Virus record (IMG/VR): IMGVR_UViG_2773857937_000001
Location: 2,960-66,959 of that record
DNA length: 64,000 nucleotides
Source: a virus
Reading direction: 5' to 3' (one strand)
Each line of letters begins with the position of its first letter. The stretch's first letter is position 1. Positions 1 through 64,000 of the stretch are shown piece by piece. Both the position numbers and the translations under genes were made by a program. Under the pieces are notes generated by a model. The model saw nothing but the letters and a program-made list of their open reading frames with translations, did not search any database and was not told the origin of the DNA.

Positions 1-30
1 CGATACAAGCGCGATACAAGCGCGATACGT
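1..30. repeat. 11-bp tandem repeat CGATACAAGCG (about 2.7 copies) at the window edge
   Basis: Read directly: cgatacaagcg cgatacaagcg cgatacg. Confidence 0.5.
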
Positions 31-195
31 CGTTACTGAGATCATGCAATTACGCCAGCGAGCTAATGAGTTGCGCACGTCTGTGGCGAATCTGGAACGT
101 GAAGAGAAAAATACCAAAGCCCGCTTGAGAGCTGCACGGACATCAATTTTATACGCTGAAAACGATCGCAAAAATATAGAGCAAGGGATTACTAA

Positions 196-1047
196 ATGAA
201 GATGGAACTCAAAGCGGAAACTATCAAGCACCCAGCCATTCGCTACCATGGCGGGAAATTCCGCCTTGCATCGTGGATTATCAACCATTTCCCCGCCCAC
301 CGTTGCTATGTAGAGCCTTTTGGCGGTGCCGCATCGGTTTTATTGAGGAAAGCGCCCAGCGACGCGGAAGTTTATAACGACCTCGACGGCGATGTTGTGA
401 ACCTATTTCGCGTACTGCGTAGCCCCGATTCACGTCAGTCACTTATTGATGCGTGTGCTTTAACACCTTATTCACGTAGTGAGTTTCGCTGCGCGTATGA
501 ACAAACAGACGATCCCATTGAACAGGCTCGACGACTAATTGTCCGGGCAACGATGGGATTTGGTAGCGCCGGTGCAACAAAGAGCCGCACAGGTTTCCGG
601 TTGGACACAAAACGAAACAGTGCAACGGCCCAAAAAATATGGGCAAGACAGCCGGATAATCTGGCCGCTGTGGGTAGTCGATTCGCCGGGGTACTCGTTG
701 AAAATCGCGATGCTATTCAGTGTATGCAGGACCATGACACAGCGAGCACATTGCATTTTGTTGATCCTCCGTATGTGCATGATACCCGCGTTAACGTTGC
801 GAAAAACAGCGCATACCGTTTCGAGATGACAAATAACGAACATAGCGTGCTACTTGCCAGCCTAAAGGATCTGAGCGGGATGGTCATTGTGTGCGGGTAT
901 GACAGCGATCTCTATAACGATTCACTCTCGAGCTGGAAGAGAGTTACACGCACTACTGCGGCAAATGGGCATTCAGGTTCAGTGCAACGTACTGAATGTT
1001 TGTGGATTAACCCGGCAGCGCAACAAAGGCTGGACGGCAAACAATGA
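196..1047 (+). CDS. Dam-family (D12 class) N6-adenine DNA methyltransferase
   Basis: The 283-aa ORF carries the FGGAASV AdoMet-binding motif and the DPPY catalytic motif, with the HGGK/W dam-like N-terminus. It is paralogous to the C-terminal half of the 863-aa Dmt at 34904-37495. Confidence 0.75.
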   Translation: MKMELKAETIKHPAIRYHGGKFRLASWIINHFPAHRCYVEPFGGAASVLLRKAPSDAEVYNDLDGDVVNLFRVLRSPDSRQSLIDACALTPYSRSEFRCAYEQTDDPIEQARRLIVRATMGFGSAGATKSRTGFRLDTKRNSATAQKIWARQPDNLAAVGSRFAGVLVENRDAIQCMQDHDTASTLHFVDPPYVHDTRVNVAKNSAYRFEMTNNEHSVLLASLKDLSGMVIVCGYDSDLYNDSLSSWKRVTRTTAANGHSGSVQRTECLWINPAAQQRLDGKQ

Positions 1048-1394
1048 GCAGAAAAGAGCCAAACCCGACACCAGGTAAAGTCATTCGTCCGAATTTGCCA
1101 CCAAGAGTACCGGCCATGGGCCAAACCAGGACCAACGAAATGGAACAATACCCTGTTATTACAGACGCCAACCAGAGTATTCCAGGTATCAGATTACCGT
1201 CGATAGATATCTTGAACGCCTTAGATTATCGGATGGGCTGTTTAAAAAAAGGAATTGCACAGGTTGCTGAAAAACAGCCAGAAGAGGCGGAAAAACTTCA
1301 AGCGTTAGTATCGGAGCTAATTGAAGCTGGACAAGCACGAAAAGCCCTTAAGCGGCAAGCAATTTTCTTAGTGATTGAGGAGGCTCAGTCATGA
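1044..1394 (+). CDS. hypothetical protein (116 aa)
   Basis: Its start overlaps the upstream stop (ATGA), and it is packed tightly in a same-strand operon. Confidence 0.4.
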   Translation: MSRKEPNPTPGKVIRPNLPPRVPAMGQTRTNEMEQYPVITDANQSIPGIRLPSIDILNALDYRMGCLKKGIAQVAEKQPEEAEKLQALVSELIEAGQARKALKRQAIFLVIEEAQS

Positions 1395-1873
1395 AAATTG
1401 ACTATCAGGCGATACGTGAACGTTACTCTCCAAAGCCAGTTCCGAAATGCCACATTTGCGGCGCAGAAATGACTGTACAGCGTATGTCTGCCAGCCGCAT
1501 CACTTATGGGTGTACGGGGGCAACATACGACGATAAAGGTTGCCATTATGCCGCAGGGCGTAGTTTCGTGGACGACCATTATGAGCGGTCCTGCGTCACT
1601 GTCGTCGATGTTAGTGATCCAGAGGTGCTGGTGGTATTAGATGAACTTGAAGCCGCACAAAAGCTATTTGCAGAGGCAACGCTAAAGCTAATTAAGCAAC
1701 ACGCTTTACTGAATAAAGCCGAAATACACATCAAGGAAATTGAAGCACGGACTGTTTCGCTACCAGATGTAGAGAAATGGCGCTCCGTTGATGCTGTACG
1801 TGCTCAGAATGCTTACAAAGTTCTCGTTAGCAAAGTCCTTGCCGACATTGGCATAGCCATCGAGGAGGCATGA
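1391..1873 (+). CDS. hypothetical protein with N-terminal CxxC...C Zn-ribbon (160 aa)
   Basis: ORF with CHICGAEM...YGCTG cysteine pairs and an overlapping ATGA start. Confidence 0.45.
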   Translation: MKIDYQAIRERYSPKPVPKCHICGAEMTVQRMSASRITYGCTGATYDDKGCHYAAGRSFVDDHYERSCVTVVDVSDPEVLVVLDELEAAQKLFAEATLKLIKQHALLNKAEIHIKEIEARTVSLPDVEKWRSVDAVRAQNAYKVLVSKVLADIGIAIEEA

Positions 1874-1874
1874 G

Positions 1875-2186
1875 ATGGCGAGCAAATCACTATGGGCAAT
1901 AGTCGATTTCCTTCGGGTTAACCAAACCATCACGCCGCGCCAGGTTCAGAGCCTGCTGGGATGTGACAGTAAGAAATCACACAACCTGCTGCTTCACCTG
2001 GTGCGCAGAGCAGTAATTATTCGCGCCGGCGATCCGCATCACCCGGTCTATTCGCTGCAACCCGGCGGAGAACTGAATATCAAGCAGATCAAATCGAGCG
2101 TGCGAAAAAACATGGTCACATCAGTATGCCGCACAAGTCCTGCTATGCAGCGTGTATTGGCGTTTTACGGGAGAGGATCAGCATGA
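1875..2186 (+). CDS. hypothetical small protein (103 aa)
   Basis: Operon packing. Confidence 0.35.
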   Translation: MASKSLWAIVDFLRVNQTITPRQVQSLLGCDSKKSHNLLLHLVRRAVIIRAGDPHHPVYSLQPGGELNIKQIKSSVRKNMVTSVCRTSPAMQRVLAFYGRGSA

Positions 2187-2869
2187 CAGTCCATACAATT
2201 AAGCAATGCCGCCCTGACCAGAAAGAAACCGAGTATTTCTGGAAATTGTTTCATGCGGCGCAACGCAATGATGCTCGCTGGCACGGTAGTGAAATCAGCA
2301 TTATCGCCGATGAGCTGTCCCGAACGGATTTAGATCGTAACCAAAAGCTATTTCTTCTCCGCGCCTGGCAAGTGCTTGTAGACGACAAAGGAGGATTCGG
2401 GCGCTTTATGGGTGCTTTCGATACCTATGTCTACAACATGCAGGATCCTGATGATGATTGCGTCGCATGGAAGCCTGAACTTAGCAAACTGCTGTGTGAC
2501 GGGCAATTGTTGGACGTGGTTATCGATGCTTATCACTCTGCTCGCCAGCGCATAGCCGAACTGGAGGCGCGTGTATTCACTTCAGCTGCTCACGATGTAC
2601 TGGCAGAGCGCCAACGGCAAATCAACACGGAAGGCTGGAAGCCGGAACATGACGATGAGCACGTAGAGGGCCAACTTTCTGATGCTGCTGCATGTTATGC
2701 GTTATTCGCTACAGACCAAAGACGACCGGTTCCAGCGCACTGGCCATGGTCGGATGATTGGTGGAAGCAACGCGGTCAACGACGTGATTTAGTCAGGGCT
2801 GGTGCGCTAATCATTGCTGAAATTGAGCGACTCGACCGCGCCGCTGGCATTTGCGTGAATGGAGAGTGA
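2183..2869 (+). CDS. hypothetical protein (228 aa) with HDDEH acidic motif (possible NTP pyrophosphohydrolase-like domain)
   Basis: The start was moved to ATG 2183 (MTVHTIKQC), which is preceded by GAGAGGA. The C-terminus carries EHDDEHVEGQLSDAAACYA. Confidence 0.45.
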   Translation: MTVHTIKQCRPDQKETEYFWKLFHAAQRNDARWHGSEISIIADELSRTDLDRNQKLFLLRAWQVLVDDKGGFGRFMGAFDTYVYNMQDPDDDCVAWKPELSKLLCDGQLLDVVIDAYHSARQRIAELEARVFTSAAHDVLAERQRQINTEGWKPEHDDEHVEGQLSDAAACYALFATDQRRPVPAHWPWSDDWWKQRGQRRDLVRAGALIIAEIERLDRAAGICVNGE

Positions 2870-3290
2870 GATGGCATCCAAAATTTATGAAACCCACCTG
2901 GTGCCGATTAACAAAATGGCAGCAATCGTAACGGGTAAGGGCTTTGAGTATCAACCTAACTGCCTGATCAATTGTGATGAGTATGTCGGCCCGCCAGAAA
3001 CAGTGCCAGTAAAAGAGCTTGCTCTAAATCCTTCGTTTGTTGATCTAACTGGCCGAAAGAAAGGGCGTTTTACTGTAATCGGCCTGATGAAAGAGAAAAA
3101 AGGCAGTTGGTTAGTCAGGTGTGTGTGCGGAACGTATACCACGCGCTCTGCAAAATCTATCAAAGGGGCAGACAGCAACCCTAATTCACACCTGGATGCA
3201 TGCCGCCGCTGCATGCATGAGGCTTACCGTAAGCGGGAGTATATCTACCGTACCACAGGCAAAGATGTTGATCTTTCGGAGGTGTGGTAA
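2859..3290 (+). CDS. hypothetical Cys-rich protein (143 aa)
   Basis: The ORF contains CVCG...CRRC cysteine pairs. Confidence 0.4.
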   Translation: MESEMASKIYETHLVPINKMAAIVTGKGFEYQPNCLINCDEYVGPPETVPVKELALNPSFVDLTGRKKGRFTVIGLMKEKKGSWLVRCVCGTYTTRSAKSIKGADSNPNSHLDACRRCMHEAYRKREYIYRTTGKDVDLSEVW

Positions 3291-3321
3291 TGGCATCTTT
3301 GTTCAAATTGAGGACTAACCC

Positions 3322-3510
3322 ATGACAACTAATTACCTTACAGACGCTTCCATCGACGCTGCACTATTCTCTTCACTTGAGGGCTTCGCTTCTCTGGTGG
3401 TTAGTTCTATTGAGTTTGACCTCGGCAGAGAGCTGACGGAAGAGGAATGTCAACGTGTTTACCGTTATGCGGAAACGGCAATTACTAAAGGGCTAACCCA
3501 TGAGCAATGA
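3322..3510 (+). CDS. hypothetical small acidic protein (62 aa)
   Basis: The ORF lies in the operon. Confidence 0.3.
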   Translation: MTTNYLTDASIDAALFSSLEGFASLVVSSIEFDLGRELTEEECQRVYRYAETAITKGLTHEQ

Positions 3511-4231
3511 CCAGTTAACAAGCGAGAATCTGGACGATGAGACGCTGGCTGAATTGATTGAATTTCGCCGGACAACACTCAAGCACCATACAGATGAGGG
3601 GAACAAAACACAGGCCGTATTACACAATATGGTGCTGGTGGCATTGCTTGAGCTACAAGAACGCCGCAAGCCACAACGACCGGTAGCGTTCCTGAATGAT
3701 GCACATCTTAATCGCGGTTATGTCGAGGGTGGAGTAACGAGCGACGATGATGCGCCGGGGATGATTCCTGTATACCGGGAGCCAGTGGGCGTGGTCTACG
3801 TTAGTTGCCTGCCTGAATCAGAGTTTGATGAGCTACAGGAACGCCGCAAGGCTGATAGCGCTGAGCCGGTTTACCAATGGCGTGAGGCTTTTGAAGAAGA
3901 TTCGCTATGGGATGACTGCACCAAAGCTCAGTACGACGGATTCGCCAAAAAGACGGATTGTGAAGTACGCATTCTCTACACCACACCTCCAGCGCCGACA
4001 GTGCTGAGTACTACCGAAATCATTTCACAACTGGAGCAAGTTCTCAATTGGATACTGAATACGTTACCAGTGCCTACACCGCTGACAATACCAAATGCCC
4101 GACGGTTAACAAATGTGATTAATACCTGCCGCGCCGCCATGCTTCAGGGCGGATTCCGCGATTTATCACAACCAGTAGATCCGCAGGTTGCCGAATATGA
4201 GCAAATCATGCTTCAAGGTGGCGACAAATGA
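3500..4231 (+). CDS. hypothetical protein (243 aa) with internal ELQERRK duplication
   Basis: ELQERRKPQRP and ELQERRKADSA repeats, plus a PPAPTVL motif shared with the next ORF. Confidence 0.45.
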   Translation: MSNDQLTSENLDDETLAELIEFRRTTLKHHTDEGNKTQAVLHNMVLVALLELQERRKPQRPVAFLNDAHLNRGYVEGGVTSDDDAPGMIPVYREPVGVVYVSCLPESEFDELQERRKADSAEPVYQWREAFEEDSLWDDCTKAQYDGFAKKTDCEVRILYTTPPAPTVLSTTEIISQLEQVLNWILNTLPVPTPLTIPNARRLTNVINTCRAAMLQGGFRDLSQPVDPQVAEYEQIMLQGGDK

Positions 4232-4938
4232 TCGCGTTTACCCAAGAAGAGCTACAACGCATAGCAGATACAGATCACGTTCAATCCGGTGACGCTTCGG
4301 CAATAGCTCGCATGCTACTGGCATCGTTAAATGCTACCCCTATTTATCAGGTTCAATATGGACAGAAATGGAGAGATGTAACCAAAGAGCGTTATGAAGA
4401 CCATCGTGATCATGGTTCATCGACCCGTATCGTCTATGCCGAGCCACCAGCGCCGGTGGGCCTAGTTGATGATGCCTATTTAGAATCTTTAATAAAATAC
4501 CAAGAAGCGGAGTTGAAAGCGGCTGAATATGAACTGAAAAAAAATGCCACTCAAGCAATGGATTATAGTGCGGATCGTGAAATGCTAAAACGGCTGGCCG
4601 TTATTATGTCTGGCAATGATTCTCCGGGAGAAATTCGCTCTTTAACTGTCACTGCACAATCGCTGGTGGACCGTTGTAAAGCGCTGGCGCGGGATAAAGA
4701 AGCGTTGCCATCAGACATCTATACGCTTTGGAGACCAGCATCGCCAGATGAGATAAACAAACGCAGCATACGTGAGTCTACAAACATTGATTCCCCATCT
4801 CGCGAAGCCATTATTGCTGGTGGCGTTTTGGTCCAATGCCCTCGATGCGATGGTGATTCTTACCGTTTAAAATTTAATGGTTGGAATCATTATTGGTGCG
4901 ATAAATGTGCAAACGCCATTGCTTCGGAGGGGAAATGA
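4228..4938 (+). CDS. hypothetical protein (236 aa) with C-terminal CPRC...CDKC Zn-ribbon
   Basis: Overlapping ATGA start. It shares the PPAPVGL motif with the 3500-4231 product. Confidence 0.45.
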   Translation: MIAFTQEELQRIADTDHVQSGDASAIARMLLASLNATPIYQVQYGQKWRDVTKERYEDHRDHGSSTRIVYAEPPAPVGLVDDAYLESLIKYQEAELKAAEYELKKNATQAMDYSADREMLKRLAVIMSGNDSPGEIRSLTVTAQSLVDRCKALARDKEALPSDIYTLWRPASPDEINKRSIRESTNIDSPSREAIIAGGVLVQCPRCDGDSYRLKFNGWNHYWCDKCANAIASEGK

Positions 4939-5171
4939 ATATTCACGTTTTTTTATCTATTCTGGTTGTTTATTTCCTGGGATTTATTGGCATGTATTTC
5001 TATTCGCTAAAGCAGGATGAGGAATGTGACCTCGAAAGGAATCCAAAAGAAGCGCTATTATTCGCTTTATTTTGGTTTGTGCTCATTCCAATTCTGCTTA
5101 TCTGGATTGTAGTAGAAACAATTATTCACCTAGTACGCGCTGCATACAACCGGTATAAAAATAATGGCTGA
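4905..5171 (+). CDS. small membrane protein (88 aa, two hydrophobic helices)
   Basis: Hydrophobic segments LSILVVYFLGFIGMYF and ALFWFVLIPILLIWIVV. Confidence 0.4.
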   Translation: MCKRHCFGGEMNIHVFLSILVVYFLGFIGMYFYSLKQDEECDLERNPKEALLFALFWFVLIPILLIWIVVETIIHLVRAAYNRYKNNG

Positions 5172-5472
5172 TCTCCAACTGGCGGTGAAAGGCGAATACT
5201 TTGACGCGATGAAACGCGGTGTAAAACCCAATGAGTACCGATTATACAACGATTATTGGATTAAACGGCTGGTAGGCCGCTCATATGACCGCCTGATTAT
5301 TACCAGGGGCTATCCACGCAAAGACGACGCGGATCGGCGCATTGTTGTTCCGTATGACGGCTATGACATAGAGACAATAACCCATCCTCACTTTGGTTCC
5401 GAGCCGGTGAAGGTGTTTGCAATAAAGGTGAATATCAATGCCAAAATCGTTAAACATAGAGCATCTGCGTGA
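5164..5472 (+). CDS. ASCH/DUF3850-like small protein (102 aa)
   Basis: An EYFDAMKRGVKPNEYR N-terminal pattern like the ASCH/PUA-like fold. This is recalled, not searched. Confidence 0.35.
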   Translation: MADLQLAVKGEYFDAMKRGVKPNEYRLYNDYWIKRLVGRSYDRLIITRGYPRKDDADRRIVVPYDGYDIETITHPHFGSEPVKVFAIKVNINAKIVKHRASA

Positions 5473-6127
5473 AGTTGCAGCAAAGACAAAGAATGATGGT
5501 CAATTGGCCTACAACAAATACCCAAGAGGAATTAGAGTGGAAATTATCTTATCGGCTATGTCCCCGGAACTCGCTACTGCTTTTGATACAGCGTTTGCCG
5601 ACCTCGATAACTGGCGGGTAGTTCGCGGCCCATTCGAAAGCATTCAAACGTTTGATTGTATGGTTAGCGCGGCGAATTCATTTGGCCTGATGGACGGAGG
5701 CGTAGACGCAGCGATTACTGCTTTCTATGGTATCCATCTACAAAATCGCGTACAGCAGCACATCATTGCTGAATATCTTGGTGAGCAGCCGGTCGGTACA
5801 GCATTTGTAATTGGTACAAATCATGAGAAGCACCCTTGGCTGGTTCATGCCCCCACGATGAGGACGCCAGCGCTCATATCTGGAACTGATGCAGTATACC
5901 GTGCTACTTGGGCTGCGCTGGTGGCCATCCACAACCACAACAAGGAGGGTGATCGCATCACGACGGTTGTATTCCCTGCAATGGGAGCGGGTTGCGGTGA
6001 AGTGCCAGCAAAGAATGTTGCTGAACAAATGGCGTTAGCATGGCGAAATTTTCACGCGGTACCAACACTGATCAACTGGCCATATGCGTTTCAGAGATCG
6101 CGATTAGTTGATCAGTGTATAGGGTAA
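5438..6127 (+). CDS. macro-domain (ADP-ribose binding/processing) protein
   Basis: The SAANSFGLMDGGVDAAI motif and a later PAMGAGCGEVP glycine-rich loop are typical of macro domains. Confidence 0.6.
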   Translation: MPKSLNIEHLREVAAKTKNDGQLAYNKYPRGIRVEIILSAMSPELATAFDTAFADLDNWRVVRGPFESIQTFDCMVSAANSFGLMDGGVDAAITAFYGIHLQNRVQQHIIAEYLGEQPVGTAFVIGTNHEKHPWLVHAPTMRTPALISGTDAVYRATWAALVAIHNHNKEGDRITTVVFPAMGAGCGEVPAKNVAEQMALAWRNFHAVPTLINWPYAFQRSRLVDQCIG

Positions 6128-6197
6128 TAGGAATTGACAGCATGACTCAGCGCAATAATACTGTACATATGACCAGTGTTATTGCGCGAGGTATTCC

Positions 6198-6527
6198 GTG
6201 GGTTTTCCATCACCGGCAGCTGATTATGTCGAACGCCGCCTTACAGTAGACGATATCTGCCAGAACGACGCTAACTGCGTAACAATACAAACATCGACCG
6301 GCTACGCCGTTGTTAACCGCTCATTAAGGCCAAAACAGAGCAATCTGGTGCTGATCTCATTCTGTGGTCGAACTCACTTTGCGCGCGTAATGGGGCGGTC
6401 GCTGATAACTGACGACGGCGAAGCCATTGAAGGGGACGCACTTGATGATGTCAGTGTTACAGGCGTTGTGACTTTTCTCATCAACCGCGCTGTTAACACC
6501 GCCTCAGATGAATTACCAGTGGTCTGA
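6198..6527 (+). CDS. hypothetical protein (109 aa)
   Basis: ORF only. Confidence 0.3.
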   Translation: MGFPSPAADYVERRLTVDDICQNDANCVTIQTSTGYAVVNRSLRPKQSNLVLISFCGRTHFARVMGRSLITDDGEAIEGDALDDVSVTGVVTFLINRAVNTASDELPVV

Positions 6528-6556
6528 TCGCTCGGTTCTTAAAGGCACATTCCCTT

Positions 6557-7162
6557 TTATCCGTTCTGCACTTCGCGGATACGTTTAATCACGACTTCCC
6601 GAAGTTCGCTTAACGCGTTTGCTTCATTACCCAGCTTAGAGATAGACATCTCAAGTGCATTGCTATACCAGGCCAGTTGAGGCAAGTTCATGTGATTATG
6701 GTTGAGGGTAGGGGCAACCTCTACAATCTCGTTTTGTTCCTGTGCCAGCGAGTACGTATTCATTTCTTCCATTGTGGCGAACTCACCTACAATGACCTGC
6801 TGGTGGTCCGGACGTTGTGGCTGTCGGATGAGGACAAACGGTGGTTCTGTCGAGTACAGGAATATAGGTTTGGCGCGTGTTTTTACCCATTTAGCTTGTT
6901 TCTTTTCTGCCAGTTCACAGGCTTCATCATACGTGTCAGCTACACCCAGGAAAGAAGAGCGATCCCATGCCCCGCCATTGAGACAGCGAACCATAATTTT
7001 TCCGTCCGGTTGAGTAAGCCCATACGGATGGTCCCACCAGGCGTCGAGCTGGCTCTTAGAACGTTTGTCGTTTGGTGTAACGTCAAAATTGGCAGGTAGT
7101 TTAGGGTCCAGTGGAATACAGTTAGGCATAAATATCCTTTTTCCCGAAAGTGTTAGGTTCAC
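6557..7162 (-). CDS. hypothetical protein (201 aa)
   Basis: A long minus-strand ORF that converges on the upstream operon. It has an ATG with an AAAGGA-like RBS. Confidence 0.5.
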   Translation of the reverse strand: MNLTLSGKRIFMPNCIPLDPKLPANFDVTPNDKRSKSQLDAWWDHPYGLTQPDGKIMVRCLNGGAWDRSSFLGVADTYDEACELAEKKQAKWVKTRAKPIFLYSTEPPFVLIRQPQRPDHQQVIVGEFATMEEMNTYSLAQEQNEIVEVAPTLNHNHMNLPQLAWYSNALEMSISKLGNEANALSELREVVIKRIREVQNG

Positions 7163-7218
7163 AGAATACCCTGAAAAGGCTTTTTGATAACGTGAGAGTC
7201 AGAACAGAATAGAATCAT

Positions 7219-7256
7219 TTTGTTTGTATTGACAAACAAAAAACAAACTATTATAT
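7219..7256 (+). promoter_or_regulatory. sigma70-type promoter (TTGACA-16-TTATAT) overlapped by inverted repeat TTTGTTTGT/ACAAACAAA (operator-like)
   Basis: Read directly in the intergenic region between divergent genes. Confidence 0.45.
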
Positions 7257-7317
7257 TGCCCACATGGTGCTAAAACAGTGCCATCGCCCCGGCGCACCGG
7301 GCAACAGGAATAAAATA

Positions 7318-7689
7318 ATGAACAAATTACAAACAATCTCCGCCGATGACCTCTACTACAACACCGAATGGAATCCCGTTCAAAACATTGATGTAAAAAT
7401 TTGGGATGATCGTAACCAGGATTGCTATGGCACTGCCGATTTAACCTCAAAAGACGGCAAGACCTCCATTACGTTCCCATGGAAAATTAACTACACCTCC
7501 ATGGTATGCGGCGATGACGATATGCTGGAAATCTCCATTGTCGGCACACCTGAACTCAATTTGCCAGCCCAGGCTGAAACCTCATTACCTCTGTTAGAGG
7601 TTATGGAAGAACTGGACATGATTATTGGTATCAGCGCGCAAATCCGTAACCACTGGATCCACAACACGCCTCCAATTTTAGAGCAGTAG
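7318..7689 (+). CDS. hypothetical protein (123 aa)
   Basis: Start chosen at ATG 7318 (MNKLQTI) after AGGAATAAAATA. Confidence 0.45.
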   Translation: MNKLQTISADDLYYNTEWNPVQNIDVKIWDDRNQDCYGTADLTSKDGKTSITFPWKINYTSMVCGDDDMLEISIVGTPELNLPAQAETSLPLLEVMEELDMIIGISAQIRNHWIHNTPPILEQ

Positions 7690-7698
7690 GGATAGTTT

Positions 7699-7941
7699 AT
7701 GTCCGAAAAACCACGCGATCCGCGCAGTAAAAACCCTCTTAAAGAAGCCGTCGCAGCGACGGCTCATATACAGATGCGCGTAACCCCCGATCGTAAAAAA
7801 CGTTACGTCGCCCAGGCAAGGGCCGAGGGCATGAAGCTAACCGACTGGATCCAGAGCCATATGGATAACGTTTGTAATGAAGCTGGCCAGCCTGACACCA
7901 CTATGTACAAAGAGTACGGAGAGAGTCATGGAAAAGAATGA
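7699..7941 (+). CDS. small ribbon-helix-helix-like DNA-binding protein (80 aa)
   Basis: IQMRVTPDRKKRYVAQARAEGMKLTDWI resembles RHH (CopG/Arc) strand-helix-helix. Confidence 0.35.
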   Translation: MSEKPRDPRSKNPLKEAVAATAHIQMRVTPDRKKRYVAQARAEGMKLTDWIQSHMDNVCNEAGQPDTTMYKEYGESHGKE

Positions 7942-8617
7942 TCAGATAAATCAGGATGAAGTAAAAAGCGTAGCCCGTGCCGCACTGGATTACATTGATG
8001 CGCTTCCGAAGGAAGTTGTGGCGGCGCTGCCAGCAATGCCTGGTTTTGATCGAGATTGGGCTGAAAATGTGCTGGCTGATGTAACAAGCCCAACGGCCTT
8101 AATCCCGAACCATATGTTTTTCGACAATGACGATGAGCCGTATACAGTGCTACGTACTATCAAAGGCCTTCTGGAAATGCAGGGCTTTATCGTTAAGGAA
8201 GATCCTGAGCGCATGTTTGCGCCTGGTGCGCATGGCAATCAGGAGGCGCAGGCCGCTGCTACCTGTACCGCGTATTTTGCTGACGTACCGCGTGATGTGC
8301 TGGAGAAGGTGATCCCCACTGATAACCGTTTTAACATCGATATGTCAGATGTGCTGAAAGGTATTGGCATTGACTTAAAAGATGAGAAATTATGGCAGCT
8401 TTCCGACTCCATGACCAATACCGTCAATGAGCTGGCTAATTATCTTATAAGTGATGGCTGGACGCCTCACGAAATTACCTTTGATGGTCGCTATCGTTTC
8501 TCCAAGCAGGTCGGCGGTGAAATGCAATACAGGGATATAATTTCCCGCGTTGAAGGTAATGGCCCCACATTGAGAGCTAATGTGTGGGATGAAGCTGTCC
8601 AGGTAGAAGGGAAATAG
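7928..8617 (+). CDS. hypothetical acidic protein (229 aa)
   Basis: Start moved to ATG 7928 (MEKNDQ), which has a GGAGAG RBS and an ATG..TGA overlap with the upstream gene. Confidence 0.45.
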   Translation: MEKNDQINQDEVKSVARAALDYIDALPKEVVAALPAMPGFDRDWAENVLADVTSPTALIPNHMFFDNDDEPYTVLRTIKGLLEMQGFIVKEDPERMFAPGAHGNQEAQAAATCTAYFADVPRDVLEKVIPTDNRFNIDMSDVLKGIGIDLKDEKLWQLSDSMTNTVNELANYLISDGWTPHEITFDGRYRFSKQVGGEMQYRDIISRVEGNGPTLRANVWDEAVQVEGK

Positions 8618-8619
8618 CG

Positions 8620-8931
8620 ATGAGCAAAACAGTATTTTTGGTGGAGGTAGAACCTTTCAAGGTCTGCGGCCCTGAAACGGAAGTAGGTAAGTTTGTCTTT
8701 GAGCGCGATCTGGTGGAGGAAACGCCAACGCACTACGTTGTAACGAGTCTGGCGCGTTCTGAGGAGGTTGTGAAGTTTTCCCGCCGTGAGTGCGTAGCAT
8801 TTGATACTCGTGATGAGGCGTTGCTACACCTTGAGCGCATTGTGCTTAATAAAATGCAGGGGCTGGAAGACGAGCTGGGGAAATGGCAGCACTTCATTGA
8901 CTCTGTTGATGATGAACTCCGGAAATCGTAA
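8620..8931 (+). CDS. hypothetical protein (103 aa)
   Basis: ORF 3 nt after the upstream stop. Confidence 0.45.
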   Translation: MSKTVFLVEVEPFKVCGPETEVGKFVFERDLVEETPTHYVVTSLARSEEVVKFSRRECVAFDTRDEALLHLERIVLNKMQGLEDELGKWQHFIDSVDDELRKS

Positions 8932-8941
8932 GTAGGACAAA

Positions 8942-9985
8942 ATGAAAGCCGTCATCACTCCCTTTGTCCAGAAAGAGTTAGGTCTTGCCACATTCAAGAT
9001 AGATGATGATGTAGCGCGGCTGATAAGTTCTGGCCGTAAATTCATTATGGAACCTGTCGCACGTGAGCTGGTGGAGCATACAGAAGACGGGTTAATCCAT
9101 ACCGAGCAGTCAATGGCCACTAACGAAGCACTGCGACCTTTTTTCACTAGCCCTGACGTTTTCCGCCGCTTAGGTGGTCTTGATTCGCTGGTGGCATATC
9201 TGCGTACGCATGTTTCAAGTTGCCAGACTGCCGCTCCTGGTTGGTGTGACAACAAGCTAACCTATACAGAGCGTAATGATAACGCGGTAGTCTTATGCTG
9301 GCATCACGACAACCACTATATGATGCGTGGCTTTACCGAACTCGCTCCAACTCTATACCGTAACCGTGTGGACTGGATACTTGAAACCGCGCGAACCGAG
9401 ATGGGACTCCCGTCTGGCCGTGACCTTAGCATTCAGGAGCTTTGCTGGTGGGCGTTCATGCGCAACATGATTGATCAGGTGCCGGAGGAGATTTGCCGCA
9501 TCGCTATCAATAAACTGAAGGAAAAGCAGGATACATCGGGAACGACCAAGGAAGCTGATATCAAGCCATATGATGACCGTGCTATTGCATACGTCAGACA
9601 GATGGAAGAAAAGGCGGATCCTATGCGCGCGAGGGTATGTCCGGTAACAGTTGAGCCAGACCCCGGCATGGCATATTTCAAAAGACCGAAGCTACAGCCA
9701 TTAAAACTGCCTAATTATCTCTCATTTGTTGCATCCAGGCCGTGCTGTGGGTGCGGAGCATCCGGGGAGAATGCCAACATATCTCCCTATCTGGTACTCA
9801 ATAAGCGGTTATGCGCACACGACACATACGCAATTCCACTATGCCTAGCATGCCAAAAGGAAATAAGGCGTGATCGGAGCGGATGGGAGAATAAGCACGG
9901 AAAATTGGCTGTACACCAGCGTGTATTTTTTGATTACGCCCAGGGAATTGGCGCTATCACAAGTCATGAGTCAGCTAATAACTAA
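8942..9985 (+). CDS. hypothetical protein (347 aa) with C-terminal Cys cluster CCGCG...CAH...CLAC
   Basis: ORF with a probable zinc-binding C-terminus. It sits at the position of the pap/pmg genes upstream of lpa in P1. Confidence 0.5.
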
Positions 9986-9986
9986 A

Positions 9987-10003
9987 ATTGCTCTAATATA
10001 TTG
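9987..10003 (+). promoter_or_regulatory. C1 repressor operator (ATTGCTCTAATATATTG), Op53-like, upstream of lpa; weaker second half-site follows
   Basis: Matches the P1 C1 operator consensus ATTGCTCTAATAAATTT at 14 of 17 positions. Confidence 0.7.
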
Positions 10004-10104
10004 CTATTTCTTAAATAGAGGCTATCATGTGCTCATTGGTTAACCGGGTTCGGTTAACCAATAGGTGACAGGACGTTGCTTAAACTGGCAGGGACGCCAA
10101 ACAC

Positions 10105-10527
10105 ATGAGCCGAAATCGCAACACGCGGATTACATCCTATGAGATTGCGGAATACATGATCCGCACCAGAGCATCGCTATCAGCCAAGGAACTGGCTATT
10201 ATTCTGGCGAAAGAATATCCCCAACTTGAAATTGATACTCGCGACGTATACTTGCGTCTGAAATCAATCTCCGTTTCGCGACACTCTTCCGTGATTGTTG
10301 ACGAAAGCTGCCGCCCTCGAAAGTTTCGCATTTACTCGCTGGATCCTGAATTCTTCCGCCGCAGCCGCGCCGCGCGACGTTTTGGCGAAGATATCAGCGA
10401 TGAACTTAAAATGACCTACGACGAGAAAGAACGCCGGGAACATCGACCGTGGGTCATGGCCCGCCAGTTGTTTAACAACATCACTCGTCAGCATCGCCAA
10501 CAGCAGGACTGTAATTTTTCTGTTTAA
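10105..10527 (+). CDS. lpa: late promoter activator Lpa-like protein
   Basis: Its position is C1 operator - ORF - pacA - pacB, exactly as in P1, and its size fits Lpa. The P1 Lpa sequence itself was not recalled. Confidence 0.5.
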   Translation: MSRNRNTRITSYEIAEYMIRTRASLSAKELAIILAKEYPQLEIDTRDVYLRLKSISVSRHSSVIVDESCRPRKFRIYSLDPEFFRRSRAARRFGEDISDELKMTYDEKERREHRPWVMARQLFNNITRQHRQQQDCNFSV

Positions 10528-10550
10528 TACCCACGACATTCTCCGTGTGC

Positions 10551-10580
10551 GGCCCAGGGCTTCGGTTCCGGGCCTTTTTG
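10551..10580 (+). terminator. rho-independent terminator (GGCCC-loop-GGGCC + TTTTT)
   Basis: Read directly: ggcccagggcttcggttccgggcc ttttt downstream of lpa. Confidence 0.7.
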
Positions 10581-10637
10581 ACGTGTGACTTGCGTTACCC
10601 TCGCCAAAAAGAGTTTTCACACGCAAGGAATGCATGA

Positions 10638-11828
10638 GTGACCTGGGACGAGCACAAAGCGAATTTTGCCAGGCTGGCACGCGATGGCGGCTATACCATC
10701 GCTCAATACGCAGCAGAATTTAATCTTAACCCCAATACAGCCCGCCGCTACCTGCGCGCCTTTAAAGATACTGGCACCGGTGCGGATGGCGTTACACCAA
10801 ATAAACCCGTAAGAACTCCCGCAGCAAGAGCCAGAAATGATCAAAGCAGTGATCATAAAAATAGTGATCACTTAGTCAGTAAAGTAATTAAAAAACAGAA
10901 AGATAAGCGCGTGATCACTGGCGCGCTGGCGCAAGCCTCTCGCCAGAAAAAGCAGTTAAATGATCGCGAAGGTGATCATGATGTGATCACTCGCGCCAAG
11001 CGATCACTTAAATCGCGCCTTGAACGTGATCGTATTGATGATGACGGTGAAACGTTTGAGTTTAGCCCCACCGATTACCAGATAGACAACAACGAGGCCC
11101 GACGGGAAGCGCGCGCCATGCTCCGCCGTTCTGGTGCTGACGCTCTCGAAACAGCCTTACTTGAAAAGACTCTTTCGCACCTCCTTATGCTGGAAAACGC
11201 TCGTGACGTTTGTATTGAGCTTGTGCAGGAGTTACGCACAGAGAACAAAGATAAAGACGAAACGCCGGTTGAGTACCGCATTGCCAGCATGCTTAACAGT
11301 TGCACCGCGCAGATAAGCAGCCTGGTGAACACAATATTCAGTATCCGCAACAACTACCGGAAAGAGAACCGCGAAGCCGAGAAGCACGCGCAGGCTATGG
11401 GCCATACCGGCATTGTGCAGTTGGCATATCAGCGCCGCCGCGAGCTGGGGTGGACCGCACAAGAAACGGCGGAATTCATCGAAGCCCAGGGCGGGAAAGT
11501 GCCCCCTTTGCTTATGGAGACGATCCGTGCCGAACTGCGAATGCCAAAACAGGAGAAACCAGACTCTACCGATGAAACTGTAGACGGTGCTCCATCACTA
11601 GAAGATCTCGACAGAGAGGCGCGAAAACGAGCCGCCAGCCGTCGCGCAGATTCCTCCCTATGGATTGAACAGCGTAGAGAGGAAATAGCCGAAATAGTCG
11701 ATACAGGCGGTTATGGAGACGTTGATACTGAAGGCGCATCGAATGCCCCATGGCTTGAGCAAGACCTCGATGAAGATGAGGAGGAAGACGAGGAAGTAAC
11801 ACGCAAGCTATACGGAGAGGATGACTGA
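10638..11828 (+). CDS. pacA: terminase small subunit PacA
   Basis: Recalled similarity to P1 PacA ([40 protein letters not shown]). It contains the pac site. Confidence 0.8.
10838..11032. other. pac packaging site: cluster of about 9 GATC-containing hexamers (TGATCA/G) in two groups
   Basis: Read directly: tgatca, gtgatcat, gtgatcac, gtgatcact, tgatcgc, gtgatcatgatgtgatcac, gcgatcac, gtgatcg. The P1 pac has 7 Dam-methylatable hexamers inside pacA. Confidence 0.7.
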
Positions 11829-13315
11829 TGGCCCCCCGTAGTTGCGTAACCGATCCACGATGGAGAAAACTTGTCTCCCTATACCGTTATGACTGGATAA
11901 GCGCCGCAGACGTGCTGTTTGGCAAAACACCGACCTGGCAGCAGGATGAAATCATCGAATCGGTCCAGGAGCCGGGAAGTAAAACGAGCGTTTCATCCGG
12001 TCACGGCACAGGTAAATCGGACAACGCCAGCATGTTGATCATGCTATTTCTCATCATGTTTCCAGGTGCCCGCGCAATACTGGTGGCGAACAAAATTCAG
12101 CAGGTCCGGGACGGTATCTTTAAGTACATAAAAATAAACTGGGCTACGGCCACCAGCCGCTTCCCCTGGTTGGCCAACTATTTTGTACTGACCGAGACAT
12201 CATTCTATGAAATAACAGGCAAGGGCGTCTGGACAGTCATCCCTAAAGGCTTCCGCCTGGGTAACGAAGAGGCACTGGCAGGGGAACACGCCGATCACCT
12301 GCTCTATATCATTGATGAAGCCTCCGGGGTAAGTGATAAGGCATTTGGTATCATCACCGGCGCGCTGACCGGGGTAGATAACCGAATTCTACTGTTATCG
12401 CAGCCTACCAGACCGAGCGGCTATTTCTATGACTCGCACCATAAGCTGGCTAAACGGCCAGGCAATCCAAACGGTATCTACACGGCGATAACTCTTAACA
12501 GTGAAGAGTCACCCCTTGTTACCGCCGACTTTATCAAAATGAAGCTGGCAGAGTACGGCGGCCGCGATAACCCGATGTACCTCATAAAAGTACGTGGGCT
12601 ATTCCCTAAAACCCAGGATGGCTTCCTGCTTGGTCGTGATGAAGTAGAGCGCGCTACCCGCCGTAAGGTAAAGATAGCCAAAGGATGGGGCTGGATCGCA
12701 TGCGTGGACGTCGCTGGTGGCACTGGACGAGACAAATCAGTTATCAACATAATGATGGTATCTGGCGATCGAAATAAGCGCCGCATTATCGCCTATCGCA
12801 TCATCGAGTACACAGACGTTACAGAAACCCAGCTGGCAGCCAAGATAAACGCGGAATGTAGCCCTGACCGTTATCCAAACATCTCTATCGTCATTGATGG
12901 TGACGGCCTGGGTAAATCCACCGCAGACCTGCTTTACGACAACTACGGCATAACAGCCCAGCGCATCCGCTGGGGTAAGAAAATGCACAGCCGGGAGGAC
13001 CGCAGCCTGTACTTCGATCAGCGTGCGTTCGCTAACATACAGGCCGCAGAAGCGGTGAAGTCTGGTCGTATGCGTCTTGATAAAGGGGACGCAACGATTG
13101 ATGAGGCGTCAAAGATCCCCGTAGGTATCAATGCCGCCGGTCAATGGAAAGTTATGACCAAAGAAGATATGAAGAAAAAACTCAACCTGCGTTCACCTGA
13201 CCATTGGGATACATACTGCTTTGCTACGCTAGCAAACTATGTACCTCAAAATGAGGTATTAAGCGTCGAAGATGAGGCGCAGGTTGATGAGGCTCTGGCG
13301 TGGCTTAACGAATAA
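11828..13315 (+). CDS. pacB: terminase large subunit PacB
   Basis: Deviant P-loop SSGHGTGKS, Walker [10 protein letters not shown], the P1 pacA-pacB arrangement, and 495 aa. Confidence 0.8.
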
Positions 13316-13341
13316 CTCCCGTTTCCCCACCAGCTATGAAT

Positions 13342-14193
13342 TTATTTGGAACTTTCGGGATTATCATTAACGGGTGATCCCTTTTTTTCTTTACGTGTGC
13401 GAGTTGTTGACGCAGCAGACTGAGCTTTTTTAGCTTCTCTAAGACGTGCAAAATTATTTTTAACATCTTCAATATCTTTAATTCTGTATATTTTAGCTTG
13501 TGGCCAGCGCTCACATATAATTGGCTCGATTGAGTCATATAAGCTGAATTTCTCTTTTTCAAACTCAGGGCTAAGAAACAAGCCGTCTCTCAGCGTCTCA
13601 TCGCAGATGAAGACGCCGCACAAGGGGACATGGTAGGGCACTGACTTCCCTCCGTTATAATTTGGGCTGGTGGAGATATAGTGAACCCTAAGCATCGTTT
13701 CATTGAAGCCATGAATACGCATACGGAATTTTTCATCTTCAGGAAATGATTCCATAAGTTTCTTTGTTTTTTCCAAATTATCTATGTATTTTTTACTCCA
13801 GTCTGTTATTTCCCCTGATTTCTGAATCCTAATATCTTTATCCAGCAGGTGAATGATTCTCTTAGCTGTCATATTCACGCTGTTAATAGCTTCAGTCTGG
13901 TATGTCGTGGCTTTTCTTACCCCTCTTAAAATATTAGGAATGGGGTATAGAATTGTTTTTGGAACATTTAGATCAGGATATTGTTCCAGTTCTTTAGCCA
14001 TAGCAGCCCAACGGTCTATATCCGCTTGAACTCGATCCGTTTCTTTGAACGGTAGTACAACTACTGGCCTAACTGAACGCCCATCGCTCGTTTTATCGAT
14101 GTGTTGTGCGCGGGCAACAGCGCTGGCAAGAAAGAGATCCCTGAATTTGACGAAGTCCCTGTACAACTGTTCGCCATACACATAATTGACCAT
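13342..14193 (-). CDS. c1: C1 repressor of lysis (immC)
   Basis: Strong similarity to recalled P1 C1 (MVNYVYGEQLY...DETLRDG...PVNDNPES). Start set at the MVNYV Met inside the longer ORF. Confidence 0.85.
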   Translation of the reverse strand: MVNYVYGEQLYRDFVKFRDLFLASAVARAQHIDKTSDGRSVRPVVVLPFKETDRVQADIDRWAAMAKELEQYPDLNVPKTILYPIPNILRGVRKATTYQTEAINSVNMTAKRIIHLLDKDIRIQKSGEITDWSKKYIDNLEKTKKLMESFPEDEKFRMRIHGFNETMLRVHYISTSPNYNGGKSVPYHVPLCGVFICDETLRDGLFLSPEFEKEKFSLYDSIEPIICERWPQAKIYRIKDIEDVKNNFARLREAKKAQSAASTTRTRKEKKGSPVNDNPESSK

Positions 14194-14287
14194 AGAGGCT
14201 CCTCCGAAAATTATAAGTATCACACCCCCCAGCACTGGATCGCCGGAGGGTGTTTATACCATTATATGAGGATTGATCAAAAAAAAT

Positions 14288-14304
14288 AGATTTATTAGAA
14301 CACT
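14288..14304 (-). promoter_or_regulatory. C1 operator-like site (AGATTTATTAGAACACT, reverse orientation) between coi and c1, Op99-like
   Basis: 13 of 17 match to the reverse-complement consensus AAATTTATTAGAGCAAT. Confidence 0.5.
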
Positions 14305-14513
14305 TAAGGGGATTCTGTGAAGGCGATAGAGATTAAAAACTCAACAGAGTCAATGAGATCAAACACTTCATCTTCTGTTACTCGATGCTCTTGATTAGAC
14401 AGCTTTAAATGGTGTTTGACAATGGCGCTAGCCGCGTCTGGAGAGGTAAGATCGATAGACAATTCGTTAGAATAATTCTTAACGTCGTCTATTGTAGGTG
14501 TGATAAAAGCCAT
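14304..14513 (-). CDS. coi: Coi, C1 inactivator
   Basis: 69-aa product MAFITPTIDDVKNYSNELSIDL... fits recalled P1 Coi. It is directly upstream of c1 on the same strand. Confidence 0.7.
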   Translation of the reverse strand: MAFITPTIDDVKNYSNELSIDLTSPDAASAIVKHHLKLSNQEHRVTEDEVFDLIDSVEFLISIAFTESP

Positions 14514-14784
14514 CTGTTTTTCCCTACTGAAGTCGCACAACACAGAGCACAAAAGGTATGCCCTGATTATCCAAGGGGTATTAACCTCCGGCCTTACCGT
14601 ACAACCATACCGTGGAATACGCGGTGCTCATTCAGACGATCTTTCCTGCCTCGTTTACCCTAATGACCCCATTTACATGAAGGTGCGTATGGCTTTCAAG
14701 ATCGAGCGACAAGGAATACGGAAGACTTAAGCTATATGCTTGCCAGTGTCCTGGTCATTGCCATCCGGGCTGGCATTGCAAAAT

Positions 14785-14913
14785 GTTGTGGGGCCGGGGC
14801 TTGAACCCGGATAACGGCTGGTCAGCCGTATGAGATATCCCAGGTAATGATCCTTAGATAATGCTCACCTCCCCATATCTGGGGCGCTCTTTCCAATTAA
14901 GCTACACCACAAC
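14785..14913 (-). ncRNA. tRNA-like structured RNA element, copy A (129 nt; tRNA-Ile-like D- and T-arm remnants with expanded variable region)
   Basis: Minus-strand read: GTTGTGG-TGTA-GCTT AATTGGAAA GAGC (D-arm) ... CCGGG TTCAAGC CCCGG (T-arm) CCCCACAAC-A. A 7-9 bp terminal stem is present. It is one of three paralogous units sharing their termini and a conserved flank (AGTGCTCTC.CCGTTGTGGTG). It lies in an ORF-free leader between two C1 operators and coi. Confidence 0.4.
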
Positions 14914-15056
14914 GGTGAGAGCACTGCTCCGGTAGCTTGCGCTACTGGTTCAACTCGCGGCTAAATGAAGATCCACTCATATCCAATGCTCTTACCGTTG
15001 TAAGCCAGTTACCGTATGGCACTGACATGTCGCGTCTTTTTCGGGGCAAAAACTTA

Positions 15057-15073
15057 TAATTTATTAGAACAAT
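15057..15073 (-). promoter_or_regulatory. C1 operator (AATTTTATTAGAACAAT, reverse orientation)
   Basis: 15 of 17 match to the consensus. Confidence 0.6.
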
Positions 15074-15140
15074 TGTCAATCAAAGGCAACCGCTTAAGAG
15101 CATGTTTCTGATTCAAAGCACAGAATTAGCCCTTTTATTT

Positions 15141-15157
15141 ATTGCTCTAATAATTTT
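15141..15157 (+). promoter_or_regulatory. C1 operator (ATTGCTCTAATAATTTT)
   Basis: 16 of 17 match to the consensus. Confidence 0.7.
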
Positions 15158-15200
15158 AATTGATTTGCGCATACAGACGGGATTACACTAAAAGTCCCTT

Positions 15201-15234
15201 ATAACTTCGTATAGCATACATTATACGAAGTTAT
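15201..15234. other. loxP: loxP site-specific recombination site (ATAACTTCGTATA-GCATACAT-TATACGAAGTTAT)
   Basis: An exact 34-bp match to canonical P1 loxP, including the spacer. Confidence 0.95.
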
Positions 15235-15305
15235 TTCTAGCGCTTCCGAACCTGACTAATGATACTGTAAATCCATACAGGGTAAAGGGTTTGGCGGTCA
15301 AAAAG

Positions 15306-15325
15306 CGATCACTTAATCAAGTGAT
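15306..15325. promoter_or_regulatory. perfect palindrome GATCACTTAA/TCAAGTGATC carrying two Dam GATC sites, upstream of the 356-aa ORF
   Basis: Read directly. A possible Dam-methylation-sensitive regulatory site. Confidence 0.35.
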
Positions 15326-15432
15326 CATGAGCGAGCTACGCAAAATCTGGAAAGCTATCACCGCCGATAACTGACAGATTTCACGTAGCGCACAGTTGTG
15401 TAAAAACCAATCAATCACAGTTCGAGGTATGT

Positions 15433-16503
15433 ATGGCGCAAATAAAAAGGAACGGAAAAATAAGTATTGGTGATGCCCGGTTATGCATTTATGAAGACCC
15501 GGACCGCGTTGATGATGCTTATGAGCGCGAGTTTAAGCGAGAGGTTTTCCGCCGCATCATCCAAACGTTAAACCGCCTCGGTTGGCTGGTGGAGATCCCA
15601 CAAGACAAAATCGAGCAATACAGTGTTAGCTTCGCGCGCAATTTCCGCTATTGCACAAAAGGAGATCTTAAAGCTGACCTATCCACCTGCGGGCGTAGCA
15701 TTGAACTTGAATTCTTCCAGAGTGTAAACGCGCCGGACCGTCCTGATCACGAAGGTCGGTATCAATCGGACAAAGAAAAGCATATGCCCTATCTACTCCG
15801 CTTAGAAATGTTGCGCACCCGCAAGCGGATAATCACCTACCTGACCAACGTTTTTGACGAGTATAGCCTCGCAGAACCACACTATAGCTGGAAAGACATT
15901 GGCCCTGGCAAATTGACAAATATGGACGTCATTGAAGCCGATTACCGATCCAGTTGGCACTATCACGGCAATTGGGAAGAGTACCTGAAAAAGAACCCGT
16001 ACATGTCCAGTGGGCGAAACAGCACATCAGCAGAAGGTCATCAACTGGTCCCTGGTATGCGCGTCTGGTGGTTTGACTGGAAGGGACGGATTATGACTGG
16101 CACAGCGTGGTATCACATCAATAATATGTGGTACGTCACCTGGGGCCGCTACGGCATAAACAATATCGCGAGCTTTGAGATATTCACTCAATTACCTGAA
16201 AACCCACGAATGAAACGTAACCAGCGCCTGCGCCGCCGTAAACTGGAGGGATTGTTGGTCGATGCCATAACCAGAATGGACTACCTGCGCGCCCACGAAA
16301 TTAAGCAAATGCTCTATCCGGATAACGAGCCGCTTTATCGTCTGTTTCACACAGTCCACCAGCTTTACCACCTACCAGGATTTAATGGCTATACGAAGGA
16401 TCCCAACTACGCGGGTAAATTCCGCCGCAAAGAGGTAGAACGGTTCAGCAATGATGATAACCGCATTGAACCTGTAGGCGCTGAAGAGGAGTCCACCGCA
16501 TGA
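15433..16503 (+). CDS. hypothetical protein (356 aa, Trp/Tyr-rich) inserted between loxP and cre
   Basis: A long ORF with a GAGGT RBS and no recognisable motif. P1 has only about 0.4 kb between loxP and cre. Confidence 0.6.
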   Translation: MAQIKRNGKISIGDARLCIYEDPDRVDDAYEREFKREVFRRIIQTLNRLGWLVEIPQDKIEQYSVSFARNFRYCTKGDLKADLSTCGRSIELEFFQSVNAPDRPDHEGRYQSDKEKHMPYLLRLEMLRTRKRIITYLTNVFDEYSLAEPHYSWKDIGPGKLTNMDVIEADYRSSWHYHGNWEEYLKKNPYMSSGRNSTSAEGHQLVPGMRVWWFDWKGRIMTGTAWYHINNMWYVTWGRYGINNIASFEIFTQLPENPRMKRNQRLRRRKLEGLLVDAITRMDYLRAHEIKQMLYPDNEPLYRLFHTVHQLYHLPGFNGYTKDPNYAGKFRRKEVERFSNDDNRIEPVGAEEESTA

Positions 16504-16715
16504 AACCAAGCATAGTAGCGACCAATCTGGAGCTGGAGAAAAATCGAGGTTATTGGCGCGCAAAAGGCTTTGATCGCAAGGCATGCGACCCGTTTCTTAC
16601 GCGTGGCGATGAGGTTATAAAACGCCATAGAGGTAACTGGTGTCTATACGATGTTTCCAGTGGGCGCGTAAAAGCCGAACCAATCCTGTACACTTTATTG
16701 AAAAATATCATCTGA
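16500..16715 (+). CDS. hypothetical small protein (71 aa)
   Basis: Its start overlaps the upstream stop (ATGA). Confidence 0.4.
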   Translation: MKPSIVATNLELEKNRGYWRAKGFDRKACDPFLTRGDEVIKRHRGNWCLYDVSSGRVKAEPILYTLLKNII

Positions 16716-16722
16716 GCAGACA

Positions 16723-17751
16723 ATGACCAATTCGTTAACCGTTCATCATAATTTGCCCGCCCTCTCCGTTGAAACCACCAGCGATGAAGTGCGCGACAAC
16801 CTCAATACGATGTTTCGTGACAAAGAGGCATTTTCCGAACACACCTGGAAAATGTTGATGTCGGTTTGCCGTGCCTGGGCTGGCTGGTGCGCAGACAATG
16901 GTCATGTTTGGTTCCCGGCAAAATCAGAAAACGTCCGAGACTATTTACTGAGCTTGCAAGCACGCGGTTGCGCGGTGAAAACAATTGAACAGCACCTTGG
17001 CCAGTTAAATATGTTGCATAAGCGTGCTGGGCTGCCACGCCCCAGCGATAGCAATGCAGTATCACTGGTAATGCGACGGATCCGAAGGGAGAACGTTGAC
17101 GCCGGGGAGCGAGCAAAGCAAGCGCTGGCTTTTGAGCGAAGTGATTTTCATCAGGTCCGTGACATGCTGAAAGACAGTGACCGCGTGAAGGATATTCGCA
17201 ATCTGGCCTTCCTTGGCCTGGCTTATAACACGTTATTGCGTATCGCGGAGATCACGCGCATACGTGTTAAAGACATATCACGGACCGAAGGCGGCCGCAT
17301 ACTTGTTCGCATTGGACGAACTAAGACACTAGTCAGCACGGCTGGCGTAGAAAAAGCGTTAAGCCTGGATGTGACAAGGCTGGTGGACCGCTGGATCTCC
17401 GCGTCTGGCGTTGGTGACGATCCTGAAAACTTCCTGTTTTGCCGGGTACGCAAAAATGACGTTGCCGCGCCGTCCCCCACCAGCAAGCTAACCACGCGAT
17501 CACTTGAACATATCTTTGAGGCCGTTCACCGCACGATACATGGCGCGAAAGATGAGACTGGAGAGCGTTATCTGGCGTGGTCCGGACACAGTGCGCGCGT
17601 TGGCGCAGCACGCGACATGGCCCGCGCCGGTGTTGAGTTGCCAGAAATAATGCAGGCTGGTGGTTGGACGAACGTGAACATAGTCCTTAACTACATCCGA
17701 AATCTGGATAGCGAAACAGGCGCAATGGTTAGGCTTCTGGAAGAGGATTAA
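16723..17751 (+). CDS. cre: Cre tyrosine recombinase
   Basis: Near-full-length similarity to recalled P1 Cre (LTVHQNLPAL...HSARVGAARDMARAG...GGWTNVNIVMNYIRNLDSETGAMVRLLED). It is adjacent to loxP. Confidence 0.95.
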   Translation: MTNSLTVHHNLPALSVETTSDEVRDNLNTMFRDKEAFSEHTWKMLMSVCRAWAGWCADNGHVWFPAKSENVRDYLLSLQARGCAVKTIEQHLGQLNMLHKRAGLPRPSDSNAVSLVMRRIRRENVDAGERAKQALAFERSDFHQVRDMLKDSDRVKDIRNLAFLGLAYNTLLRIAEITRIRVKDISRTEGGRILVRIGRTKTLVSTAGVEKALSLDVTRLVDRWISASGVGDDPENFLFCRVRKNDVAAPSPTSKLTTRSLEHIFEAVHRTIHGAKDETGERYLAWSGHSARVGAARDMARAGVELPEIMQAGGWTNVNIVLNYIRNLDSETGAMVRLLEED

Positions 17752-17794
17752 AAATCACAGATTATTGATGACAACTCATCATCTCGCCCTTATC

Positions 17795-17811
17795 ATTGCT
17801 CTAATAATTTT
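17795..17811 (+). promoter_or_regulatory. C1 operator (ATTGCTCTAATAATTTT) heading the cre-ref intergenic cassette
   Basis: 16 of 17 match, 18 bp upstream of the 17829 ORF. Confidence 0.7.
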
Positions 17812-17828
17812 ATTATTTTGGTGAGCCG

Positions 17829-18143
17829 ATGACACATAAGGCCTTCAGTATCGACGGTAAAACCGTTTATCTGGCGACAGGTAAAACGCATAAATCTCCC
17901 GCCGTTGTTGTCGGCCTTAGCTTATCCGAAGACATGCCTGATTTGGCAGGTATCACAGTTGAATTTCCTATGAAGAGCCATCAAAGCGTCGAGGCCTTTA
18001 TAGCAGGAGCAACTGAAGAAACAGCCAGGCGTGGATTGGATAAGCTGGTGGAAGAGTTTGGCGATCTGATTGAAATCGTTAACAGGTGTCTGAGCCGCAG
18101 CACAGCGCAGTCACAAATGATAGAAGCACAAAGGAAACCATAG
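17829..18143 (+). CDS. hypothetical protein (104 aa)
   Basis: First ORF after the operator. Confidence 0.45.
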   Translation: MTHKAFSIDGKTVYLATGKTHKSPAVVVGLSLSEDMPDLAGITVEFPMKSHQSVEAFIAGATEETARRGLDKLVEEFGDLIEIVNRCLSRSTAQSQMIEAQRKP

Positions 18144-18301
18144 TGAGAACGATTGCTACTATTCTGACCAGCATTTTCATTGGCTGGCACGTTTGGAAGG
18201 TTTTCGCAGATCACAATGCCGATAAAGCGGGCGTTTTTGTTCTAACTATTATCGCTTTATCAGCGTTAGTAGCTCTTTATCGTTCTAACGGTAAGGACTA
18301 A
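18143..18301 (+). CDS. small membrane protein (about 52 aa, GTG start overlapping upstream TAG)
   Basis: VRTIATILTSIFIGW...LTIIALSALVALY shows two hydrophobic helices. The longer annotated ORF overlaps the upstream gene. Confidence 0.3.
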   Translation: MRTIATILTSIFIGWHVWKVFADHNADKAGVFVLTIIALSALVALYRSNGKD

Positions 18302-18414
18302 AAGAAAAAGCCCAGCTTTCGCCGGGCTGCACAGTTGGATGCAAGGATCTCTCCTGCATACCAATCAATCGCGGATGAGTATATCACACCATCCGTCAGG
18401 AACAGGAAAATGAT

Positions 18415-19179
18415 ATGGAAAAGACGTTAAACCACTCGGAGCTTAACTCCACAGAGCAGTTGGCCGCCCTTCTCGGCGTGCCAGTAGAAAAATTCCATGA
18501 CGAACTTAAGCGCCTGAAAGAGCAATCAGATGAAATGGATCGCTTTACTAATTTGATGGCCCAGGCAAGTCGCCAGCTAAAGGAAGGTGAATCGGTTGAT
18601 CTGGAGTCTTTCTTTTTCAACGGAACAATTTCAAGCATAGCGGCCTTAATGTTCGCGGCGGAGCTTGTTCGCGGGCGCGGTAAAAACTTTTACACATTCG
18701 ACTATGACCTGCCTGAATTTGGGCGAATTAACGTGACCATCCAAAAGACTGATCACAAAACACCGGCGCAGCGCATTGTCGAGCTTGAAGACGAAAACCA
18801 GATCCTAAAAGGCGAGAGTATTGCCCTTCTGACCAGCGCCGCCAATGAGCTAAATACCTCATGGTTAAACTGTAAAGCCTGTTTGTGTATGCAGGCAGCA
18901 CAACTCTGTATCTCCCAAGGTGACATCCTCCAGGCTCGCAACTGGCTGTCATATATCACTGACGACGCTGGCGCAGACATGCCAGAAGATATGACGGTCC
19001 CAGGCCTTGAAAAATGGTTTAACTCTAACATGGTAGCAAACAACGGTACTGGCGGATTCCTTACCCACAGTCAGGCCGTAGAAACGCTAAGAAAATCTTT
19101 CCCCGCCACCAGCAAAGCCATGGATGAAGCGATGACAGAGCACGTAAAGGAGACAACAAGTGAAATACATCGTGACTAA
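18415..19179 (+). CDS. hypothetical protein (254 aa)
   Basis: ORF in the cassette. Confidence 0.5.
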   Translation: MEKTLNHSELNSTEQLAALLGVPVEKFHDELKRLKEQSDEMDRFTNLMAQASRQLKEGESVDLESFFFNGTISSIAALMFAAELVRGRGKNFYTFDYDLPEFGRINVTIQKTDHKTPAQRIVELEDENQILKGESIALLTSAANELNTSWLNCKACLCMQAAQLCISQGDILQARNWLSYITDDAGADMPEDMTVPGLEKWFNSNMVANNGTGGFLTHSQAVETLRKSFPATSKAMDEAMTEHVKETTSEIHRD

Positions 19180-19329
19180 TTGTGTCTTAGCAGCGCTGCT
19201 CTTAATAGTAGCGCTTCTTCGCGGGGAAAATAGTTTGTGGCTTGGTGCCGTAATTCTGATGAGTAATTGCTACATGGCCAGCAGACTAAATTATTTGGAA
19301 AAACTGATTAAATCCCAAGGGAAGCCATT

Positions 19330-19950
19330 ATGAAAAAAGAAGATATGGTGATGTACGATTCTCCTGAAGCCGCCAGCATTCAGACCGTAACTGGCTGGGT
19401 AGATCGCCATGGCAAATTTTGGGGGGACGATGAACATATGGCGCGCTGGTGCGGTAGCACACACCAGAAATGCGAGAACAATCCCGAACATCCTATTCGT
19501 GAAAGTAAAGGCTATTGTGAAGCCTGCCGTGATGAACGTCAGCATGCACTCTACATGGCCATGGAACGCCAGCCGTGGGACGGCGACACAATGCTGCACT
19601 TGCACAACACTGACGTCTATTTTCAAGATCTGGATAGCATTCGCGACCACTGCTTAGAACGGCACGTATTACCAGAGGAGCTACAGCTGGTGGTATGTAA
19701 CCCAACCTATCCGTCGGAGATCGATGGTTGCGATCACTTTTGCGATGACCTGCCTGAAGATGGTGAGTTACCAAGCGAACTGCAAGAGGCATTTGACCGG
19801 CTTAACGAAGTTATTCGCAAGTGCCCGCCGCTATCTTGGTTCCCTGGCGAGATTGCCGCCATTCTACCGGATGGTGTACTGAGCGCAGAAGAGCGTCATG
19901 ATATTGAAATAGCGCGTCAGGAGGCTGTCGGTGTTAATGACACAAATTGA
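19330..19950 (+). CDS. hypothetical Cys/His-rich acidic protein (206 aa)
   Basis: ORF with CENNPEH...CEACRDERQH and CDHFCDD motifs. Confidence 0.5.
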   Translation: MKKEDMVMYDSPEAASIQTVTGWVDRHGKFWGDDEHMARWCGSTHQKCENNPEHPIRESKGYCEACRDERQHALYMAMERQPWDGDTMLHLHNTDVYFQDLDSIRDHCLERHVLPEELQLVVCNPTYPSEIDGCDHFCDDLPEDGELPSELQEAFDRLNEVIRKCPPLSWFPGEIAAILPDGVLSAEERHDIEIARQEAVGVNDTN

Positions 19951-20386
19951 CGCCTCGCAGTTGACCGGACCCGCCCTTGATTGGGCGGTAGCCAAAGCCC
20001 TGGGATATACCATTTTCATGGCAAACCACGATAGAGGTGATCACCGATGGCCTGGCAATGGTCATATAGTCGCACTGACGGCGCAGCACAGCGTGATCAT
20101 AGTGGGAACCACCAGCTACATCACTATCGAGGGGCCGGATGCAGTTGAAGCATGGCAGCCGACGGTTAAATGGTGCCAATGTGGACCGCTGATCACTCGT
20201 TACCTGATTGAGATAAGCCACGAGCTGGTGGGCCAGGACAAAAGTGTCTGGTATGGATATAACGTACTATTGGATGGATGGTATAGCGCCGATACTCCAC
20301 AGGAAGCGGTATGTATTGCCGCTGTAATTTCCGAACTAGGGAGAAATGTGGACGTACCAATTGAATTACTGGAGAAAAAGCACTGA
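19931..20386 (+). CDS. DUF2591/NinX-like phage protein (151 aa)
   Basis: An N-terminus LTGPALDWAVAKALGY, which I recall from NinX-family prophage proteins. This is memory-based. Confidence 0.4.
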   Translation: MLMTQIDASQLTGPALDWAVAKALGYTIFMANHDRGDHRWPGNGHIVALTAQHSVIIVGTTSYITIEGPDAVEAWQPTVKWCQCGPLITRYLIEISHELVGQDKSVWYGYNVLLDGWYSADTPQEAVCIAAVISELGRNVDVPIELLEKKH

Positions 20387-20712
20387 TGACCACACGTCAC
20401 ATTTTCTTTCTGCTGGTGGCCAACCTGGTGATTTCCTCGCAGGGCGATGACGGCCTATCAATTTGGTGGATGATGTTCCTCTCTTGCTACTTCATCGTTT
20501 TCATCGGCATAGCACGTCGTAGTTATTCGGCTGAAGCCCGCCTGCATGATAAATACGTGTCTGACATACGGGCTGAGTTGGTTGTCGGAAAGTTAAGGGC
20601 GCGTTTCACGCGGATATTAAAGCGTACGGGATGGTGTGATAAGGGATCTGAGGGGACTACTGGACTCGCTCTTGCAAGGGAATACGTCAGGGACTGCATT
20701 AGTTCGAATTAG
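20386..20712 (+). CDS. membrane protein (108 aa, two TM helices)
   Basis: Hydrophobic stretches FFLLVANLVISS and WMMFLSCYFIVFIGI. Confidence 0.45.
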   Translation: MTTRHIFFLLVANLVISSQGDDGLSIWWMMFLSCYFIVFIGIARRSYSAEARLHDKYVSDIRAELVVGKLRARFTRILKRTGWCDKGSEGTTGLALAREYVRDCISSN

Positions 20713-20717
20713 ATTTA

Positions 20718-20734
20718 ATTGCTCTAATATTTAT
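20718..20734 (+). promoter_or_regulatory. C1 operator (ATTGCTCTAATATTTAT), Op2-like, upstream of ref
   Basis: 14 of 17 match. Confidence 0.65.
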
Positions 20735-20788
20735 GTATAATTAGAACTTCGAAGGAACTGTCTACAACAACATTGCCAAACTCCTCCT

Positions 20789-20814
20789 GACGGTCTTCGG
20801 GCCGTCTTTTTTTT
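20789..20814 (+). terminator. hairpin GACGG-TCTTCGGG-CCGTC followed by T8 (intrinsic terminator/attenuator) between operator and ref
   Basis: Read directly. Confidence 0.55.
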
Positions 20815-20827
20815 GGGCGTGATTACA

Positions 20828-21385
20828 GTGAAATTGACAGAAGAACAGATTAAACGGCAAAGACAACGAGCCAATGAGGCATCGCGGAAGGCAATTGCCA
20901 GGCAACGAGAAAAATTGGCTGATCCCGTCTGGCGTGAAGAGCAGTACCGCAAGCGCCGAGAATCAGAAGCCAAAAGACGCGCGCGTAAACTCAACTCCCC
21001 TCCTTCCCCACCAGCGAAACCACGTAAGCCGATAAAATCACGTGGACTCAAAGGCCGTACGCCCAACGCCGAAGAGCGCCGTATTGCAAAAGCACTCGGC
21101 GCGCTACCGTGCATTGCATGCTACATGCACGGTGTGATCACAACGGAGATCTCCCTCCATCACATTGAAGGAAGAACCGCACCAGATTGCCACAAGAAAC
21201 AACTCCCTCTATGCAAGTGGCATCACCAGCACACAGCGCCGTTGGAAGTACGAAAGATTTATCCGTGGCTGGTGCCGGTACATGCAGATGGCAATGTAGG
21301 TGGTAAATCCGAATTTTCCCGCCTTAACAAGCCGGAAAGAGAACTGCTGGTGGATGCATATTCCCTGGCTGGTTTATTAGTCTAA
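20828..21385 (+). CDS. ref: Ref recombination enhancement function (HNH endonuclease)
   Basis: Strong similarity to recalled P1 Ref (IARQREKLADPVWRE...LPCIACYMHGVI...SLHHI.GRTAP.CHKKQLPLC.WHHQH.AP.EVR..YPWLVPVHADG). GTG start chosen by alignment with the P1 N-terminus. Confidence 0.8.
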   Translation: MKLTEEQIKRQRQRANEASRKAIARQREKLADPVWREEQYRKRRESEAKRRARKLNSPPSPPAKPRKPIKSRGLKGRTPNAEERRIAKALGALPCIACYMHGVITTEISLHHIEGRTAPDCHKKQLPLCKWHHQHTAPLEVRKIYPWLVPVHADGNVGGKSEFSRLNKPERELLVDAYSLAGLLV

Positions 21386-21411
21386 TTTAAATATTATTTT
21401 AAAGGTGAAGA

Positions 21412-21645
21412 ATGGATATCAATAAGCAGCAACTACAGGTATTGCGCCGCATAGCCAATGGCGAGCAGGTCTTTCAGGAAAAAGATGGCTTCCGTTGGAG
21501 CGAAGACGCTGGCGGGCAAGTTTGTACGGCTCCCGTCAAAAAGCTGGTGGAGATGAAACTCGTGCGCATAGCAAAGGTTAAAGGCGGAACAATTCTTCGC
21601 TGTGCTGTTACACAAGAAGGTAGCAATTACCTGAAAAACAAATAA
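21412..21645 (+). CDS. hypothetical small protein (77 aa) at mat position
   Basis: The ORF immediately after ref. Confidence 0.4.
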   Translation: MDINKQQLQVLRRIANGEQVFQEKDGFRWSEDAGGQVCTAPVKKLVEMKLVRIAKVKGGTILRCAVTQEGSNYLKNK

Positions 21646-21661
21646 ATAACCATCTAACATA

Positions 21662-22501
21662 TTGATAAGGCGAACTATCATGAAGAATGCAAATACCCCA
21701 CCTGTACAGTTCACTACCTGGAGACATAAAGAAACTAATAACGAACTGATAGGTTATTTTTGCTCTGGAGATCCAAGCATCTTAAATGCCGTCCTGAGCT
21801 ATTTTGGACGCGGGGATTTACAGCATGCTTATCCTTCCGAAACATGGGTAATGCTCAATCCGAAAAATGGCGCGATGTATTTTTGTAACTCTGAAGAAAT
21901 TGAGAAAGACTATACCCCTGCAACCGATACCCAAATAACCCTTTCCCCTATAAAAGATTTTGAAAAATACAGTTCTTCTGATGAGGTGGTAGAGGCTCTG
22001 CAAATCCCTTTATTGGGCGGTATTCGCCGTTTCATTGGGCTAACCAATATTGATTTAACATTACGTTTGTCACCGCAAGATATGTATGTTTCCGTACAAA
22101 CGAATGTCATTAGAAAGAGTGAACCACCACAGATTGTAGCACTCCCTGGCGACTGGATAGTGAAGCATGCCGATGGCAGTTTTAGTGCATGCACACCTGA
22201 AATTTTTGAGGCCACTTATAAATTCATTGATATTGAGTCTGCTGATTTTTCTGATGCACTGATGTGGCTGAAAGAAGGAAAACGTGTTGCACGTAAAGGC
22301 TGGAATGCTGGCGGCCAGTTCTGCTGGATGGTCCCGGAAGGACAATACCCGGCGCGGATGGAAGCAATCAAGGGTTATTACCCTACTGATACCGTCCCCT
22401 ACGGAGCGTACTTTGCACTGAAAAATGCCCAGGATGTGGTAGTGCCGTGGGTTCCGTCAATTGGTGATCTTCTTGCAACTGACTGGATTGTTCTCGCATG
22501 A
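21662..22501 (+). CDS. two-domain protein: unknown N-terminal domain + C-terminal DUF2829 (Tad2-like) domain
   Basis: The C-terminal roughly 90 aa read ALMWLKEGKRVARKGWNAGGQFCWMVP...YFALKNAQDVVVPWVPSIGDLLATDWIVL. This matches the recalled DUF2829 pattern (..AL..GKKVARKGWNG...lvPWv.sq.DLLAeDW.iv). Confidence 0.5.
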   Translation: MIRRTIMKNANTPPVQFTTWRHKETNNELIGYFCSGDPSILNAVLSYFGRGDLQHAYPSETWVMLNPKNGAMYFCNSEEIEKDYTPATDTQITLSPIKDFEKYSSSDEVVEALQIPLLGGIRRFIGLTNIDLTLRLSPQDMYVSVQTNVIRKSEPPQIVALPGDWIVKHADGSFSACTPEIFEATYKFIDIESADFSDALMWLKEGKRVARKGWNAGGQFCWMVPEGQYPARMEAIKGYYPTDTVPYGAYFALKNAQDVVVPWVPSIGDLLATDWIVLA

Positions 22502-23178
22502 CACATGGCGAGCTTAATGATATAGCCCGCCGCTGGCTCCTGCGCGCCGAATCTGCGCGGGGGCCAGGTTGTAAGGTGGCTTTTAATGAAGTGGGCGCGG
22601 TAGGCGATACAGAGCGCGCTGACGCATGGGGTTATCGCTGGGGATGGCGCGGCGGTAGCGTGCTGGTGGAGGTTAAAGTATCCCGTTCTGACTTTTTACG
22701 GGATAAGCATAAGCCACACAGGAAAAGCGGCGGCATGGGAGATTACCGCTATTACATGTGTCCTGAAGGGATAATCAACATTAGTGACTTGCCGGACCGC
22801 TGGGGGCTTTTATGGGTTAACAAGCGGGGACACGTCAAACTGATGGCTGGTCATATCTGCTGTCTCGTGGGTAACAGTTGGGGTGGAAACCGTGATCTCG
22901 CCTTCTTCTGGCAGCACGAGACGGATATGGAAGTTGAGCGCGGTCTTCTGGCCTACATGGTGTCCCGCGTGGGTGATCCTGATGCACTCCTACAGGAACA
23001 GCGCGCCTATCTGCGTCTGAATAACCAGCAAGCAACAAAGATTAACGACCTGGAGAAACGGCGGCGTGAAGACTCTATGACGATATACCGGCTTCGCCGT
23101 CTCCTGTCCAAAAACAACATTGACGATCCCACCAACAAACGCTCACAAGACGATTCAATACTCCTCTTTGATCTGTAA
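22498..23178 (+). CDS. hypothetical protein, possible PD-(D/E)xK nuclease fold (226 aa)
   Basis: A GDTERADAWG...VLVEVKVSRSDF arrangement (D...E.K). This is weak. Confidence 0.35.
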   Translation: MTHGELNDIARRWLLRAESARGPGCKVAFNEVGAVGDTERADAWGYRWGWRGGSVLVEVKVSRSDFLRDKHKPHRKSGGMGDYRYYMCPEGIINISDLPDRWGLLWVNKRGHVKLMAGHICCLVGNSWGGNRDLAFFWQHETDMEVERGLLAYMVSRVGDPDALLQEQRAYLRLNNQQATKINDLEKRRREDSMTIYRLRRLLSKNNIDDPTNKRSQDDSILLFDL

Positions 23179-23222
23179 TAATCGCCCGCTGCGGCGGGCT
23201 TTTCATTTCATTAAAAAAATCG

Positions 23223-23253
23223 TTGACTCTCAACAAATGACTTTTGGCATGAT
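23223..23253 (+). promoter_or_regulatory. P1-type late promoter (TTGACTCTCAACAAATGACT + downstream -10)
   Basis: The TCAACAAATGACT box is shared with four other upstream regions of late genes in this window. Confidence 0.5.
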
Positions 23254-23391
23254 GCCTATATGCCCGGTGCTGATGGGACTCTTTTCAAATTCTTCCATGG
23301 ACGGCACAAGCCAGCGCACCGGGCAACATATCCTTTTCCAGAGAAGACAAGCCGCCCTCATCCGGTGGCTTTTTTATTTCCAGGGGCACCA

Positions 23392-24033
23392 ATGGATAAG
23401 AAAATCTGTGTTGTTTGTCTTAGCGTCGGTAAACCTGCCATGCTGACCGCCGCGTGGGTTAACGATGAATTGATTATGGCCGAGCGCAAGCACTACCCGG
23501 AGCGCCGTAGAGTGATGGAACTGGAGTTGCTGAAGGATCTACGCGAGAAAGAGGAAAAAGGCTTCCTGGTGCTGGTGGAGGAAGAAAACAGCTTCATTAC
23601 CGGGCGAATTGGCCAGCGTATACGCCTTCGTGACAACCACACAACCGGACGTCCAGTATTGGTTGAAGCCATGCGTATTTATAACGAACTGGATCGCCAA
23701 AAAGCCATTAAGCGCCCACGGCAGGAAGCCGGTAAGTATGTTCTTCACCAAAGTATATTTGACGCTGACAGAGATAAAAAAGGCGAAGAATTTTACAACA
23801 TTGCCTGGCAGGAACTGGAAACGGAGCATGTTCTTACCCTGCTATGCTGCTACGCGACTGAATACAACAACGCCGCGAGCGCTGATTACATCCGGGCTAT
23901 GACTGGGGAACTCCATAAACCTGAAGAACCCTCCCTGCTGGAACCCATGCTTAATATCCTGCGCGGCGTACAACAAAGGGATGAAAAAAAAGTACCTCAA
24001 GGTAAGCTGACAGGGAAAGGGAATATCCTTTAA
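23392..24033 (+). CDS. hypothetical protein (213 aa)
   Basis: Start moved to ATG 23392 (MDKKICVVC), downstream of the late promoter. Confidence 0.45.
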   Translation: MDKKICVVCLSVGKPAMLTAAWVNDELIMAERKHYPERRRVMELELLKDLREKEEKGFLVLVEEENSFITGRIGQRIRLRDNHTTGRPVLVEAMRIYNELDRQKAIKRPRQEAGKYVLHQSIFDADRDKKGEEFYNIAWQELETEHVLTLLCCYATEYNNAASADYIRAMTGELHKPEEPSLLEPMLNILRGVQQRDEKKVPQGKLTGKGNIL

Positions 24034-24079
24034 TCTTGATATCTGGAGGCGACACATTGACCTCCAGCTTTCCCTCGTA

Positions 24080-24106
24080 ACATCAACAAATGACTCGCCA
24101 TACAAT
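24080..24106 (+). promoter_or_regulatory. P1-type late promoter (CATCAACAAATGACT-N5-TACAAT)
   Basis: A conserved late box followed by a -10. It is preceded by the hairpin CTGGAGG...CCTCCAG at 24039-24063. Confidence 0.5.
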
Positions 24107-24133
24107 CCCTATAGTTTTTTATGCGGATGACTT

Positions 24134-24511
24134 ATGGCCACCTCAACCACTACCACAAACAGCATCGAACAATTCCCGTTGTCTCGCTATGACGATCGCA
24201 ATATTGCCGATCCGATTTTGCGCGCTGAACTTCGTAAAGAGGTGCTGGCTATGTGCGAATCGAATGACCAGAACCTGACCAACTATTACGTGTTACCTGA
24301 TGAAGAGTATCGACCGGACCTACTCGCGTTTCGTGTATGGGGTATTGAGGATCTTCGCTGGGTAGTCACGCTGGCTTCCGGCAATGAAGATGAATCACAG
24401 CCTATGGTTATTGGTCGAAAGCTAAAACTACCGCCCGCCGCCTGGATCCGCGAAATGATTCGCCACTTCCAGTATGACGGCCAGGTTATCGGCACGCTGT
24501 CGATCACGTAA
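24134..24511 (+). CDS. putative baseplate/tail morphogenesis protein (125 aa)
   Basis: It lies in the late operon, in the syntenic block of P1 genes 26/25/7/24/6/5 in inverted order. The assignment is positional only. Confidence 0.4.
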   Translation: MATSTTTTNSIEQFPLSRYDDRNIADPILRAELRKEVLAMCESNDQNLTNYYVLPDEEYRPDLLAFRVWGIEDLRWVVTLASGNEDESQPMVIGRKLKLPPAAWIREMIRHFQYDGQVIGTLSIT

Positions 24512-24523
24512 AGGATATACGTA

Positions 24524-25741
24524 ATGCCTGTTGAGTATGAGCGTAACGAGCAAGGACGCTACCAAACTGACGGTTTAAACGCCAAAGACTTTAACCGGGT
24601 GTTTGAACTCATTCAGAAACAGCAACGGAAAAACCGTCGTAACGCCCGCCGAACGCTTACCCCACGAACCATGGGTAAGCGAAATCGCGAGCTGGACGCC
24701 TTCCTGAACCTCGGCAAGAAGAAAGACGGCACTTACTTTACCCCTGACGACATACGCAATTTTGACACGGCCAGGCAGGCGCATAAGGGTAAATTCAGGA
24801 ATACAGTACCCGGCATTACCTACGCCCAGCTGGTGGCGCAATCCACCAGCATCGATATAAAGCGCGCAAATAACCGTGTTTCCGATGGCACTGGCATCAA
24901 AGCGGCGACGTTCCTTGGCATAAAGCACAATCTGGCGGTGATCTCCGTTAAAGCCTCAGAAGAGTCGGTCCACCAGCATCACCGCGTGCGCATTAGATTT
25001 GAAGAATGGGACCAGGCGGTAGAGGACATAAGCGAGGATGGGGCTAACAAGGCGAAAATTACTGCTGATCTATGTAAAGGCCGGGTGTCATTCGATTGCG
25101 ACTGCGGCCGCCACCAGTATTGGTATCGCTACATGGCCACCGCCGGAAACTATGCCGTTGCGCCGCCGAAAGAATACGCCTTCCCTAAGATCCGAAACCC
25201 GGACCTGACCGGCGTCGCCTGCAAACACGTACTCCATACAATGGCCCGCTTTCAGTCTTCCACCTGGCACCGTGGGCTTATCAACGCACTAGAAAAGGCA
25301 GCCAAGCAAATTGCCTTTGGCGATGACAAGCGTAAAACCACGACGTTCTTCAAAGGCGAGATGGCTAAAGAGCTGGCCAGAAACCGCACAACAACCACTG
25401 ATCAGGCAAAGGCGGCAAGAGAATATGAACGGTATCAGCAAGCGCAAAACGCACTGGATAAGAAGCTGAAGTCATCCGGGAAAACCGCTGAAAACGTCCG
25501 TCGTCTACTGAAAAAAGCCAGGACAAAAGCCAACAAAAAAGAGGCTGAACTGAAGGCGGCAAAAGTTCGTGAAGAGCAAGCGCGCGCTGAAGCTGCGGCA
25601 CTGAAAAAAGCACTACAGGCCCAGGCTGACAACCTCATTAAATTTTTCATGAGCCAGGGGCAGGATAAAGCGGCCGCCACCGCCCAAGCGAGAACCATTC
25701 TGCAAACGCAGATCAACGAAGCACGGAAGCGAAAGGGATAA
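24524..25741 (+). CDS. putative tail morphogenesis protein with SWIM-type zinc finger (405 aa)
   Basis: [16 protein letters not shown]...ACKHVLH (CxCx..CxH), and a basic coiled C-terminus. Confidence 0.45.
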
Positions 25742-25743
25742 CC

Positions 25744-26496
25744 ATGGCAGGTTTTTTCGATGACATGTTTGAAGATGGCGAGAAATCGCCACATGTGACC
25801 GGTGATACGCTCCAGGACAGTAAAGCCGATATTACCGGTGACGACGATGAAGGACTGTTTCACGTCGATTTTGATGAGTCAGATGCAGAGGAAGAGGAAA
25901 ACGATGCTGAAATCGAAAGCAATGGTTTGGACGTTGGCAATTTTATTGATCCTTTGGAGAACGCTGACATTCCCAATCTGGATCACGGCCTGCTTAGTGA
26001 TTCTGGTGTGCGCCATCGTTATGAAGGTCATGCAGTTTTTAATAACCTTGTGCGGATGGACTGGCTCAAAGCCATTAAGTTAGATCCAGACTCATTTGAT
26101 GCAGTGTTATATCGCGCGGTCCCCCATAAGCAGGAAGATGTGCCGGAGACGGCTTCCGAAGTCATTGAGCCTAACCAGAAGGTCTATGACTACGAGGATC
26201 CTGAACTAATAACGGCTCTCGACTGCCCTGACGAAATGGACTCGTTCCGATCACTCTACGATGGCAGCGATAATACCGGTATAAGCGAAATGGCTCTCAT
26301 TTTGCGCCTGGCTGCGGTTAACGTGCCGGTGGGCTCTATGCTGGAATGGCTTGAGCAACAATCAGATGGCTCCAGCGTGCGGCGATTCTGGTACATACAT
26401 CGCATTTTTAACTACGGAACCGCAAAGGTCGGCAGCCTGTTTTATTGCGTGCCGTCCCGCGCATTTGAAGGGAATTTTGATGGCAACACTCATTAA
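25744..26496 (+). CDS. highly acidic protein (250 aa)
   Basis: The N-terminal 100 aa are more than 35 percent Asp/Glu ([26 protein letters not shown]). Confidence 0.45.
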
Positions 26497-27277
26497 CCAG
26501 GAATGGCTGCTTGCGATACTTCGTAAAAAGCAGTTAACGCCAACCGGAAAACAGGAATTCGCTCCCATTGAGTGCATTGATACTGCCTTCGCTGCGGCGC
26601 TGAATGATGCTTTCGAACCTCTTGTTGTCTCATCCACCAACCGAATGAATAAGTCGTTTGCTGCGTTCCTGAATCGCTCTCCGCGTGATCGCATTACTGT
26701 TGGTTCGTTCAACGATACGAAAGAATGGCTTGCATCATTTGAGGCGTCTCGCGCTGGCCGTAAAGACTCCCCTCGCCCGCCTGGAAAAGTAAACAAACTG
26801 GCTATGCCTCTGATCAACCTAGCCCGTTCCCCAGCCTTCTCCATCTATGAAGGTGAGCTAAGCCGGGATGTATTTGATGATGGTCAAATTACGGACGATA
26901 ACGACGAAATTTCCGCGCTGGTGGCCACTATTCCGTTTTCTCTGAATTACTCATTGTGGATCGCCAGTGATGAAAAAGAGTCGCTAGGGATGGTCGCGAG
27001 CGCACTTTCTTTCTGGCTTCGTTTATATGCCAGCCATGGGCAGGCTACCTTCACGGCCACCAGCATAATCAACGACGTGGAAATGCCAATAAACTGCGTC
27101 ATCGAGGGGCAAAAATCCATCGCATTCGTCCCGATCACCACTGGCACCGAAGAAGACAGGATCGTTGGTGTTGGACTCGATATGACGGTCGTAGCTGATA
27201 TACCGCTACTCACGTATGTCAAACAGGTAAATGCGCAAATAACGGTCAAAGCGAAGGTCCGGGAAGGATCGCGATAA
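26480..27277 (+). CDS. putative baseplate/tail protein (265 aa)
   Basis: Start moved to ATG 26480 (MATLINQEW), which overlaps the upstream stop. Confidence 0.45.
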
Positions 27278-27299
27278 AGGTCCAGGTCACTACAGGAAG

Positions 27300-28322
27300 T
27301 TGTTTATGGCTACTAAAACCACATCGGCCCCTGACACCGATTCTAAACGAACGCAGTTGTTCTTGCAGACCGTCAAAATTGGCGAGAATGAGATCCCGCG
27401 AGAAATGATTGTCGGGTGTGTGTATGTCGAGCCGGGTAAGCTGACCGGCCCGCAACTCATGTTAACTGTGCGGGATAGCACGGCCTATATCGTGAATAAG
27501 ATGGGGGTAAAATTTGGCACCATTTTGACCGTTTCCTTTGGAGATCCGGATGGTATAGGAGGGCTGCTATTTTCCGAGGAGTTTTTCGTACTCAAAGCAC
27601 CGCGTAAAGACGATACCGTAATGGTATATGCTTTTAGTAACCCTGTGCGGCTGCTGAAAGAACCGACCACCAGCCCGCAATACTTCGTAGATAAACAACC
27701 ATCCGCCGTTGTCGGGGCGCTGGCCCCGTCCCTGAAGGTAATTGCTGACTCCTTCAAGAAAACTGCAACCTACCACCTGAATGTCGGGGAGAAGCCTACG
27801 CAAGTGCTTCAGGATATGGGCCGGGATACTGGCTCAATGTGTTGGGTGTCGCGCGGCGCAATCAACTTCCGTAGTCTGGATAAGCTAGCCAATGCAGACG
27901 CTACACTAACGTATGAGTCCGGCAACCCGAACACAAAAGGTTTAACGATCACTCAGTTCAATATCCTGAACGCCGATTACGAATATCAGCGCCGCCATAA
28001 TTACCGAATGGCCAGCTATGACATGAAAAAGGGTGTTGTGTACTCAGGAAGCAAAGACGCGCCGATAAAATTCACCAGTAACCCAGATCCGACGGCACTG
28101 GCCAACTACAACAAATTTATCATGCCTCGATTCGACATGCTGGTGGAGGGAAACACACTATTAACTCCTGGTGCTGTGATCAAGGTGCTGGTTCACAGCA
28201 TGACGCAGGACGGCGGGCTGGATGAGTCTGTCCCCGGCAAAATGGTGGTTGTTTCGGCTACCCATTTTGAGGATCGCTTTCGTTACATCACGCGCGCGCA
28301 ATTGGGAGTGGTCAATGGCTAG
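27300..28322 (+). CDS. putative baseplate/tail protein (340 aa)
   Basis: ORF in the late operon. Confidence 0.45.
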
Positions 28323-34904: not shown

Positions 34905-37495
34905 TACGCTAACACTCCTATAATGTCAGTTACGGTTTCTCGTGTATCACCTGCACATGAGATAGAGCGACGTGCGCGAAGCGACAACACCTTGAATCCC
35001 AGGCTTTTATACAGTTCGTTAATTGCTGGCGCGCCGCTGTTCGTAACTACAACACTGGCACCGCGCTGGTGGGCGGATTTCAGCGTCTGCGCCAGACAAG
35101 CCTGATCCTCAAAACGGAATCGCTGTCCACTGTAGTTAGTGAAGCCAGATTTACCCGGCATCGGCTCATAGGGCGGATCACAGAAAACCACATCCCCCTC
35201 GCCCGCCAACGCTACTGTTTCTCTGTAGTCTGCAATAGCGAACGTATAGTGCCTCGCTAGGGTGGCGAAAGACTCCATTTCAGCGAGAGGGAAATAAGGC
35301 TGGCGATAACTTCCAAATCCCACGTTAAACTCCCCCTTCTGGTTGTAACGCATCAGGCCGTTGAAGCAGTGGCGGTTCAGATAGATAAACGTGGCTGCAC
35401 GCTCCAGCTGTGTCATTTCACGTTTATTAAAACGAGCTTTGATTTCGTCAAAATAGTCTGAATTGTTGCCTTCGCGAAACATCATGGCAGCCTTATCAAT
35501 GAGTGCGAATGGCTCGCGCTGCATGACCTGGTACGTCAGAATCAGATCGTCACAGGCGTCGCTTGCAATCACCTCAGAGAATCCGGCGTTAAGGAAAACA
35601 GAACCACCACCAGCAAAAGGTTCGATAAGGCGGCGGCCGCTAGGCAGATGCGCCAGCACATCGTCAATCACGCTATATTTGCCACCTGCCCACTTCAGAA
35701 ATGGCTTTGTACGTGCCGCCGGAGCATCAGAAACACAAATGGCTTTTACAATCCGCTCGCCAATCCAGCGCATAACCGGCACCGCCATGCTGTTTCCAAT
35801 AGCCTTATAACGTGGCCCATCGACCGCCAGAAAGTTAGCCTCTTCTTCTGGAATATCCGGGAAGTGCGATCGCAGATAAGCCAATTCATCGGCTATCAGC
35901 TTATTGCGCTTATTGACAGTGATCAGGGTGTGATTATCTGGAAAACCTTGAAGTCGTTCACACTCAACTGGAGTAAGGCGGCGAACGGCCATATTGCGGA
36001 AATCAACAATATTGCGTTCCTGTGCCCTTCCCCCGCCGTTTGGGGACGTTAATGCATAAGCGAGATCACCATTAAACTCTATGGTTCGCCCATCTTCACG
36101 CCCGCGCTCCTGAAATGCGAGTACAGCGGGATAACCTTGTCCTGGTTTTCCTCCACCAGCGGAAAGAGGGCCAGATATCTGACCGTCACCATTTTGGAAA
36201 CGAATTTCGGAGCGGTTATTCTCTGCGAAAGCAAAAGCAACACCATCGTGATCGGCTACGCTCACTGCAATTGCGGTAGGGTTTTGAGACATAAGAGATG
36301 GGGAGATATTCTCCGCCGATGCATACTGAGTTGCACTCATTCGTTCAGGAAACGCTATTACAGATAAATGTTCATGGCTTTCCTGCTCTCTGGCGCGCAG
36401 CGTACCCACAACATCACCCTTACTCCATGAGCCAATACCGGTGCTACTGTAAACAGCAAGATCTGTTGCATCCTTGTAATCACGAGCCTTTACGGTTGAC
36501 GCTGTGGCATCATCGGCATACTCACCAAAAGCGCACATGCGGAAAGTGCCCACAATACCAGCGCCGCGCTGAGCAAATATCTCCTGATTACTGGCTCCGA
36601 TGCCTCCTGTGTTATGAGACTGATTCAGGGTTGGGTGGGGATTCACCGGATTGTCCCAATGACTACCCACAACCTGCATATAACCTCCAGCGGCCATATC
36701 TACATCTTGCGACCATCCACCTGAATTAGCGCGAGCCTTAAGAGTTCCGGCAACTTCTTCCCCCGGACCTCTGCTCGGCGGAGAATCCCGGCGCACGCCT
36801 TCGAACTCAAAAAGAATTTTTGCGGGATCGAAACCCTTTCGAGCACTTGCGACAACAAACACACGCTTGCGTCGTTGTGCCACTCCGAAGTATTGGGCAT
36901 CAAGGACTCGCCAGGCCAATTTGCGCTGTCGTCCAACAAGAAAACCCGACTTTGGCCACTTTGGAATGTGCTTATTGGTCGTTTTGTCCCATCGCCAGAA
37001 TTTACTGTTTTTACCCTTTGCAGGTCGTTCACCAGGTTCGAATGGCTCATCTTCACCACCCAATCCGGCAAGGAAGCATCCAAAGGCATTGTCTTTGCTG
37101 CTGAGCACGCCGGGGACATTTTCCCAGACGATGATTGATTCTGGCTCACCGTGTTCGCGGCGTTTGTCGTCGATTGCATTGGCTAACTCTACGTATGAAA
37201 GGGTTAATTGGCCTCGTGTATCAGAAAGTCCATTTCTTAATCCAGCGACGCTAAACGCCTGGCATGGCGTGCCGCCGACTACAACATCTGGAGCCTTAAC
37301 ATTCCCGATACGGACAGCCCTGGCTATTTGAGTCATATCGCCAAGGTTAGATATTTCTGGCCAGCGGGCAGCCAGTACAGCGCAAGGAAACGGCTCTATT
37401 TCTGAAAACCATGCTGGACGCATGCCCAGCGGTTCCCAGGCAATACTTGCCGCCTCGATGCCACTGCAAACGGAACCATAAGAAAGGCCTGTCAT
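34904..37495 (-). CDS. dmt: Dmt bifunctional DNA methyltransferase (N-terminal C5-cytosine MTase + C-terminal Dam-like N6-adenine MTase)
   Basis: N-terminal half: motif I CSGIEAAS, motif IV GGTPCQAFSVAG, motif VI WENVPGV. C-terminal half: KWAGGK, PFAGGGSV and DPPY. Confidence 0.8.
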   Translation of the reverse strand: MTGLSYGSVCSGIEAASIAWEPLGMRPAWFSEIEPFPCAVLAARWPEISNLGDMTQIARAVRIGNVKAPDVVVGGTPCQAFSVAGLRNGLSDTRGQLTLSYVELANAIDDKRREHGEPESIIVWENVPGVLSSKDNAFGCFLAGLGGEDEPFEPGERPAKGKNSKFWRWDKTTNKHIPKWPKSGFLVGRQRKLAWRVLDAQYFGVAQRRKRVFVVASARKGFDPAKILFEFEGVRRDSPPSRGPGEEVAGTLKARANSGGWSQDVDMAAGGYMQVVGSHWDNPVNPHPTLNQSHNTGGIGASNQEIFAQRGAGIVGTFRMCAFGEYADDATASTVKARDYKDATDLAVYSSTGIGSWSKGDVVGTLRAREQESHEHLSVIAFPERMSATQYASAENISPSLMSQNPTAIAVSVADHDGVAFAFAENNRSEIRFQNGDGQISGPLSAGGGKPGQGYPAVLAFQERGREDGRTIEFNGDLAYALTSPNGGGRAQERNIVDFRNMAVRRLTPVECERLQGFPDNHTLITVNKRNKLIADELAYLRSHFPDIPEEEANFLAVDGPRYKAIGNSMAVPVMRWIGERIVKAICVSDAPAARTKPFLKWAGGKYSVIDDVLAHLPSGRRLIEPFAGGGSVFLNAGFSEVIASDACDDLILTYQVMQREPFALIDKAAMMFREGNNSDYFDEIKARFNKREMTQLERAATFIYLNRHCFNGLMRYNQKGEFNVGFGSYRQPYFPLAEMESFATLARHYTFAIADYRETVALAGEGDVVFCDPPYEPMPGKSGFTNYSGQRFRFEDQACLAQTLKSAHQRGASVVVTNSGAPAINELYKSLGFKVLSLRARRSISCAGDTRETVTDIIGVLA

Positions 37496-38403
37496 CAGCG
37501 TTTAGCCTCTCCACCAAGTCCAGCCACCAGCGCATCAACCAGGCATGACAGTTCCTTAGTCAAAAGGAGGAAATCGGCATCATAGCGTTGCGCCACGTCT
37601 TCACGGTCGATGTCATCATTTTGATCAATAAGCTCGTCGGCAAACTTCAACCCGGTTAGGCAAAAGTTATCATCGAGGGTGAAGTTAACTCGGTTTTCCC
37701 AGCCAAGCGCCAGCTTAGTGACCAGCTTCCCGGCTTCCAGGTGGGTAGCAATTTCATCGCTAACCAGATCCTGTTTTTTCAGTCGTGCAATACCGCCGTC
37801 TTCGAGTAACGCTTTCAGTTCGGCGGAATCACCCATTAAGAAACCACAAGGCACCTGACCGCTGCGTACCCATTCAGTCAGCGTTATCTCAATAGGTGTT
37901 TCGATTGTTAAAGGCACTACAGGAAGTGAGCCAAGAGATTTGCGGATCAGCGCCAACATATCTTCGGCCTGGCGTGCACCGGCATTGATATAAATTCGTT
38001 TCGTCGAGCCGTCGTAAATGGCCTGAGTCGTGGAGTATTTGGAAAAAGCGCGAGGTAGAAGCGAATGCAAAACCTCATCCTTCAGTGAATCCTTTTCTGT
38101 CTTCTTCAGCTTCCTGCCCTGATCTTGCTCCAGTTTCTCAATTTTTTTCGCTAACTCACGCTGGATCACCGGCGGCGGCAGAATTTTAGTTTCTCGCTTA
38201 GCTTCAACGAGGATGAAACCATTTCCATGCATCGCTGCGGCTTCATAGTTTTCACCATATGGAGAAACAAACCCAAACTTTGCCATGTCCTGGCTTCCAC
38301 ACGGTGTAAACAGGATTTGCTTCGATTTGTCTTCAAGTTCGATGAGATTTTCAACATCGCGGGAAAGTGAATAGACGGAGAGTTTCTTCCAGTGTTTAAA
38401 CAT
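37495..38403 (-). CDS. hrdC: RdgC-like recombination-associated protein (HrdC)
   Basis: Near-colinear similarity to recalled E. coli RdgC ([12 protein letters not shown]...[22 protein letters not shown]...[12 protein letters not shown]...LGGEA.R). Start at the [11 protein letters not shown] Met, giving 303 aa. Confidence 0.8.
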
Positions 38404-38686
38404 TCTGAAGTCCTTTAATTGAGCTAACTGAGAGATTTTCACGGTAGAAGATTGCGAGGCTGGAACACCCGCGAGTTTTGGCATACGAACTTGGTCCAAG
38501 CTCGTTTTTCCAGATGTATGGCTTTTTGTCCGTTCTACGGAGCATGACCACGGCCTTTGAATCGGCCTTAGATGCAACCAGGCAAACACCTTCACTCACC
38601 CTGATGGCCTGAAGGTTTTCAAGCTCGCCACTGGTTATCAGGCGATCAAATTCTTTGCGACTAATCAGGTCCATTTGCGTCCTCAT
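38396..38686 (-). CDS. hypothetical protein (96 aa), uhr-like gene upstream of hrdC
   Basis: ORF with a GAGGTG RBS and an 8-nt overlap with the hrdC start. Confidence 0.45.
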
Positions 38687-38737
38687 GTCACCTCATAAAT
38701 GTGGGCAAATGGTAACGCAACCGCAAAGCAAAAAACA

Positions 38738-38754
38738 TAATTTATTAGAACAAA
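38738..38754 (-). promoter_or_regulatory. C1 operator-like site (TAATTTATTAGAACAAA) upstream of uhr-hrdC-dmt operon
   Basis: 14 of 17 match to the reverse-complement consensus. Confidence 0.55.
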
Positions 38755-38833
38755 TTTATGGTTGTTGATCTGAGCACATCCAGTAATGACAAAGGATATG
38801 ATTTTTTTACCATAGCAATTACGGTGTTTAATC

Positions 38834-39118
38834 ATGTCTTCTGTCGCAACCAAAAACAGTATTTGTTCGGGGCATGGCGGCTTTCCAGCTCGCCCGCCTG
38901 TAGAAAGTGAGCCTTTGCTGAAAATTAACGGGATTGATGTGCTGGTGGATGGCAATCAGTACGCACAGCACAGTGATGGGAATAGCACGCACGGAGGCCA
39001 GGCGATCACTACGCGCGCCTGGTTCACTATCAATGGTAAGGGGGTCGTTTGCGTGGGGGATCCTGTTTCATGTGGATCCACCGTCGCAAGCGGTGACGCG
39101 CTGGTACAAATTAGTTAG
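38834..39118 (+). CDS. small Gly/Cys-containing beta-rich protein (94 aa), PAAR-like?
   Basis: SGHGGFPARP...THGGQAI...GDPVSCGSTVASGD resemble PAAR-type repeats. This is weak and memory-based. Confidence 0.35.
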   Translation: MSSVATKNSICSGHGGFPARPPVESEPLLKINGIDVLVDGNQYAQHSDGNSTHGGQAITTRAWFTINGKGVVCVGDPVSCGSTVASGDALVQIS

Positions 39119-39126
39119 GGGAAATC

Positions 39127-39903
39127 ATGCTGGAGAAGGAATACCAACTACAGGCGTTTAAAAATCTGGTGTCTGCTGGTGGAATGAAGACACCGATGGC
39201 GATCACCATTTCAACAAACTGCATGGCTGAGGCTAAAAATATCGCCGATCAGCTCGCGGGGCTCATTCTGGCCGATATCTCTTATCCGGACACTGTAACG
39301 CCTTTCATCAAAGTGATCACCGATGCGGCCAACGATCTAAATGCGGTAAGCCTGCTGGCGAGCAGTCATGCAAACCTATTGGCTGCGAATGCTGATCTAT
39401 CCATGTTGCTACAGCTAAACATTGGTTGGGATGTTTATTGTCGGGCAAATTCACTGGAGGCCTCAGAACTTCCGATCTCCGTTGCTATTGGTGACGATGC
39501 AACGCCAAAAGCACTTATGGATGCCGTAAGCGGTGTTGATACTGCTGCGGTAGTGGCCGCTATGGCTGATATCAACCAGACACTGAATACGGGCACAGGA
39601 GGCTCTACAGAAGGCGGAGCCGCTATTCCTCCACCAGCGTTAACACAAGACCAGATAGACGCACTGAAAGCCGCCTGCGCGTCGCTTGGCCTCGATCTCG
39701 AAATGATTCCTCCAGCACGAGATAGTTTGAAAACTCAAACAGATAAAGCTGGTGAAAGTGCGACCATTGCGATCGCAACGTATACCAGCGCGATCGGCAC
39801 GGCATTATCCGAAGCGTCGGCAAATAACAGTAGCACTGCCTGCGCCGTAGCGGCGTTAGTACCACAAAGTGTACTGGATGAGTTGAAAAAAGGCGCTGCT
39901 TAA
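39127..39903 (+). CDS. hypothetical Ala-rich protein (258 aa)
   Basis: ORF with an 8-nt spacing from the upstream gene. Confidence 0.45.
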   Translation: MLEKEYQLQAFKNLVSAGGMKTPMAITISTNCMAEAKNIADQLAGLILADISYPDTVTPFIKVITDAANDLNAVSLLASSHANLLAANADLSMLLQLNIGWDVYCRANSLEASELPISVAIGDDATPKALMDAVSGVDTAAVVAAMADINQTLNTGTGGSTEGGAAIPPPALTQDQIDALKAACASLGLDLEMIPPARDSLKTQTDKAGESATIAIATYTSAIGTALSEASANNSSTACAVAALVPQSVLDELKKGAA

Positions 39904-39941
39904 CAAATGACCTGAAAGAGAATGCCGGTCATGGAGGTGTT

Positions 39942-40364
39942 ATGTCTATTTTTTCCACACTTAAGGCAACGTTGTCGCTGAAGGAAAAACTGATTGCTGG
40001 TGTCGGGATCGCACTGTTTTTAGGGATCGTCATTTCTGGCATAGCGTGGGAGCACCGTCAGTTAATGCAGGCAACTGAAAACATTGGGCGCTTGAATCAG
40101 GTGGTTCGTGAGCGCGATGCCGTTATTTCTCTTCAAAACAAGGCCATGACAGCGCTGAATGATGCGCAGAGAGCTTTTCACGCTCAAGAGGTAAAAGACG
40201 ATGATGAGCAGTCGGAATTTGTTTCCAGGCAAGAGCAGGTTAAATCTGATATACGTAAAGAGATGGATGAGACAGGTACTGTTCGGCAGCGTTTGCCTGA
40301 CCGTACTCGTAGCATGCTCCAACGATCCATCCGTGAATTTAACGCCGACGCCGGTAAAGGTTGA
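39942..40364 (+). CDS. membrane-anchored coiled-coil protein (140 aa)
   Basis: An N-terminal TM helix LIAGVGIALFLGIVISGIAW. Confidence 0.45.
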   Translation: MSIFSTLKATLSLKEKLIAGVGIALFLGIVISGIAWEHRQLMQATENIGRLNQVVRERDAVISLQNKAMTALNDAQRAFHAQEVKDDDEQSEFVSRQEQVKSDIRKEMDETGTVRQRLPDRTRSMLQRSIREFNADAGKG

Positions 40365-40527
40365 ACGGGCTGAGGCAAAAGAGGCCTTCATGTGTCGTAT
40401 GCCAGAATTCAATGCGGAGTATTTTGATGATCTACCTGCATATATCGTGGATACGGAAACGTTACTGAAGGGAATCAATCGTAAAAATCGAAACGTGAAT
40501 ACCTATAACCGTTCGCTTAGCCAGTAA
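40267..40527 (+). CDS. small lipoprotein (about 86 aa; signal peptide + lipobox LVAC|S), mlp-like
   Basis: MRQVLFGSVCLTVLVACSN. It overlaps the 3' end of the previous ORF in another frame, so one of the two may be mis-called. Confidence 0.35.
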   Translation: MRQVLFGSVCLTVLVACSNDPSVNLTPTPVKVERAEAKEAFMCRMPEFNAEYFDDLPAYIVDTETLLKGINRKNRNVNTYNRSLSQ

Positions 40528-40710
40528 TGCTTTTGTAGCGCGATTTCCATTTATCAAACCGACTTCATCAGGTCGGTTTTTAATTTTATCCACTTTTCCA
40601 CAGGGTAGATCCAATAAGTGATCCATATAAAGATCCTAATTGGATCCATATAGTTCCAAACAGATCCCCGATCCCTGAGAGCCGCGCCGTGTAAGGTCTG
40701 CGACGTTTTT

Positions 40711-40834
40711 CGGTGTGTCACATTATGCTTAAAGTGTGTCGTGACATGTAAAAAGTGTGTCCTATCATGCAAAAAGTGTGTGACAACATGCTATTGGTGT
40801 GTCATAACATGCTTTCTGGTGTGTCGTAGCATGT
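40711..40834. repeat. incC-type origin iterons (6 x about 21 bp, core GTGTGTC....CATG) upstream of repA
   Basis: Read directly: cggtgtgtcacattatgc / aaagtgtgtcgtgacatgt / aaagtgtgtcctatcatgc / aaagtgtgtgacaacatgc / ttggtgtgtcataacatgc / tggtgtgtcgtagcatgt. Confidence 0.8.
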
Positions 40835-40913
40835 GAAAAATTCAGTTATCCACCATTTGTGGATAAATTGCGTCAACCCATGTGAAAACACTATAACAAA
40901 GCGGCGTAACTCT

Positions 40914-41780
40914 ATGTCTGATAATAACTTTTTCCCTCTCATTGAAGAGATAACAAGTGATGGTGAAGCCCATCAGTTAACCGTTACCAGTACATCTTCT
41001 ATTCAACCAGCAATCCTACTGCGTTTAGGGGTTTTTGTCCCCGGAACAAGAGCGATCCCTAAAGGACAGGTTCAGGGGATCGACGTCTCCGCCGCTTTTT
41101 CTCAGCTGGAGTTTGCCAGAAAGGAAGGCTATGACGAGGTTCGTATTTTTGGCGAACGTCTGAATATCTCGACGGATTTCAGTGTCTGGATGGGAGTCAT
41201 TGGTGCATTCAGTAAATATGGTATGAGTTCGAACACCATCGATATCCCATTTACTGAATTTGCCTCGCTATGCCAGTACGACTCCCGTCAGTTTAATAAA
41301 CGGCTGAGGGATACCATTTTCGATGCTCTGACACGGATTGGTACTAAGACGGTGCAGTTTAAGAGCAAAAAAACGGGCAATAAGTTTTTTACGCAGTTGC
41401 TGAAGAACGGCAAGTATACGCGTGAAACAGACATGGTAACTCTCCAGGCAGATGAGCGCTTGTGGGAGCTTTATCAGATAGATTACAACATCCTGCTACG
41501 TAAGCGCCCCTACCATATGCTTAAGGGGAAAGAGGTCGCGCAGACCTTATACACTTTCATTGCCAGTTTGCCGGATAACCCTGCCCCACTGCGTTTTGAT
41601 CGCATCATTGAACGGCTTAACCTGACTTCTCCAGTCAAAGAGCAAAACAGACTGATTAAGGCAGCGCTTAAGCAACTTCAGGACATCGGGTACATTGAGT
41701 ATTCCATTGTAAAAGATGGCCGGACGCTTACCTTGCTGATCCATAAGCGAAACAAAAAACTGAAGGAACTGGAGTCGTAA
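40914..41780 (+). CDS. repA: RepA plasmid replication initiator (P1 R replicon)
   Basis: Similarity to recalled P1 RepA (LGVFVP...FSQLE.A..EGYD......FSKYG.SSNTI...F.E.....LWEL.Q.DY..LL......AQ.IYTFI.SLP.NP.PL.F.RI.ERL.L). It is flanked by iterons, and the start is at the MSDNNFF Met. Confidence 0.85.
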   Translation: MSDNNFFPLIEEITSDGEAHQLTVTSTSSIQPAILLRLGVFVPGTRAIPKGQVQGIDVSAAFSQLEFARKEGYDEVRIFGERLNISTDFSVWMGVIGAFSKYGMSSNTIDIPFTEFASLCQYDSRQFNKRLRDTIFDALTRIGTKTVQFKSKKTGNKFFTQLLKNGKYTRETDMVTLQADERLWELYQIDYNILLRKRPYHMLKGKEVAQTLYTFIASLPDNPAPLRFDRIIERLNLTSPVKEQNRLIKAALKQLQDIGYIEYSIVKDGRTLTLLIHKRNKKLKELES

Positions 41781-42062
41781 AAAAGTGGGTTAGCTTATGC
41801 AGTGGCCCACAAATGGTGGGTCGCAACATGCAATAGGTGTGTCATGGCATGCTCATTTCCTATTTCGCACTATTCAGATTCTGACGTTGGTTAATATTCG
41901 ATCACCACTACCGCTTTAACATGTTGTGACACACCATTATGCATAACGTGACCCACCTGAACATGTCATAACCCACTTTTGTACTGCCCCATAATCGACC
42001 TGCATATCAGAACCCACTTTTTATATGTCAGGCTGAAGCCTGCATGTTGTGACACACCTTTA
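41781..42062. repeat. incA-type iteron cluster downstream of repA (about 8 iteron-like repeats in both orientations)
   Basis: Repeated GGTGTGTCA / TGACACACC / AACCCACTTTT units. Confidence 0.7.
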
Positions 42063-42201
42063 AAATCCATCCTCCCTGCCCTTTTGACGGCTTTTGATAA
42101 ACTTGGTCTAAAATGCGTTGCATAAAGAAATGTGTATGTATTATCATTTTATGCAGCATTTATATCTAAACTCAAAAATGCAGCATACAAGGAGCAGTTA
42201 C

Positions 42202-43398
42202 ATGATTGACGTTAGCCAACTTCAGAAGGTTGCTCAAAGAGCAAACAAAATGCTTCATTTACTGACAGAGCAGGTACAGCAACAAAAGGATGAATATCAT
42301 ACAAATGAATTTCATCAGGTGTATGCAAAGGCTGCGCTGTCAAAATTACCGAAACTGACTCGTGCTAACGTTGATTACGCAGTGAGTGAAATGGAAGAGC
42401 AAGGCTACGTTTTTGATAAACGTCCGGCGGGCAGTTCCATGAAGTATGCGATGTCTATTCAGAATATTATCGACATCTATAAGCACCGTGGGGTGCCGAA
42501 GTATAGAGATCGTTATGACAGTGCTTACGTCATTTTTGTCGCTAACCTTAAAGGTGGTGTGTCAAAAACTGTATCAACGGTTTCCCTTGCGCATGCTATG
42601 CGAGCGCATCCGCATCTGTTGTTTGAAGATCTGCGAATTTTAGTCATTGACCTTGACCCACAATCCTCTGCAACGATGTTCCTTAACCATAAGAGCGCTG
42701 TAGGGATCGTCAATACCACGTCTGCCCAGGCTATGCTGCAAAACGTCACTCGTGAAGAGTTACTGGAAGAGTTTATCGTCCCGTCCATAGTGCCTGGCGT
42801 AGATGTTATGCCAGCGTCAATTGACGACGCCTTTATTGCCTCAGACTGGAAAGAGCTATGTGGTACTCACTTGCCGGGGCAAAACGTTCATGCAGTGTTA
42901 CGTGAAAACGTAATTGATAAGCTACGTGGGGATTATGACTTCATCCTCGTTGATAGTGGCCCACATCTTGACGCATTCCTGAAAAACGCACTGGCATCGG
43001 CTGATATCTTATTTACCCCACTGCCCCCGGCTACAGTTGATTTCCATTCCTCACTTAAGTATGTGGCGCGTTTACCGGAACTGGTTCGGCTGATTTCCTC
43101 CGAGGGATGTGATTGCAAACTCGCGACCAATATTGGGTTTATGTCGAAGTTAAGTAATAAGCCAGATCACAAATATTGCCATAGCCTGGCAAAAGAAGTT
43201 TTTGGCGGGGATATGCTGGATGTTGTTCTTCCCCGACTTGATGGTTTTGAGCGCTGTGGCGAATCGTTTGATACGGTTGTTTCAGCCAACCCGACAACAT
43301 ATGTAGGGAGCGCCGACGCGCTGAAGAATGCACGCGTTGCAGCAGAGGACTTTGCTAAAGCCGTCTTTGACCGCATTGAATTTATCAGATCGAATTAA
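42202..43398 (+). CDS. parA: ParA partition ATPase
   Basis: About 90 percent identity to recalled P1 ParA. It has the deviant Walker A KGGVSKT. Start at MIDVSQLQK, giving 398 aa. Confidence 0.9.
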   Translation: MIDVSQLQKVAQRANKMLHLLTEQVQQQKDEYHTNEFHQVYAKAALSKLPKLTRANVDYAVSEMEEQGYVFDKRPAGSSMKYAMSIQNIIDIYKHRGVPKYRDRYDSAYVIFVANLKGGVSKTVSTVSLAHAMRAHPHLLFEDLRILVIDLDPQSSATMFLNHKSAVGIVNTTSAQAMLQNVTREELLEEFIVPSIVPGVDVMPASIDDAFIASDWKELCGTHLPGQNVHAVLRENVIDKLRGDYDFILVDSGPHLDAFLKNALASADILFTPLPPATVDFHSSLKYVARLPELVRLISSEGCDCKLATNIGFMSKLSNKPDHKYCHSLAKEVFGGDMLDVVLPRLDGFERCGESFDTVVSANPTTYVGSADALKNARVAAEDFAKAVFDRIEFIRSN

Positions 43399-43411
43399 GG
43401 ATTAAGAAGAA

Positions 43412-44410
43412 ATGAGCAATAGAAAATTACGACCAGTCGTTGGCCGAGTATTGGGACAAGCGATGCTGTCTGAAAATGATCCTTCATCCGCTGATAGTGC
43501 TCAACAAATGCAGGTTTTTACTTTGTCCACCGGGCGACAAGCCACGTTCGCAGAGATTACTGTACCACCGGGGAGTGTTGAGAGCGACACCTTTGTTGTG
43601 CAGGAAAACAACGGGCGTGATCAGTCGGCATTGACGCCGGAATCGCTGAAAAATATAACCCGTACGATGAAATTTCAGCAGTTCTACCCGACGATTGGTG
43701 TTCGAAGAGAAGGAAAAATAGAGATACTTGACGGCTCCCGCCGCCGCGCATCGGCCATTTTGTGTAAGGTTGGTCTTCGTATTCTGGTTACGGATCAGGA
43801 TATTTCTGTTACTGAGGCGCAAAGGCTGGCCAAAGATTTACAGACTTCCGTTGAGCACAATATCCGTGAGATTGGCTTGCGCCTGATGAACCTTAAAAAT
43901 AACGGGATGAACCAAAAAGAAATCGCTGCCAGCGAAGGAATGTCCCAGGCAAAGGTCACGCGCGCCCTTCAGGCGGCCAGCGCACCAGAAGACTTGATCA
44001 CCCTCTTCCCTGTACAGTCAGAGTTAACGTATTCGGACTATAAGCAACTATGTGTTGTTGCTGATGAGATGGGTAATAAAGACCTGACCCTTGATGAGTT
44101 GGTGAGCAATATTTCTAATGAAGTTGATAAGGTCCAGGCCGACGATGAATTGGCAGAAGATGAGGTTAAAAACCAAATCATGAAGCTGATCACCAAAGAG
44201 GCGCAAATACTCACCGTCAAAGGACCGAAAGATAAAGCTGTTGTGTCCGAATTATGGAAATTTGATGAAAGACACCGCTATGCGCGTAAGCGGGTTAAAG
44301 ACCGGGTAGTATCGTATGAATTCAGTCGAATCCCTCGCGAATTACAGGATGAATTGGATCGCATGATAAATCACTTACTCAAAAAGAATCTTTCCAAACC
44401 TGAAAACTGA
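43412..44410 (+). CDS. parB: ParB partition protein
   Basis: 332 aa, directly after parA and before parS. It has a ParB-like HTH region. Confidence 0.85.
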   Translation: MSNRKLRPVVGRVLGQAMLSENDPSSADSAQQMQVFTLSTGRQATFAEITVPPGSVESDTFVVQENNGRDQSALTPESLKNITRTMKFQQFYPTIGVRREGKIEILDGSRRRASAILCKVGLRILVTDQDISVTEAQRLAKDLQTSVEHNIREIGLRLMNLKNNGMNQKEIAASEGMSQAKVTRALQAASAPEDLITLFPVQSELTYSDYKQLCVVADEMGNKDLTLDELVSNISNEVDKVQADDELAEDEVKNQIMKLITKEAQILTVKGPKDKAVVSELWKFDERHRYARKRVKDRVVSYEFSRIPRELQDELDRMINHLLKKNLSKPEN

Positions 44411-44424
44411 GAAAGTGTACCACC

Positions 44425-44500
44425 CAAATTTCACTTGTAACTTACTATTTTAAAAGAGTTTTTGAGAAGAATTTCACGGTGAAATCCCCACGATTTCACC
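44425..44500. other. parS: parS centromere (box A heptamers ATTTCAC x3 + inverted GTGAAAT, AT-rich IHF-like core)
   Basis: Read directly: ATTTCAC at about 44428, 44471 and 44493, and GTGAAAT at about 44479. Confidence 0.7.
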
Positions 44501-44557
44501 CCTTCTCTTCATAATCCCCCTCTCCTTCTTCCATAAATAATTATCTTGTTGCTTTGC

Positions 44558-44583
44558 TTGTCAACAAGTGACTTTCAATAAAA
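44558..44583 (+). promoter_or_regulatory. P1-type late promoter (TTGTCAACAAGTGACTTTC-AATAAAAT) upstream of head gene
   Basis: Late box plus a TAAAAT -10. Confidence 0.55.
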
Positions 44584-44634
44584 TTTGTCCTGAAAAGAGT
44601 TCCACTGCGGTGCCCTGTTTGAAAGGACAAAGTT

Positions 44635-46338
44635 TTGAACAATCTGCATGACTATCAGGCACGTCTGGCCGACATTGCAAAACGCTCCAAAGCAGTTTTG
44701 GGTTGGGCGAGTGCCGCACAGTTTAAAGATGGTGTCTTCATCACGGATGATGCCGCACGCGCTGAAAGTATCTTTGAGGCCGCAACCAAAGATCCAATTT
44801 TCGAAGGAATCCCGGAAAAAGTAACAGGTCAGATTGCTACTGCATGGGCAAGCGCATTAGCTGACTTCTCCAACAAATATAAAACCACACCGCGCCCGGA
44901 AGTTCTGGCAGCCTGTCACCAGACGCTGGAAAACTGTCTGCTGGAATCAGCGCGTAGTGACATGGGCGCAACGAACAAAGCGATGCTGGAATCAGTCGCC
45001 TCGGACATGATGAGTGTTTCCGATGGCGTTATGCGTCTGCCTCTTTTCCTGGCGATGATTCTGCCTTCTCAGCTGGGTGCTGCAACTTCTGATGCGTGTA
45101 CCTATATCCCGGTTACTCGTGACCAGTCAGATATCTACGAGATCATCAACGTTGCAGGTTCCTCTTTTGGCTCCTATGCAGCTGGCGATCCGCTGGATAT
45201 GCAGTCAGTGGGCGTGTATAGCCAATTACGTCGTCGTTATGTGCTGGTGGCCAGTGCCGATGGTGCGGCTAAAACGTTCTCTTTCAAAATGGCCGATCAT
45301 GAAGGCCAGGCGGTTCCGATCCGTAAAGGTCGTTCCAACATCTACGTAAACCGTCTCAAGTCTACCGTAGATAATGGTTCCGGCACCTTGCTCCATACCT
45401 TCGTAAATGCCGCTGGCAAACAAATTACGGTGAATGGTTCGCTGAATTACAGCACCGGCCAGATGGACCTCACTTTCTCCGAAGCGCCAGATGCCGGAAC
45501 GGAAATTTCCATTGAGGCGGAAATCAATATCGAAGCGGCACCGGAGTTAATCCCTCTCATTAACCATGAGATGGCCAAATACACTCTGTTCCCAAGCCAG
45601 TATGTAATCGCCGCTGAACATACCGTTCAGGCTGCATATGAGGCCCAGCGTGAATTTGGTATTGATATGGGCTCTCTGCAATTCCGTACGCTGAAAGATT
45701 ACCTAGCGCATGAGCAGGATATGCTCCGCCTGCGCATCATGGTATGGCGTACCCTGAAAAAAGAGCATTTCGATATTGCTCTGCCTCAGACTCAGACCTT
45801 CGATGTGTGGGCGACGATTATCAAAGGTAAGTTCCAGACCGTCTACCGCAACATCATCGAACGCGTTAAGTCTTCCGGCTCCCAGGGGATGTTTGCTGGT
45901 GCTGATGCCGCTTCTTTCTTCAAGCAGTTGCCGCCGTCTTTCTTCCAGCCTGCTGAAGATTACACGCAGACCCCGTACGTGCATTACATCGGTACGCTGT
46001 TCGGTAACGTGAAGGTGTTTGAAGTACCAGTTGGCGTATGCCAGAACCTTTCCACCGAAGGCATGGAATTTAACTCCATGGACGTCCTGTGTTACGTACG
46101 TGACGAAAACCCAGGTAAGGCTGGTTTCGTTACTGGTGATGCAGTTCCGGCGGTTCCGTTCCAGCATCCAACCAGCACCGCGCTGGTTAACCGTACCACT
46201 TTGTGGGGCTCCGCTATCAATGATATGCACCCACGTAACGGTGCTGACTACTTCACTAAAGTCTCTCTGACGATGGCGAAGGACGGCGGTATTAACTTCC
46301 TGACTGGTGAGACTATCGACGCTGGTAAATCTGCGTAA
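44635..46338 (+). CDS. putative major head protein (P1 gp23-like, 567 aa)
   Basis: Its position next to parS is as in P1, and its size fits gp23. It follows a late promoter. Confidence 0.5.
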   Translation: MNNLHDYQARLADIAKRSKAVLGWASAAQFKDGVFITDDAARAESIFEAATKDPIFEGIPEKVTGQIATAWASALADFSNKYKTTPRPEVLAACHQTLENCLLESARSDMGATNKAMLESVASDMMSVSDGVMRLPLFLAMILPSQLGAATSDACTYIPVTRDQSDIYEIINVAGSSFGSYAAGDPLDMQSVGVYSQLRRRYVLVASADGAAKTFSFKMADHEGQAVPIRKGRSNIYVNRLKSTVDNGSGTLLHTFVNAAGKQITVNGSLNYSTGQMDLTFSEAPDAGTEISIEAEINIEAAPELIPLINHEMAKYTLFPSQYVIAAEHTVQAAYEAQREFGIDMGSLQFRTLKDYLAHEQDMLRLRIMVWRTLKKEHFDIALPQTQTFDVWATIIKGKFQTVYRNIIERVKSSGSQGMFAGADAASFFKQLPPSFFQPAEDYTQTPYVHYIGTLFGNVKVFEVPVGVCQNLSTEGMEFNSMDVLCYVRDENPGKAGFVTGDAVPAVPFQHPTSTALVNRTTLWGSAINDMHPRNGADYFTKVSLTMAKDGGINFLTGETIDAGKSA

Positions 46339-46391
46339 TTCACAGGCCGTTTAATTGAGCGCCCTTACGGGGGCGCAAAACAGGGAAAGTT

Positions 46392-47981
46392 ATGTCTCAA
46401 TATTCAATTCTTCAGTCGCTGGGTAATGCCTCCGCCGTCGCGGTGAGCCCTATTAATGCTGATGCCACTCTTACCGCTGGGATTACACTAAACTCCAGTT
46501 TGTGGGCGGGCGTTGGCGTGTTTAATCGTGGTAAACCGTTTACTGTGCTTGGCATTACCAAGTCGAATTATCTCGACGTTCTTGGTGAACCATTAAAACC
46601 GTCTGCCGGTCCTCAGTTCGAGCCGTTGCGTCATGTTTACGAAGCTGTCGAGCAGACTGCCGGGTATGTTGTGCGCGTCGTCGCGGATGATGCGAAATTC
46701 CCAATCATCACTTTTGATGAGTACGGTGTACCTGCATATAGTGCTCTGCCGTTTGGCTCAGAAGTAGAGCTTGATAGTGGTGAAGCGTTTGGTATTTACG
46801 TTGATGACGGCGATCCGTGCGTGTCTCCAACTCGTGAGTTAACTTTCGAAAAAACCGATCCTGATGGTGCTGGTAACGTACGCTTTATTGTGACGCTGAC
46901 GCAGACCAGTTCACTCGGTGTCGTCAATACGCTTGAGTCTCACACTGTTTCTTTTGCTGAAGATGCAAAAGATGACATGGGCCGTTTGTGTTATTTGCCA
47001 ACTGCACTTGAAGCCCGTTCACGTTTTCTGCGCGCTGTAGTCAATGCCGATCTCATCGCAACTGCGACGGTAAAAGAAAGCAAAGGCCTGAAGTTTACCG
47101 GCGGCACCAATGGCGACCAATCCAAGATTTCCACCCAGGCATATCTGCGTGCCGTTAAAGCCCTGGATAATGCGCCGGTAATGTATACCGCTGTGTTGGG
47201 TTTAGGCTGCTACGACAATGCTGCAATTACCGCTCTCGGAGATATTTGTACCGACCGCCTGATTGATGGCTTCTTTGATGTCAAGCCGACACTGACCAAT
47301 ACCGAAGCAATTAAAGCCGTGGCAGATACTGGATTGCTGGGTATTGATCACGTCAGTTGCTGTGTCTATCACTACCCATTCACCTGCAAAGATAAGTGGA
47401 CTCAATCACGCGTTGTGTTTGGTCTGTCTGGCGCGGCTTATGCTGCCAAAGCACGCGGTGTTAAGAAAAACTCAGACATCGGTGGCTGGCATTATTCTCC
47501 CGCTGGTGAAGAGCGCGGAGTTATCGCTCGCGCGTCGGTTCAACCGCTTTATCCGGAAGATAAACCAGATGAAGAGGCAATGGTCACTGGACGTTTGAAT
47601 AAGGTAGCCATTAGCACTACCGGGCAGATGATCATCGATGACGCATTGACGTGCTGTACTCAGAACAACTATCTGCGCTTCCAGCACGTTCCATCGCTGA
47701 TGAACGCAATTAGTCGCTTCTTCGTTCAGCTGGCCAGACAGTTAAAACATAGCCCGGACGGTATTACTGAAGAAGGCCTGCGTAAAGGTATGGTCAAACT
47801 TCTGGACCGTTTTGTTGCTGCCAAAGCGTTAGTGGAACCGCGCGACCCGGATTCTGATGGTACAGAACCTTATGTTTTAAAAGTCACTCAGGCCGAATTT
47901 GATAAGTGGGAACTTGAGTGGGCATGTTGTCCGACTGGCGTGGCTCGCCGTATCCAGGGTATTCCGGTACTCATTAAGTAA
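46392..47981 (+). CDS. putative tail sheath protein (P1 gp22-like, 529 aa)
   Basis: Synteny with the P1 23-22-21 block, and size. Confidence 0.45.
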   Translation: MSQYSILQSLGNASAVAVSPINADATLTAGITLNSSLWAGVGVFNRGKPFTVLGITKSNYLDVLGEPLKPSAGPQFEPLRHVYEAVEQTAGYVVRVVADDAKFPIITFDEYGVPAYSALPFGSEVELDSGEAFGIYVDDGDPCVSPTRELTFEKTDPDGAGNVRFIVTLTQTSSLGVVNTLESHTVSFAEDAKDDMGRLCYLPTALEARSRFLRAVVNADLIATATVKESKGLKFTGGTNGDQSKISTQAYLRAVKALDNAPVMYTAVLGLGCYDNAAITALGDICTDRLIDGFFDVKPTLTNTEAIKAVADTGLLGIDHVSCCVYHYPFTCKDKWTQSRVVFGLSGAAYAAKARGVKKNSDIGGWHYSPAGEERGVIARASVQPLYPEDKPDEEAMVTGRLNKVAISTTGQMIIDDALTCCTQNNYLRFQHVPSLMNAISRFFVQLARQLKHSPDGITEEGLRKGMVKLLDRFVAAKALVEPRDPDSDGTEPYVLKVTQAEFDKWELEWACCPTGVARRIQGIPVLIK

Positions 47982-47993
47982 GGGATTATTTAA

Positions 47994-48818
47994 ATGAACA
48001 AAAATTTTTTTGAATCTGGCAAATTCCTGGGGAATGGCCTGGCACGTTATGCAATGAGTCAGGATCCTGTCCAGTTACTGGAATCAGCCAAGGCAAGCAA
48101 TCAGCCTACGCCAGTGCCGGAACCGACTCCGACGCCAACTCCGACACCAACGCCAGTCCCAACTCCTGAACCGACGCCGGTCCCGACACCTGCGCCTGTT
48201 GATCCGATGTTTGAAGGTCGTGGGAAAAACATGACCATTGAGCAAGTACATCAATTAATTCTGGAAGCGGCTAACCGTAGTGCTACTCAGAACGCATTAA
48301 GCAATGCGGCTGAAGCAGTGTTTGATTGGGCTGATGGCGGTGATTTGAGCTATGCCGCACTGGATGGCTATGTCCAGGCTATCGCCGGTGTTTCTGATGA
48401 TGATGACGAAGTTACCGACGAGCAGGAAGACGCTTATAACGACGCCTGGGCAAATGTTGCAAACTTTTTGGCCGCTTGTGGCGTAAGTGATGACCTCATT
48501 GAAGCATTAGCTGATGATGAAGACGATGATGCAGCCGGTACAGTCGGTGAATCCTTGGCGGATCTGGATGATGAAGATCGCGATGAACTGGAAGCGGCAT
48601 TTGTCGTTGCTGGTTCCTCTGACGACATGCTGACTGAAGCGTTTAAGAAAGTCGTTCGTAACGGTGAAGTAAAACTCATCAAAAAACGTCTGCGTAAAAA
48701 ACGTCTCACTGCCGCTCAGAAATCCGCACTGAAAAAAGCACGCCGTAAGTCGAATACCGGCGCTGCCAAACTGGCGCGTAAAAAGTCTATGAAACTGCGT
48801 CGTAAACGTCTTGGCTAA
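47994..48818 (+). CDS. virion-associated protein with PT-repeat linker, acidic core and Lys/Arg-rich C-terminal tail (274 aa)
   Basis: PTPVPEPTPTPTPTPTPVPTPEPTPVPTPAPV; a DDDDEVTDEQED acidic block; a KKRLRKKRLTAAQKSALKKARRK C-terminus. Confidence 0.45.
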   Translation: MNKNFFESGKFLGNGLARYAMSQDPVQLLESAKASNQPTPVPEPTPTPTPTPTPVPTPEPTPVPTPAPVDPMFEGRGKNMTIEQVHQLILEAANRSATQNALSNAAEAVFDWADGGDLSYAALDGYVQAIAGVSDDDDEVTDEQEDAYNDAWANVANFLAACGVSDDLIEALADDEDDDAAGTVGESLADLDDEDRDELEAAFVVAGSSDDMLTEAFKKVVRNGEVKLIKKRLRKKRLTAAQKSALKKARRKSNTGAAKLARKKSMKLRRKRLG

Positions 48819-48853
48819 ATGGAGGGGCCGGAATCGTCCGGCCTTAACCTGAT

Positions 48854-49447
48854 ATGGCGATGGAATTTTACGGGGCTCTTTATCCACAAGATGGTGTATC
48901 TGATTACCTGAAAGTGACACTGACGAATAGCCAATATTCTGTTAGTGGTTATCTCTCTCAGGGGGCGGCTATGAATATTGCGCAAAGTTGGGAGGCACCT
49001 TTTAGTGGCATGAACCTTGGTTCCATTTCAGGGACTATCGGCGGCGCTGCACAGATTGCTACGGGCTTGACGTCAGTAGCTCGCTGGAACTCCTTAATGG
49101 TATGGGAAGGGGGGACGCCGCCAACGTTAACTTTACCCATCATATTTTTAGCTCAATTTAATCCATTCATTGAGGTTTCCGGTGCGATCGCTGCGTTATC
49201 TGCGATGGTTAGCCCGCAGTTAAAAGACGTTAACAAGCCTTTGAAGCCGGAAGGGCGTATACCAGAAAAAGTAACGCTGAATATTGGGCGTCGAATAATG
49301 CTGGTGGATATCATCATTCAGGATATGAGTTTTGATCTCGATGCGCCGCGTTCAAGCACTGGATTGTTTTTGAGGAATACAGTGAATCTGCAACTGAGTG
49401 GAGCCACAATTTACAATAGCTCTGACTTTATCGGTGCTTTCCAATAG
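48854..49447 (+). CDS. putative tail/baseplate structural protein (197 aa)
   Basis: ORF in the late block. Confidence 0.4.
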   Translation: MAMEFYGALYPQDGVSDYLKVTLTNSQYSVSGYLSQGAAMNIAQSWEAPFSGMNLGSISGTIGGAAQIATGLTSVARWNSLMVWEGGTPPTLTLPIIFLAQFNPFIEVSGAIAALSAMVSPQLKDVNKPLKPEGRIPEKVTLNIGRRIMLVDIIIQDMSFDLDAPRSSTGLFLRNTVNLQLSGATIYNSSDFIGAFQ

Positions 49448-49457
49448 AGGGATCTTA

Positions 49458-49967
49458 ATGGGACATAGAAACACAAGAGGGAACAAAAAATTCCTGAAGG
49501 CGCGCTACACCGCAAACGTAGCAAAAGGGGAAGCATTAGTCTCTTCCGAATTTCAACTTACGTTCCGTGGATTTGAAAATTTAAGTGTTCTTGTGCGCAC
49601 CGCTCAGATTCCGGAGATGACTCGCGAGGATGTTGAGGACTACGGCCCCAATGGCGTGAAATACAACCAGCATGGCCCGATCCGTAATTCCGGTGAATTG
49701 CAGGTACAGTGTGTAGAAACGATTGAAGGCGATATCCTGAAGTTCATCAAAGACAGAATCGCTGCAAAGGATTATGTAGACATCGAGATGGCTGCTACTC
49801 CTGAATCTAAATCGGTAGGAACTGAAGCAAAAACTACCGCCGCTACGACTATCGAAATGCTGGATTGTAAAATTTACAGCGATGCAATCGACATGAGCAC
49901 TGAAGATGTCACCGCTGCGGTCCGTCCGCCTTTGCGTATCGTATATAACTGGATCGATTGGGATTGA
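49458..49967 (+). CDS. putative structural protein (169 aa)
   Basis: Start moved to ATG 49458 (MGHRNTRG), which has a GAGGG RBS. Confidence 0.4.
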   Translation: MGHRNTRGNKKFLKARYTANVAKGEALVSSEFQLTFRGFENLSVLVRTAQIPEMTREDVEDYGPNGVKYNQHGPIRNSGELQVQCVETIEGDILKFIKDRIAAKDYVDIEMAATPESKSVGTEAKTTAATTIEMLDCKIYSDAIDMSTEDVTAAVRPPLRIVYNWIDWD

Positions 49968-49983
49968 TGGATGTAGTTACAAG

Positions 49984-50006
49984 AAAGGCTCCCAATGGGA
50001 GCCTTT
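49984..50006. terminator. bidirectional terminator hairpin AAAGGCTCCC-AAT-GGGAGCCTTT between convergent genes
   Basis: A perfect 10-bp stem read directly. Confidence 0.6.
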
Positions 50007-50024
50007 AACGACAATATAAAAAGG

Positions 50025-50486
50025 TTATTTTTTGGACTCTTTCAAAAGATCTGACCAATCACGAGGGGGTTTACCTTTTTTGAGCATTTTCTCGAAAACT
50101 TTGTAAGCATCACTTTTGCTACCATATGTTCGAAGGGTATCGCTATCGTTCATCCAGGCCAGGATAATTATTTTATTTTCCGTACTGTAACGAAAAAACA
50201 ATCGGTATCTGCCATTACCAAACTTAGCCCTGGACCAATCCTTGTTGTCGTTACCGAGAGTTGTCCCTTGTCTATATGCAGGTGAGGTTGGGTCTACAGT
50301 AATTCCCGTTTCAATCACTTTGTGAATGACGGCAAGAAGTTTTGTTTGTGCCTTCTTCTGATATCCGACTGGATCTTTTTCCTTTAAGGCCTCAACCTCA
50401 TTCACTAATGCGTCATAGACATCCTTGAAACACGGATGAACATAAATTCTCCAGCCATTAATATTTTCTGGTAATCCGCTATTCAT
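50025..50486 (-). CDS. yhaV: YhaV toxin (ribosome-dependent mRNA interferase)
   Basis: Strong similarity to recalled E. coli YhaV (NGW.LY.HPCF...YDALV.EVE.LK.KDP..Y..KA.TKLLAV.HKVIE..ITV.P.SPA.R.G..LG...KDWSR.KFG.GRYRLFFRYS...K.IIL.WMND..TLRTYG.K.DAY.VF.KML). Confidence 0.8.
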   Translation of the reverse strand: MNSGLPENINGWRIYVHPCFKDVYDALVNEVEALKEKDPVGYQKKAQTKLLAVIHKVIETGITVDPTSPAYRQGTTLGNDNKDWSRAKFGNGRYRLFFRYSTENKIIILAWMNDSDTLRTYGSKSDAYKVFEKMLKKGKPPRDWSDLLKESKK

Positions 50487-50821
50487 TAGTCCTCGTCGCA
50501 GATATCTTCATCAATGTTAACGTCCATGTTAGCAACTAACTCACGACCTCGTGACATATCAAAAGGTTGGATATTCTGCGGAGAATTTTTGATATCAGCA
50601 GCTAAAAATTGTAGGAATGCGTTCATAACATCATCCTCTTGTTTTGCTTCTTGACGGCTCAGTAGCACTTTCCCGCCTGGTAATATTTCATATTTAAGAT
50701 GATCTTTGCCCGGTTGAATGTTCAATGCTTCACGTACAGAAGCCGGTATTGTCGTCTGGCTACGGCTAGTAACCTTAGAATCGACAGTCAGGGCTGTATC
50801 GAGACGATCGAAAGCGTACAT
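50486..50821 (-). CDS. prlF: PrlF (SohA) antitoxin
   Basis: Similarity to recalled PrlF (ESK.TSRSQTT.PA.VREAL...PG.D.L.Y.......V..SR.E.......VM.AFL.FLA.DI...PQNI.P). Its stop overlaps the yhaV start. Confidence 0.8.
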   Translation of the reverse strand: MYAFDRLDTALTVDSKVTSRSQTTIPASVREALNIQPGKDHLKYEILPGGKVLLSRQEAKQEDDVMNAFLQFLAADIKNSPQNIQPFDMSRGRELVANMDVNIDEDICDED

Positions 50822-50881
50822 AATTTCACCTTTTAGTAGATCTAATTAGCCTCTGATAGAAAATATACTCTATCAAAAGCA

Positions 50882-50899
50882 GTAATGCAAATGCATTAC
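50882..50899. promoter_or_regulatory. palindrome GTAATGCA-AA-TGCATTAC upstream of prlF (candidate PrlF-YhaV autoregulatory operator)
   Basis: Read directly. Confidence 0.4.
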
Positions 50900-50922
50900 C
50901 GTGGGCGTCAGGTGTTAATGAA

Positions 50923-50940
50923 CCCGGCAAAACTGCCGGG
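50923..50940 (-). terminator. hairpin CCCGGCAGTTTTGCCGGG immediately downstream of ant (minus sense)
   Basis: Read directly. The trailing U-tract is weak. Confidence 0.45.
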
Positions 50941-50952
50941 TGTAGGAAGTTT

Positions 50953-51969
50953 TCAGCTTCTGGCGATAGGTTTTAATAATCCCGCATCAAGTAACTTTTT
51001 CGTTAGCCATTGCTGGCCCTTGCCAGTGATATGTGGCGTCAGACGAATTTTATATCCTTCTTCACCTTCCAAAACGACTTCCTTGACACTGAAGAACCCT
51101 TGGTTGATGTACCGTTGTAGAGGTACATTTTTGCGTGATCCGTAGGCAATCAAAATGTTGTTCTCCCGCAACCAGGCAAATAAGGTGTTTGGCTTCATGC
51201 TGATTGCCTTTGCGTAATTGCTGATTAGTATCCCGTTGGCGGCCGCGACCCGATCGGCAAAATCCACCTTTGGCGCGGCGCTCTGCAATTGCTCTTCCAG
51301 ATGTTGTTTTTGCTCTGCCAGTTCGGCGGCCAGACGTAATGCTTCCGGGAGAGATTGAGGGATAGCCGGGGTAGGGGATGCTTGCTCCCGCTGCTGCAAC
51401 TCCTCCAGTTTATCAATGAGCGATCGACGTACGGCTTTTGATTCGCGCGCGGCTACACGTAAAGCCTGTTTGTGCGACATTACAATAACGGTTTGGTTAG
51501 CCCCTCCTTTTACCTGATCCATGGGGGTTACGAAAATTTCGTAACCCTCACCATCTAACTCATCTCTTATGCGGGCAATAAAATCATTATTACGAACTGG
51601 TTTTTCAGCACATAACTTACGAGCATCATTAACCATTTTCAGCAACTGCTGGCTATCAATGTCCCCTTGATACATTACTGGTGAAATTACTTTCGGCACG
51701 GTTGGTTGTTCTTCTGTTTGCATTTTTGCCTCCTTGCGTTTCTCTGCCGCAACTTCCGCATAAGGGATTCGACCTTGTTCAACTAGGTATTCACGTACAT
51801 CCGTTAAAAGAATGCGCTTTAAAGCGTTTTTATCTTTCCGGGCATAAAGTCGTTTTGTAACCATCAGATAGTTGACGACTACGCTGGGGATTTCTTTCGT
51901 CGCTATACAACAAGTGTGTTGCTCAATAGCTTCAATCATTTCGTCGCGTGTGATGAGGGAGGTCTTCAT
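50953..51969 (-). CDS. ant: antirepressor Ant (C-terminal KilA-C/ANT domain)
   Basis: It is the last gene of the operator-c4-icd-ant arrangement. The C-terminal region (..NTLFAWLREN.ILIAYG...NVPLQRYINQGFF) resembles the KilAC domain of phage antirepressors. Confidence 0.6.
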   Translation of the reverse strand: MKTSLITRDEMIEAIEQHTCCIATKEIPSVVVNYLMVTKRLYARKDKNALKRILLTDVREYLVEQGRIPYAEVAAEKRKEAKMQTEEQPTVPKVISPVMYQGDIDSQQLLKMVNDARKLCAEKPVRNNDFIARIRDELDGEGYEIFVTPMDQVKGGANQTVIVMSHKQALRVAARESKAVRRSLIDKLEELQQREQASPTPAIPQSLPEALRLAAELAEQKQHLEEQLQSAAPKVDFADRVAAANGILISNYAKAISMKPNTLFAWLRENNILIAYGSRKNVPLQRYINQGFFSVKEVVLEGEEGYKIRLTPHITGKGQQWLTKKLLDAGLLKPIARS

Positions 51970-52181
51970 AAAACCCCCTTTGCGTTGCAGGGGAGGGACC
52001 AGTAATTCAGGCTGTTACGGGCTTCATTAGAGAAACGGGCGGTAAAAATGCACGGAGCATCCGGCAAAAGAGAGCGGGCTTCGGCTTCAGTGGTTGCGAT
52101 GACGCAGTGATAATGACGTTTCTGGCATGAGTAAAACCGCCAGATGAATTCATATTGAATCGGGGTAGGGGTAGTAGCCAT
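51966..52181 (-). CDS. icd: Icd-like small protein (71 aa) overlapping ant start
   Basis: A strong RBS AAGGAGG. Its size and its overlap with ant are as in P1 icd. Confidence 0.45.
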   Translation of the reverse strand: MATTPTPIQYEFIWRFYSCQKRHYHCVIATTEAEARSLLPDAPCIFTARFSNEARNSLNYWSLPCNAKGVL

Positions 52182-52339
52182 AATGGCTGCCTCCTTGAGT
52201 GATTTAAACCATCACCACCGAAGACGCCAATCTTATTGGTGGTGAGACGTACAGGGTTGGCGTAACCGGTCACTCAAGAACCCGGCGCATCTTTCGATGC
52301 CCCTGCACGCCCCACCATAATTTGGATAAAGCAGTGCTT

Positions 52340-52369
52340 TACACACAAAAAAAACCGCGTAGCGCGGTT
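52340..52369 (-). terminator. intrinsic terminator (AACCGCGCTACGCGGTT + U8 on minus strand) between c4-like RNA and icd leader
   Basis: Read directly. Confidence 0.6.
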
Positions 52370-52450
52370 GTGCGCTTGAGTAATATCCGGGACGCCAATC
52401 CCGGTTGCAGATTTTGCTGCAACGAGATAACCCTACATCACCAAGCGTTA
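52370..52450 (-). ncRNA. c4: c4-like antisense repressor RNA of immI
   Basis: It lies between the operators and the terminator. The hairpin CCGGG-ACGCCAAT-CCCGG presents GAUUGGCGU in a loop, and a near-complement ACGCCAACC and a second GACGCCAATC loop lie in the icd leader (52213-52268). Confidence 0.35.
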
Positions 52451-52493
52451 ATCGTCAATATTATTGAATGTAGCTGAAAATTCTTAAAAATAC

Positions 52494-52510
52494 AATATTA
52501 TTAGAGCAAT
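52494..52510 (-). promoter_or_regulatory. C1 operator (ATTGCTCTAATAATATT on minus strand), Op51-like
   Basis: 15 of 17 match. Confidence 0.65.
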
Positions 52511-52551
52511 TCGAGGGGCTGGCGGGTTTTTAAAATCGTCTTACATGACGC

Positions 52552-52568
52552 TTTTCTATTAGAGCAAT
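52552..52568 (-). promoter_or_regulatory. second C1 operator-like site (core ATTAGAGCAAT)
   Basis: Core intact, 12 of 17 overall. Confidence 0.5.
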
Positions 52569-52643
52569 ATGTATAAAAAACCACTATTTTTTTGAGGTTT
52601 GTGCGGCTATTATTCGTTTGATGAATATAAAATGGACAAGGAT

Positions 52644-53384
52644 ATGAAAAAGTTAGCATTAGTATTGTGCTTCATGGCAGGGACAGCGAATGCCGCGTCA
52701 AGCCTCAATCAAATTTGCACCGACTACGTAAAATACCTTGGGCACGCATATGGGTTTGCGACCAGTGAAGATGAATCTATGCGTAAGTTGCTACTGGCTG
52801 ATATGGAGCGTTTAAGTCTCTCCGAGGCGATGGTTCAAAAGGAGATGTACAAGGCAACAACGGATGATGCCGCTAAGATGTACTATTCCATGTTCCTTAA
52901 TCCTGATCTGAATGAAACTAACCGAGGCGCATTTGCTCAGATGGTTTCATATTGCGAAGCTGGGCCAGATGTGATGATACCAAGCTGGGCCGTATTGGTG
53001 GCAAAGGGTAAGGTCAGGAAGGAAGATGCTGGATCATCCTTCATGGAAACAATTAATAGCGATGCGTTTAAAAATGCTCCTGGTATGAGGCATCAGATAT
53101 CAAGAAACACACCGGAGTTTAAATCTTGTGTCGCGAAAAAGGTTGCAGAGGAAAAACGCGCTAATCCAAGTGTCCATCAAAGTGCGCTTGAGGTTGCTGC
53201 CGAAGCTCAATGCCTTAATGGAAATAGTTCCGTAAATACTCCACCAGCGTCTTCAGGTGAGCCGTCATTAAAAATGAAGGGCTGCATATACGAAAAATTA
53301 AATGTTATGAAAAAAGATAGCCCAAATGTTCCTGAAGCTAATTTAATGGCCACGGCAAAAAGCCTCTGTGAAGATGGATATTAA
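52644..53384 (+). CDS. secreted (periplasmic) protein, sim-position
   Basis: Signal peptide MKKLALVLCFMAGTANA. Start moved to ATG 52644, which has an AAGGAT RBS. Confidence 0.5.
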   Translation: MKKLALVLCFMAGTANAASSLNQICTDYVKYLGHAYGFATSEDESMRKLLLADMERLSLSEAMVQKEMYKATTDDAAKMYYSMFLNPDLNETNRGAFAQMVSYCEAGPDVMIPSWAVLVAKGKVRKEDAGSSFMETINSDAFKNAPGMRHQISRNTPEFKSCVAKKVAEEKRANPSVHQSALEVAAEAQCLNGNSSVNTPPASSGEPSLKMKGCIYEKLNVMKKDSPNVPEANLMATAKSLCEDGY

Positions 53385-53405
53385 TTTCTATAGGGTATTA
53401 TTAAG

Positions 53406-53879
53406 ATGAAAAATAAATTTGTTTTTTTTATTATCCCACTGCTTTTTTGCTCCTCTGCCATGGCAAATGTAAGCAAATGGTCAACTGCTGAAGAAAAAGG
53501 TGTAAGGGTATATTCAGTAGACAGCAAGAATAAATATACGCTTCGATTTAGTTGTGATGTTGGGGCTAGTAATACGTCTTCTGATTCAGTAGGAACCAGG
53601 ATGTTAGAGCTTTCTCAGGACTTCCCTGGTGGTAAATCCTATAGTGACACGAATGGGATTTTGTTAAAGGTTGGAGAAGATGAATACCCTATGGGGCAGA
53701 TAGGCTCCACTGTTGGCGATAGCTGGTGGTATGGATTTTGGAGTGATGTTCCAGACTCACAATCTAAGGCTGTCGATGCTTATGTTGACGGAAAAAAAAT
53801 AGCTTCGTTTACCATGCGTAAAGCCGCAGAACTTTACAACTCAGCACCTGAAGACGGATGTCTGAAACGCGCGAAGTAA
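53406..53879 (+). CDS. secreted protein (157 aa)
   Basis: Signal peptide MKNKFVFFIIPLLFCSSAMA. Confidence 0.5.
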   Translation: MKNKFVFFIIPLLFCSSAMANVSKWSTAEEKGVRVYSVDSKNKYTLRFSCDVGASNTSSDSVGTRMLELSQDFPGGKSYSDTNGILLKVGEDEYPMGQIGSTVGDSWWYGFWSDVPDSQSKAVDAYVDGKKIASFTMRKAAELYNSAPEDGCLKRAK

Positions 53880-53883
53880 CCCG

Positions 53884-53906
53884 CCACAAATGACAACTCG
53901 TAAAAT
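53884..53906 (+). promoter_or_regulatory. P1-type late promoter (CCACAAATGACAACTCG-TAAAAT) followed by 24-bp hairpin AAAATCGGA...TCCGATTTT
   Basis: Read directly. Confidence 0.5.
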
Positions 53907-53936
53907 CGGAAGATGATCCGATTTTACGAGGTTGCC

Positions 53937-54503
53937 ATGTCCCCGCAAGAACTACTCGAACAAGTAAAAAAACGCTTCGTACCACTGCTGGCCGACGAAA
54001 AGGATTTGCTTGAAACGCTGGTACGGCAAGCGCTTGGCGCTTATCAGGACCGTGCTGGATACAGTAAACGGATACGTATTACTGATACCAGCGTAACTTC
54101 AATTGCATTCCCAGCAGATTTTCTCGCCCTTGTCTCAGTAACAGACCATACAGGCGATCTTGTTTATTCGGACGTGTTTGATGGAGTTATTGAGCTGGAA
54201 GACCTGTGTAATGCTGTGTACCCGTTGACTCTTACCTACCTCGCGAATCTTCGAGATATGGATCTGGCAAAAGGGGAGGTGCCAGCGGATATCGTTGGCT
54301 TGCTTGAAGATTATCTTGAAGCCCTAATTGCAATCCCTAACACAGACCGATTACGCCGTGTCTCAATTGCCGGGAAACTCGATATGAGCAACCTTGCGGA
54401 TGAAAACACTCTCTACCAGCGTAAGTTGGATCTGGAAGAGAAAATGAGCGCTACGCGGTCAATTATCCCCGGAATAGTTCTCTTCTCTTCATGGTTGAAG
54501 TGA
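53937..54503 (+). CDS. putative tail structural protein (188 aa)
   Basis: Start at ATG 53937 (MSPQELLE), which has a GAGG RBS. Confidence 0.45.
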
Positions 54504-54510
54504 GGTTGCC

Positions 54511-55107
54511 ATGATCGCGAGTGTTTCCACTTACTTAACTTCAGCCGTATCTACGGCCCTGTTTGGTTCCGGTGTTGGTGAGCGTGAAGTAGGGAAGCTG
54601 ACCTCCATCATTATGAACAAAATGCTTTTTGCTCAGGGGTGGCAATTCTCAGTCGAAGTGGATGGCCTGATCGGCGCTGACTTTTTCGCGAAGGATATTA
54701 CCTACCACGATTACAGCGTTGAGTATGAGCCTGCAAAAATCGGTGGGGGTACGATCCAACAACCTGTAGGTCGCGAGCCAGGGCAAATCACTATGATGGT
54801 ACGCGACACTGTGGATGGCATCGTTATGGATTGGTTTAAGCAGGCAAAAAACAGGGTTGTTAACGCCGATGGAACCGTGAACCTGCCTGGCGATTATCTT
54901 CTCAATATACGGATATACCAGATTCTCTCTGCTGGAGTGACGAAACTTGAAAATGAGATGACTGTATTTCCGGTAACAGTGGGAGATGTCACGTATGCAA
55001 GGGATCAGGTTACGGAATTTAAGTCATTCCCTATGACATTTGCGCTTCACAGCACGTTTAACCAATCGTCAGGAACCTTGGCTTCGCTATTCAGTTTCGT
55101 TCTTTAG
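54511..55107 (+). CDS. putative tail tube protein (198 aa, tub-position)
   Basis: Synteny (pmgC-tub-pmgB-sit) and size. Confidence 0.4.
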   Translation: MIASVSTYLTSAVSTALFGSGVGEREVGKLTSIIMNKMLFAQGWQFSVEVDGLIGADFFAKDITYHDYSVEYEPAKIGGGTIQQPVGREPGQITMMVRDTVDGIVMDWFKQAKNRVVNADGTVNLPGDYLLNIRIYQILSAGVTKLENEMTVFPVTVGDVTYARDQVTEFKSFPMTFALHSTFNQSSGTLASLFSFVL

Positions 55108-55113
55108 TGAAAG

Positions 55114-56016
55114 GTGGAAAGGATGCTCTTACCAGAATTCCCGTTACCGTCGTGCCCGTCTGAAGTTGTCCAATTTCGACAACCTAATATCGCGGATGCG
55201 ATGCGCTTCAACAAAATATCGCCCTCTGAAGAGGAGCAACAAACTACAGCTTATTTACGCGCATTATTGGTATATCCGGACAAACATGACGTCTGCAAAT
55301 GGACCGCTCAGGACCGGCGCACAGCGTTATGGTGGATCTACACTGGCTCGCATGATAGCCCGTATGAAACGTTCACCTATAACTGTAAAAACTGCGGTAA
55401 GGATCACTTCTACGACTGCGATATGAATGAACTGGCAGGATACATTCAGGTGTTGGATGTACCGCCTTATATAGACGATGTGGAAATCAATGTTGAAGGG
55501 GTGCCTCATCAATGGCGCATCATTCCGTTAGACGGATGGGCAATGGAAATGCTGGAACTACGGCGATCTGCATTGCCGCCGGAGGACTCGCCCGAATATG
55601 CCGATGAACTTATTGATCTCCGTCTTTGGGAGTTCGTGTATCAGTGCGAGCTTTATCACGATGTGAGCGGTACGCGTGAAGAGCAGGCAGATCGCAGATT
55701 CGACATCATCAAAAGCATGGCCATTGATACGGAATTCATGGTTCTGGCTTCTCGGATTCGACTAGCCCAGCAGACCTTAGATCACGGTCTGCCATGTCAT
55801 ATCGACAAAGGCGAAGCGCTTCTACATCTGCCACCTCATACCTGTCCAAATGACGAAAATAAGGAGCCCACAGACGGATTTACTACCCGTTTGTGGGTGC
55901 GATTTCGGCCTGTCTACTTCATTCCACAGGTGGGGCTTGAGAGATTATCAGACATTAGTATCCAACCTGGTTTTGTATGGGGGTATGCCGGATCAGGACG
56001 TGGAAAAACTGACTGA
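55114..56016 (+). CDS. putative tail assembly protein (300 aa)
   Basis: ORF in the late block. Confidence 0.45.
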   Translation: MERMLLPEFPLPSCPSEVVQFRQPNIADAMRFNKISPSEEEQQTTAYLRALLVYPDKHDVCKWTAQDRRTALWWIYTGSHDSPYETFTYNCKNCGKDHFYDCDMNELAGYIQVLDVPPYIDDVEINVEGVPHQWRIIPLDGWAMEMLELRRSALPPEDSPEYADELIDLRLWEFVYQCELYHDVSGTREEQADRRFDIIKSMAIDTEFMVLASRIRLAQQTLDHGLPCHIDKGEALLHLPPHTCPNDENKEPTDGFTTRLWVRFRPVYFIPQVGLERLSDISIQPGFVWGYAGSGRGKTD

Positions 56017-56077
56017 ACCTTTTGCATTCTTCCTGTTGGAACAACTCAAAGAAAAACTGAAACCTAAGCGGTAGATC

Positions 56078-59000
56078 ATGGAAAGAAAAAACGCAGGGAT
56101 TGGCGATGTAATTAACGCGGTTGAGCTGGCCAGCGAGAAAGAACTGGAAGAGTTGGCCCTCATCCGCGAATCGGTTGATGGGTTAAAAGGTTCTTTGGTT
56201 GCATCTGGCGCTGATGTACCTCGTTCCGTTGCCGCTAACATACGGGAAGCGAATAAACCGGCGAGACAGGGTTCTTCGGCAAAAGCTGATGCTGACGAAA
56301 TCGTACAGGCGATGAAGAAACTTAACCTTGGCGAAAACACGGCCACTACAGCCAAGGTGAAAGCCTCTAAGACAAAAGTCGATTCGTCGGTGGATGAGCG
56401 TCAGGCTCGGCTTCCCCAAGCCAGTAAGCGACGCAGAGAGCACACGGAACAAACTCTTACGCCGGTGCAAATGGCTGAAGCGGCCAATAATGCTCGTAAG
56501 GTGTTTAGCAAGACTGTTGGTGGCGATGGTTCCAAATCCAGTACGCCCACGCGTGATGCACACGGTCGTTTTATTGGAGGGAAGGGGAGTAAGGCTGCTA
56601 GCGACGCAGCAGAAGCCAAGCGCGTAGAGAAAGCGCGGCATCTTAATGAACAAGAGGAACAGGAGGACCGTGAGTCTTTTCTGAAGAAACTAACCAATGC
56701 AGTTGGAGAACTTGAAGACCCATCCGAAACGCGCGCCGTAGATGCGGCTGGATACGCTATAGGTGGGCCTCTATGGGCCATTGGTAAAGAGTTAGGAGGG
56801 ATCACAAAAGAAGTCGGCGGTACGGTAAACAATGCCCGTAAATCGATGGCAGAAGTTTTTAAAGGCAACGCTGATAAAAAAGAGCGTCGGGGATTTTTTG
56901 GCCGAAAATCGACAAACAGCGCTGATGTGGTTCAACTGAACACACAGAAGCGTACTGTGCAGGAGTTAGAAGATCAGACCGATGCGATAAAGGAAGGCGA
57001 TCAGAAAATTATCGACCGTCTGGATAAGATCGCAGGTAATACCAGCAAAAAGGGCGGAGGAATATTTTCCAAACTCTTCAGCATGTTCGGTAAAGGTGGG
57101 AAGGGGCTGGTTACATTACTTGGTGGGCTCCTGGGCGGCCGTCTGCTGGGTAAAGTTCTTGGAGGGAAATTAGGTAAAAGCGCCATTGGGAAAGTTGGCG
57201 CTATGGCGCTGGGTGGATTTGGACTGAATAAAATCACTCGCTCTCTTTTCGGCGCTGGAAAGGGCGGTGGTGCGGCACTTGCTGACGGTGGCGGTGCATT
57301 GGCTGCCAAAGGGGTCGGCCGCCTGGGAATGAAGGCTCTTGGGAAAGGATTACTTCGAGCAATCCCCATAGTTGGTGCTCTTGCTGGTGGCATTTATGAT
57401 GGTGTGTCGGGCTGGAATGATACTGATGGGCAGCGTAAAGCCTTTGGGCTGGCTGATGGTCAGGATCCGACTACTCAGCAAAAAACAGCGTATACGCTTG
57501 CCAATATTCTTGATATGGGTGGGCTGGTGTCTGGCCTTTCCGGGGCAATTGGTAGCGCTTTAAAATCGATGGGCTTTGATGCACTTGGTAACATGCTGCA
57601 ATCATTTTCTACCGATAGCATTGCTCAGGCGATCGATGAAACTCTTACTTCAGTTGGGAATAATATTTCTAACCTTGGCAATACGATTACGTCTACTTTT
57701 GACAATTATACTGCAAAAATCGGAGAGACGGTTTCAGGCTGGTTTGGAAGTATAAAGAAAGAGCTTACTGATAAATTAGATTCAGTAGTTAATTTCTTTA
57801 CTGTAGAAAACATCAAGAAAGTTTTTGAAGATGCTTTTAATAAAATTTTAGATTTTGTAAAAAATCCAATCGACCACATCACAAACAAAGCAAATCAATA
57901 TATTGACAATGTTAAAAATGGTTTGTCCGATGTAGGTACTAATATTAGTGATGGTGTAAAAAGTGCCTACAAGTGGGCCTTCGGGGATGACAAAACCCAA
58001 GGTGTTATTGAGAAGGGAGTTGAGTCAGCTAAAAATGTTGCTCAGTCAGCGGGTAAGGAGATATCAAAAGCTATTGATTCTATTAGTGAATCTGATGTTG
58101 TTAAAACGGCTTCTAGTGGCGCTAAATATCTTGAAGAGTCTGTCGGCAAAACGTCAGTAGCTGTATCTAATACAGCAAGATTAGCGACAAGTAACATTAC
58201 TGGCAGTGATAAAAGTGACGTTCAGAAAGCGGCAGAGACTTATAATAATGGTAATTTGAATAATGTAAAAATAAATAGCATAGATGAAACTGGTAGCTCA
58301 AATTTAAAGAGGATGGAACCTTACTTTCGGCAACTTGAGCAACAATATGGCTTGCCAGAGGGAGCGCTTTATTCCGTTGCGGCTACTGAATCAGGCGGTC
58401 ATGCTAATGCTAAATCCCAAACAGGGGCTAGAGGTATGTTCCAATTTACTGGCATAGCTCGAAAAGAAGTTGGGATGTCGGATGAAGATGCTTGGGATCC
58501 TGAAAAGTCAGCTGTAGGGGCAGCGCAATTACTGAGTAAATATCTGAAACAAGCCAATGGTGATTGGAATGAAGCTGTAACCGCATATAATGCTGGTTTT
58601 GGAACCATTAATAAATGGAAAAATGGCGAAAAAGACTTAACGAAAGAAAATAAAGAGTATGCAATAAAAGTAAATACTCATAGAGCAAAGTATTTAGGTG
58701 GGGAAGCATATACCCCCGGTGCGGGTTCTAATGCTGGCAATGTTAGCTCAGCGAATCTTATGGGCCTACCTGCTAATGCAAAAATCGATGAAGGAACCGG
58801 GTTAGCATTTACGCCAGGTGAAAATCCTTTCGAGAAAGGAGGGCTTGTAGACACGATTGGGGAAAAAATCGGCATAAATAGCATGGCCGATAAATTCCTA
58901 AGTGCTCCGGGTATGCGTCATCAGGTTGTACAGGGAACGCTTGCGGAACGAGCTTATGGCAAAGGTACAAGCACTCCAATGGGGAACATAGTTTCTCCAA

Positions 59001-59326
59001 ACGTTACGGATCAGTCGCCAGCTTCCGATATTCAACTCCCAACGGCCCGCATGCCTATGGATGGTCGTACGATAAGCGATCTTGGTGGTTCTGGCGTCAA
59101 ACCGACAATGCAGTTAGCAGATAATACAGTTTCATTGGATAGCGACACTAAACGACTTTTCGCGCGTATAGCCGGGATTTTGGACCGAATTGAAGGGCAT
59201 ACAAAGGATACGGCGAAAAACCAGGGGGCAACCGTCAAAGTTAACACCCCTCAGCCTAGCGTGGCCAAAACAGTACCATTATCCATTGATGATCCATTAA
59301 TGAATGATTATGCGAGGATTGATTGA
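56078..59326 (+). CDS. sit: Sit-like tape-measure/injection protein with lytic transglycosylase domain
   Basis: 1082 aa. An SLT motif ATESGGHANAKS..GARGMFQF..Y..G in the C-terminal third, and a Gly-rich hydrophobic repeat region in the middle. Confidence 0.7.
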   Translation: MERKNAGIGDVINAVELASEKELEELALIRESVDGLKGSLVASGADVPRSVAANIREANKPARQGSSAKADADEIVQAMKKLNLGENTATTAKVKASKTKVDSSVDERQARLPQASKRRREHTEQTLTPVQMAEAANNARKVFSKTVGGDGSKSSTPTRDAHGRFIGGKGSKAASDAAEAKRVEKARHLNEQEEQEDRESFLKKLTNAVGELEDPSETRAVDAAGYAIGGPLWAIGKELGGITKEVGGTVNNARKSMAEVFKGNADKKERRGFFGRKSTNSADVVQLNTQKRTVQELEDQTDAIKEGDQKIIDRLDKIAGNTSKKGGGIFSKLFSMFGKGGKGLVTLLGGLLGGRLLGKVLGGKLGKSAIGKVGAMALGGFGLNKITRSLFGAGKGGGAALADGGGALAAKGVGRLGMKALGKGLLRAIPIVGALAGGIYDGVSGWNDTDGQRKAFGLADGQDPTTQQKTAYTLANILDMGGLVSGLSGAIGSALKSMGFDALGNMLQSFSTDSIAQAIDETLTSVGNNISNLGNTITSTFDNYTAKIGETVSGWFGSIKKELTDKLDSVVNFFTVENIKKVFEDAFNKILDFVKNPIDHITNKANQYIDNVKNGLSDVGTNISDGVKSAYKWAFGDDKTQGVIEKGVESAKNVAQSAGKEISKAIDSISESDVVKTASSGAKYLEESVGKTSVAVSNTARLATSNITGSDKSDVQKAAETYNNGNLNNVKINSIDETGSSNLKRMEPYFRQLEQQYGLPEGALYSVAATESGGHANAKSQTGARGMFQFTGIARKEVGMSDEDAWDPEKSAVGAAQLLSKYLKQANGDWNEAVTAYNAGFGTINKWKNGEKDLTKENKEYAIKVNTHRAKYLGGEAYTPGAGSNAGNVSSANLMGLPANAKIDEGTGLAFTPGENPFEKGGLVDTIGEKIGINSMADKFLSAPGMRHQVVQGTLAERAYGKGTSTPMGNIVSPNVTDQSPASDIQLPTARMPMDGRTISDLGGSGVKPTMQLADNTVSLDSDTKRLFARIAGILDRIEGHTKDTAKNQGATVKVNTPQPSVAKTVPLSIDDPLMNDYARID

Positions 59327-59682
59327 TGTCTAACTTCAACGAAATTGATCCGCTACTGACGTTGGAACTATCTGGTGTAAAAACTTATGCCTCACAGGAG
59401 GAAGTGTGGGGGGCACGACTGTATGAATGGTTGAACACGCCGGTTGGACAGGTTTATGGCAATCCATCATGGGGCAATATATTGCCGGAATTTAAACATG
59501 ATCCAACTAATCAGTCGCATATCCAGATTGCTATAGAGGCCAGGCTTTTCTCAAAGTTACGCATTGACCTTCCCGATGTGCCTGCAAGTGGACTGATGGT
59601 TAGGGAGGGAAGCGAGATAGATAAGTTGGTTATCGCAATCCAGATCCATGACACCGTAATCACACAGGAAGTGAAACTATAA
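59323..59682 (+). CDS. putative baseplate protein (119 aa)
   Basis: Overlapping start (ATGA). Confidence 0.45.
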   Translation: MMSNFNEIDPLLTLELSGVKTYASQEEVWGARLYEWLNTPVGQVYGNPSWGNILPEFKHDPTNQSHIQIAIEARLFSKLRIDLPDVPASGLMVREGSEIDKLVIAIQIHDTVITQEVKL

Positions 59683-59683
59683 C

Positions 59684-61126
59684 ATGCGAAATTCTACCCC
59701 CACAAAGGCCAGCATTCAGGCGGAATTTGAAGCCCTGGTAGAGAAGGATTCCTTCTGGTCGCGCTTCGTTGGCTCGCAGTTTATTTCTATGCTGGCGTTG
59801 TTTATTACGCAGATCGTCTATCGCTGTTATCAGTATGCAGATTCTGCATTAGCTGAAGGATTTATTTCAACTGCGACGAGACGATCGTCAATCCTGGCTG
59901 CCGCCGAGACTAACAGCTATGTAGGCTCAAAACCCACACCATCGACTGGCCCCGTTGAAATTAAGAAAATGAGCGTAGATGCACCGGCTCGTATACCTCA
60001 ATACACACCGCTCATTTCTGATGACCAATACCCATATCTTACGATGAGCGAATGTAAATTCGATGCAAATGGGACGGCGGTTGTTGAGGTTGCGCAGTTG
60101 GAAATCCAGGAGGTGTCAGTCGTTGTTTCGGTTGAAAAACCCTTCATGGAAGTCGTGTTGTCGAAAGAACTTACATCTGTGTGCTCGCGGCTTGAGGTGT
60201 TTGTTAAAACTGAAGGTACGACATCGTTATGGTCTGCAAGCACCATGTTTCGTCTGGCGAACAAAGCCAGCCAGGTCTATGTCGAGTTTTATAAACCAAC
60301 GGAACAGTTAGGCGTACGTTTTGGGGATGGGCTTATCGGTAAGATCCCCCCTGAAGGTTCAACCATAACATTACGCGTCTGGTGTACGAATGGCGATATT
60401 ACTCTGGTAGCCGGTCAAAATCTTACTCCTGTTGATGCGGCCGCCGAGCTGGCCAGTTCAATCACTGTAAAAACAAGCGCGCCAATAACAAATGGTACTG
60501 ATGCAGAAACAACTGAGATCACCCGCAACCGGGCACAGTATTATCTTGCTTATGATGATCAGGTCGTATGGGGGGGTGACTACACGTTTTATTTAATCCG
60601 TAACATTCCCGGCATGACCTGGGTAACGGCCTGGGGGGAGGGACAGCAAGAGAAGTTGGACGGTGCATATAACGTCAGAAATATTAATAATATATTCATT
60701 TCTGGATGGCATCCAAACAAAACTCAGGATGAGTTGAAAGAAATGATTATGGCAGCGTTAAGCAAGGTTCCAAACGACTTGAATAAAACGTATACACATA
60801 AAGCCGTTAACGAATTGCCATTCAAAATAGCGTTAAGCGGCGCTATTTCTCCAAGTCTGTCTACAGAAACGGTTACTAGTGAGTTGCGCCAGGCACTGGA
60901 GACTCGCTTCGGTAAAGACTCATCTCATTTTGACCCTAAACGTGTAGGCAAGTATGTGCTTATTAAGAAAAAAGACTTGTGGGCATATATAGAGAAACTT
61001 GGCTTCTTTAAGGATTTCAGCCTTGAGTTTACTGATTGGCATGAATCGAATGGCTACTTTGATTTTGTGTACCTCGACGTGACCAATTCAACCTTCGATA
61101 TTGATGACGAGGGCGAATTCGAATAA
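59684..61126 (+). CDS. putative baseplate protein (480 aa, bplA-position)
   Basis: Synteny. Confidence 0.45.
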   Translation: MRNSTPTKASIQAEFEALVEKDSFWSRFVGSQFISMLALFITQIVYRCYQYADSALAEGFISTATRRSSILAAAETNSYVGSKPTPSTGPVEIKKMSVDAPARIPQYTPLISDDQYPYLTMSECKFDANGTAVVEVAQLEIQEVSVVVSVEKPFMEVVLSKELTSVCSRLEVFVKTEGTTSLWSASTMFRLANKASQVYVEFYKPTEQLGVRFGDGLIGKIPPEGSTITLRVWCTNGDITLVAGQNLTPVDAAAELASSITVKTSAPITNGTDAETTEITRNRAQYYLAYDDQVVWGGDYTFYLIRNIPGMTWVTAWGEGQQEKLDGAYNVRNINNIFISGWHPNKTQDELKEMIMAALSKVPNDLNKTYTHKAVNELPFKIALSGAISPSLSTETVTSELRQALETRFGKDSSHFDPKRVGKYVLIKKKDLWAYIEKLGFFKDFSLEFTDWHESNGYFDFVYLDVTNSTFDIDDEGEFE

Positions 61127-62232
61127 TGGAAAAGTCATGGTTCAGTAAACGGTTGACTGATGCAAAACAAAAATCTGTTTTGTATTTGTCACTTGCCGAA
61201 ATTATTCAGTCACTTACTAGTTCGTTTGTTGAGCCATGCCTTCAGCGAATCACGAATCGTAAGTCGATTTTTTCAATGGGTGAGGAGGACCTGGCCATTC
61301 GTACTAATGAACTTGGCCAGTTCTTCACGATTCGGACGGAAAACTCATCTTCTATACCGATGCTTCTACAGCAACGTTTTGATGAGATACATTTCAAGGG
61401 GACCGATCGTCCCATTAATCAGACCATTTACCGTGAATTTGATGGGCTACACGTAGCGTGGGAGCCTTTATATGCTCCTGTAGACATCGAGAAGTATCCG
61501 TATGGTACGGTTTTGATAACGCAAAGCACATTAGAAAGCACTGGCGGTATTTACGGTGAAATGTTTCTTACCTCGCGAGGGATGATCAGTGTATCCATCA
61601 ATGAACTGACTGAGAATATGGGAGGGGAGTCTGGTACTGGCTCTGAAAGGGCGGACCAATCAGAAATAACGGAGGCTGTGCTTACTAAATTTAACCAGTT
61701 TGTTCGACCGTTGCTTCCCCTACATATCGTTTTCGATGGTTTATCGCTTTTCATATCCGTTTACGCGGATGAGTTGTCGGAAACATTCACTTTATTCAGT
61801 GTTTCTGATACTAACAAAGAATATGCATGGACTGAGATTGCAGATAACGTTATCAGTTTTGACACCATCATTCGCTTACCTGCGATCACTGCCACACCTT
61901 GCGAAGTTGCTGATTTCACATCCCTTACTTTTGACAGACAGAAAGCCGATGGCGCGATCCTGGACTTTACTGAAAAAGGGGTGTTCGATGACCGGATCGA
62001 TGTATGGAGCCGGGGCATTGAAGGTTCTGAATGGCTGGTTTTAGGCGGGATAGCAACTGATCGGGGAATTATCTTTATTTCTGAACATTCAGACCTACTC
62101 GAAGGTGCTCAGTTTATTCAGCATATGGTCACACCTCCATCCGGAAACATAACGCCAGGATGGGACGATCAGACGGTGCTGTTTGACGATACCAAACTGG
62201 ATATGCAATTGCTTGACCGAAAGGATAGTTGA
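61126..62232 (+). CDS. putative baseplate/tail fibre-associated protein (368 aa, gp16-position)
   Basis: Synteny, with an ATG overlapping the upstream stop. Confidence 0.45.
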   Translation: MEKSWFSKRLTDAKQKSVLYLSLAEIIQSLTSSFVEPCLQRITNRKSIFSMGEEDLAIRTNELGQFFTIRTENSSSIPMLLQQRFDEIHFKGTDRPINQTIYREFDGLHVAWEPLYAPVDIEKYPYGTVLITQSTLESTGGIYGEMFLTSRGMISVSINELTENMGGESGTGSERADQSEITEAVLTKFNQFVRPLLPLHIVFDGLSLFISVYADELSETFTLFSVSDTNKEYAWTEIADNVISFDTIIRLPAITATPCEVADFTSLTFDRQKADGAILDFTEKGVFDDRIDVWSRGIEGSEWLVLGGIATDRGIIFISEHSDLLEGAQFIQHMVTPPSGNITPGWDDQTVLFDDTKLDMQLLDRKDS

Positions 62233-62279
62233 CAACGGACTTTCCATAAAATCTGACAGAAGACCTGCTGTCAGATTTT
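62229..62279 (+). promoter_or_regulatory. P1-type late promoter (TTGACAACGGACTTTCC-ATAAAAT) followed by perfect 12-bp inverted repeat AAAATCTGACAG-N8-CTGTCAGATTTT
   Basis: Read directly. Confidence 0.55.
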
Positions 62280-62291
62280 ATGGAGCCCTAA

Positions 62292-62729
62292 ATGACAACG
62301 ACTGTCTCTGATAAGCTCTACAAGAGCAAAATTCTCGATTATTACTACCAGCGACGCGCTGAATCCTCGATTAATGTCGGCGAGCGTTTCCTCATTAGCA
62401 AGGCCGTATTTGGGACGAGTGCGCTGGTAACTAAAAATGAAAGCGGTGATTACGATATCGCCGAATTACCCCGCAATTTTCTATTGTCAGATATGACAAG
62501 TCAGTTTTGCACGATTCCATTGGAACCGACCTACTCTGATGGCGTGATCACTATTCGTATGGATCTGGACCAGACTCAGCTAACTGACGGGACCAGCTAT
62601 GCATTCAATACCCTGGCTGTACTGGATAACCATGATAAGCCGATCGCGATCATGTGTGTCCAGGAGGATTCGTTATACGTAGGGAAAACGTATACGGCGG
62701 TTATGGGCATCAACACTACTATCGCATAA
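62292..62729 (+). CDS. putative tail fibre structure/assembly protein (R-position, 145 aa)
   Basis: Synteny immediately upstream of the tail fibre gene. Confidence 0.45.
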   Translation: MTTTVSDKLYKSKILDYYYQRRAESSINVGERFLISKAVFGTSALVTKNESGDYDIAELPRNFLLSDMTSQFCTIPLEPTYSDGVITIRMDLDQTQLTDGTSYAFNTLAVLDNHDKPIAIMCVQEDSLYVGKTYTAVMGINTTIA

Positions 62730-62741
62730 GGATTTGCAAAG

Positions 62742-64000
62742 ATGAGCGGTGATTCTGTTGTTATTTCTTCAGTAGCCTTTCCTGACCCTCGTAATTTGCC
62801 GCTTGTGGCGGATATGCAGTATCACGAGCCGTATACATCGGCGGGACTTAACCGCAAGCTACGCGGAATTTTGCGTGAAGGATTTTACGAGGGCTTTTTA
62901 CCCCGACCTGGTGGTGGGCTCAATTTACTGATCACTTCGGTCGATGGTGAGCATAAAACGGGTTCCGCATCGGTCAATATTGGCGATGACTACCAGATCA
63001 CTATCCGACAGCAGAAAGATGTAACTTTGGCACTCTCTGCCGGTACTAAATTCGCCATTATTTTGAAGGCTGTCTACACCCTTGGTTCTGATACTTACCA
63101 GGTAAATATCAAATCACCGACTCAAGCAGCCGAAATCTATGCTAAAAATTTCACTGAAAACTTCGTTCTTGGTGATGGTGAATTATTAATTTGTACCGTC
63201 AATGTGCCCGCCGGTGCGACTGAGATCACTTTGGGCATGATCGACAGCACTGATAAGAAAATCGCTACAATAGGCATTGAACTTAGTAACGATTTCAATA
63301 GTAACGAAGAAAAAAAAGCCGCCACGCCGAAAGCGGTAAAAGATGGTATCGAGAACCACGAAAAAAAAGCTGATCCGCATTCGCAGTATGCAATGAAGGA
63401 AAGCCCAACGCTATCCGGAGTGCCTAAAGCACCTACGGCGGCGGCGGGGAATAACACTACTCAAATCGCTAACACAGCATTTGTTCAGGCTGCCATATTA
63501 GCTTTAATCAATGGTGCGCCAACTACGCTTGATACGCTGAAAGAGTTGGCCGCAGCCATCAACAATGATCCCAACTTCAGCACGACGATTAGCAATGCCC
63601 TGGCGCTAAAAGCACCTTTACTTAGCCCAGGATTAACAGGCACCCCGACGGCACCGACGGCTCCTCAAGCGACAAATAACACGCAGATTGCTACGACGGC
63701 GTTTGTACGTAGTGCCATCTCAGCACTTGTAGGTTCTTCGCCGGAAGCCCTTGATACGTTAAATGAACTGGCGGCCGCGTTAGGCAATGACCCTAATTTT
63801 GCCACTACGATGACAAACGCATTGGCAGGCAAGCAACCACTTAATGAAATTCTTACGGCATATTCAGCGCTAAATACTGCTGCGAACAAGCTGGCTTTTT
63901 TTGATGGGCGTAACAGTGTTTCATTGGCAAATCTGACTGCTGTTGGTCGCGTACTGATCGGGCAAGAATCAGTATCAAAGGTTCTCGAATACCTTGGTTT
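62742..64000 (+). CDS. tail fibre protein S, N-terminal part (runs off window)
   Basis: An open frame from ATG 62742 to the window end. Collagen/fibre-like repeats TPTAPTAPQATNNTQIATTAFV / AAGNNTTQIANTAFV, typical of the constant part of P1/Mu-type tail fibres. Confidence 0.65.
   Translation, partial: MSGDSVVISSVAFPDPRNLPLVADMQYHEPYTSAGLNRKLRGILREGFYEGFLPRPGGGLNLLITSVDGEHKTGSASVNIGDDYQITIRQQKDVTLALSAGTKFAIILKAVYTLGSDTYQVNIKSPTQAAEIYAKNFTENFVLGDGELLICTVNVPAGATEITLGMIDSTDKKIATIGIELSNDFNSNEEKKAATPKAVKDGIENHEKKADPHSQYAMKESPTLSGVPKAPTAAAGNNTTQIANTAFVQAAILALINGAPTTLDTLKELAAAINNDPNFSTTISNALALKAPLLSPGLTGTPTAPTAPQATNNTQIATTAFVRSAISALVGSSPEALDTLNELAAALGNDPNFATTMTNALAGKQPLNEILTAYSALNTAANKLAFFDGRNSVSLANLTAVGRVLIGQESVSKVLEYLG

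Follow-up and report, generated by a model that had tools for sequence, protein, structure and literature searches.

In phage P1 (NC_005856, nt 436–2637) the genes cra, cre and c8 are followed by a hairpin spacer, the operator and promoter of ref (Oref/Pref), a leader with a hairpin and a T-run, and ref itself. The 609 bp between cre and ref hold one gene, c8, whose product is annotated in the P1 record as 'establishment of lysogeny, putative' (NC_005856). A survey of P1-like phage-plasmids named eight variable regions, and the cre–ref interval is not among them (PMC9603915). Clusters of small, mosaic and non-essential early genes under repressor-controlled early promoters have been described from the exo–xis region of lambda and Stx phages and from the ea region of P22 (Ea22, Orf60a/61/63, Ea8.5, Ead, Eaa, Eae). 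The exo–xis genes are among the earliest to be transcribed and change lysogenisation (PMC7093339, PMC3824215, PMC10834534), and those genes of the exo–xis/ea region that have been characterised tune the lysis–lysogeny decision (PMC7093339).

We analysed the cre–ref interval of a Salmonella P1-family phage-plasmid, which lies in a window of 64,000 nucleotides (the whole stretch of DNA that was analysed). The order of elements is that of P1, and the P1 c8–ref spacer can be aligned to a spacer in the window including its GGCTGCAC and CCAATCAATC blocks. In contrast to P1, which has neither o52 nor the five-gene block that follows it, the interval here measures about 3.06 kb and holds seven genes, and the lineage of the window also carries an extra gene of 356 aa inserted ahead of cra. 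The genes of the region are as follows.

16500–16715: cra homologue, upstream of cre, 68% identical to P1 Cra
16723–17751: cre, 81% amino acid identity to P1 Cre
17829–18143, plus strand: c8 homologue, 104 aa, 49% identical to P1 C8 (E 1e-32); phrog_1968 (E 1.5e-33); dN/dS 0.10–0.21
18143–18301, plus strand: o52, small membrane protein of 52 aa, hydrophobic residues 26–48; phrog_28190 (E 5.6e-26)
18415–19179, plus strand: o254, acidic, mostly helical two-module coiled-coil protein
19160–19333, plus strand: o57, small membrane protein of 57 aa with GTG start and SD AAGGAG, overlapping both neighbours
19330–19950, plus strand: o206, acidic protein with a net charge of about -26 and a conserved His/Cys motif
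19931–20386, plus strand: NinX-family protein, 151 aa; PF10765 (E 1.6e-8, 35.2 bits against a cutoff of 22.6); phrog_4389
20386–20712, plus strand: o108, membrane protein with a hydrophobic segment at 23–44 and a basic C-terminal tail; phrog_19219 (E 2.8e-26)
20813/20828–21385: ref; Pfam PF16786 (E 1.4e-42)
21662–22501: Tad2-like (anti-Thoeris) domain protein (E 7e-21), outside the cassette and 0.9 kb downstream of it

The initial annotation had listed six genes with products of 104, about 52, 254, 206, 151 and 108 aa. All of these were found where it had placed them, and a seventh, o57, had been missed; its counterpart is annotated as gene_56 in Cronobacter phage JK004 (82% amino acid identity, dN/dS 0.09) and its N-terminal half is hydrophobic. 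Both o57 and o108 are uncalled in the public annotation of an identical contig and several of the ORFs are very short, as might be expected if they were non-functional remnants or annotation noise. Against this, in comparisons with three relatives all seven ORFs are under purifying selection, with dN/dS values of 0.05–0.26 where dS is unsaturated, at a synonymous divergence near saturation; for the ORFs with saturated dS, pN is 0.2–0.4 and pS at least 0.75. PHROG families are matched by six of the seven, and all have SD sequences and overlapping stop and start codons, so that we regard noise as a very improbable explanation. No compositional anomaly was found in the cassette. The ORFs all lie on the plus strand, as the earlier description of a same-strand operon implied, and this description has to be amended for the 113-bp spacer at 18302–18414, which holds a promoter and terminator pair on the minus strand. 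On either side of the spacer the genes are tightly packed: the GTG start of o52 overlaps the c8 stop (ATAGTG), and in the block o254–o57–o206–NinX–o108 every gene overlaps the next, including the start of o108 and the NinX stop (TGATG).

By its sequence the first ORF (17829–18143) is an ordinary P1 c8 homologue with a putative role in lysogeny. The alignment to P1 C8 spans 98 of its 104 aa, tblastn matches the C8 of P1, P7, SJ46 and RCS47, and the gene sits directly downstream of cre on the same strand, as in P1. Thus the cassette is not made up entirely of unknown products, as had been proposed, and this description holds for the remaining six, which have no known function. As for P1 itself, the claim that only cra and c8 (about 0.5 kb) separate cre from ref was right about c8 and the short gap and wrong about cra, which lies upstream of cre.

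A comparison across P1-like elements, which had been suggested as a check, found the cassette in one sub-lineage and missing from about 60 P1-proper loci: cre and ref are about 618 bp apart in the latter and 2.2–3.1 kb in the former. By this comparison the additional ~2.4 kb are an insertion relative to P1 that occurs in one small sub-lineage only, namely in Cronobacter phage JK004 and a handful of Salmonella plasmids. JK004 (genes 53–59, MZ188976) and the plasmids p21-SA00706-0 and pCFSAN058588 carry the same cassette at the same place and with the same operator, their products being 40–89% identical to those of the window and annotated as 'hypothetical' except for NinX and a 'lysogeny establishment protein'. 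The cargo is mosaic by slot, with c8, o52, o206 and o108 forming the core and o254, o57 and the NinX slot being variable. Plasmid pCFSAN058588 lacks o254 and o57, p21-SA00706-0 lacks o57, and o57 is also absent from the relatives L001, L002 and L008. The NinX slot is empty in L008, an IMG/VR locus, and in JK004 it is occupied by a non-homologous Lar-like gene (PF14354, E 2e-9, 37.9 bits against a cutoff of 28.6; phrog_599, 'host takeover'). Among the membrane proteins, o52 is 62–69% identical in the relatives (dN/dS about 0.2), and o108 is fast-evolving (40–43% identity, dN/dS 0.26) with only two close homologues among 5.8 billion proteins.

The elements that could place these genes under control of the C1 repressor are the following.

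13342–14235, minus strand: C1 repressor gene, product 77% identical to P1 C1
17768–17796, plus strand: sigma-70-like promoter of the c8 operon (-35 ATGACA, 17-nt spacer, -10 TATCAT; 10 of 12 matches)
17795–17811, plus strand: C1 operator ATTGCTCTAATAATTTT, with one mismatch to the consensus and overlapping both the -10 and the probable start of transcription
20718–20734, plus strand: Oref-like C1 operator with three mismatches, followed by the ref promoter -10 TATAAT at 20736–20741; conserved in relatives
20789–20806, plus strand: GC hairpin and T8 in the ref leader, with the T-run to 20814; terminator or attenuator

Using the 17-bp asymmetric site ATTGCTCTAATAAATTT as the C1 operator consensus, ten matches were found in the window compared to 0.3 expected by chance, a number that none of 100 shuffles reached. 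The near-consensus operator that had been noted before the first ORF begins at 17795 and thus overlaps the -10 of the c8 promoter (17791–17796), an overlap kept in four relatives. In these (L001, L002, L004 and L008) the -35 TTGATGACA and a -10 (TATCAT/TATTAT) 17 nt away are conserved as well, and in every member of the sub-lineage the operator starts at an identical offset of +44 nt after the cre stop. P1 differs here, as the site before its c8 has four mismatches to the consensus, forms TATAAT and is not annotated as an operator. Taken with the C1 gene in the window, this consensus match makes C1 control of the c8 operon plausible, at which strength the earlier claim of such control can be kept. 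A second operator and a terminator had been read as closing the cassette. Both are elements of ref itself: the operator stands directly upstream of TATAAT like P1 Oref, the whole having the arrangement of P1 Oref/P2ref, and the hairpin lies in the ref leader, where P1 has an equivalent GGCGGCC...GGCCGCC+T8 directly before the ref ATG.

Our preferred reading, to which we give a probability of about 65%, is that the cre–ref interval is a C1-repressible early operon with lineage-specific, mosaic accessory cargo whose products are non-enzymatic and act early. C1 bound at the near-consensus operator would cover the -10 and the likely start of the c8 promoter, which is predicted to drive the c8 homologue and the translationally coupled o52. 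Transcription would then pass the spacer, as a terminator scan found no plus-strand terminator after o52, and continue through o254, o57, o206, the NinX gene and o108 to end at the operator and promoter of ref and its leader hairpin. The five genes beyond the spacer may be cut off from the c8 promoter by the convergent promoter and terminator within it, and an internal constitutive promoter may escape a consensus scan. Synthesis would take place only without C1, i.e. just after infection or induction, and it is then that the products would act on processes of the host or of the phage. The absence of a recognisable enzymatic motif was borne out, since no cassette product matched an enzyme or defence family in Pfam, NCBIfam, PADLOC or the fold search, and with PADLOC-DB defence profiles no family was obtained at E ≤ 1 for any of the seven. 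We infer that acidic, His/Cys-motif, coiled-coil or small membrane proteins of this kind are probably non-enzymatic binders.

What is known of the individual cargo proteins suggests where they may have come from. The o206 protein is indeed Cys/His-rich (9 Cys and 11 His), and H45, C48, C63 and C66 (HxxC...CxxC) are invariant in 51 sequences. It shows a weak profile match to the ribosomal zinc-ribbon protein L37e (E 0.12), and its confidently predicted fold has no fold neighbour in the PDB. It belongs to a widespread prophage family with about 50% identity from Enterobacteria to Pseudomonas, and its homologues sit between exo/RecT/Gam-type genes and xis/int in a Pseudomonas prophage, a Xenorhabdus prophage and phage CobraSix. 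The N module of o254 also occurs fused to Ead/Ea22 (PF13935) domains in other proteins, and relatives of the o254 modules adjoin Eaa/Eae/Ea22-like genes; o254 itself does not match Pfam PF13935 even at E ≤ 1 and only has the neighbouring module in common with the proteins bearing it. The 151-aa product was rightly called NinX-like, as the match spans positions 2–113 of the 114 in PF10765 above the curated gathering threshold, and this family is named after a gene of the P22 nin region. Altogether the relatives of the cargo are located in early-left exo–xis/ea regions of lambdoid prophages and of SSU5-like phage-plasmids, and the added genes look like lambdoid early accessory genes of the exo–xis/ea/nin type, judged by the place of the o206 relatives in other temperate phages and by the fusion of the o254 module. 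The differences from these regions are the P1-type myovirus-plasmid backbone, the proposed control by C1 instead of CI and the fact that no cassette product is homologous to a characterised exo–xis protein.

The functional assignment of the cargo relies on gene neighbourhood and on the analogy with lambda exo–xis, the sole characterised homologue being c8 with its 'putative' function, and the two leading specific roles are to neutralise host defences and to bias the lysis–lysogeny decision. The initial annotation had favoured the former on grounds of timing. In its strict form, every one of the products o254, o206, NinX and the small membrane proteins, or at least the majority, would inhibit one particular host immune system, with expression from the C1-controlled promoter before the phage DNA becomes vulnerable. 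The context agrees with this: the predicted early expression, the replacement of genes slot by slot as is typical for counter-defence loci, the Lar-like restriction-alleviation protein in the JK004 slot, the Tad2-like gene downstream, and the strongly acidic o206 and o254 products, which resemble DNA-mimic inhibitors. Small acidic or zinc-ribbon proteins, early expression and slot-wise replacement are also features of the anti-defence loci Lar/Ral, Tad2 and P1 Dar/Ulx/Hdf, and a preprint reports Tad2 from the majority of D6-group elements and from roughly half of those of the P1 group (bioRxiv 10.1101/2025.09.12.675607). However, all this is association, none of the seven products matches Lar (PF14354), Tad2-like (PF11195) or another named anti-defence Pfam or PHROG family, and the identity of o206 between Enterobacteria and Pseudomonas is unusually high for an arms race, leaving a strict anti-defence island a tentative proposal well short of even odds. 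About as good is the idea that the added genes extend the 'establishment of lysogeny' by c8 and bias the decision or the host physiology after infection, since relatives of the added genes sit in exo–xis/ea regions whose characterised genes tune that decision; among the lambda genes Ea22 is pro-lysogenic, and orf60a/61/63 and ea8.5 are pro-lytic. The block directly follows the c8 homologue, with which it is predicted to be co-transcribed, and both the o254 module fusion and the exo–xis position of o206 relatives in three unrelated temperate phages point the same way. The missing Ead_Ea22 match and the missing homology to characterised exo–xis proteins speak against it, as do the putative function of P1 c8 and the fact that P1 proper copes without the added genes, and we consider it likewise doubtful as a full account.

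Expression in the plasmid state is a third way to explain the cargo, in which o52, o57 and o108 would serve lysogenic conversion or superinfection exclusion by blocking incoming phage or altering the envelope. Small proteins of the inner membrane are typical as exclusion factors, and three of the seven products are small membrane proteins. This is nevertheless improbable, as the sole plus-strand promoter-like site found in the consensus scan is covered by the operator, so that the genes should stay silent in the lysogen; moreover, the membrane-protein genes are translationally coupled to cytoplasmic partners, and no PADLOC match was obtained.

The spacer between o52 and o254 is the best-conserved part of the interval (90–91% identity to L001 and L002, compared to 64–75% for the flanking genes) and probably holds a small regulatory RNA, apparently undescribed and shared with phage P1, as judged from conservation and folding. 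Its elements are listed below.

18300–18371, minus strand: candidate sRNA of about 70 nt, consisting of the 5' end GAUUGAUUGG, a stem-loop, a GUGCAGCC linker, and a terminator hairpin (18309–18328) with U-run
18378–18388, minus strand: extended -10 promoter TGTGATATACT of the candidate sRNA
15407–15416, plus strand: CCAATCAATC, perfectly complementary to the 5' end of the sRNA and located 8 nt before the SD of o356

Every sequence variant found among about 84 P1-family loci has the promoter motif TGTG[A/C]TATACT without change. The candidate is homologous to the P1 c8–ref spacer, and its folding gives z values of about -3 in each of three lineages. In its terminator, whose hairpin and U-run lie on the minus strand only, each of 15 sequences retains all eight pairs of the stem; one compensatory U-A to C-G exchange occurs, and one G-C to G-U change that fits the minus strand only. 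The first stem-loop folds at the same place from unrelated sequences in three lineages. For these structural comparisons as a whole the statistical power is low, as they include three independent lineages only. There is no Rfam match, and the candidate is mentioned neither in a 2025 review of phage sRNAs nor in a P1vir/hfq transcriptome preprint. The accessory block is inserted exactly at the promoter-side edge of the sRNA gene.

The complement of the sRNA 5' end is found at few and similar places. In the window it precedes o356, the 356-aa gene that heads the o356–cra–cre operon, and it also stands before the o356 homologues in L001, L004 and L008, before the cra SD in P1 (nt 186) and about 75 P1-group loci, upstream of the ref SD in JK004 and L008, and upstream of the SD of a 68-aa ORF in L001 and L002. 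Only two copies of this 10-mer occur in the 64-kb window and two in the ~60 kb of P1-type sequence checked. The predicted sRNA–target duplexes have energies of -20 to -27 kcal/mol, within the top 0.4–1.6% of random windows. It is probable that the sRNA gene serves to control the neighbouring cra–cre operon and is not part of the cargo.

A model with slightly less than even odds in our view is that all P1-family phages including P1 encode this ~70-nt sRNA and use it to couple translation of Cre (and Ref) to the state of the repressor. Its gene would lie on the minus strand in the spacer behind c8 (here o52–o254). The invariant 5' end of the sRNA, GAUUGAUUGG, would base-pair with CCAAUCAAUC, a stretch shortly before the SD of the gene that opens the cra–cre operon; in some lineages ref or a small post-lox ORF would be further targets. 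The convergent, C1-controlled c8 transcript would carry a perfect complement of about 70 nt, so that the sRNA would be titrated or destroyed once the c8 promoter fires after infection or induction, and this would provide the coupling. The P1 antisense RNA C4 (immI) and other phage and plasmid antisense RNAs are likewise short and structured with their own promoter and intrinsic terminator, and C4 has a single-stranded segment complementary to repeated sites beside ribosome-binding sites of phage mRNAs, its target sites a1/b1 and a2/b2 being marked in the P1 annotation. The candidate differs from C4 in locus and sequence, in having no Rfam family, and in being convergent to the c8 operon instead of processed from its target transcript.

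In summary, one side branch of the P1 family appears to use the cre–ref junction as a site for cargo, and lambdoid exo–xis/nin accessory genes may be re-wired under the P1 C1 repressor. For testing, the cassette offers seven uncharacterised early genes in compact form and with a natural switch. As the o206 family has hundreds of members from Salmonella to Pseudomonas and a confident predicted fold without a solved relative, finding its function would allow many prophages to be annotated together. The sRNA, a by-product of the analysis, may matter more than the cassette. If it is real, P1 would gain a second antisense circuit besides C4, and Cre/lox, the most widely used site-specific recombinase system, would turn out to be regulated post-transcriptionally in its native phage by an RNA that has gone unnoticed.

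The region under study is part of a P1-family phage-plasmid. Its Cre (16723-17751) is 81% identical to P1 Cre, the C1 repressor encoded at 13342-14235 on the minus strand shares 77% identity with P1 C1, and the P1 operator consensus occurs 10 times in the 64 kb against 0.3 expected occurrences. The loxP site lies at 15201-15234, its sequence being the canonical P1 one. Two C1 operator matches precede it, at 15141-15157 (plus strand, one mismatch) and 15057-15073 (minus strand, two mismatches), and this operator pair together with the loxP region corresponds to the P1 immC/coi-c1 control region. At the DNA level the window is only ~72% identical to P1, and it is most closely related to Cronobacter phage JK004 and to a few plasmids of Salmonella enterica. 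Megablast of the interval between cre and ref, here called the cassette, found no match in 50,697 phage records and only five matching Salmonella plasmids (77-81%), so the cassette is rare and not a common P1 feature. An identical copy of its 206-aa protein was found on a 90-kb contig of NCBI assembly GCA_012540605.2. A recent foreign origin is not supported by the GC content, which is unremarkable.

The C1 operators, the hairpin with its T8 run and the six ORFs listed in the initial annotation all lie where that annotation had placed them, and its count of six falls short by one, as an ORF of 57 aa had been missed. Besides the c8 homologue (104 aa) and the NinX gene (151 aa), the cassette contains the following ORFs, named by their length in amino acids.

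18143-18301, plus strand: o52
18415-19179, plus strand: o254
19160-19333, plus strand: o57, the ORF missed before
19330-19950, plus strand: o206
20386-20712, plus strand: o108

A strong SD precedes the added o57, which overlaps both neighbours; the gene is also annotated in JK004, with 82% conservation and a dN/dS of 0.09. On sequence evidence all seven ORFs are real genes. Their dN/dS against three relatives is 0.05-0.26, with synonymous divergence near saturation, they show SD sequences and overlapping stop and start codons (ATAGTG, ATGA, TGATG), and six of the seven match PHROG families. The 104-aa ORF, previously listed as an unknown product, is the homologue of P1 C8 (49% identity, E 1e-32), a protein whose own role in P1 is no more than putative. 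P1 had also been described as having cra and c8 between cre and ref; in fact cra is upstream of cre in P1 and only c8 lies in the interval, and the cra homologue of the window is found at 16500-16715. Likewise, the second operator and the terminator do not bound the cassette as had been proposed, being ref's own control elements as in P1: the operator (20718-20734) lies just 5' of a TATAAT (20736-20741), like P1 Oref within P2ref, and the hairpin with its T-run is located in the ref leader in the window and likewise in P1. Compared with P1 (MKTIEQK), JK004 and the public annotation, ref most likely starts at GTG 20828, giving 185 aa; a ref of this length is also present in JK004 and in the public annotation. 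A mechanical ORF call instead begins at TTG 20813, which falls within the T-run that follows the leader hairpin stem.

The cre-to-ref distance was measured in 80 Cre-encoding loci retrieved from IMG/VR. About 60 P1-proper loci show a distance of 604-648 bp with c8 only, and distances of 2.2-3.1 kb (~3.06 kb in the window) occur only in the JK004/Salmonella sub-lineage, to which the cassette is thus confined among these loci. The cassette is genuine and lineage-specific; its families are catalogued already, though uncharacterised, and the same arrangement is present in sequenced relatives. A survey of P1-like phage-plasmids named eight variable regions, the cre-ref interval not being among them (PMC9603915). 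All members of the sub-lineage have c8, o52, o206 and o108, and the remaining slots vary: o254 is absent from pCFSAN058588, o57 occurs only in the window and JK004, and the sixth slot holds NinX in the window and two plasmids, a Lar-like gene in JK004 and nothing in the IMG/VR locus L008.

JK004 17960-18427: Lar-like protein of 155 aa in the NinX slot, non-homologous to NinX, with an N-terminal PF14354 match (37.9 bits, E 2e-9); phrog_599

All sub-lineage members have a C1 operator 44 nt past the cre stop, and it overlaps a -10 (TATCAT/TATTAT) set 17 nt from a conserved TTGATGACA. Since the P1 site homologous to window 17795-17811 (1484-1500 in the P1 locus; GATTGCTATAATTATTTG / ATTGCTATAATTATTTG) has four operator mismatches and a perfect TATAAT instead of the operator, C1 control of c8 appears to be a feature of the window's branch that differs from P1. 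In the P1 record a c8 promoter is predicted inside cre. The promoter scan found no other plus-strand promoter-like site in the cassette interval, no plus-strand terminator was found there before 20789, and the five genes over 18415-20712 overlap one another. With the operator-covered promoter, these features make C1-repressible early expression of the cassette the best reading of the sequence.

As the initial annotation had stated, the products lack a recognisable enzymatic motif: none of the seven matched PADLOC or NCBIfam, and Pfam gave only NinX (PF10765, above threshold), which in the literature searched is mentioned only in genome annotations with no function given. Small membrane proteins are predicted for o52, o57 and o108, the last of which is fast-evolving (40-43% identity) and practically without relatives beyond the lineage. 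At least 243 proteins make up the o206 family, and no Pfam domain is found in any of them; relatives in Pseudomonas, Xenorhabdus and Yersinia prophages are still ~50% identical, and the invariant residues are H45, C48, C63, C66 and C123. The o206 homologue occupies the exo-xis position, between recombination genes (exo/RecT/Gam/SSB) and xis/int, in three temperate phages unrelated to one another. A structure search of BFVD returned only o206's own family. The o254 protein consists of two modules, each found separately in other proteins; its N module follows a Pfam Ead_Ea22 domain in protein P0165, and homologues are located amid Ead/Eaa/Eae/Ea22-like genes of SSU5-type phage-plasmids, but o254 itself does not match the Ead_Ea22 model. 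Its structural model consists mainly of long helices, and the fold search gave no meaningful neighbour. PDB sequence searches with NinX, o254, c8 and the o206 profile gave nothing beyond spurious repeat-protein matches or a weak L37e zinc-ribbon match.

The cassette has the anatomy of an early accessory operon and belongs with the early accessory ('moron') clusters that temperate phages carry. A repressor-controlled promoter stands before the conserved regulator-type gene c8, which is followed by a mosaic string of genes for small non-enzymatic proteins, imported from early-left regions of lambdoid and SSU5-like temperate phages. What these products do can be read in two ways that are about equally supported. 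Counter-defence, which the initial annotation had derived from the expression timing, is favoured by the slot-wise gene replacement, by the Lar-like gene in the same slot of JK004 and by the acidity of o206 (44 Asp+Glu against 18 Lys+Arg, net about -26) and o254 (39 against 24). High acidity is typical of nucleic-acid-mimic inhibitor proteins, and nothing beyond it links o206 or o254 to them. A further argument is a Tad2-like protein encoded just downstream of ref and a 77-aa ORF.

21662-22501, plus strand: ORF of 279 aa, publicly annotated as 216 aa; residues 195-277 match the Pfam Tad2-like domain (Thoeris anti-defence 2) with E 7e-21

Tad2 has already been reported as common in P1/D6 elements (bioRxiv 10.1101/2025.09.12.675607). 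The early, C1-repressible timing is plausible by sequence, but the interpretation given in the initial annotation is only partly supported because no product fits a known anti-defence family. Tuning of the lysis-lysogeny decision or of host physiology is favoured by the coupling to c8, the Ea22 connection of o254 and what exo-xis genes are known to do (PMC7093339, PMC3824215).

Conservation within the interval is highest in the 113-bp spacer between o52 and o254 (18302-18414), which can be aligned with the c8-ref spacer of P1 and is 90-91% identical to the Salmonella plasmids, with flanking genes at 64-75%. It contains a candidate sRNA gene.

18300-18388 (P1 NC_005856 ~1830-1912), minus strand: candidate sRNA gene of ~70 nt, in the spacer after c8/o52

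On the minus strand an extended -10, TGTG(A/C)TATACT (also given as TGTGATATACT), is invariant and is followed after ~7 nt by an invariant GATTGATTGG; the 5' sequence of the candidate, GAUUGAUUGG, is its predicted pairing seed. The first stem-loop has a wholly different sequence in the P1, Salmonella and JK004 branches and folds in each of them, and after it come a conserved GTGCAGCC and a GC hairpin with a U-run, predicted to be a minus-strand terminator. All eight pairs of the terminator stem are kept in 15 sequences, with one compensatory change (U-A to C-G or the reverse) and one between G-C and G-U; on the plus strand the latter would leave C opposite A, a C·A mismatch. Rfam gave no family at E<=1 over 17600-21000, and a 'distant' blastn of the spacer against plasmids added no new lineages. 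The pattern GATTGATTGGN{14,32}GTGCAGCC, searched over 596 Gb of contigs, was too degenerate, the matches listed being chance ones in unrelated taxa. No mention of a spacer RNA was found in the P1 annotation, a 2025 phage sRNA review or a P1vir/hfq transcriptome preprint, a literature coverage that is incomplete.

The exact complement of the candidate's 5' end, the 10-mer CCAATCAATC, recurs just once elsewhere in the 64-kb window, where one-mismatch matches occur at chance rate. This copy lies 8 nt 5' of the SD of a 356-aa gene heading the o356-cra-cre operon, and in P1 and ~75 P1-group loci the 10-mer is found directly 5' of the cra SD. Every lineage has it ahead of the cra-cre operon's first gene. 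Only the cra copy and the spacer copy were found in ~60 kb of P1-type sequence (P1 record 1-50 kb, to which P1-group loci were added for the part upstream of cre). Extra copies stand immediately 5' of the ref ATG in JK004 and L008 and 5' of a 68-aa ORF in two Salmonella plasmids.

Sites of CCAATCAATC, just upstream of SDs
Window: 15407-15416
P1 locus (L003): 186-195
JK004 (L004): 13419 and 18863
Salmonella plasmid L001: 2984 and 3223

For the o356, cra and ref sites, duplex energies of -20 to -27 kcal/mol are predicted (top 0.4-1.6% of random windows), and the duplex at the 68-aa-ORF site is weaker (-19.5, 3.8%). The 356-aa gene (15433-16503, plus strand; no Pfam match) sits between loxP and cra in the sub-lineage and is missing from P1; it took over the leader preceding cra in P1, including the CCAATCAATC motif and a conserved GTAGCGCAC block.

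From these sequence features the spacer is read as encoding a candidate base-pairing sRNA that would act on the cra-cre leader. As the sRNA is convergent with the c8 transcript, firing of the C1-controlled promoter would supply it with a sponge or RNase III partner in the form of that transcript. Rival readings are a protein-binding DNA or RNA motif common to both leaders, a plus-strand mRNA-stabilising structure and a duplication scar. The CCAATCAATC pair as a target-site duplication or recombination scar flanking the cre module is not our main reading, as the 10-mer is invariant between lineages while its flanks diverge, every extra copy has the same orientation directly before a start codon, and one copy forms part of a unit made up of promoter and terminator.

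The five-gene accessory block is inserted exactly at the promoter-side edge of the spacer element, and some P1-group loci likewise have replaced sequence to the right of this edge.

L009, L014, L022, L026, L034, L039, L050, L054 and L076 (P1-proper loci): ref missing, with a ~350-370-aa minus-strand gene (MRTSLVTREEMIEAIEQH...) in its place
L021: insertion of ~3.3 kb with a recombinase-like gene, right of the spacer element
L040: transposase-like ORF of 1008 aa, Tn3-like element, right of the spacer element

This junction thus behaves as a cargo site across the P1 family. The main interest of the cassette itself is the widespread o206 family with its unmatched fold, and the candidate sRNA raises the value of the locus, as it would concern P1 itself and the native regulation of cre.

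Follow-up and report, generated by a model that had tools for sequence, protein, structure and literature searches.

A Tad2-domain protein with a two-module N-terminal extension in the ref-mat interval of a P1-like phage-plasmid

Sponge proteins are one of the main means of escape from signalling immunity (Thoeris, CBASS and Pycsar) for phages and phage-plasmids, and among clinically important Enterobacteriaceae, P1-like phage-plasmids are in circulation. In the present study, we analysed a stretch of 64,000 nucleotides (positions 2,960 to 66,959 of the IMG/VR virus record IMGVR_UViG_2773857937_000001; hereafter the window), in which a gene between ref and mat encodes a DUF2829 (Tad2-like) domain at the C-terminal end of a considerably longer protein. 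An ordinary reading would make this gene one more Tad2 allele. The locus thus raises two questions: which immune signal, if any, the Tad2 domain would bind, and what the long N-terminal part contributes. The window belongs to a distant P1-like phage-plasmid, with approximately 75% nucleotide identity to P1 in the conserved genes, 77% to Cronobacter phage JK004, and 85-88% to Salmonella plasmids of 86-94 kb. The gene product is probably a three-module anti-defence protein of this element, composed of two N-terminal modules, here called A and B, and the Tad2 domain.

Reading frame and genomic context

The Tad2-domain gene lies on the plus strand at 21680..22501 and consists of 273 codons, beginning with ATG, and a stop codon. 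The maximal open reading frame on this strand runs without interruption from a TTG at 21662 to 22501, and its first ATG is at 21680; the TTG is the beginning of the maximal frame, and the real start is probably elsewhere. ATG 21680 is the called start on 11 other contigs (76-90 kb) with an identical protein, giving 273 aa. The Shine-Dalgarno-like sequence ahead of it is weak (AAGG). Both this weakness and a RefSeq annotation would be consistent with a later start: the orthologue in the Salmonella plasmid pCVMN1543 (NZ_CP009570.2, our locus L001; 4964-5785) was annotated by PGAP as a 216-aa DUF2829 protein (WP_000933936.1) beginning at the equivalent of Met58, in which case most of module A would be an untranslated leader. 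We regard this as improbable. The 273-codon frame is open in pCVMN1543 too, and for this reason the start of the 216-aa call is probably mis-called; other gene callers gave 273 aa. Furthermore, dN/dS was below 1 over the entire length of the gene. Against the 93% identical P0001 gene, it was 0.07 for codons 1-57, 0.11 for residues 1-92, 0.5 for residues 93-185 and, over the Tad2 domain, 0.05; against pCVMN1543 the values were 0.26, 0.32 and 0.16. Stated by module, dN/dS is 0.07-0.11 for A and 0.3-0.5 for B. A full-length orthologue of 287 aa (P0003; 52% identical), encoded on a 93-kb contig downstream of cre and ref, keeps the N-terminal extension at the same locus, with 31 of the 92 columns aligned to residues 1-92 invariant, and in the AF2 model described below these residues form a confident module. 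Judging from these comparisons of sequences, the N-terminal extension (about 185 aa) is translated within the same protein as the Tad2 domain. An internal start for a Tad2-only product was considered and rejected: close to where the domain begins, M195 has the sole in-frame ATG, and its use would cost half of helix alpha1.

The order of genes in the window is cre, other genes including NinX, ref, a 77-aa ORF, the Tad2 gene, an isaA-like gene, a terminator, and mat. The ref gene for a RecA-dependent nuclease (20813..21385, plus strand; PF16786, E 1.4e-42; phrog_2321, E 3e-84) is followed by the 77-aa ORF (21412..21645, plus strand; phrog_27888, E 7e-54, no function annotated), which every related contig also has, conserved ahead of the Tad2 gene. 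The isaA-like gene (22498..23178, plus strand; 226 aa; phrog_631, E 4e-62, and more weakly phrog_5429, 'DNA repair protein') begins within the stop codon of the Tad2 gene (ATGA). The same pair occurs on the related contigs, the D6 orthologue is annotated as P1 isaA-like, and the overlap suggests that the two genes are probably translationally coupled. A strong, intrinsic terminator-like hairpin (23184..23199, plus strand; GCCCGC-TGCG-GCGGGC followed by a T-run) ends the presumed transcription unit, of which ref is the first gene, and stands just ahead of mat (23260/23395-24033), whose product shares 72% identity with P1 Mat. Since mat comes directly after ref in P1, with nothing between them, the 77-aa ORF, the Tad2 gene and the isaA-like gene represent an inserted three-gene cassette. 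The isaA-like protein has a D...EVK motif, which suggests a PD-(D/E)xK nuclease; the label 'adenylosuccinate synthase' on the equivalent gene in some plasmid records is apparently spurious. On five related loci (L005, L008-L010 and L001), a HigB/HigA toxin-antitoxin pair is present between the isaA-like gene and mat, whereas the window is without it; thus, the ref-mat interval is a variable hotspot of accessory genes. The sequence-only reading placed the gene at the boundary between a block in P1 orientation and an inverted block. This was roughly right, although ref and mat, which flank the gene, are both in P1 order, and inverted synteny becomes detectable only at about 25.9 kb. The cre-ref-mat part keeps the P1 order, and window positions from approximately 25891 to 38000 correspond in the opposite orientation to P1 65.9-76.7 kb (the dmt, ban, gene 6 and dbn region), which points to a large rearrangement, compared with P1, immediately downstream of mat.

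Upstream of ref, the sequence at 20713..20741 (plus strand) is a putative promoter for the ref operon under C1 repression, with an operator-like sequence ATTGCTCTAATATTTAT at 20718-20734 and TATAAT at 20736-20741, 1 nt later. The layout matches that of the annotated Oref/P2ref of P1, where the operator (1962-1978) and the -10 element (1980-1985) lie approximately 100 nt upstream of ref. In the whole window there are 10 matches to the C1 operator (ATTGCTCTAATAAATTT, up to 3 mismatches) where 0.3 are expected; they range from 9987 to 52510 and include 15141-15157, 17795-17811 and 34237-34253. This excess implies that P1-type C1 immunity is apparently in use, despite the nucleotide identity of only about 75%. 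The Tad2 gene is probably co-transcribed with ref under the control of C1, and such ref-linked transcription would turn the gene on when repression is lifted. A second strong, terminator-like hairpin (20789-20806; GACGGTC-TTCG-GGCCGTC followed by T8) is located between the operator-promoter region and the start of ref, and could be the terminator of an upstream operon or an attenuator of the ref cassette.

The Tad2 domain and its candidate ligands

The assignment of the C-terminal part to DUF2829, first made from the letters of the sequence, was firmly borne out by profile, sequence and predicted fold. The domain comprises residues 186-273 (22235..22498, plus strand). Residues 189-271 match PF11195 (Tad2-like) at E 6.8e-21 and 75 bits (gathering score, 25), covering positions 2-72 of the 73 of the profile, and the same stretch matches the solved chains of ModTad2 (9eib, E 1.2e-18) and Tad2 (8v3e, E 1.6e-18), i.e., Tad2 structures at E of about 1e-18, and more weakly those of AcrIIA7/HgmTad2, SptTad2 and SPO1 gp34.65. 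The motif quoted in the sequence-only reading is present as RVARKGWN...VPWVPSIGDLLATDW; its first residue is R, so that KVARKGWN has to be corrected to RVARKGWN.

Across an alignment of 48 sequences, nearly all positions for binding of the signal are either invariant or conserved to 90% or more. Among the residues of HgmTad2 in contact with gcADPR (W21, N22, G23, W87, L88, S90, T92 and D93), five are conserved as W208, N209, W257, S260 and D263, and three are substituted (G23 to A210, L88 to V258, and T92 to G262; MoTad2 has S at the position of T92). The domain is a bona fide member of the Tad2 family, and it is most likely a tetrameric sponge of a TIR-derived signal, for which His-ADPR of type II Thoeris is the best-supported target. 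The closest tested relative is Tad2_68, a stand-alone metagenomic protein of 87 aa studied by Hadary et al. (bioRxiv 10.1101/2025.08.24.671296), which aligns without a gap to residues 188-272 (66% identity over 85 residues) and shares the GWN and W-x-P-S-I-G-D motifs, while the window protein has 185 additional N-terminal residues. According to Table S2 of that study, Tad2_68 inhibits type II Thoeris (y/y/y for transformed, culture collapse and plaque validation) and does not inhibit type IV Thoeris, either of the CBASS systems or Bacillus Pycsar; the entry for type I Thoeris, like the one for E. coli Pycsar, appears to read 'not transformed'. Our decoding of the columns of this table was checked against the rows of MoTad2 and Tad2_71 and the text of the paper. 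MoTad2 (ModTad2) from a Myroides odoratus prophage, a single-domain protein of 88 aa (8V3E; 9EIB with His-ADPR), sequesters His-ADPR and is 41-44% identical to the window domain. SPO1 Tad2 (gp34.65; 8SME) and HgmTad2/AcrIIA7 (8KBI and 9KZR) match less closely (E 1e-7 to 1e-11) but have the same family and fold, with the W-N loop that contacts gcADPR and the W..S..D motif in common; the largest N-terminal extension among their chains is approximately 45 aa, in the 158-aa chain of AcrIIA7. The sequence-only reading pointed out that this fold sponges the Thoeris signal gcADPR and other cyclic-nucleotide immune signals. The family to which the domain belongs agrees with a role in sponging, but among the characterised proteins its closest relatives speak for type II Thoeris with His-ADPR, not for gcADPR or the dinucleotides of CBASS.

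A signal from outside Thoeris, either instead or in addition, is a rather unlikely alternative. It could be cUMP or cCMP of Pycsar, bound in a second pocket like that of MoTad2, or a cyclic dinucleotide of CBASS, bound as in HgmTad2. MoTad2 has a separate pocket at its A-C interface by which it inhibits Pycsar as well, and the insertion between beta2 and beta5 of the window domain aligns to that of MoTad2 with a single gap of 1 residue. Nevertheless, Tad2_68 inhibits neither Bacillus Pycsar nor either CBASS, as noted above. As for the cyclic dinucleotides, they are indeed bound by HgmTad2, whose pocket for them (insertion 32-72; R31, S47, F70 and N85) is not conserved in the window protein: R31 aligns to V218, and the beta2-beta5 insertion is short and MoTad2-like where that of HgmTad2 is much longer.

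DUF2829 also occurs in AcrIIA7, and some of the phage homologs are annotated as 'anti-CRISPR protein', so that anti-CRISPR action, as first described for AcrIIA7, might be proposed in place of a signal sponge. We consider this very improbable, as binding of AcrIIA7 to Cas9 has never been demonstrated and AcrIIA7 itself (HgmTad2) sponges gcADPR and dinucleotides. Type II-A CRISPR is not known to be typical of Enterobacteriaceae.

In the preferred reading, a sponge of a TIR-made signal, the Tad2 domain would most likely form the usual homotetramer (predicted), and the immune signal would be sequestered in pockets at the interfaces of the protomers. Effectors of the Thoeris type would then stay inactive upon infection by the element or upon its induction. 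The most probable ligand would be His-ADPR of type II Thoeris, and other ADPR-derived signals of Thoeris may also be bound. Helix alpha1 is at the core of the tetramer, and the N-terminal load of 185 aa could change the assembly. The 18 Tad2 proteins that Hadary et al. screened (bioRxiv 10.1101/2025.08.24.671296) are all 60-158 aa long; compared with these characterised members, which are short and single-domain, the window protein has 273 aa and three modules. The short single-domain form is typical of characterised Tad2 and is not a requirement of the family, since published fusions are functional.

The N-terminal modules

The sequence-only reading described the N-terminal part as one unknown domain of 190 aa. 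A larger un-annotated region is indeed present (about 185 aa), but it consists of two modules. In an AF2 model of the N-terminal part alone (pLDDT 85, pTM 0.74), two units were observed, corresponding to module A (elements within residues 12-80) and module B (95-179). Neither module has a match in Pfam (E up to 10), NCBIfam or PADLOC, and phmmer and profile searches of PDB sequences gave noise alone, mostly nanobodies and one designed protein. When the N-terminal 187 residues were searched alone against a database of 5.8 billion proteins, only their own family was found.

Module A (residues 1 to about 88; 21680..21943, plus strand) is an orphan alpha/beta unit with a predicted bb-a-bb-a-b order of elements, and has no match in Pfam, PHROG or PDB sequences. 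When its profile was run against 1.84 billion representative proteins, the sole genuine matches were P0003 and P0002, a fragment of the same family; six further matches were rejected, being tandem-repeat proteins whose scores were inflated by summed weak matches. The idea that module A is a third copy of module B found no significant support: hhalign gave E 0.009 with the Tad2-fused set of B and 0.15 with the stand-alone set, and the alignment covers the last beta-beta-alpha element only. From its distribution, module A appears as a lineage-specific addition, and it could be a second, lineage-specific anti-defence module.

Module B (residues about 93-183; 21956..22228, plus strand), predicted to fold as a small barrel of the SH3/Tudor type that carries a helical insert, is a divergent member of a family of stand-alone phage proteins. 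Matches of phrog 419, 1810, 4502, 4159 and 6363 are to its C-terminal third, and an HMM made from 100 stand-alone proteins matches the window protein at E 4.5e-10 with residues 151-181 alone aligned. When an alignment of the window-type B was compared with the stand-alone one by hhalign, the two matched end to end (columns 4-90 versus 2-85; 98% probability, E 1.4e-13). Profile comparison thus shows module B to be homologous to a very large family of small stand-alone phage proteins. This family has at least 7,998 clusters at E 0.001 (of the 8,000 candidates scored); its best matches are 82-110 aa long without a Pfam domain, and the typical unit is approximately 88 aa. The pattern KFRKKPVVIEA...TLEG...GDWII.G..GE.YPCKPDIF..TYE is strongly conserved, the canonical form being MKFRKKPVVIEA...TLEG...GDWIIRGVKGE.YPCKPDIF.ATYEP. 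The stand-alone proteins fall in phrog_419/1810/4502 (no function annotated), and the unit is also found at the N-terminus of a PHROG annotated as MazG; the family has no Pfam entry and no solved structure. PGDYG (PF14083, gathering score 27 bits) does not match the window protein, and matches relatives only below the threshold (12-18 bits), one of these being a B-Lockin protein; in BFVD, several structures named 'PGDYG protein' were among the matches, with weak E-values.

Tal et al. (bioRxiv 10.1101/2025.07.12.664507) list homologs of Sequestin and Lockin in supplementary Tables S1 and S4, and among these are proteins that have module B at the N-terminus (MQYRKKPVVIEA...YPCKPDIF); PF21825 was confirmed in one such published B-Sequestin protein. 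The accessible text of that preprint makes no mention of B fusions to Sequestin or Lockin, and our search of the literature found no text describing module B. Module B is therefore fused to three unrelated, experimentally verified families of sponges, namely Tad2, Sequestin and Lockin. This is the same clue that led to Sequestin, which, in the same preprint, was discovered as being 'fused to a known sponge' in a survey limited to Pfam-defined partners; the lack of a Pfam entry would explain why the B family was overlooked. Tentatively, the B family, both as the fused copy and, above all, in its stand-alone form, may represent new and widespread anti-defence modules of phages, acting as a signal sponge or as a general partner of sponges. 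Two other identities for these modules were rejected. Neither module B nor the related module Y described below appears to be a relative of Acb4, as there is no PF13876 match and the fold of Acb4 is dsRBD-like, not SH3-like; nor is module B Lockin itself, since B-Lockin fusions are in the homolog table, yet the Lockin part differs in sequence.

The main alternative, which we hold with reserve, is that neither module A nor module B has its own ligand or target, and that the two serve as a scaffold or handle for the solubility, higher-order assembly or stability of an ordinary Tad2 sponge. The window copy of module B keeps the last motif (PGDWIVKHADGSFSACTPEIFEATYKF) and VVEA, whereas KFRKKP, the most conserved basic motif of the family, and TLEG are replaced. 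Because of this loss and because the constraint on B is the weakest of the modules, the window copy may have degenerated or may have a structural role only. On the other hand, B is mainly a stand-alone protein of approximately 88 aa with very strongly conserved motifs, which indicates an autonomous function, and it recurs on three unrelated sponge families; module A, for its part, is under strong purifying selection (dN/dS 0.07-0.11). Taking the Tad2 domain as the sponge of the protein, module B would most likely add a second anti-defence activity or aid assembly. Module B could represent another major anti-defence family, or could account for how sponge fusions work.

Comparison with known Tad2 proteins and fusions

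We surveyed the architecture of 96 Tad2 proteins (the window protein and 95 relatives), and almost all of them have N- and/or C-terminal extensions. Module B is present in 28 of the 96, and in 45 there is a module, here called Y ('YKCHK...GGYLVAYEDGYLSYSP'), that hhalign identifies as a distant relative of B (E 6e-5); both occur together in 8. At least 19 have a Sequestin-like C-terminus, and a C-terminal Sequestin domain is found in P0004, P0006, P0008, P0047 and others. Proteins with B and Tad2 are also encoded by lytic phages of Klebsiella and Stenotrophomonas and by other phages, and the combination of A, B and Tad2 occurs in the window lineage only (P0001, the fragment P0002 and P0003). 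The commonest alleles among these homologs (P0018, P0033, P0038 and P0024; 220-225 aa) represent clusters of 140-453 members, several of them named from E. coli, and have module Y at the N-terminus (LPKYKCHK...GGYLVAYEDGYLSYSPEK.FEEGY; no Pfam match). We also observed fusions of dUTPase (PF00692) and Tad2 and one protein with a tail-fibre repeat (PF03406) and Tad2 (P0035, 241 aa; P0094, 304 aa; P0028, 306 aa). In phage D6, the dUTPase gene is directly upstream of the Tad2 gene, and because of this adjacency the dUTPase fusions may stem from loss of a stop codon.

Fusions of sponges are known from previous studies. Tal et al. (bioRxiv 10.1101/2025.07.12.664507) found frequent fusions of Tad2 with Acb4, as in Pasteurella phage Pm86, and with PF21825 (Sequestin), and showed that an Acb4-Tad2 fusion blocks both Thoeris and CBASS. 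Such proteins likewise combine Tad2 and other small phage modules in one polypeptide. Unlike these published fusions, the window protein is without Acb4 and Sequestin, and its partners are modules A and B: it has no profile match to Sequestin (PF21825, crAss001_48; a helical domain of approximately 60 aa), and neither a profile match to Acb4 (PF13876) nor its dsRBD-like alpha-beta-beta-beta-alpha fold.

The closest systems in terms of the host element are the Tad2 proteins of P1 and D6 relatives (D6 orf114, SJ46 J46_0048 and E. coli alleles such as P0018), whose Tad2 domain is 79-81% identical to that of the window protein, and which have other N-terminal modules, e.g., module Y; the D6 gene is located in the accessory region downstream of cre. 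In published work based on DefenseFinder, 'Tad2 AcrIIA7 (anti-Thoeris)' was assigned to 93% of the D6-like phage-plasmids and to 56% of the P1-like ones. Tad2 of P1-like phage-plasmids can be compared to beads on a string, a set of interchangeable modules in which Tad2 and Sequestin are proven sponges. Tad2 in P1- and D6-like elements and fusions of Tad2 with sponges have already been published, and an N-terminally extended Tad2 is the rule in these phage-plasmids; the architecture of A, B and Tad2 in one protein is new.

Follow-up and report, generated by a model that had tools for sequence, protein, structure and literature searches.

The prlF-yhaV pair that lies directly after ant in a 64,000-nt viral stretch (IMG/VR record IMGVR_UViG_2773857937_000001, positions 2,960 to 66,959; hereafter the window, with 50025-52568 as the region of interest) is an optional 943-bp cassette and not a stand-in for an essential replicon. 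PrlF-YhaV is an already known type II toxin-antitoxin (TA) system, which is carried here after ant on a P1-related plasmid prophage, in a lineage separate from both P1 and D6. In the reading that we consider probable, the cassette is an autoregulated type II module that serves plasmid-prophage addiction or persists as a selfish insert, and the lytic replicon of the element has not been displaced by it. Read on the minus strand from 52568 to 50025, the region contains C1 operators, an a1/b1 leader, C4 RNA, icd, ant, a hairpin, a palindromic promoter, prlF and yhaV, and together with the neighbouring bplB it is laid out as follows:

49458-49967, plus strand: bplB, convergent morphogenetic gene at the border of the slot, 85% identical to P1 BplB
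49984-50006, bidirectional: terminator hairpin AAAGGCUCCCA-N-UGGGAGCCUUU, common to bplB and yhaV
50007-50949, minus strand: TA cassette, a 943-bp indel missing from close relatives with an empty slot
50025-50486, minus strand: yhaV, toxin of 153 aa, RelE-superfamily ribosome-dependent RNase family (Pfam Toxin_YhaV)
50486-50821, minus strand: prlF, antitoxin of 111 aa with an AbrB/SpoVT-type N-terminus (Pfam PrlF_antitoxin)
50862-50891, minus strand: candidate TA promoter of sigma-70 type, TTTGCA-18-TATATT, from a consensus scan
50882-50899, minus strand: palindrome GTAATGCA-TT-TGCATTAC, overlapping the -35 hexamer; predicted PrlF-YhaV operator
50922-50941, minus strand: post-ant hairpin ACCCGGCA-GUUU-UGCCGGGU, inside the cassette just past the ant stop
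50953-51969, minus strand: ant, antirepressor of 338 aa (Pfam ANT)
51966-52181, minus strand: icd, 71 aa (NCBIfam phage_ICD_like), 74% identical to P1 Icd
52235-52322, minus strand: C4 antisense RNA (RF01695, 80.9 bits, above gathering score, full-length model match)
52348-52436, minus strand: immI leader carrying the a1/b1 targets, with a stem-loop terminator of isrK type (52353-52369 plus U-run)
52460-52487, minus strand: candidate immI promoter, sigma-70-like TTAAGA-16-AATAAT, from a consensus scan only
52494-52510, minus strand: C1 operator ATTGCTCTAATAATATT, upstream of the immI operon, with 2 mismatches to the P1 consensus ATTGCTCTAATAAATTT
52552-52568, minus strand: distal C1 operator-like site ATTGCTCTAATAGAAAA, identified by reading the sequence

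The P1-type immI operon is intact, with C4 and its a1/b1 targets, overlapping icd and ant, and a C1 operator. The leader is recognised by two Rfam families, the c4-a1b1 leader at 52384-52436 (52.7 bits, above gathering score) and the isrK-type leader with terminator at 52348-52423 (76.3 bits), whose terminator is also called by the terminator scan. The end of icd at 51966 and the start of ant at 51969 give a 4-nt overlap, and Ant is 61% identical to P1 Ant1 over its full length (residues 1-345). A search with the P1 consensus, allowing up to 3 mismatches, found 10 C1 sites in the window against 0.3 expected by chance; the distal site lies outside that limit, since its perfect 12-nt core is followed by a divergent tail (4 mismatches overall). 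The first-pass annotation had described this region as an intact series of two operators, c4, icd and ant, and the two C1 operator-like sites, both RNA elements and both genes bear this out.

As in P1 immI, C1 operators, a1/b1 leader, C4 RNA, icd, ant and a post-ant hairpin are present and the flanks are identical, with bplB on one side and the sim (superimmunity-like) genes on the other. The synteny with P1 is exact (repA-parAB-23-22-21-pmgG-bplB, slot, ant-icd-c4, sim), so that the cassette does occupy the position of P1 kilA-repL, as had been proposed. Unlike P1, where the record reads ant-kilA-repL-rlfA-rlfB-pmgF-bplB, the window reads ant-prlF-yhaV-bplB and lacks kilA, repL, rlfA, rlfB, pmgF and the post-ant C1 operator (Op53), with the TA cassette as the downstream unit. 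Positional equivalence is not the same as replacement, and the two are kept apart below.

Both members of the pair score above the curated cut-offs of their families, in agreement with the earlier description of a complete pair. YhaV matches Toxin_YhaV (PF11663) with 187.3 bits against a cut-off of 35, over profile positions 1-137 of 138, while PrlF matches PF15937 with 113.9 bits (cut-off 32) and the NCBIfam equivalog NF007429 with 132.7 bits (cut-off 125), in addition to a sub-threshold AbrB-domain match at its N-terminus in the NCBIfam search. A search of solved structures for relatives of YhaV returned only spurious pentatricopeptide-repeat matches. The proteins are 68% (YhaV) and 57% (PrlF) identical to those of E. 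coli K-12, and the coding DNA is only about 64% identical to K-12 prlF(sohA)-yhaV. The two systems also have in common the two Pfam families, the PrlF equivalog and a bicistronic order with the antitoxin first, in which the prlF stop and the yhaV start share one base (TAATG), a geometry that would couple their translation. Judged by family, gene order and operator palindrome, the pair is a PrlF-YhaV type II TA system. YhaV is a ribosome-dependent mRNA endonuclease that PrlF holds inactive, and the window proteins would be expected to act as toxin and neutralising antitoxin in the same manner. Among 10 small accessory open reading frames of the window, Pfam revealed no further TA module.

The cassette appears to carry its own control. 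The palindrome upstream of prlF, which reads GTAATGCAttTGCATTAC, contains 17 nt (TAATGCATTTGCATTAC) that are identical upstream of K-12 prlF, within the operator and -35 region, and in both systems it covers a TTTGCA -35 hexamer; the K-12 promoter, TTTGCA-17-TATAAT, is placed in the same way relative to the palindrome. According to a review (PMC7781912), PrlF-YhaV binds the palindrome in the prlF promoter. Based on that review and the sequence identity with K-12, the palindrome at 50882-50899 is assigned as the predicted operator, which supports the earlier claim of a palindromic operator belonging to the pair itself, and it is unchanged in three cassette-bearing relatives. In K-12, PrlF2-YhaV4 complexes bind the palindrome and autorepress the operon. 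The window cassette would likewise be bound by its products and autoregulated, from a putative sigma-70 promoter of its own whose -35 hexamer lies within a palindrome identical to that of K-12 prlF. A second inverted repeat, TGATAGA..TCTATCA, brackets the -10 hexamer in the window cassette, unlike in K-12; it was rejected as a conserved operator, being degenerate in the Wandsworth-type cassette where the first palindrome is invariant.

Unlike the K-12 copy, which sits at the chromosomal garD-agaR locus, the window cassette is optional. In three empty-slot relatives (L118, L119 and L122) the alignment with the window breaks off at 50006 and resumes at 50950, which places the cassette, in the same orientation as ant, from 3 nt past the ant stop codon to the hairpin at 49984-50006 (-16 to -17 kcal/mol on both strands). 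In the empty state the ant stop lies 3 nt from that hairpin, which then serves bplB and ant. A search of genome contigs with BplB gave five loci, two of which, a Kluyvera contig disrupted by an IS and a fragment of 1 kb, were uninformative. Contigs with an identical BplB protein show three states of the slot, namely prlF-yhaV, empty, and higBA with a PrlF remnant. Among the places listed, roughly 7 carry prlF-yhaV, 9 are empty and 2 carry higBA. Because relatives with identical BplB and backbones of 92-98% nucleotide identity have the slot empty or filled by higBA, the pair is regarded as optional, and because near-identical relatives manage with an empty slot, as dispensable. The C-terminal PrlF remnant beside higBA (Pfam E 4e-11) is 88% identical to window prlF at the nucleotide level, and a HigA remnant lies reciprocally beside prlF-yhaV in Wandsworth-type plasmids; a higBA TA module is described as part of the D6-like gene set (PMC6799933). 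Transposition of the cassette was rejected, as the junctions have neither target duplication nor terminal repeats, and homologous recombination between the conserved flanking genes, bplB and ant, would explain the exchange better.

The nearest database relatives of the window are contigs and plasmids of 86-96 kb from Salmonella and Citrobacter, and the exact window YhaV protein is present on contigs of about 90 kb. The element itself is about 90 kb in size and the window covers about 64 kb of it, so that a gene missing from the window may still be present in the element. AASRTQ020000020.1 is the near-source contig, and its sequence was consulted up to position 73424.

The most likely role of this self-contained cassette, set between the ant stop and the bidirectional terminator of convergent bplB, would be addiction, in which cells that lose the plasmid prophage undergo growth arrest. 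In such a role it may replace the function of phd-doc, a module conserved in P1 subgroup 1 (PMC10879196) that neither the window nor a complete 92.7-kb relative nor the neighbouring loci contain. Like phd-doc, the pair is a plasmid-prophage-borne, presumably autoregulated type II system with the antitoxin gene first and with expected post-segregational killing, but the protein families are unrelated and the location is different. A counterpoint to addiction is given by the near-identical relatives with an empty slot. In addition, prlF-yhaV with the same operator is present on the chromosome in 5152 of 5426 complete E. coli genomes, and chromosomal PrlF could neutralise plasmid YhaV and blunt addiction in E. 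coli. The cassette may also be maintained selfishly, at a recombination hot spot in which one TA cassette overwrites another.

It is also conceivable, although unlikely, that the cassette is an anti-phage module for abortive infection or exclusion, which would protect the host of the prophage from competing P1-type plasmids or from other phages. Defence genes are often found in phage accessory hot spots flanked by convergent terminators, some TA modules of the RelE superfamily defend (review PMC11980606), and the slot adjoins the sim genes. Against this, the PADLOC models match neither YhaV and PrlF nor the HigB and HigA of the relatives' slot, and a literature search found no paper linking PrlF-YhaV with phage-plasmids or P1-like elements. 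Furthermore, a 58%-identical PrlF-YhaV in another P1/D6-type phage-plasmid, a separate acquisition independent of the window cassette, adjoins parM and thus partition genes, the classic place of a stability module.

Another unlikely proposal is that the pair is wired into immI, whereby read-through past ant upon release of C4 or C1 control would let antirepressor expression or prophage induction change TA dosage, and YhaV would act in host shut-off like P1 KilA or Icd. The orientation of the cassette and its start 3 nt past the ant stop are as this would require, and the ant hairpin, own promoter and downstream operon mirror the ant hairpin, P53 and kilA-repL of P1, which has an analogous hairpin after ant. 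The post-ant hairpin had been described earlier as the ant terminator, 13 bp from the TA promoter region. It is indeed stable (-16.3 kcal/mol, z -3.2), but it has no U-tract and is not called by the terminator scan, which would favour read-through, and the distances are 22 nt to the operator palindrome and 30 nt to the -35 hexamer. A second stable hairpin between ant and prlF (-11.5 kcal/mol), followed by CUUUUGAU, is scored as terminator-like and speaks against read-through, even though neither of the two has the strong U-tract of a canonical terminator. The proposal is further weakened by the presence of a predicted autoregulated promoter whose design is the same as on the chromosome, by the lack of any C1 operator between 50000 and 51000 (search with up to 3 mismatches), and by the fact that read-through would raise antitoxin and toxin together. 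In close relatives the slot is empty or holds an unrelated TA pair, which indicates that immI does not require the cassette.

A bolder and decidedly speculative version is suggested by the reciprocal prlF-yhaV and higBA remnants, in which the site between the ant stop and the bplB terminator would be a dedicated exchange point for TA cassettes of competing P1-type prophages. A leaky post-ant hairpin would then co-transcribe the cassette with the antirepressor, loss of C4 or C1 control would retune the toxin:antitoxin dosage, and YhaV would replace a Kil-type shut-off on induction or punish collapse of immunity.

In the window, neither RepL directly after ant nor kilA was found, and the N-terminal part of KilA is also missing. 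In tblastn with P1 RepL, KilA, RlfA, RlfB and PmgF, the 64-kb window yielded only the KilAC domain that KilA has in common with ant, the RepL-family HMM gave a best E of 0.25 against all six-frame open reading frames, and phmmer with P1, D6 and lineage RepL gave no match, which confirms that no RepL-like gene lies within the 64 kb. P1-type RepL is also missing from the complete 92.7-kb relative. A search for homologues beyond the window gave a divided answer, since no kilA homologue was found in the window or its relatives, but all relatives examined encode, between pro and a ProQ-like gene and outside the part homologous to the window, a 324-341-aa winged-helix protein of Pfam Phage_P1_RepL (PF26868). 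This protein matches PHROG 2418 (E 1.2e-9), and in hhalign it matches P1 RepL with 95.5% probability (E 1.6e-8, 81 columns) in the N-terminal winged-helix domain only. The precomputed Pfam annotation assigns Phage_P1_RepL to clusters P0016, P0064 and P0066 without a weak mark and to the closest cluster, P0031, with one.

Loci of P0031, which share 99.0-99.6% identity with the near-source contig over the adjoining darB segment, were used as a proxy, whereas members of P0016, P0066 and P0064 come from lineages only about 75% identical. In two relatives (L113 and L115) the RepL-like gene is preceded, at a distance of about 130 nt, by a C1 operator with 1 mismatch and a promoter-like site, TTGCGA-17-TTTAAT; the relatives with this arrangement have 99.6% identity with the near-source contig across the darB region. 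The Wandsworth plasmid has a 3-mismatch C1 site upstream of the gene, while L106 and L109 have none within 3 mismatches at that spot. One 91,332-bp contig (L115 = L126) carries both the RepL-like gene and prlF-yhaV after ant. From the relatives 99.6% identical in the adjoining segment, we infer that the window's own element has the gene as well, outside the window, where it would encode a RepL-family replication initiator behind a C1 operator.

Phage D6 likewise has repL next to pro/prt and not after ant, which makes this a normal arrangement among P1 relatives; among P1 relatives repL thus has at least two locations, after ant (P1) or next to pro (D6 and the window lineage). D6 differs in that bplB directly adjoins pmgC without an immI island at that position, the icd-ant module is found beside repL, and RepL is clearly P1-like (28% identity, full length), while the lineage protein matches in the N-terminal domain only. 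The relocated lytic origin that the first-pass annotation offered as an alternative fits these data. Its other suggestion, that the TA pair replaced kilA-repL and left an element without a dedicated lytic origin, either defective or replicating lytically from the plasmid replicon, draws on the missing RepL and KilA N-terminal domains but is most improbable, as it is already contradicted by relatives with empty or higBA-filled slots and by the RepL-family gene that lies next to pro throughout the lineage, also on the contig with prlF-yhaV, and that follows a C1 operator in the closest relatives.

Surveys that use P1 repL as a marker of P1-like phage-plasmids likely miss the window lineage, because the RepL-like protein of this lineage resembles P1 RepL only in a diverged N-terminal domain. 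A screen of 47,784 UK Salmonella isolates used this marker and found no phage-plasmids in serovar Newport (PMC11165635), in contrast to the Newport plasmids of this lineage that are present in PLSDB. Nearly identical backbones whose slot is empty or holds prlF-yhaV or higBA form a natural comparison set for the contribution of TA modules, and the operator shared with the chromosomal prlF-yhaV of E. coli raises the possibility that host and prophage copies interact through cross-regulation or anti-addiction.

In the annotated P1 record, genes follow the order repA-parA-parB-23-22-21-pmgG-bplB-pmgF, then rlfB-rlfA-repL-kilA-ant-icd-c4, then sim, and kilA-repL follows ant in each of the 60-odd P1-proper loci. 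The window has the flanks of P1, with a BplB that is 85% identical on one side and a SimA-like N-terminus on the other, whereas the interval between ant and bplB (the slot) holds only the type II toxin-antitoxin (TA) pair prlF-yhaV in place of pmgF-rlfB-rlfA-repL-kilA. The first-pass annotation, which had noticed prlF-yhaV where P1 has kilA-repL after ant, was correct by the P1 record and by tblastn. RepL, RlfA, RlfB and PmgF have no tblastn match within the 64-kb window, and the sole match to KilA is the KilAC domain, which ant also has; an HMM of P1, D6 and lineage RepL proteins likewise found nothing in all six-frame ORFs of the window (best E 0.25), bearing out the statement that no RepL-like gene is visible there. 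The window represents roughly 64 of about 90 kb, as judged from contig AASRTQ020000020.1 (GCA_012540605.2; 90,363 bp), to which it is 99.8-99.98% identical; the sole substantial difference is at 7939-8886, where the stretch is replaced and coordinates shift by ~370 nt. The nearest PLSDB records are Salmonella plasmids of 86-94 kb (~78-81% nucleotide identity), and P1 and P7 match the window only in pacAB-c1 (~72%).

P1-type RepL is absent from the complete 92.7-kb relative NZ_CP146848. In a region with no counterpart in the window, directly behind its portal and protease genes, this genome encodes a winged-helix protein of 335 aa and, next to it, a protein with a ProQ/FinO domain. The 335-aa protein family matches the PHROG containing P1 RepL (E 1.2e-9) as well as several replication-initiator PHROGs, is labelled PF26868 Phage_P1_RepL in the precomputed Pfam table, and aligns with P1 and D6 RepL in profile-profile comparison (95.5% probability, E 1.6e-8, N-terminal 81 columns). 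Its gene was found in every relative looked at, always between pro and a ProQ-like gene, and the repL of phage D6 likewise adjoins pro. In one 91,332-bp contig, of which loci L115 and L126 are parts, both the RepL-family gene and prlF-yhaV after ant are present. L113 and L115, which are 99.6% identical to AASRTQ020000020.1 in the adjoining darB segment, carry the operator-like ATTGCTCTAATAAATTA (1 mismatch to the C1 operator consensus) ~130 nt before the start of the gene, beside a promoter, TTGCGA-17-TTTAAT. Homology, constant position, the contig with both genes, the C1 operator of L113 and L115 and the D6 precedent argue that this lineage keeps a RepL-family gene at the pro locus, undisplaced by the TA cassette. 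The proposal that the TA pair replaced the lytic replicon does not hold for these relatives, which keep the gene next to pro, one contig holding both; the alternative that the lytic origin was relocated agrees with their gene order, and from them we infer a RepL-family gene in the window's own element.

The stretch from the C1 operator/promoter to the RepL-like start codon includes AAAAAAAACCCCGGTGCTAGCCGGGG (9858-10001 in L113 and L115; 930-1076 in L005), which is a strong intrinsic terminator, with 8 consecutive U, when read on the opposite strand; an antisense RNA similar to P53as of P1 may stop there. In all relatives examined, the ProQ/FinO-domain gene follows the RepL-like gene immediately, in many cases with an overlap (L005 2081-2611; L105 10980-11492; L115 11026-11553), and it is unusual for an RNA chaperone to be coupled to an initiator of lytic replication.

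On the ant side of the slot, the immI operon of the window consists of the following features:

52552-52568, minus strand: C1 operator-like site, perfect 12-nt core
52494-52510, minus strand: C1 operator-like site, 2 mismatches to the P1 consensus
52348-52423 (isrK match), minus strand: immI leader, Rfam c4-a1b1 and isrK, with a canonical terminator inside
52322-52235, minus strand: C4 RNA, Rfam, 80.9 bits
52181-51966, minus strand: icd, NCBIfam Icd-like, 74% identical to P1 Icd
51969-50953, minus strand: ant, Pfam ANT, full-length 61% identity to P1 Ant1

A consensus search found 10 C1 sites within 3 mismatches in the window, against a chance expectation of 0.3. The ten operator-like sites listed span 9987-38754, with a pair at 34237-34281 and sites near c1 at 15057-15157, which agrees with a dispersed C1 regulon like that of P1. 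The leader matches Rfam isrK, the Gifsy-1 Hfq-binding sRNA, with 76 bits, and its terminator (52353-52369, followed by a run of 8 U) lies between the a1/b1 sites and the C4 RNA; as described for IsrK, the leader may give a short sRNA besides the read-through operon transcript. The C4/isrK-type region (52208-52419) is ~81% identical to sequences adjoining ash-family genes on plasmids of 44-49 kb from E. coli, Salmonella and Klebsiella, so elements far outside the P1 type also share this antisense-RNA immunity module. Adjoining immI, a 261-aa protein (52599-53384, plus strand) resembles P1 SimA over only ~42 residues (67% identity) and lacks counterparts of SimB and SimC; it is followed by YfjT-family genes (53406-53879, plus strand), whose number varies from one to two among close relatives. 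Some relatives carry a Rha-family regulator gene between icd and ant (Wandsworth plasmid, L001 11164-11877; higBA-type contigs, L120 10008-10706), which is absent from the window and P1, and in L122, a relative with an empty slot, insertion of an IS605-family TnpB gene (8215-9345) has separated the immI leader from the sim-like genes.

Downstream of ant, the slot contains the following:

50941-50922, minus strand: 8-bp GC-rich hairpin after ant, no U-tract, inside the cassette
50899-50882, minus strand: perfect operator palindrome GTAATGCA-TT-TGCATTAC, overlapping the -35 hexamer of a TTTGCA-18-TATATT promoter
Operator sequence: GTAATGCATTTGCATTAC, putative PrlF-YhaV binding site
50821-50486, minus strand: prlF, above curated family cut-offs
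50486-50025, minus strand: yhaV, above curated family cut-offs
50006-49984, both strands: 11-bp bidirectional hairpin common to yhaV and the convergent bplB

The K-12 prlF promoter reads ...AATAATGCATTTGCATTACC...TATAAT, and the 17 nt TAATGCATTTGCATTAC, in which the TTTGCA -35 hexamer is embedded, are identical in K-12 and the window, compared with only ~64% identity of the prlF-yhaV coding DNA; the palindrome is also unchanged among the aligned cassette-bearing relatives. The palindrome in the promoter of prlF is the binding site of PrlF2-YhaV4, and YhaV is an mRNA endonuclease that depends on the ribosome (reviewed in PMC7781912). Because of the shared 17-nt palindrome/-35 element and this reported binding, the cassette would be an autonomous, autorepressed and translationally coupled TA operon. 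Read-through from immI may couple the cassette to it, because the first hairpin after ant, taken earlier for a terminator, has no U-tract and received no call in the terminator scan; its distance from the TA promoter region, given earlier as 13 bp, measures 22 nt to the operator palindrome. Against such coupling, two stable hairpins (-16.3 and -11.5 kcal/mol) stand between ant and prlF, the second followed by CUUUUGAU, and the cassette possesses its own promoter.

The slot was surveyed by exact BplB protein look-up, which led to contigs with backbones 92-98% identical to the window. It holds prlF-yhaV in L117, L121, L123, L124 and L126; is empty in L118, L119 and L122, where 3 nt separate the ant stop codon from the bplB hairpin; and in L120 and L125 holds higB-higA, then the remains of a PrlF C-terminus and four small opposite-strand ORFs. 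In L120 these ORFs (6742-8015, plus strand; 84, 171, 88 and 56 aa) stand where yhaV would be and have no Pfam match. Empty-slot contigs align to the window through 50006 and resume at 50950, which defines the cassette as 50007-50949 (943 bp), comprising the hairpin after ant, promoter and operator, and both genes, with no repeats or target duplications at its junctions. Among more distant Salmonella plasmids, the Wandsworth type has prlF-yhaV with a HigA remnant and the Newport type higBA with a PrlF remnant; these reciprocal remnants also agree with the idea of a selfish cassette at a recombination hot spot. Other relatives lack the immI island here altogether: in L037 (IMGVR_UViG_3300048927_000308; 8001-8770) a sim-like gene stands 136 nt after bplB without c4-icd-ant, and bplB abuts pmgC in a Pantoea contig (L020 8001-9200) and in D6 (L007 47701-48798). 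Since c4-icd-ant is missing in all three, immI plus slot behaves like an island that can insert between two operons for morphogenesis.

The cassette would serve in plasmid-prophage addiction, to which three observations point: it is plasmid-borne, phd-doc is absent from the lineage, and a second pair adjoins parM. This different PrlF-YhaV, 58% identical, belongs to another P1/D6-type phage-plasmid (L129 5656-6513; GCA_048768655.1, Enterobacter hormaechei 90.3-kb contig), where it adjoins parM/stbA and the pacAB-c1 region, and is an independent acquisition at another site. The exact YhaV protein occurs in NCBI in Citrobacter braakii; relatives that are 84-86% identical lie on contigs of ~94 kb, the named one from Salmonella, and the nearest chromosomal YhaVs (Yersinia, Erwinia) show ~75% identity. 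PADLOC defence models gave no match to the TA proteins.

Plasmid prophages are classic carriers of TA modules, the PrlF-YhaV family is likewise well known, and in related plasmids the pair already has its RefSeq annotation; a literature search found no paper on this slot or on PrlF-YhaV in P1-type elements. The correction made here is that sharing the position of kilA-repL is not replacement, and a polymorphism of empty, prlF-yhaV and higBA slots with reciprocal remnants is now documented. A P1-related lineage exists with a diverged RepL adjoining pro, and it would probably be missed by surveys that use repL as a marker, such as PMC11165635.
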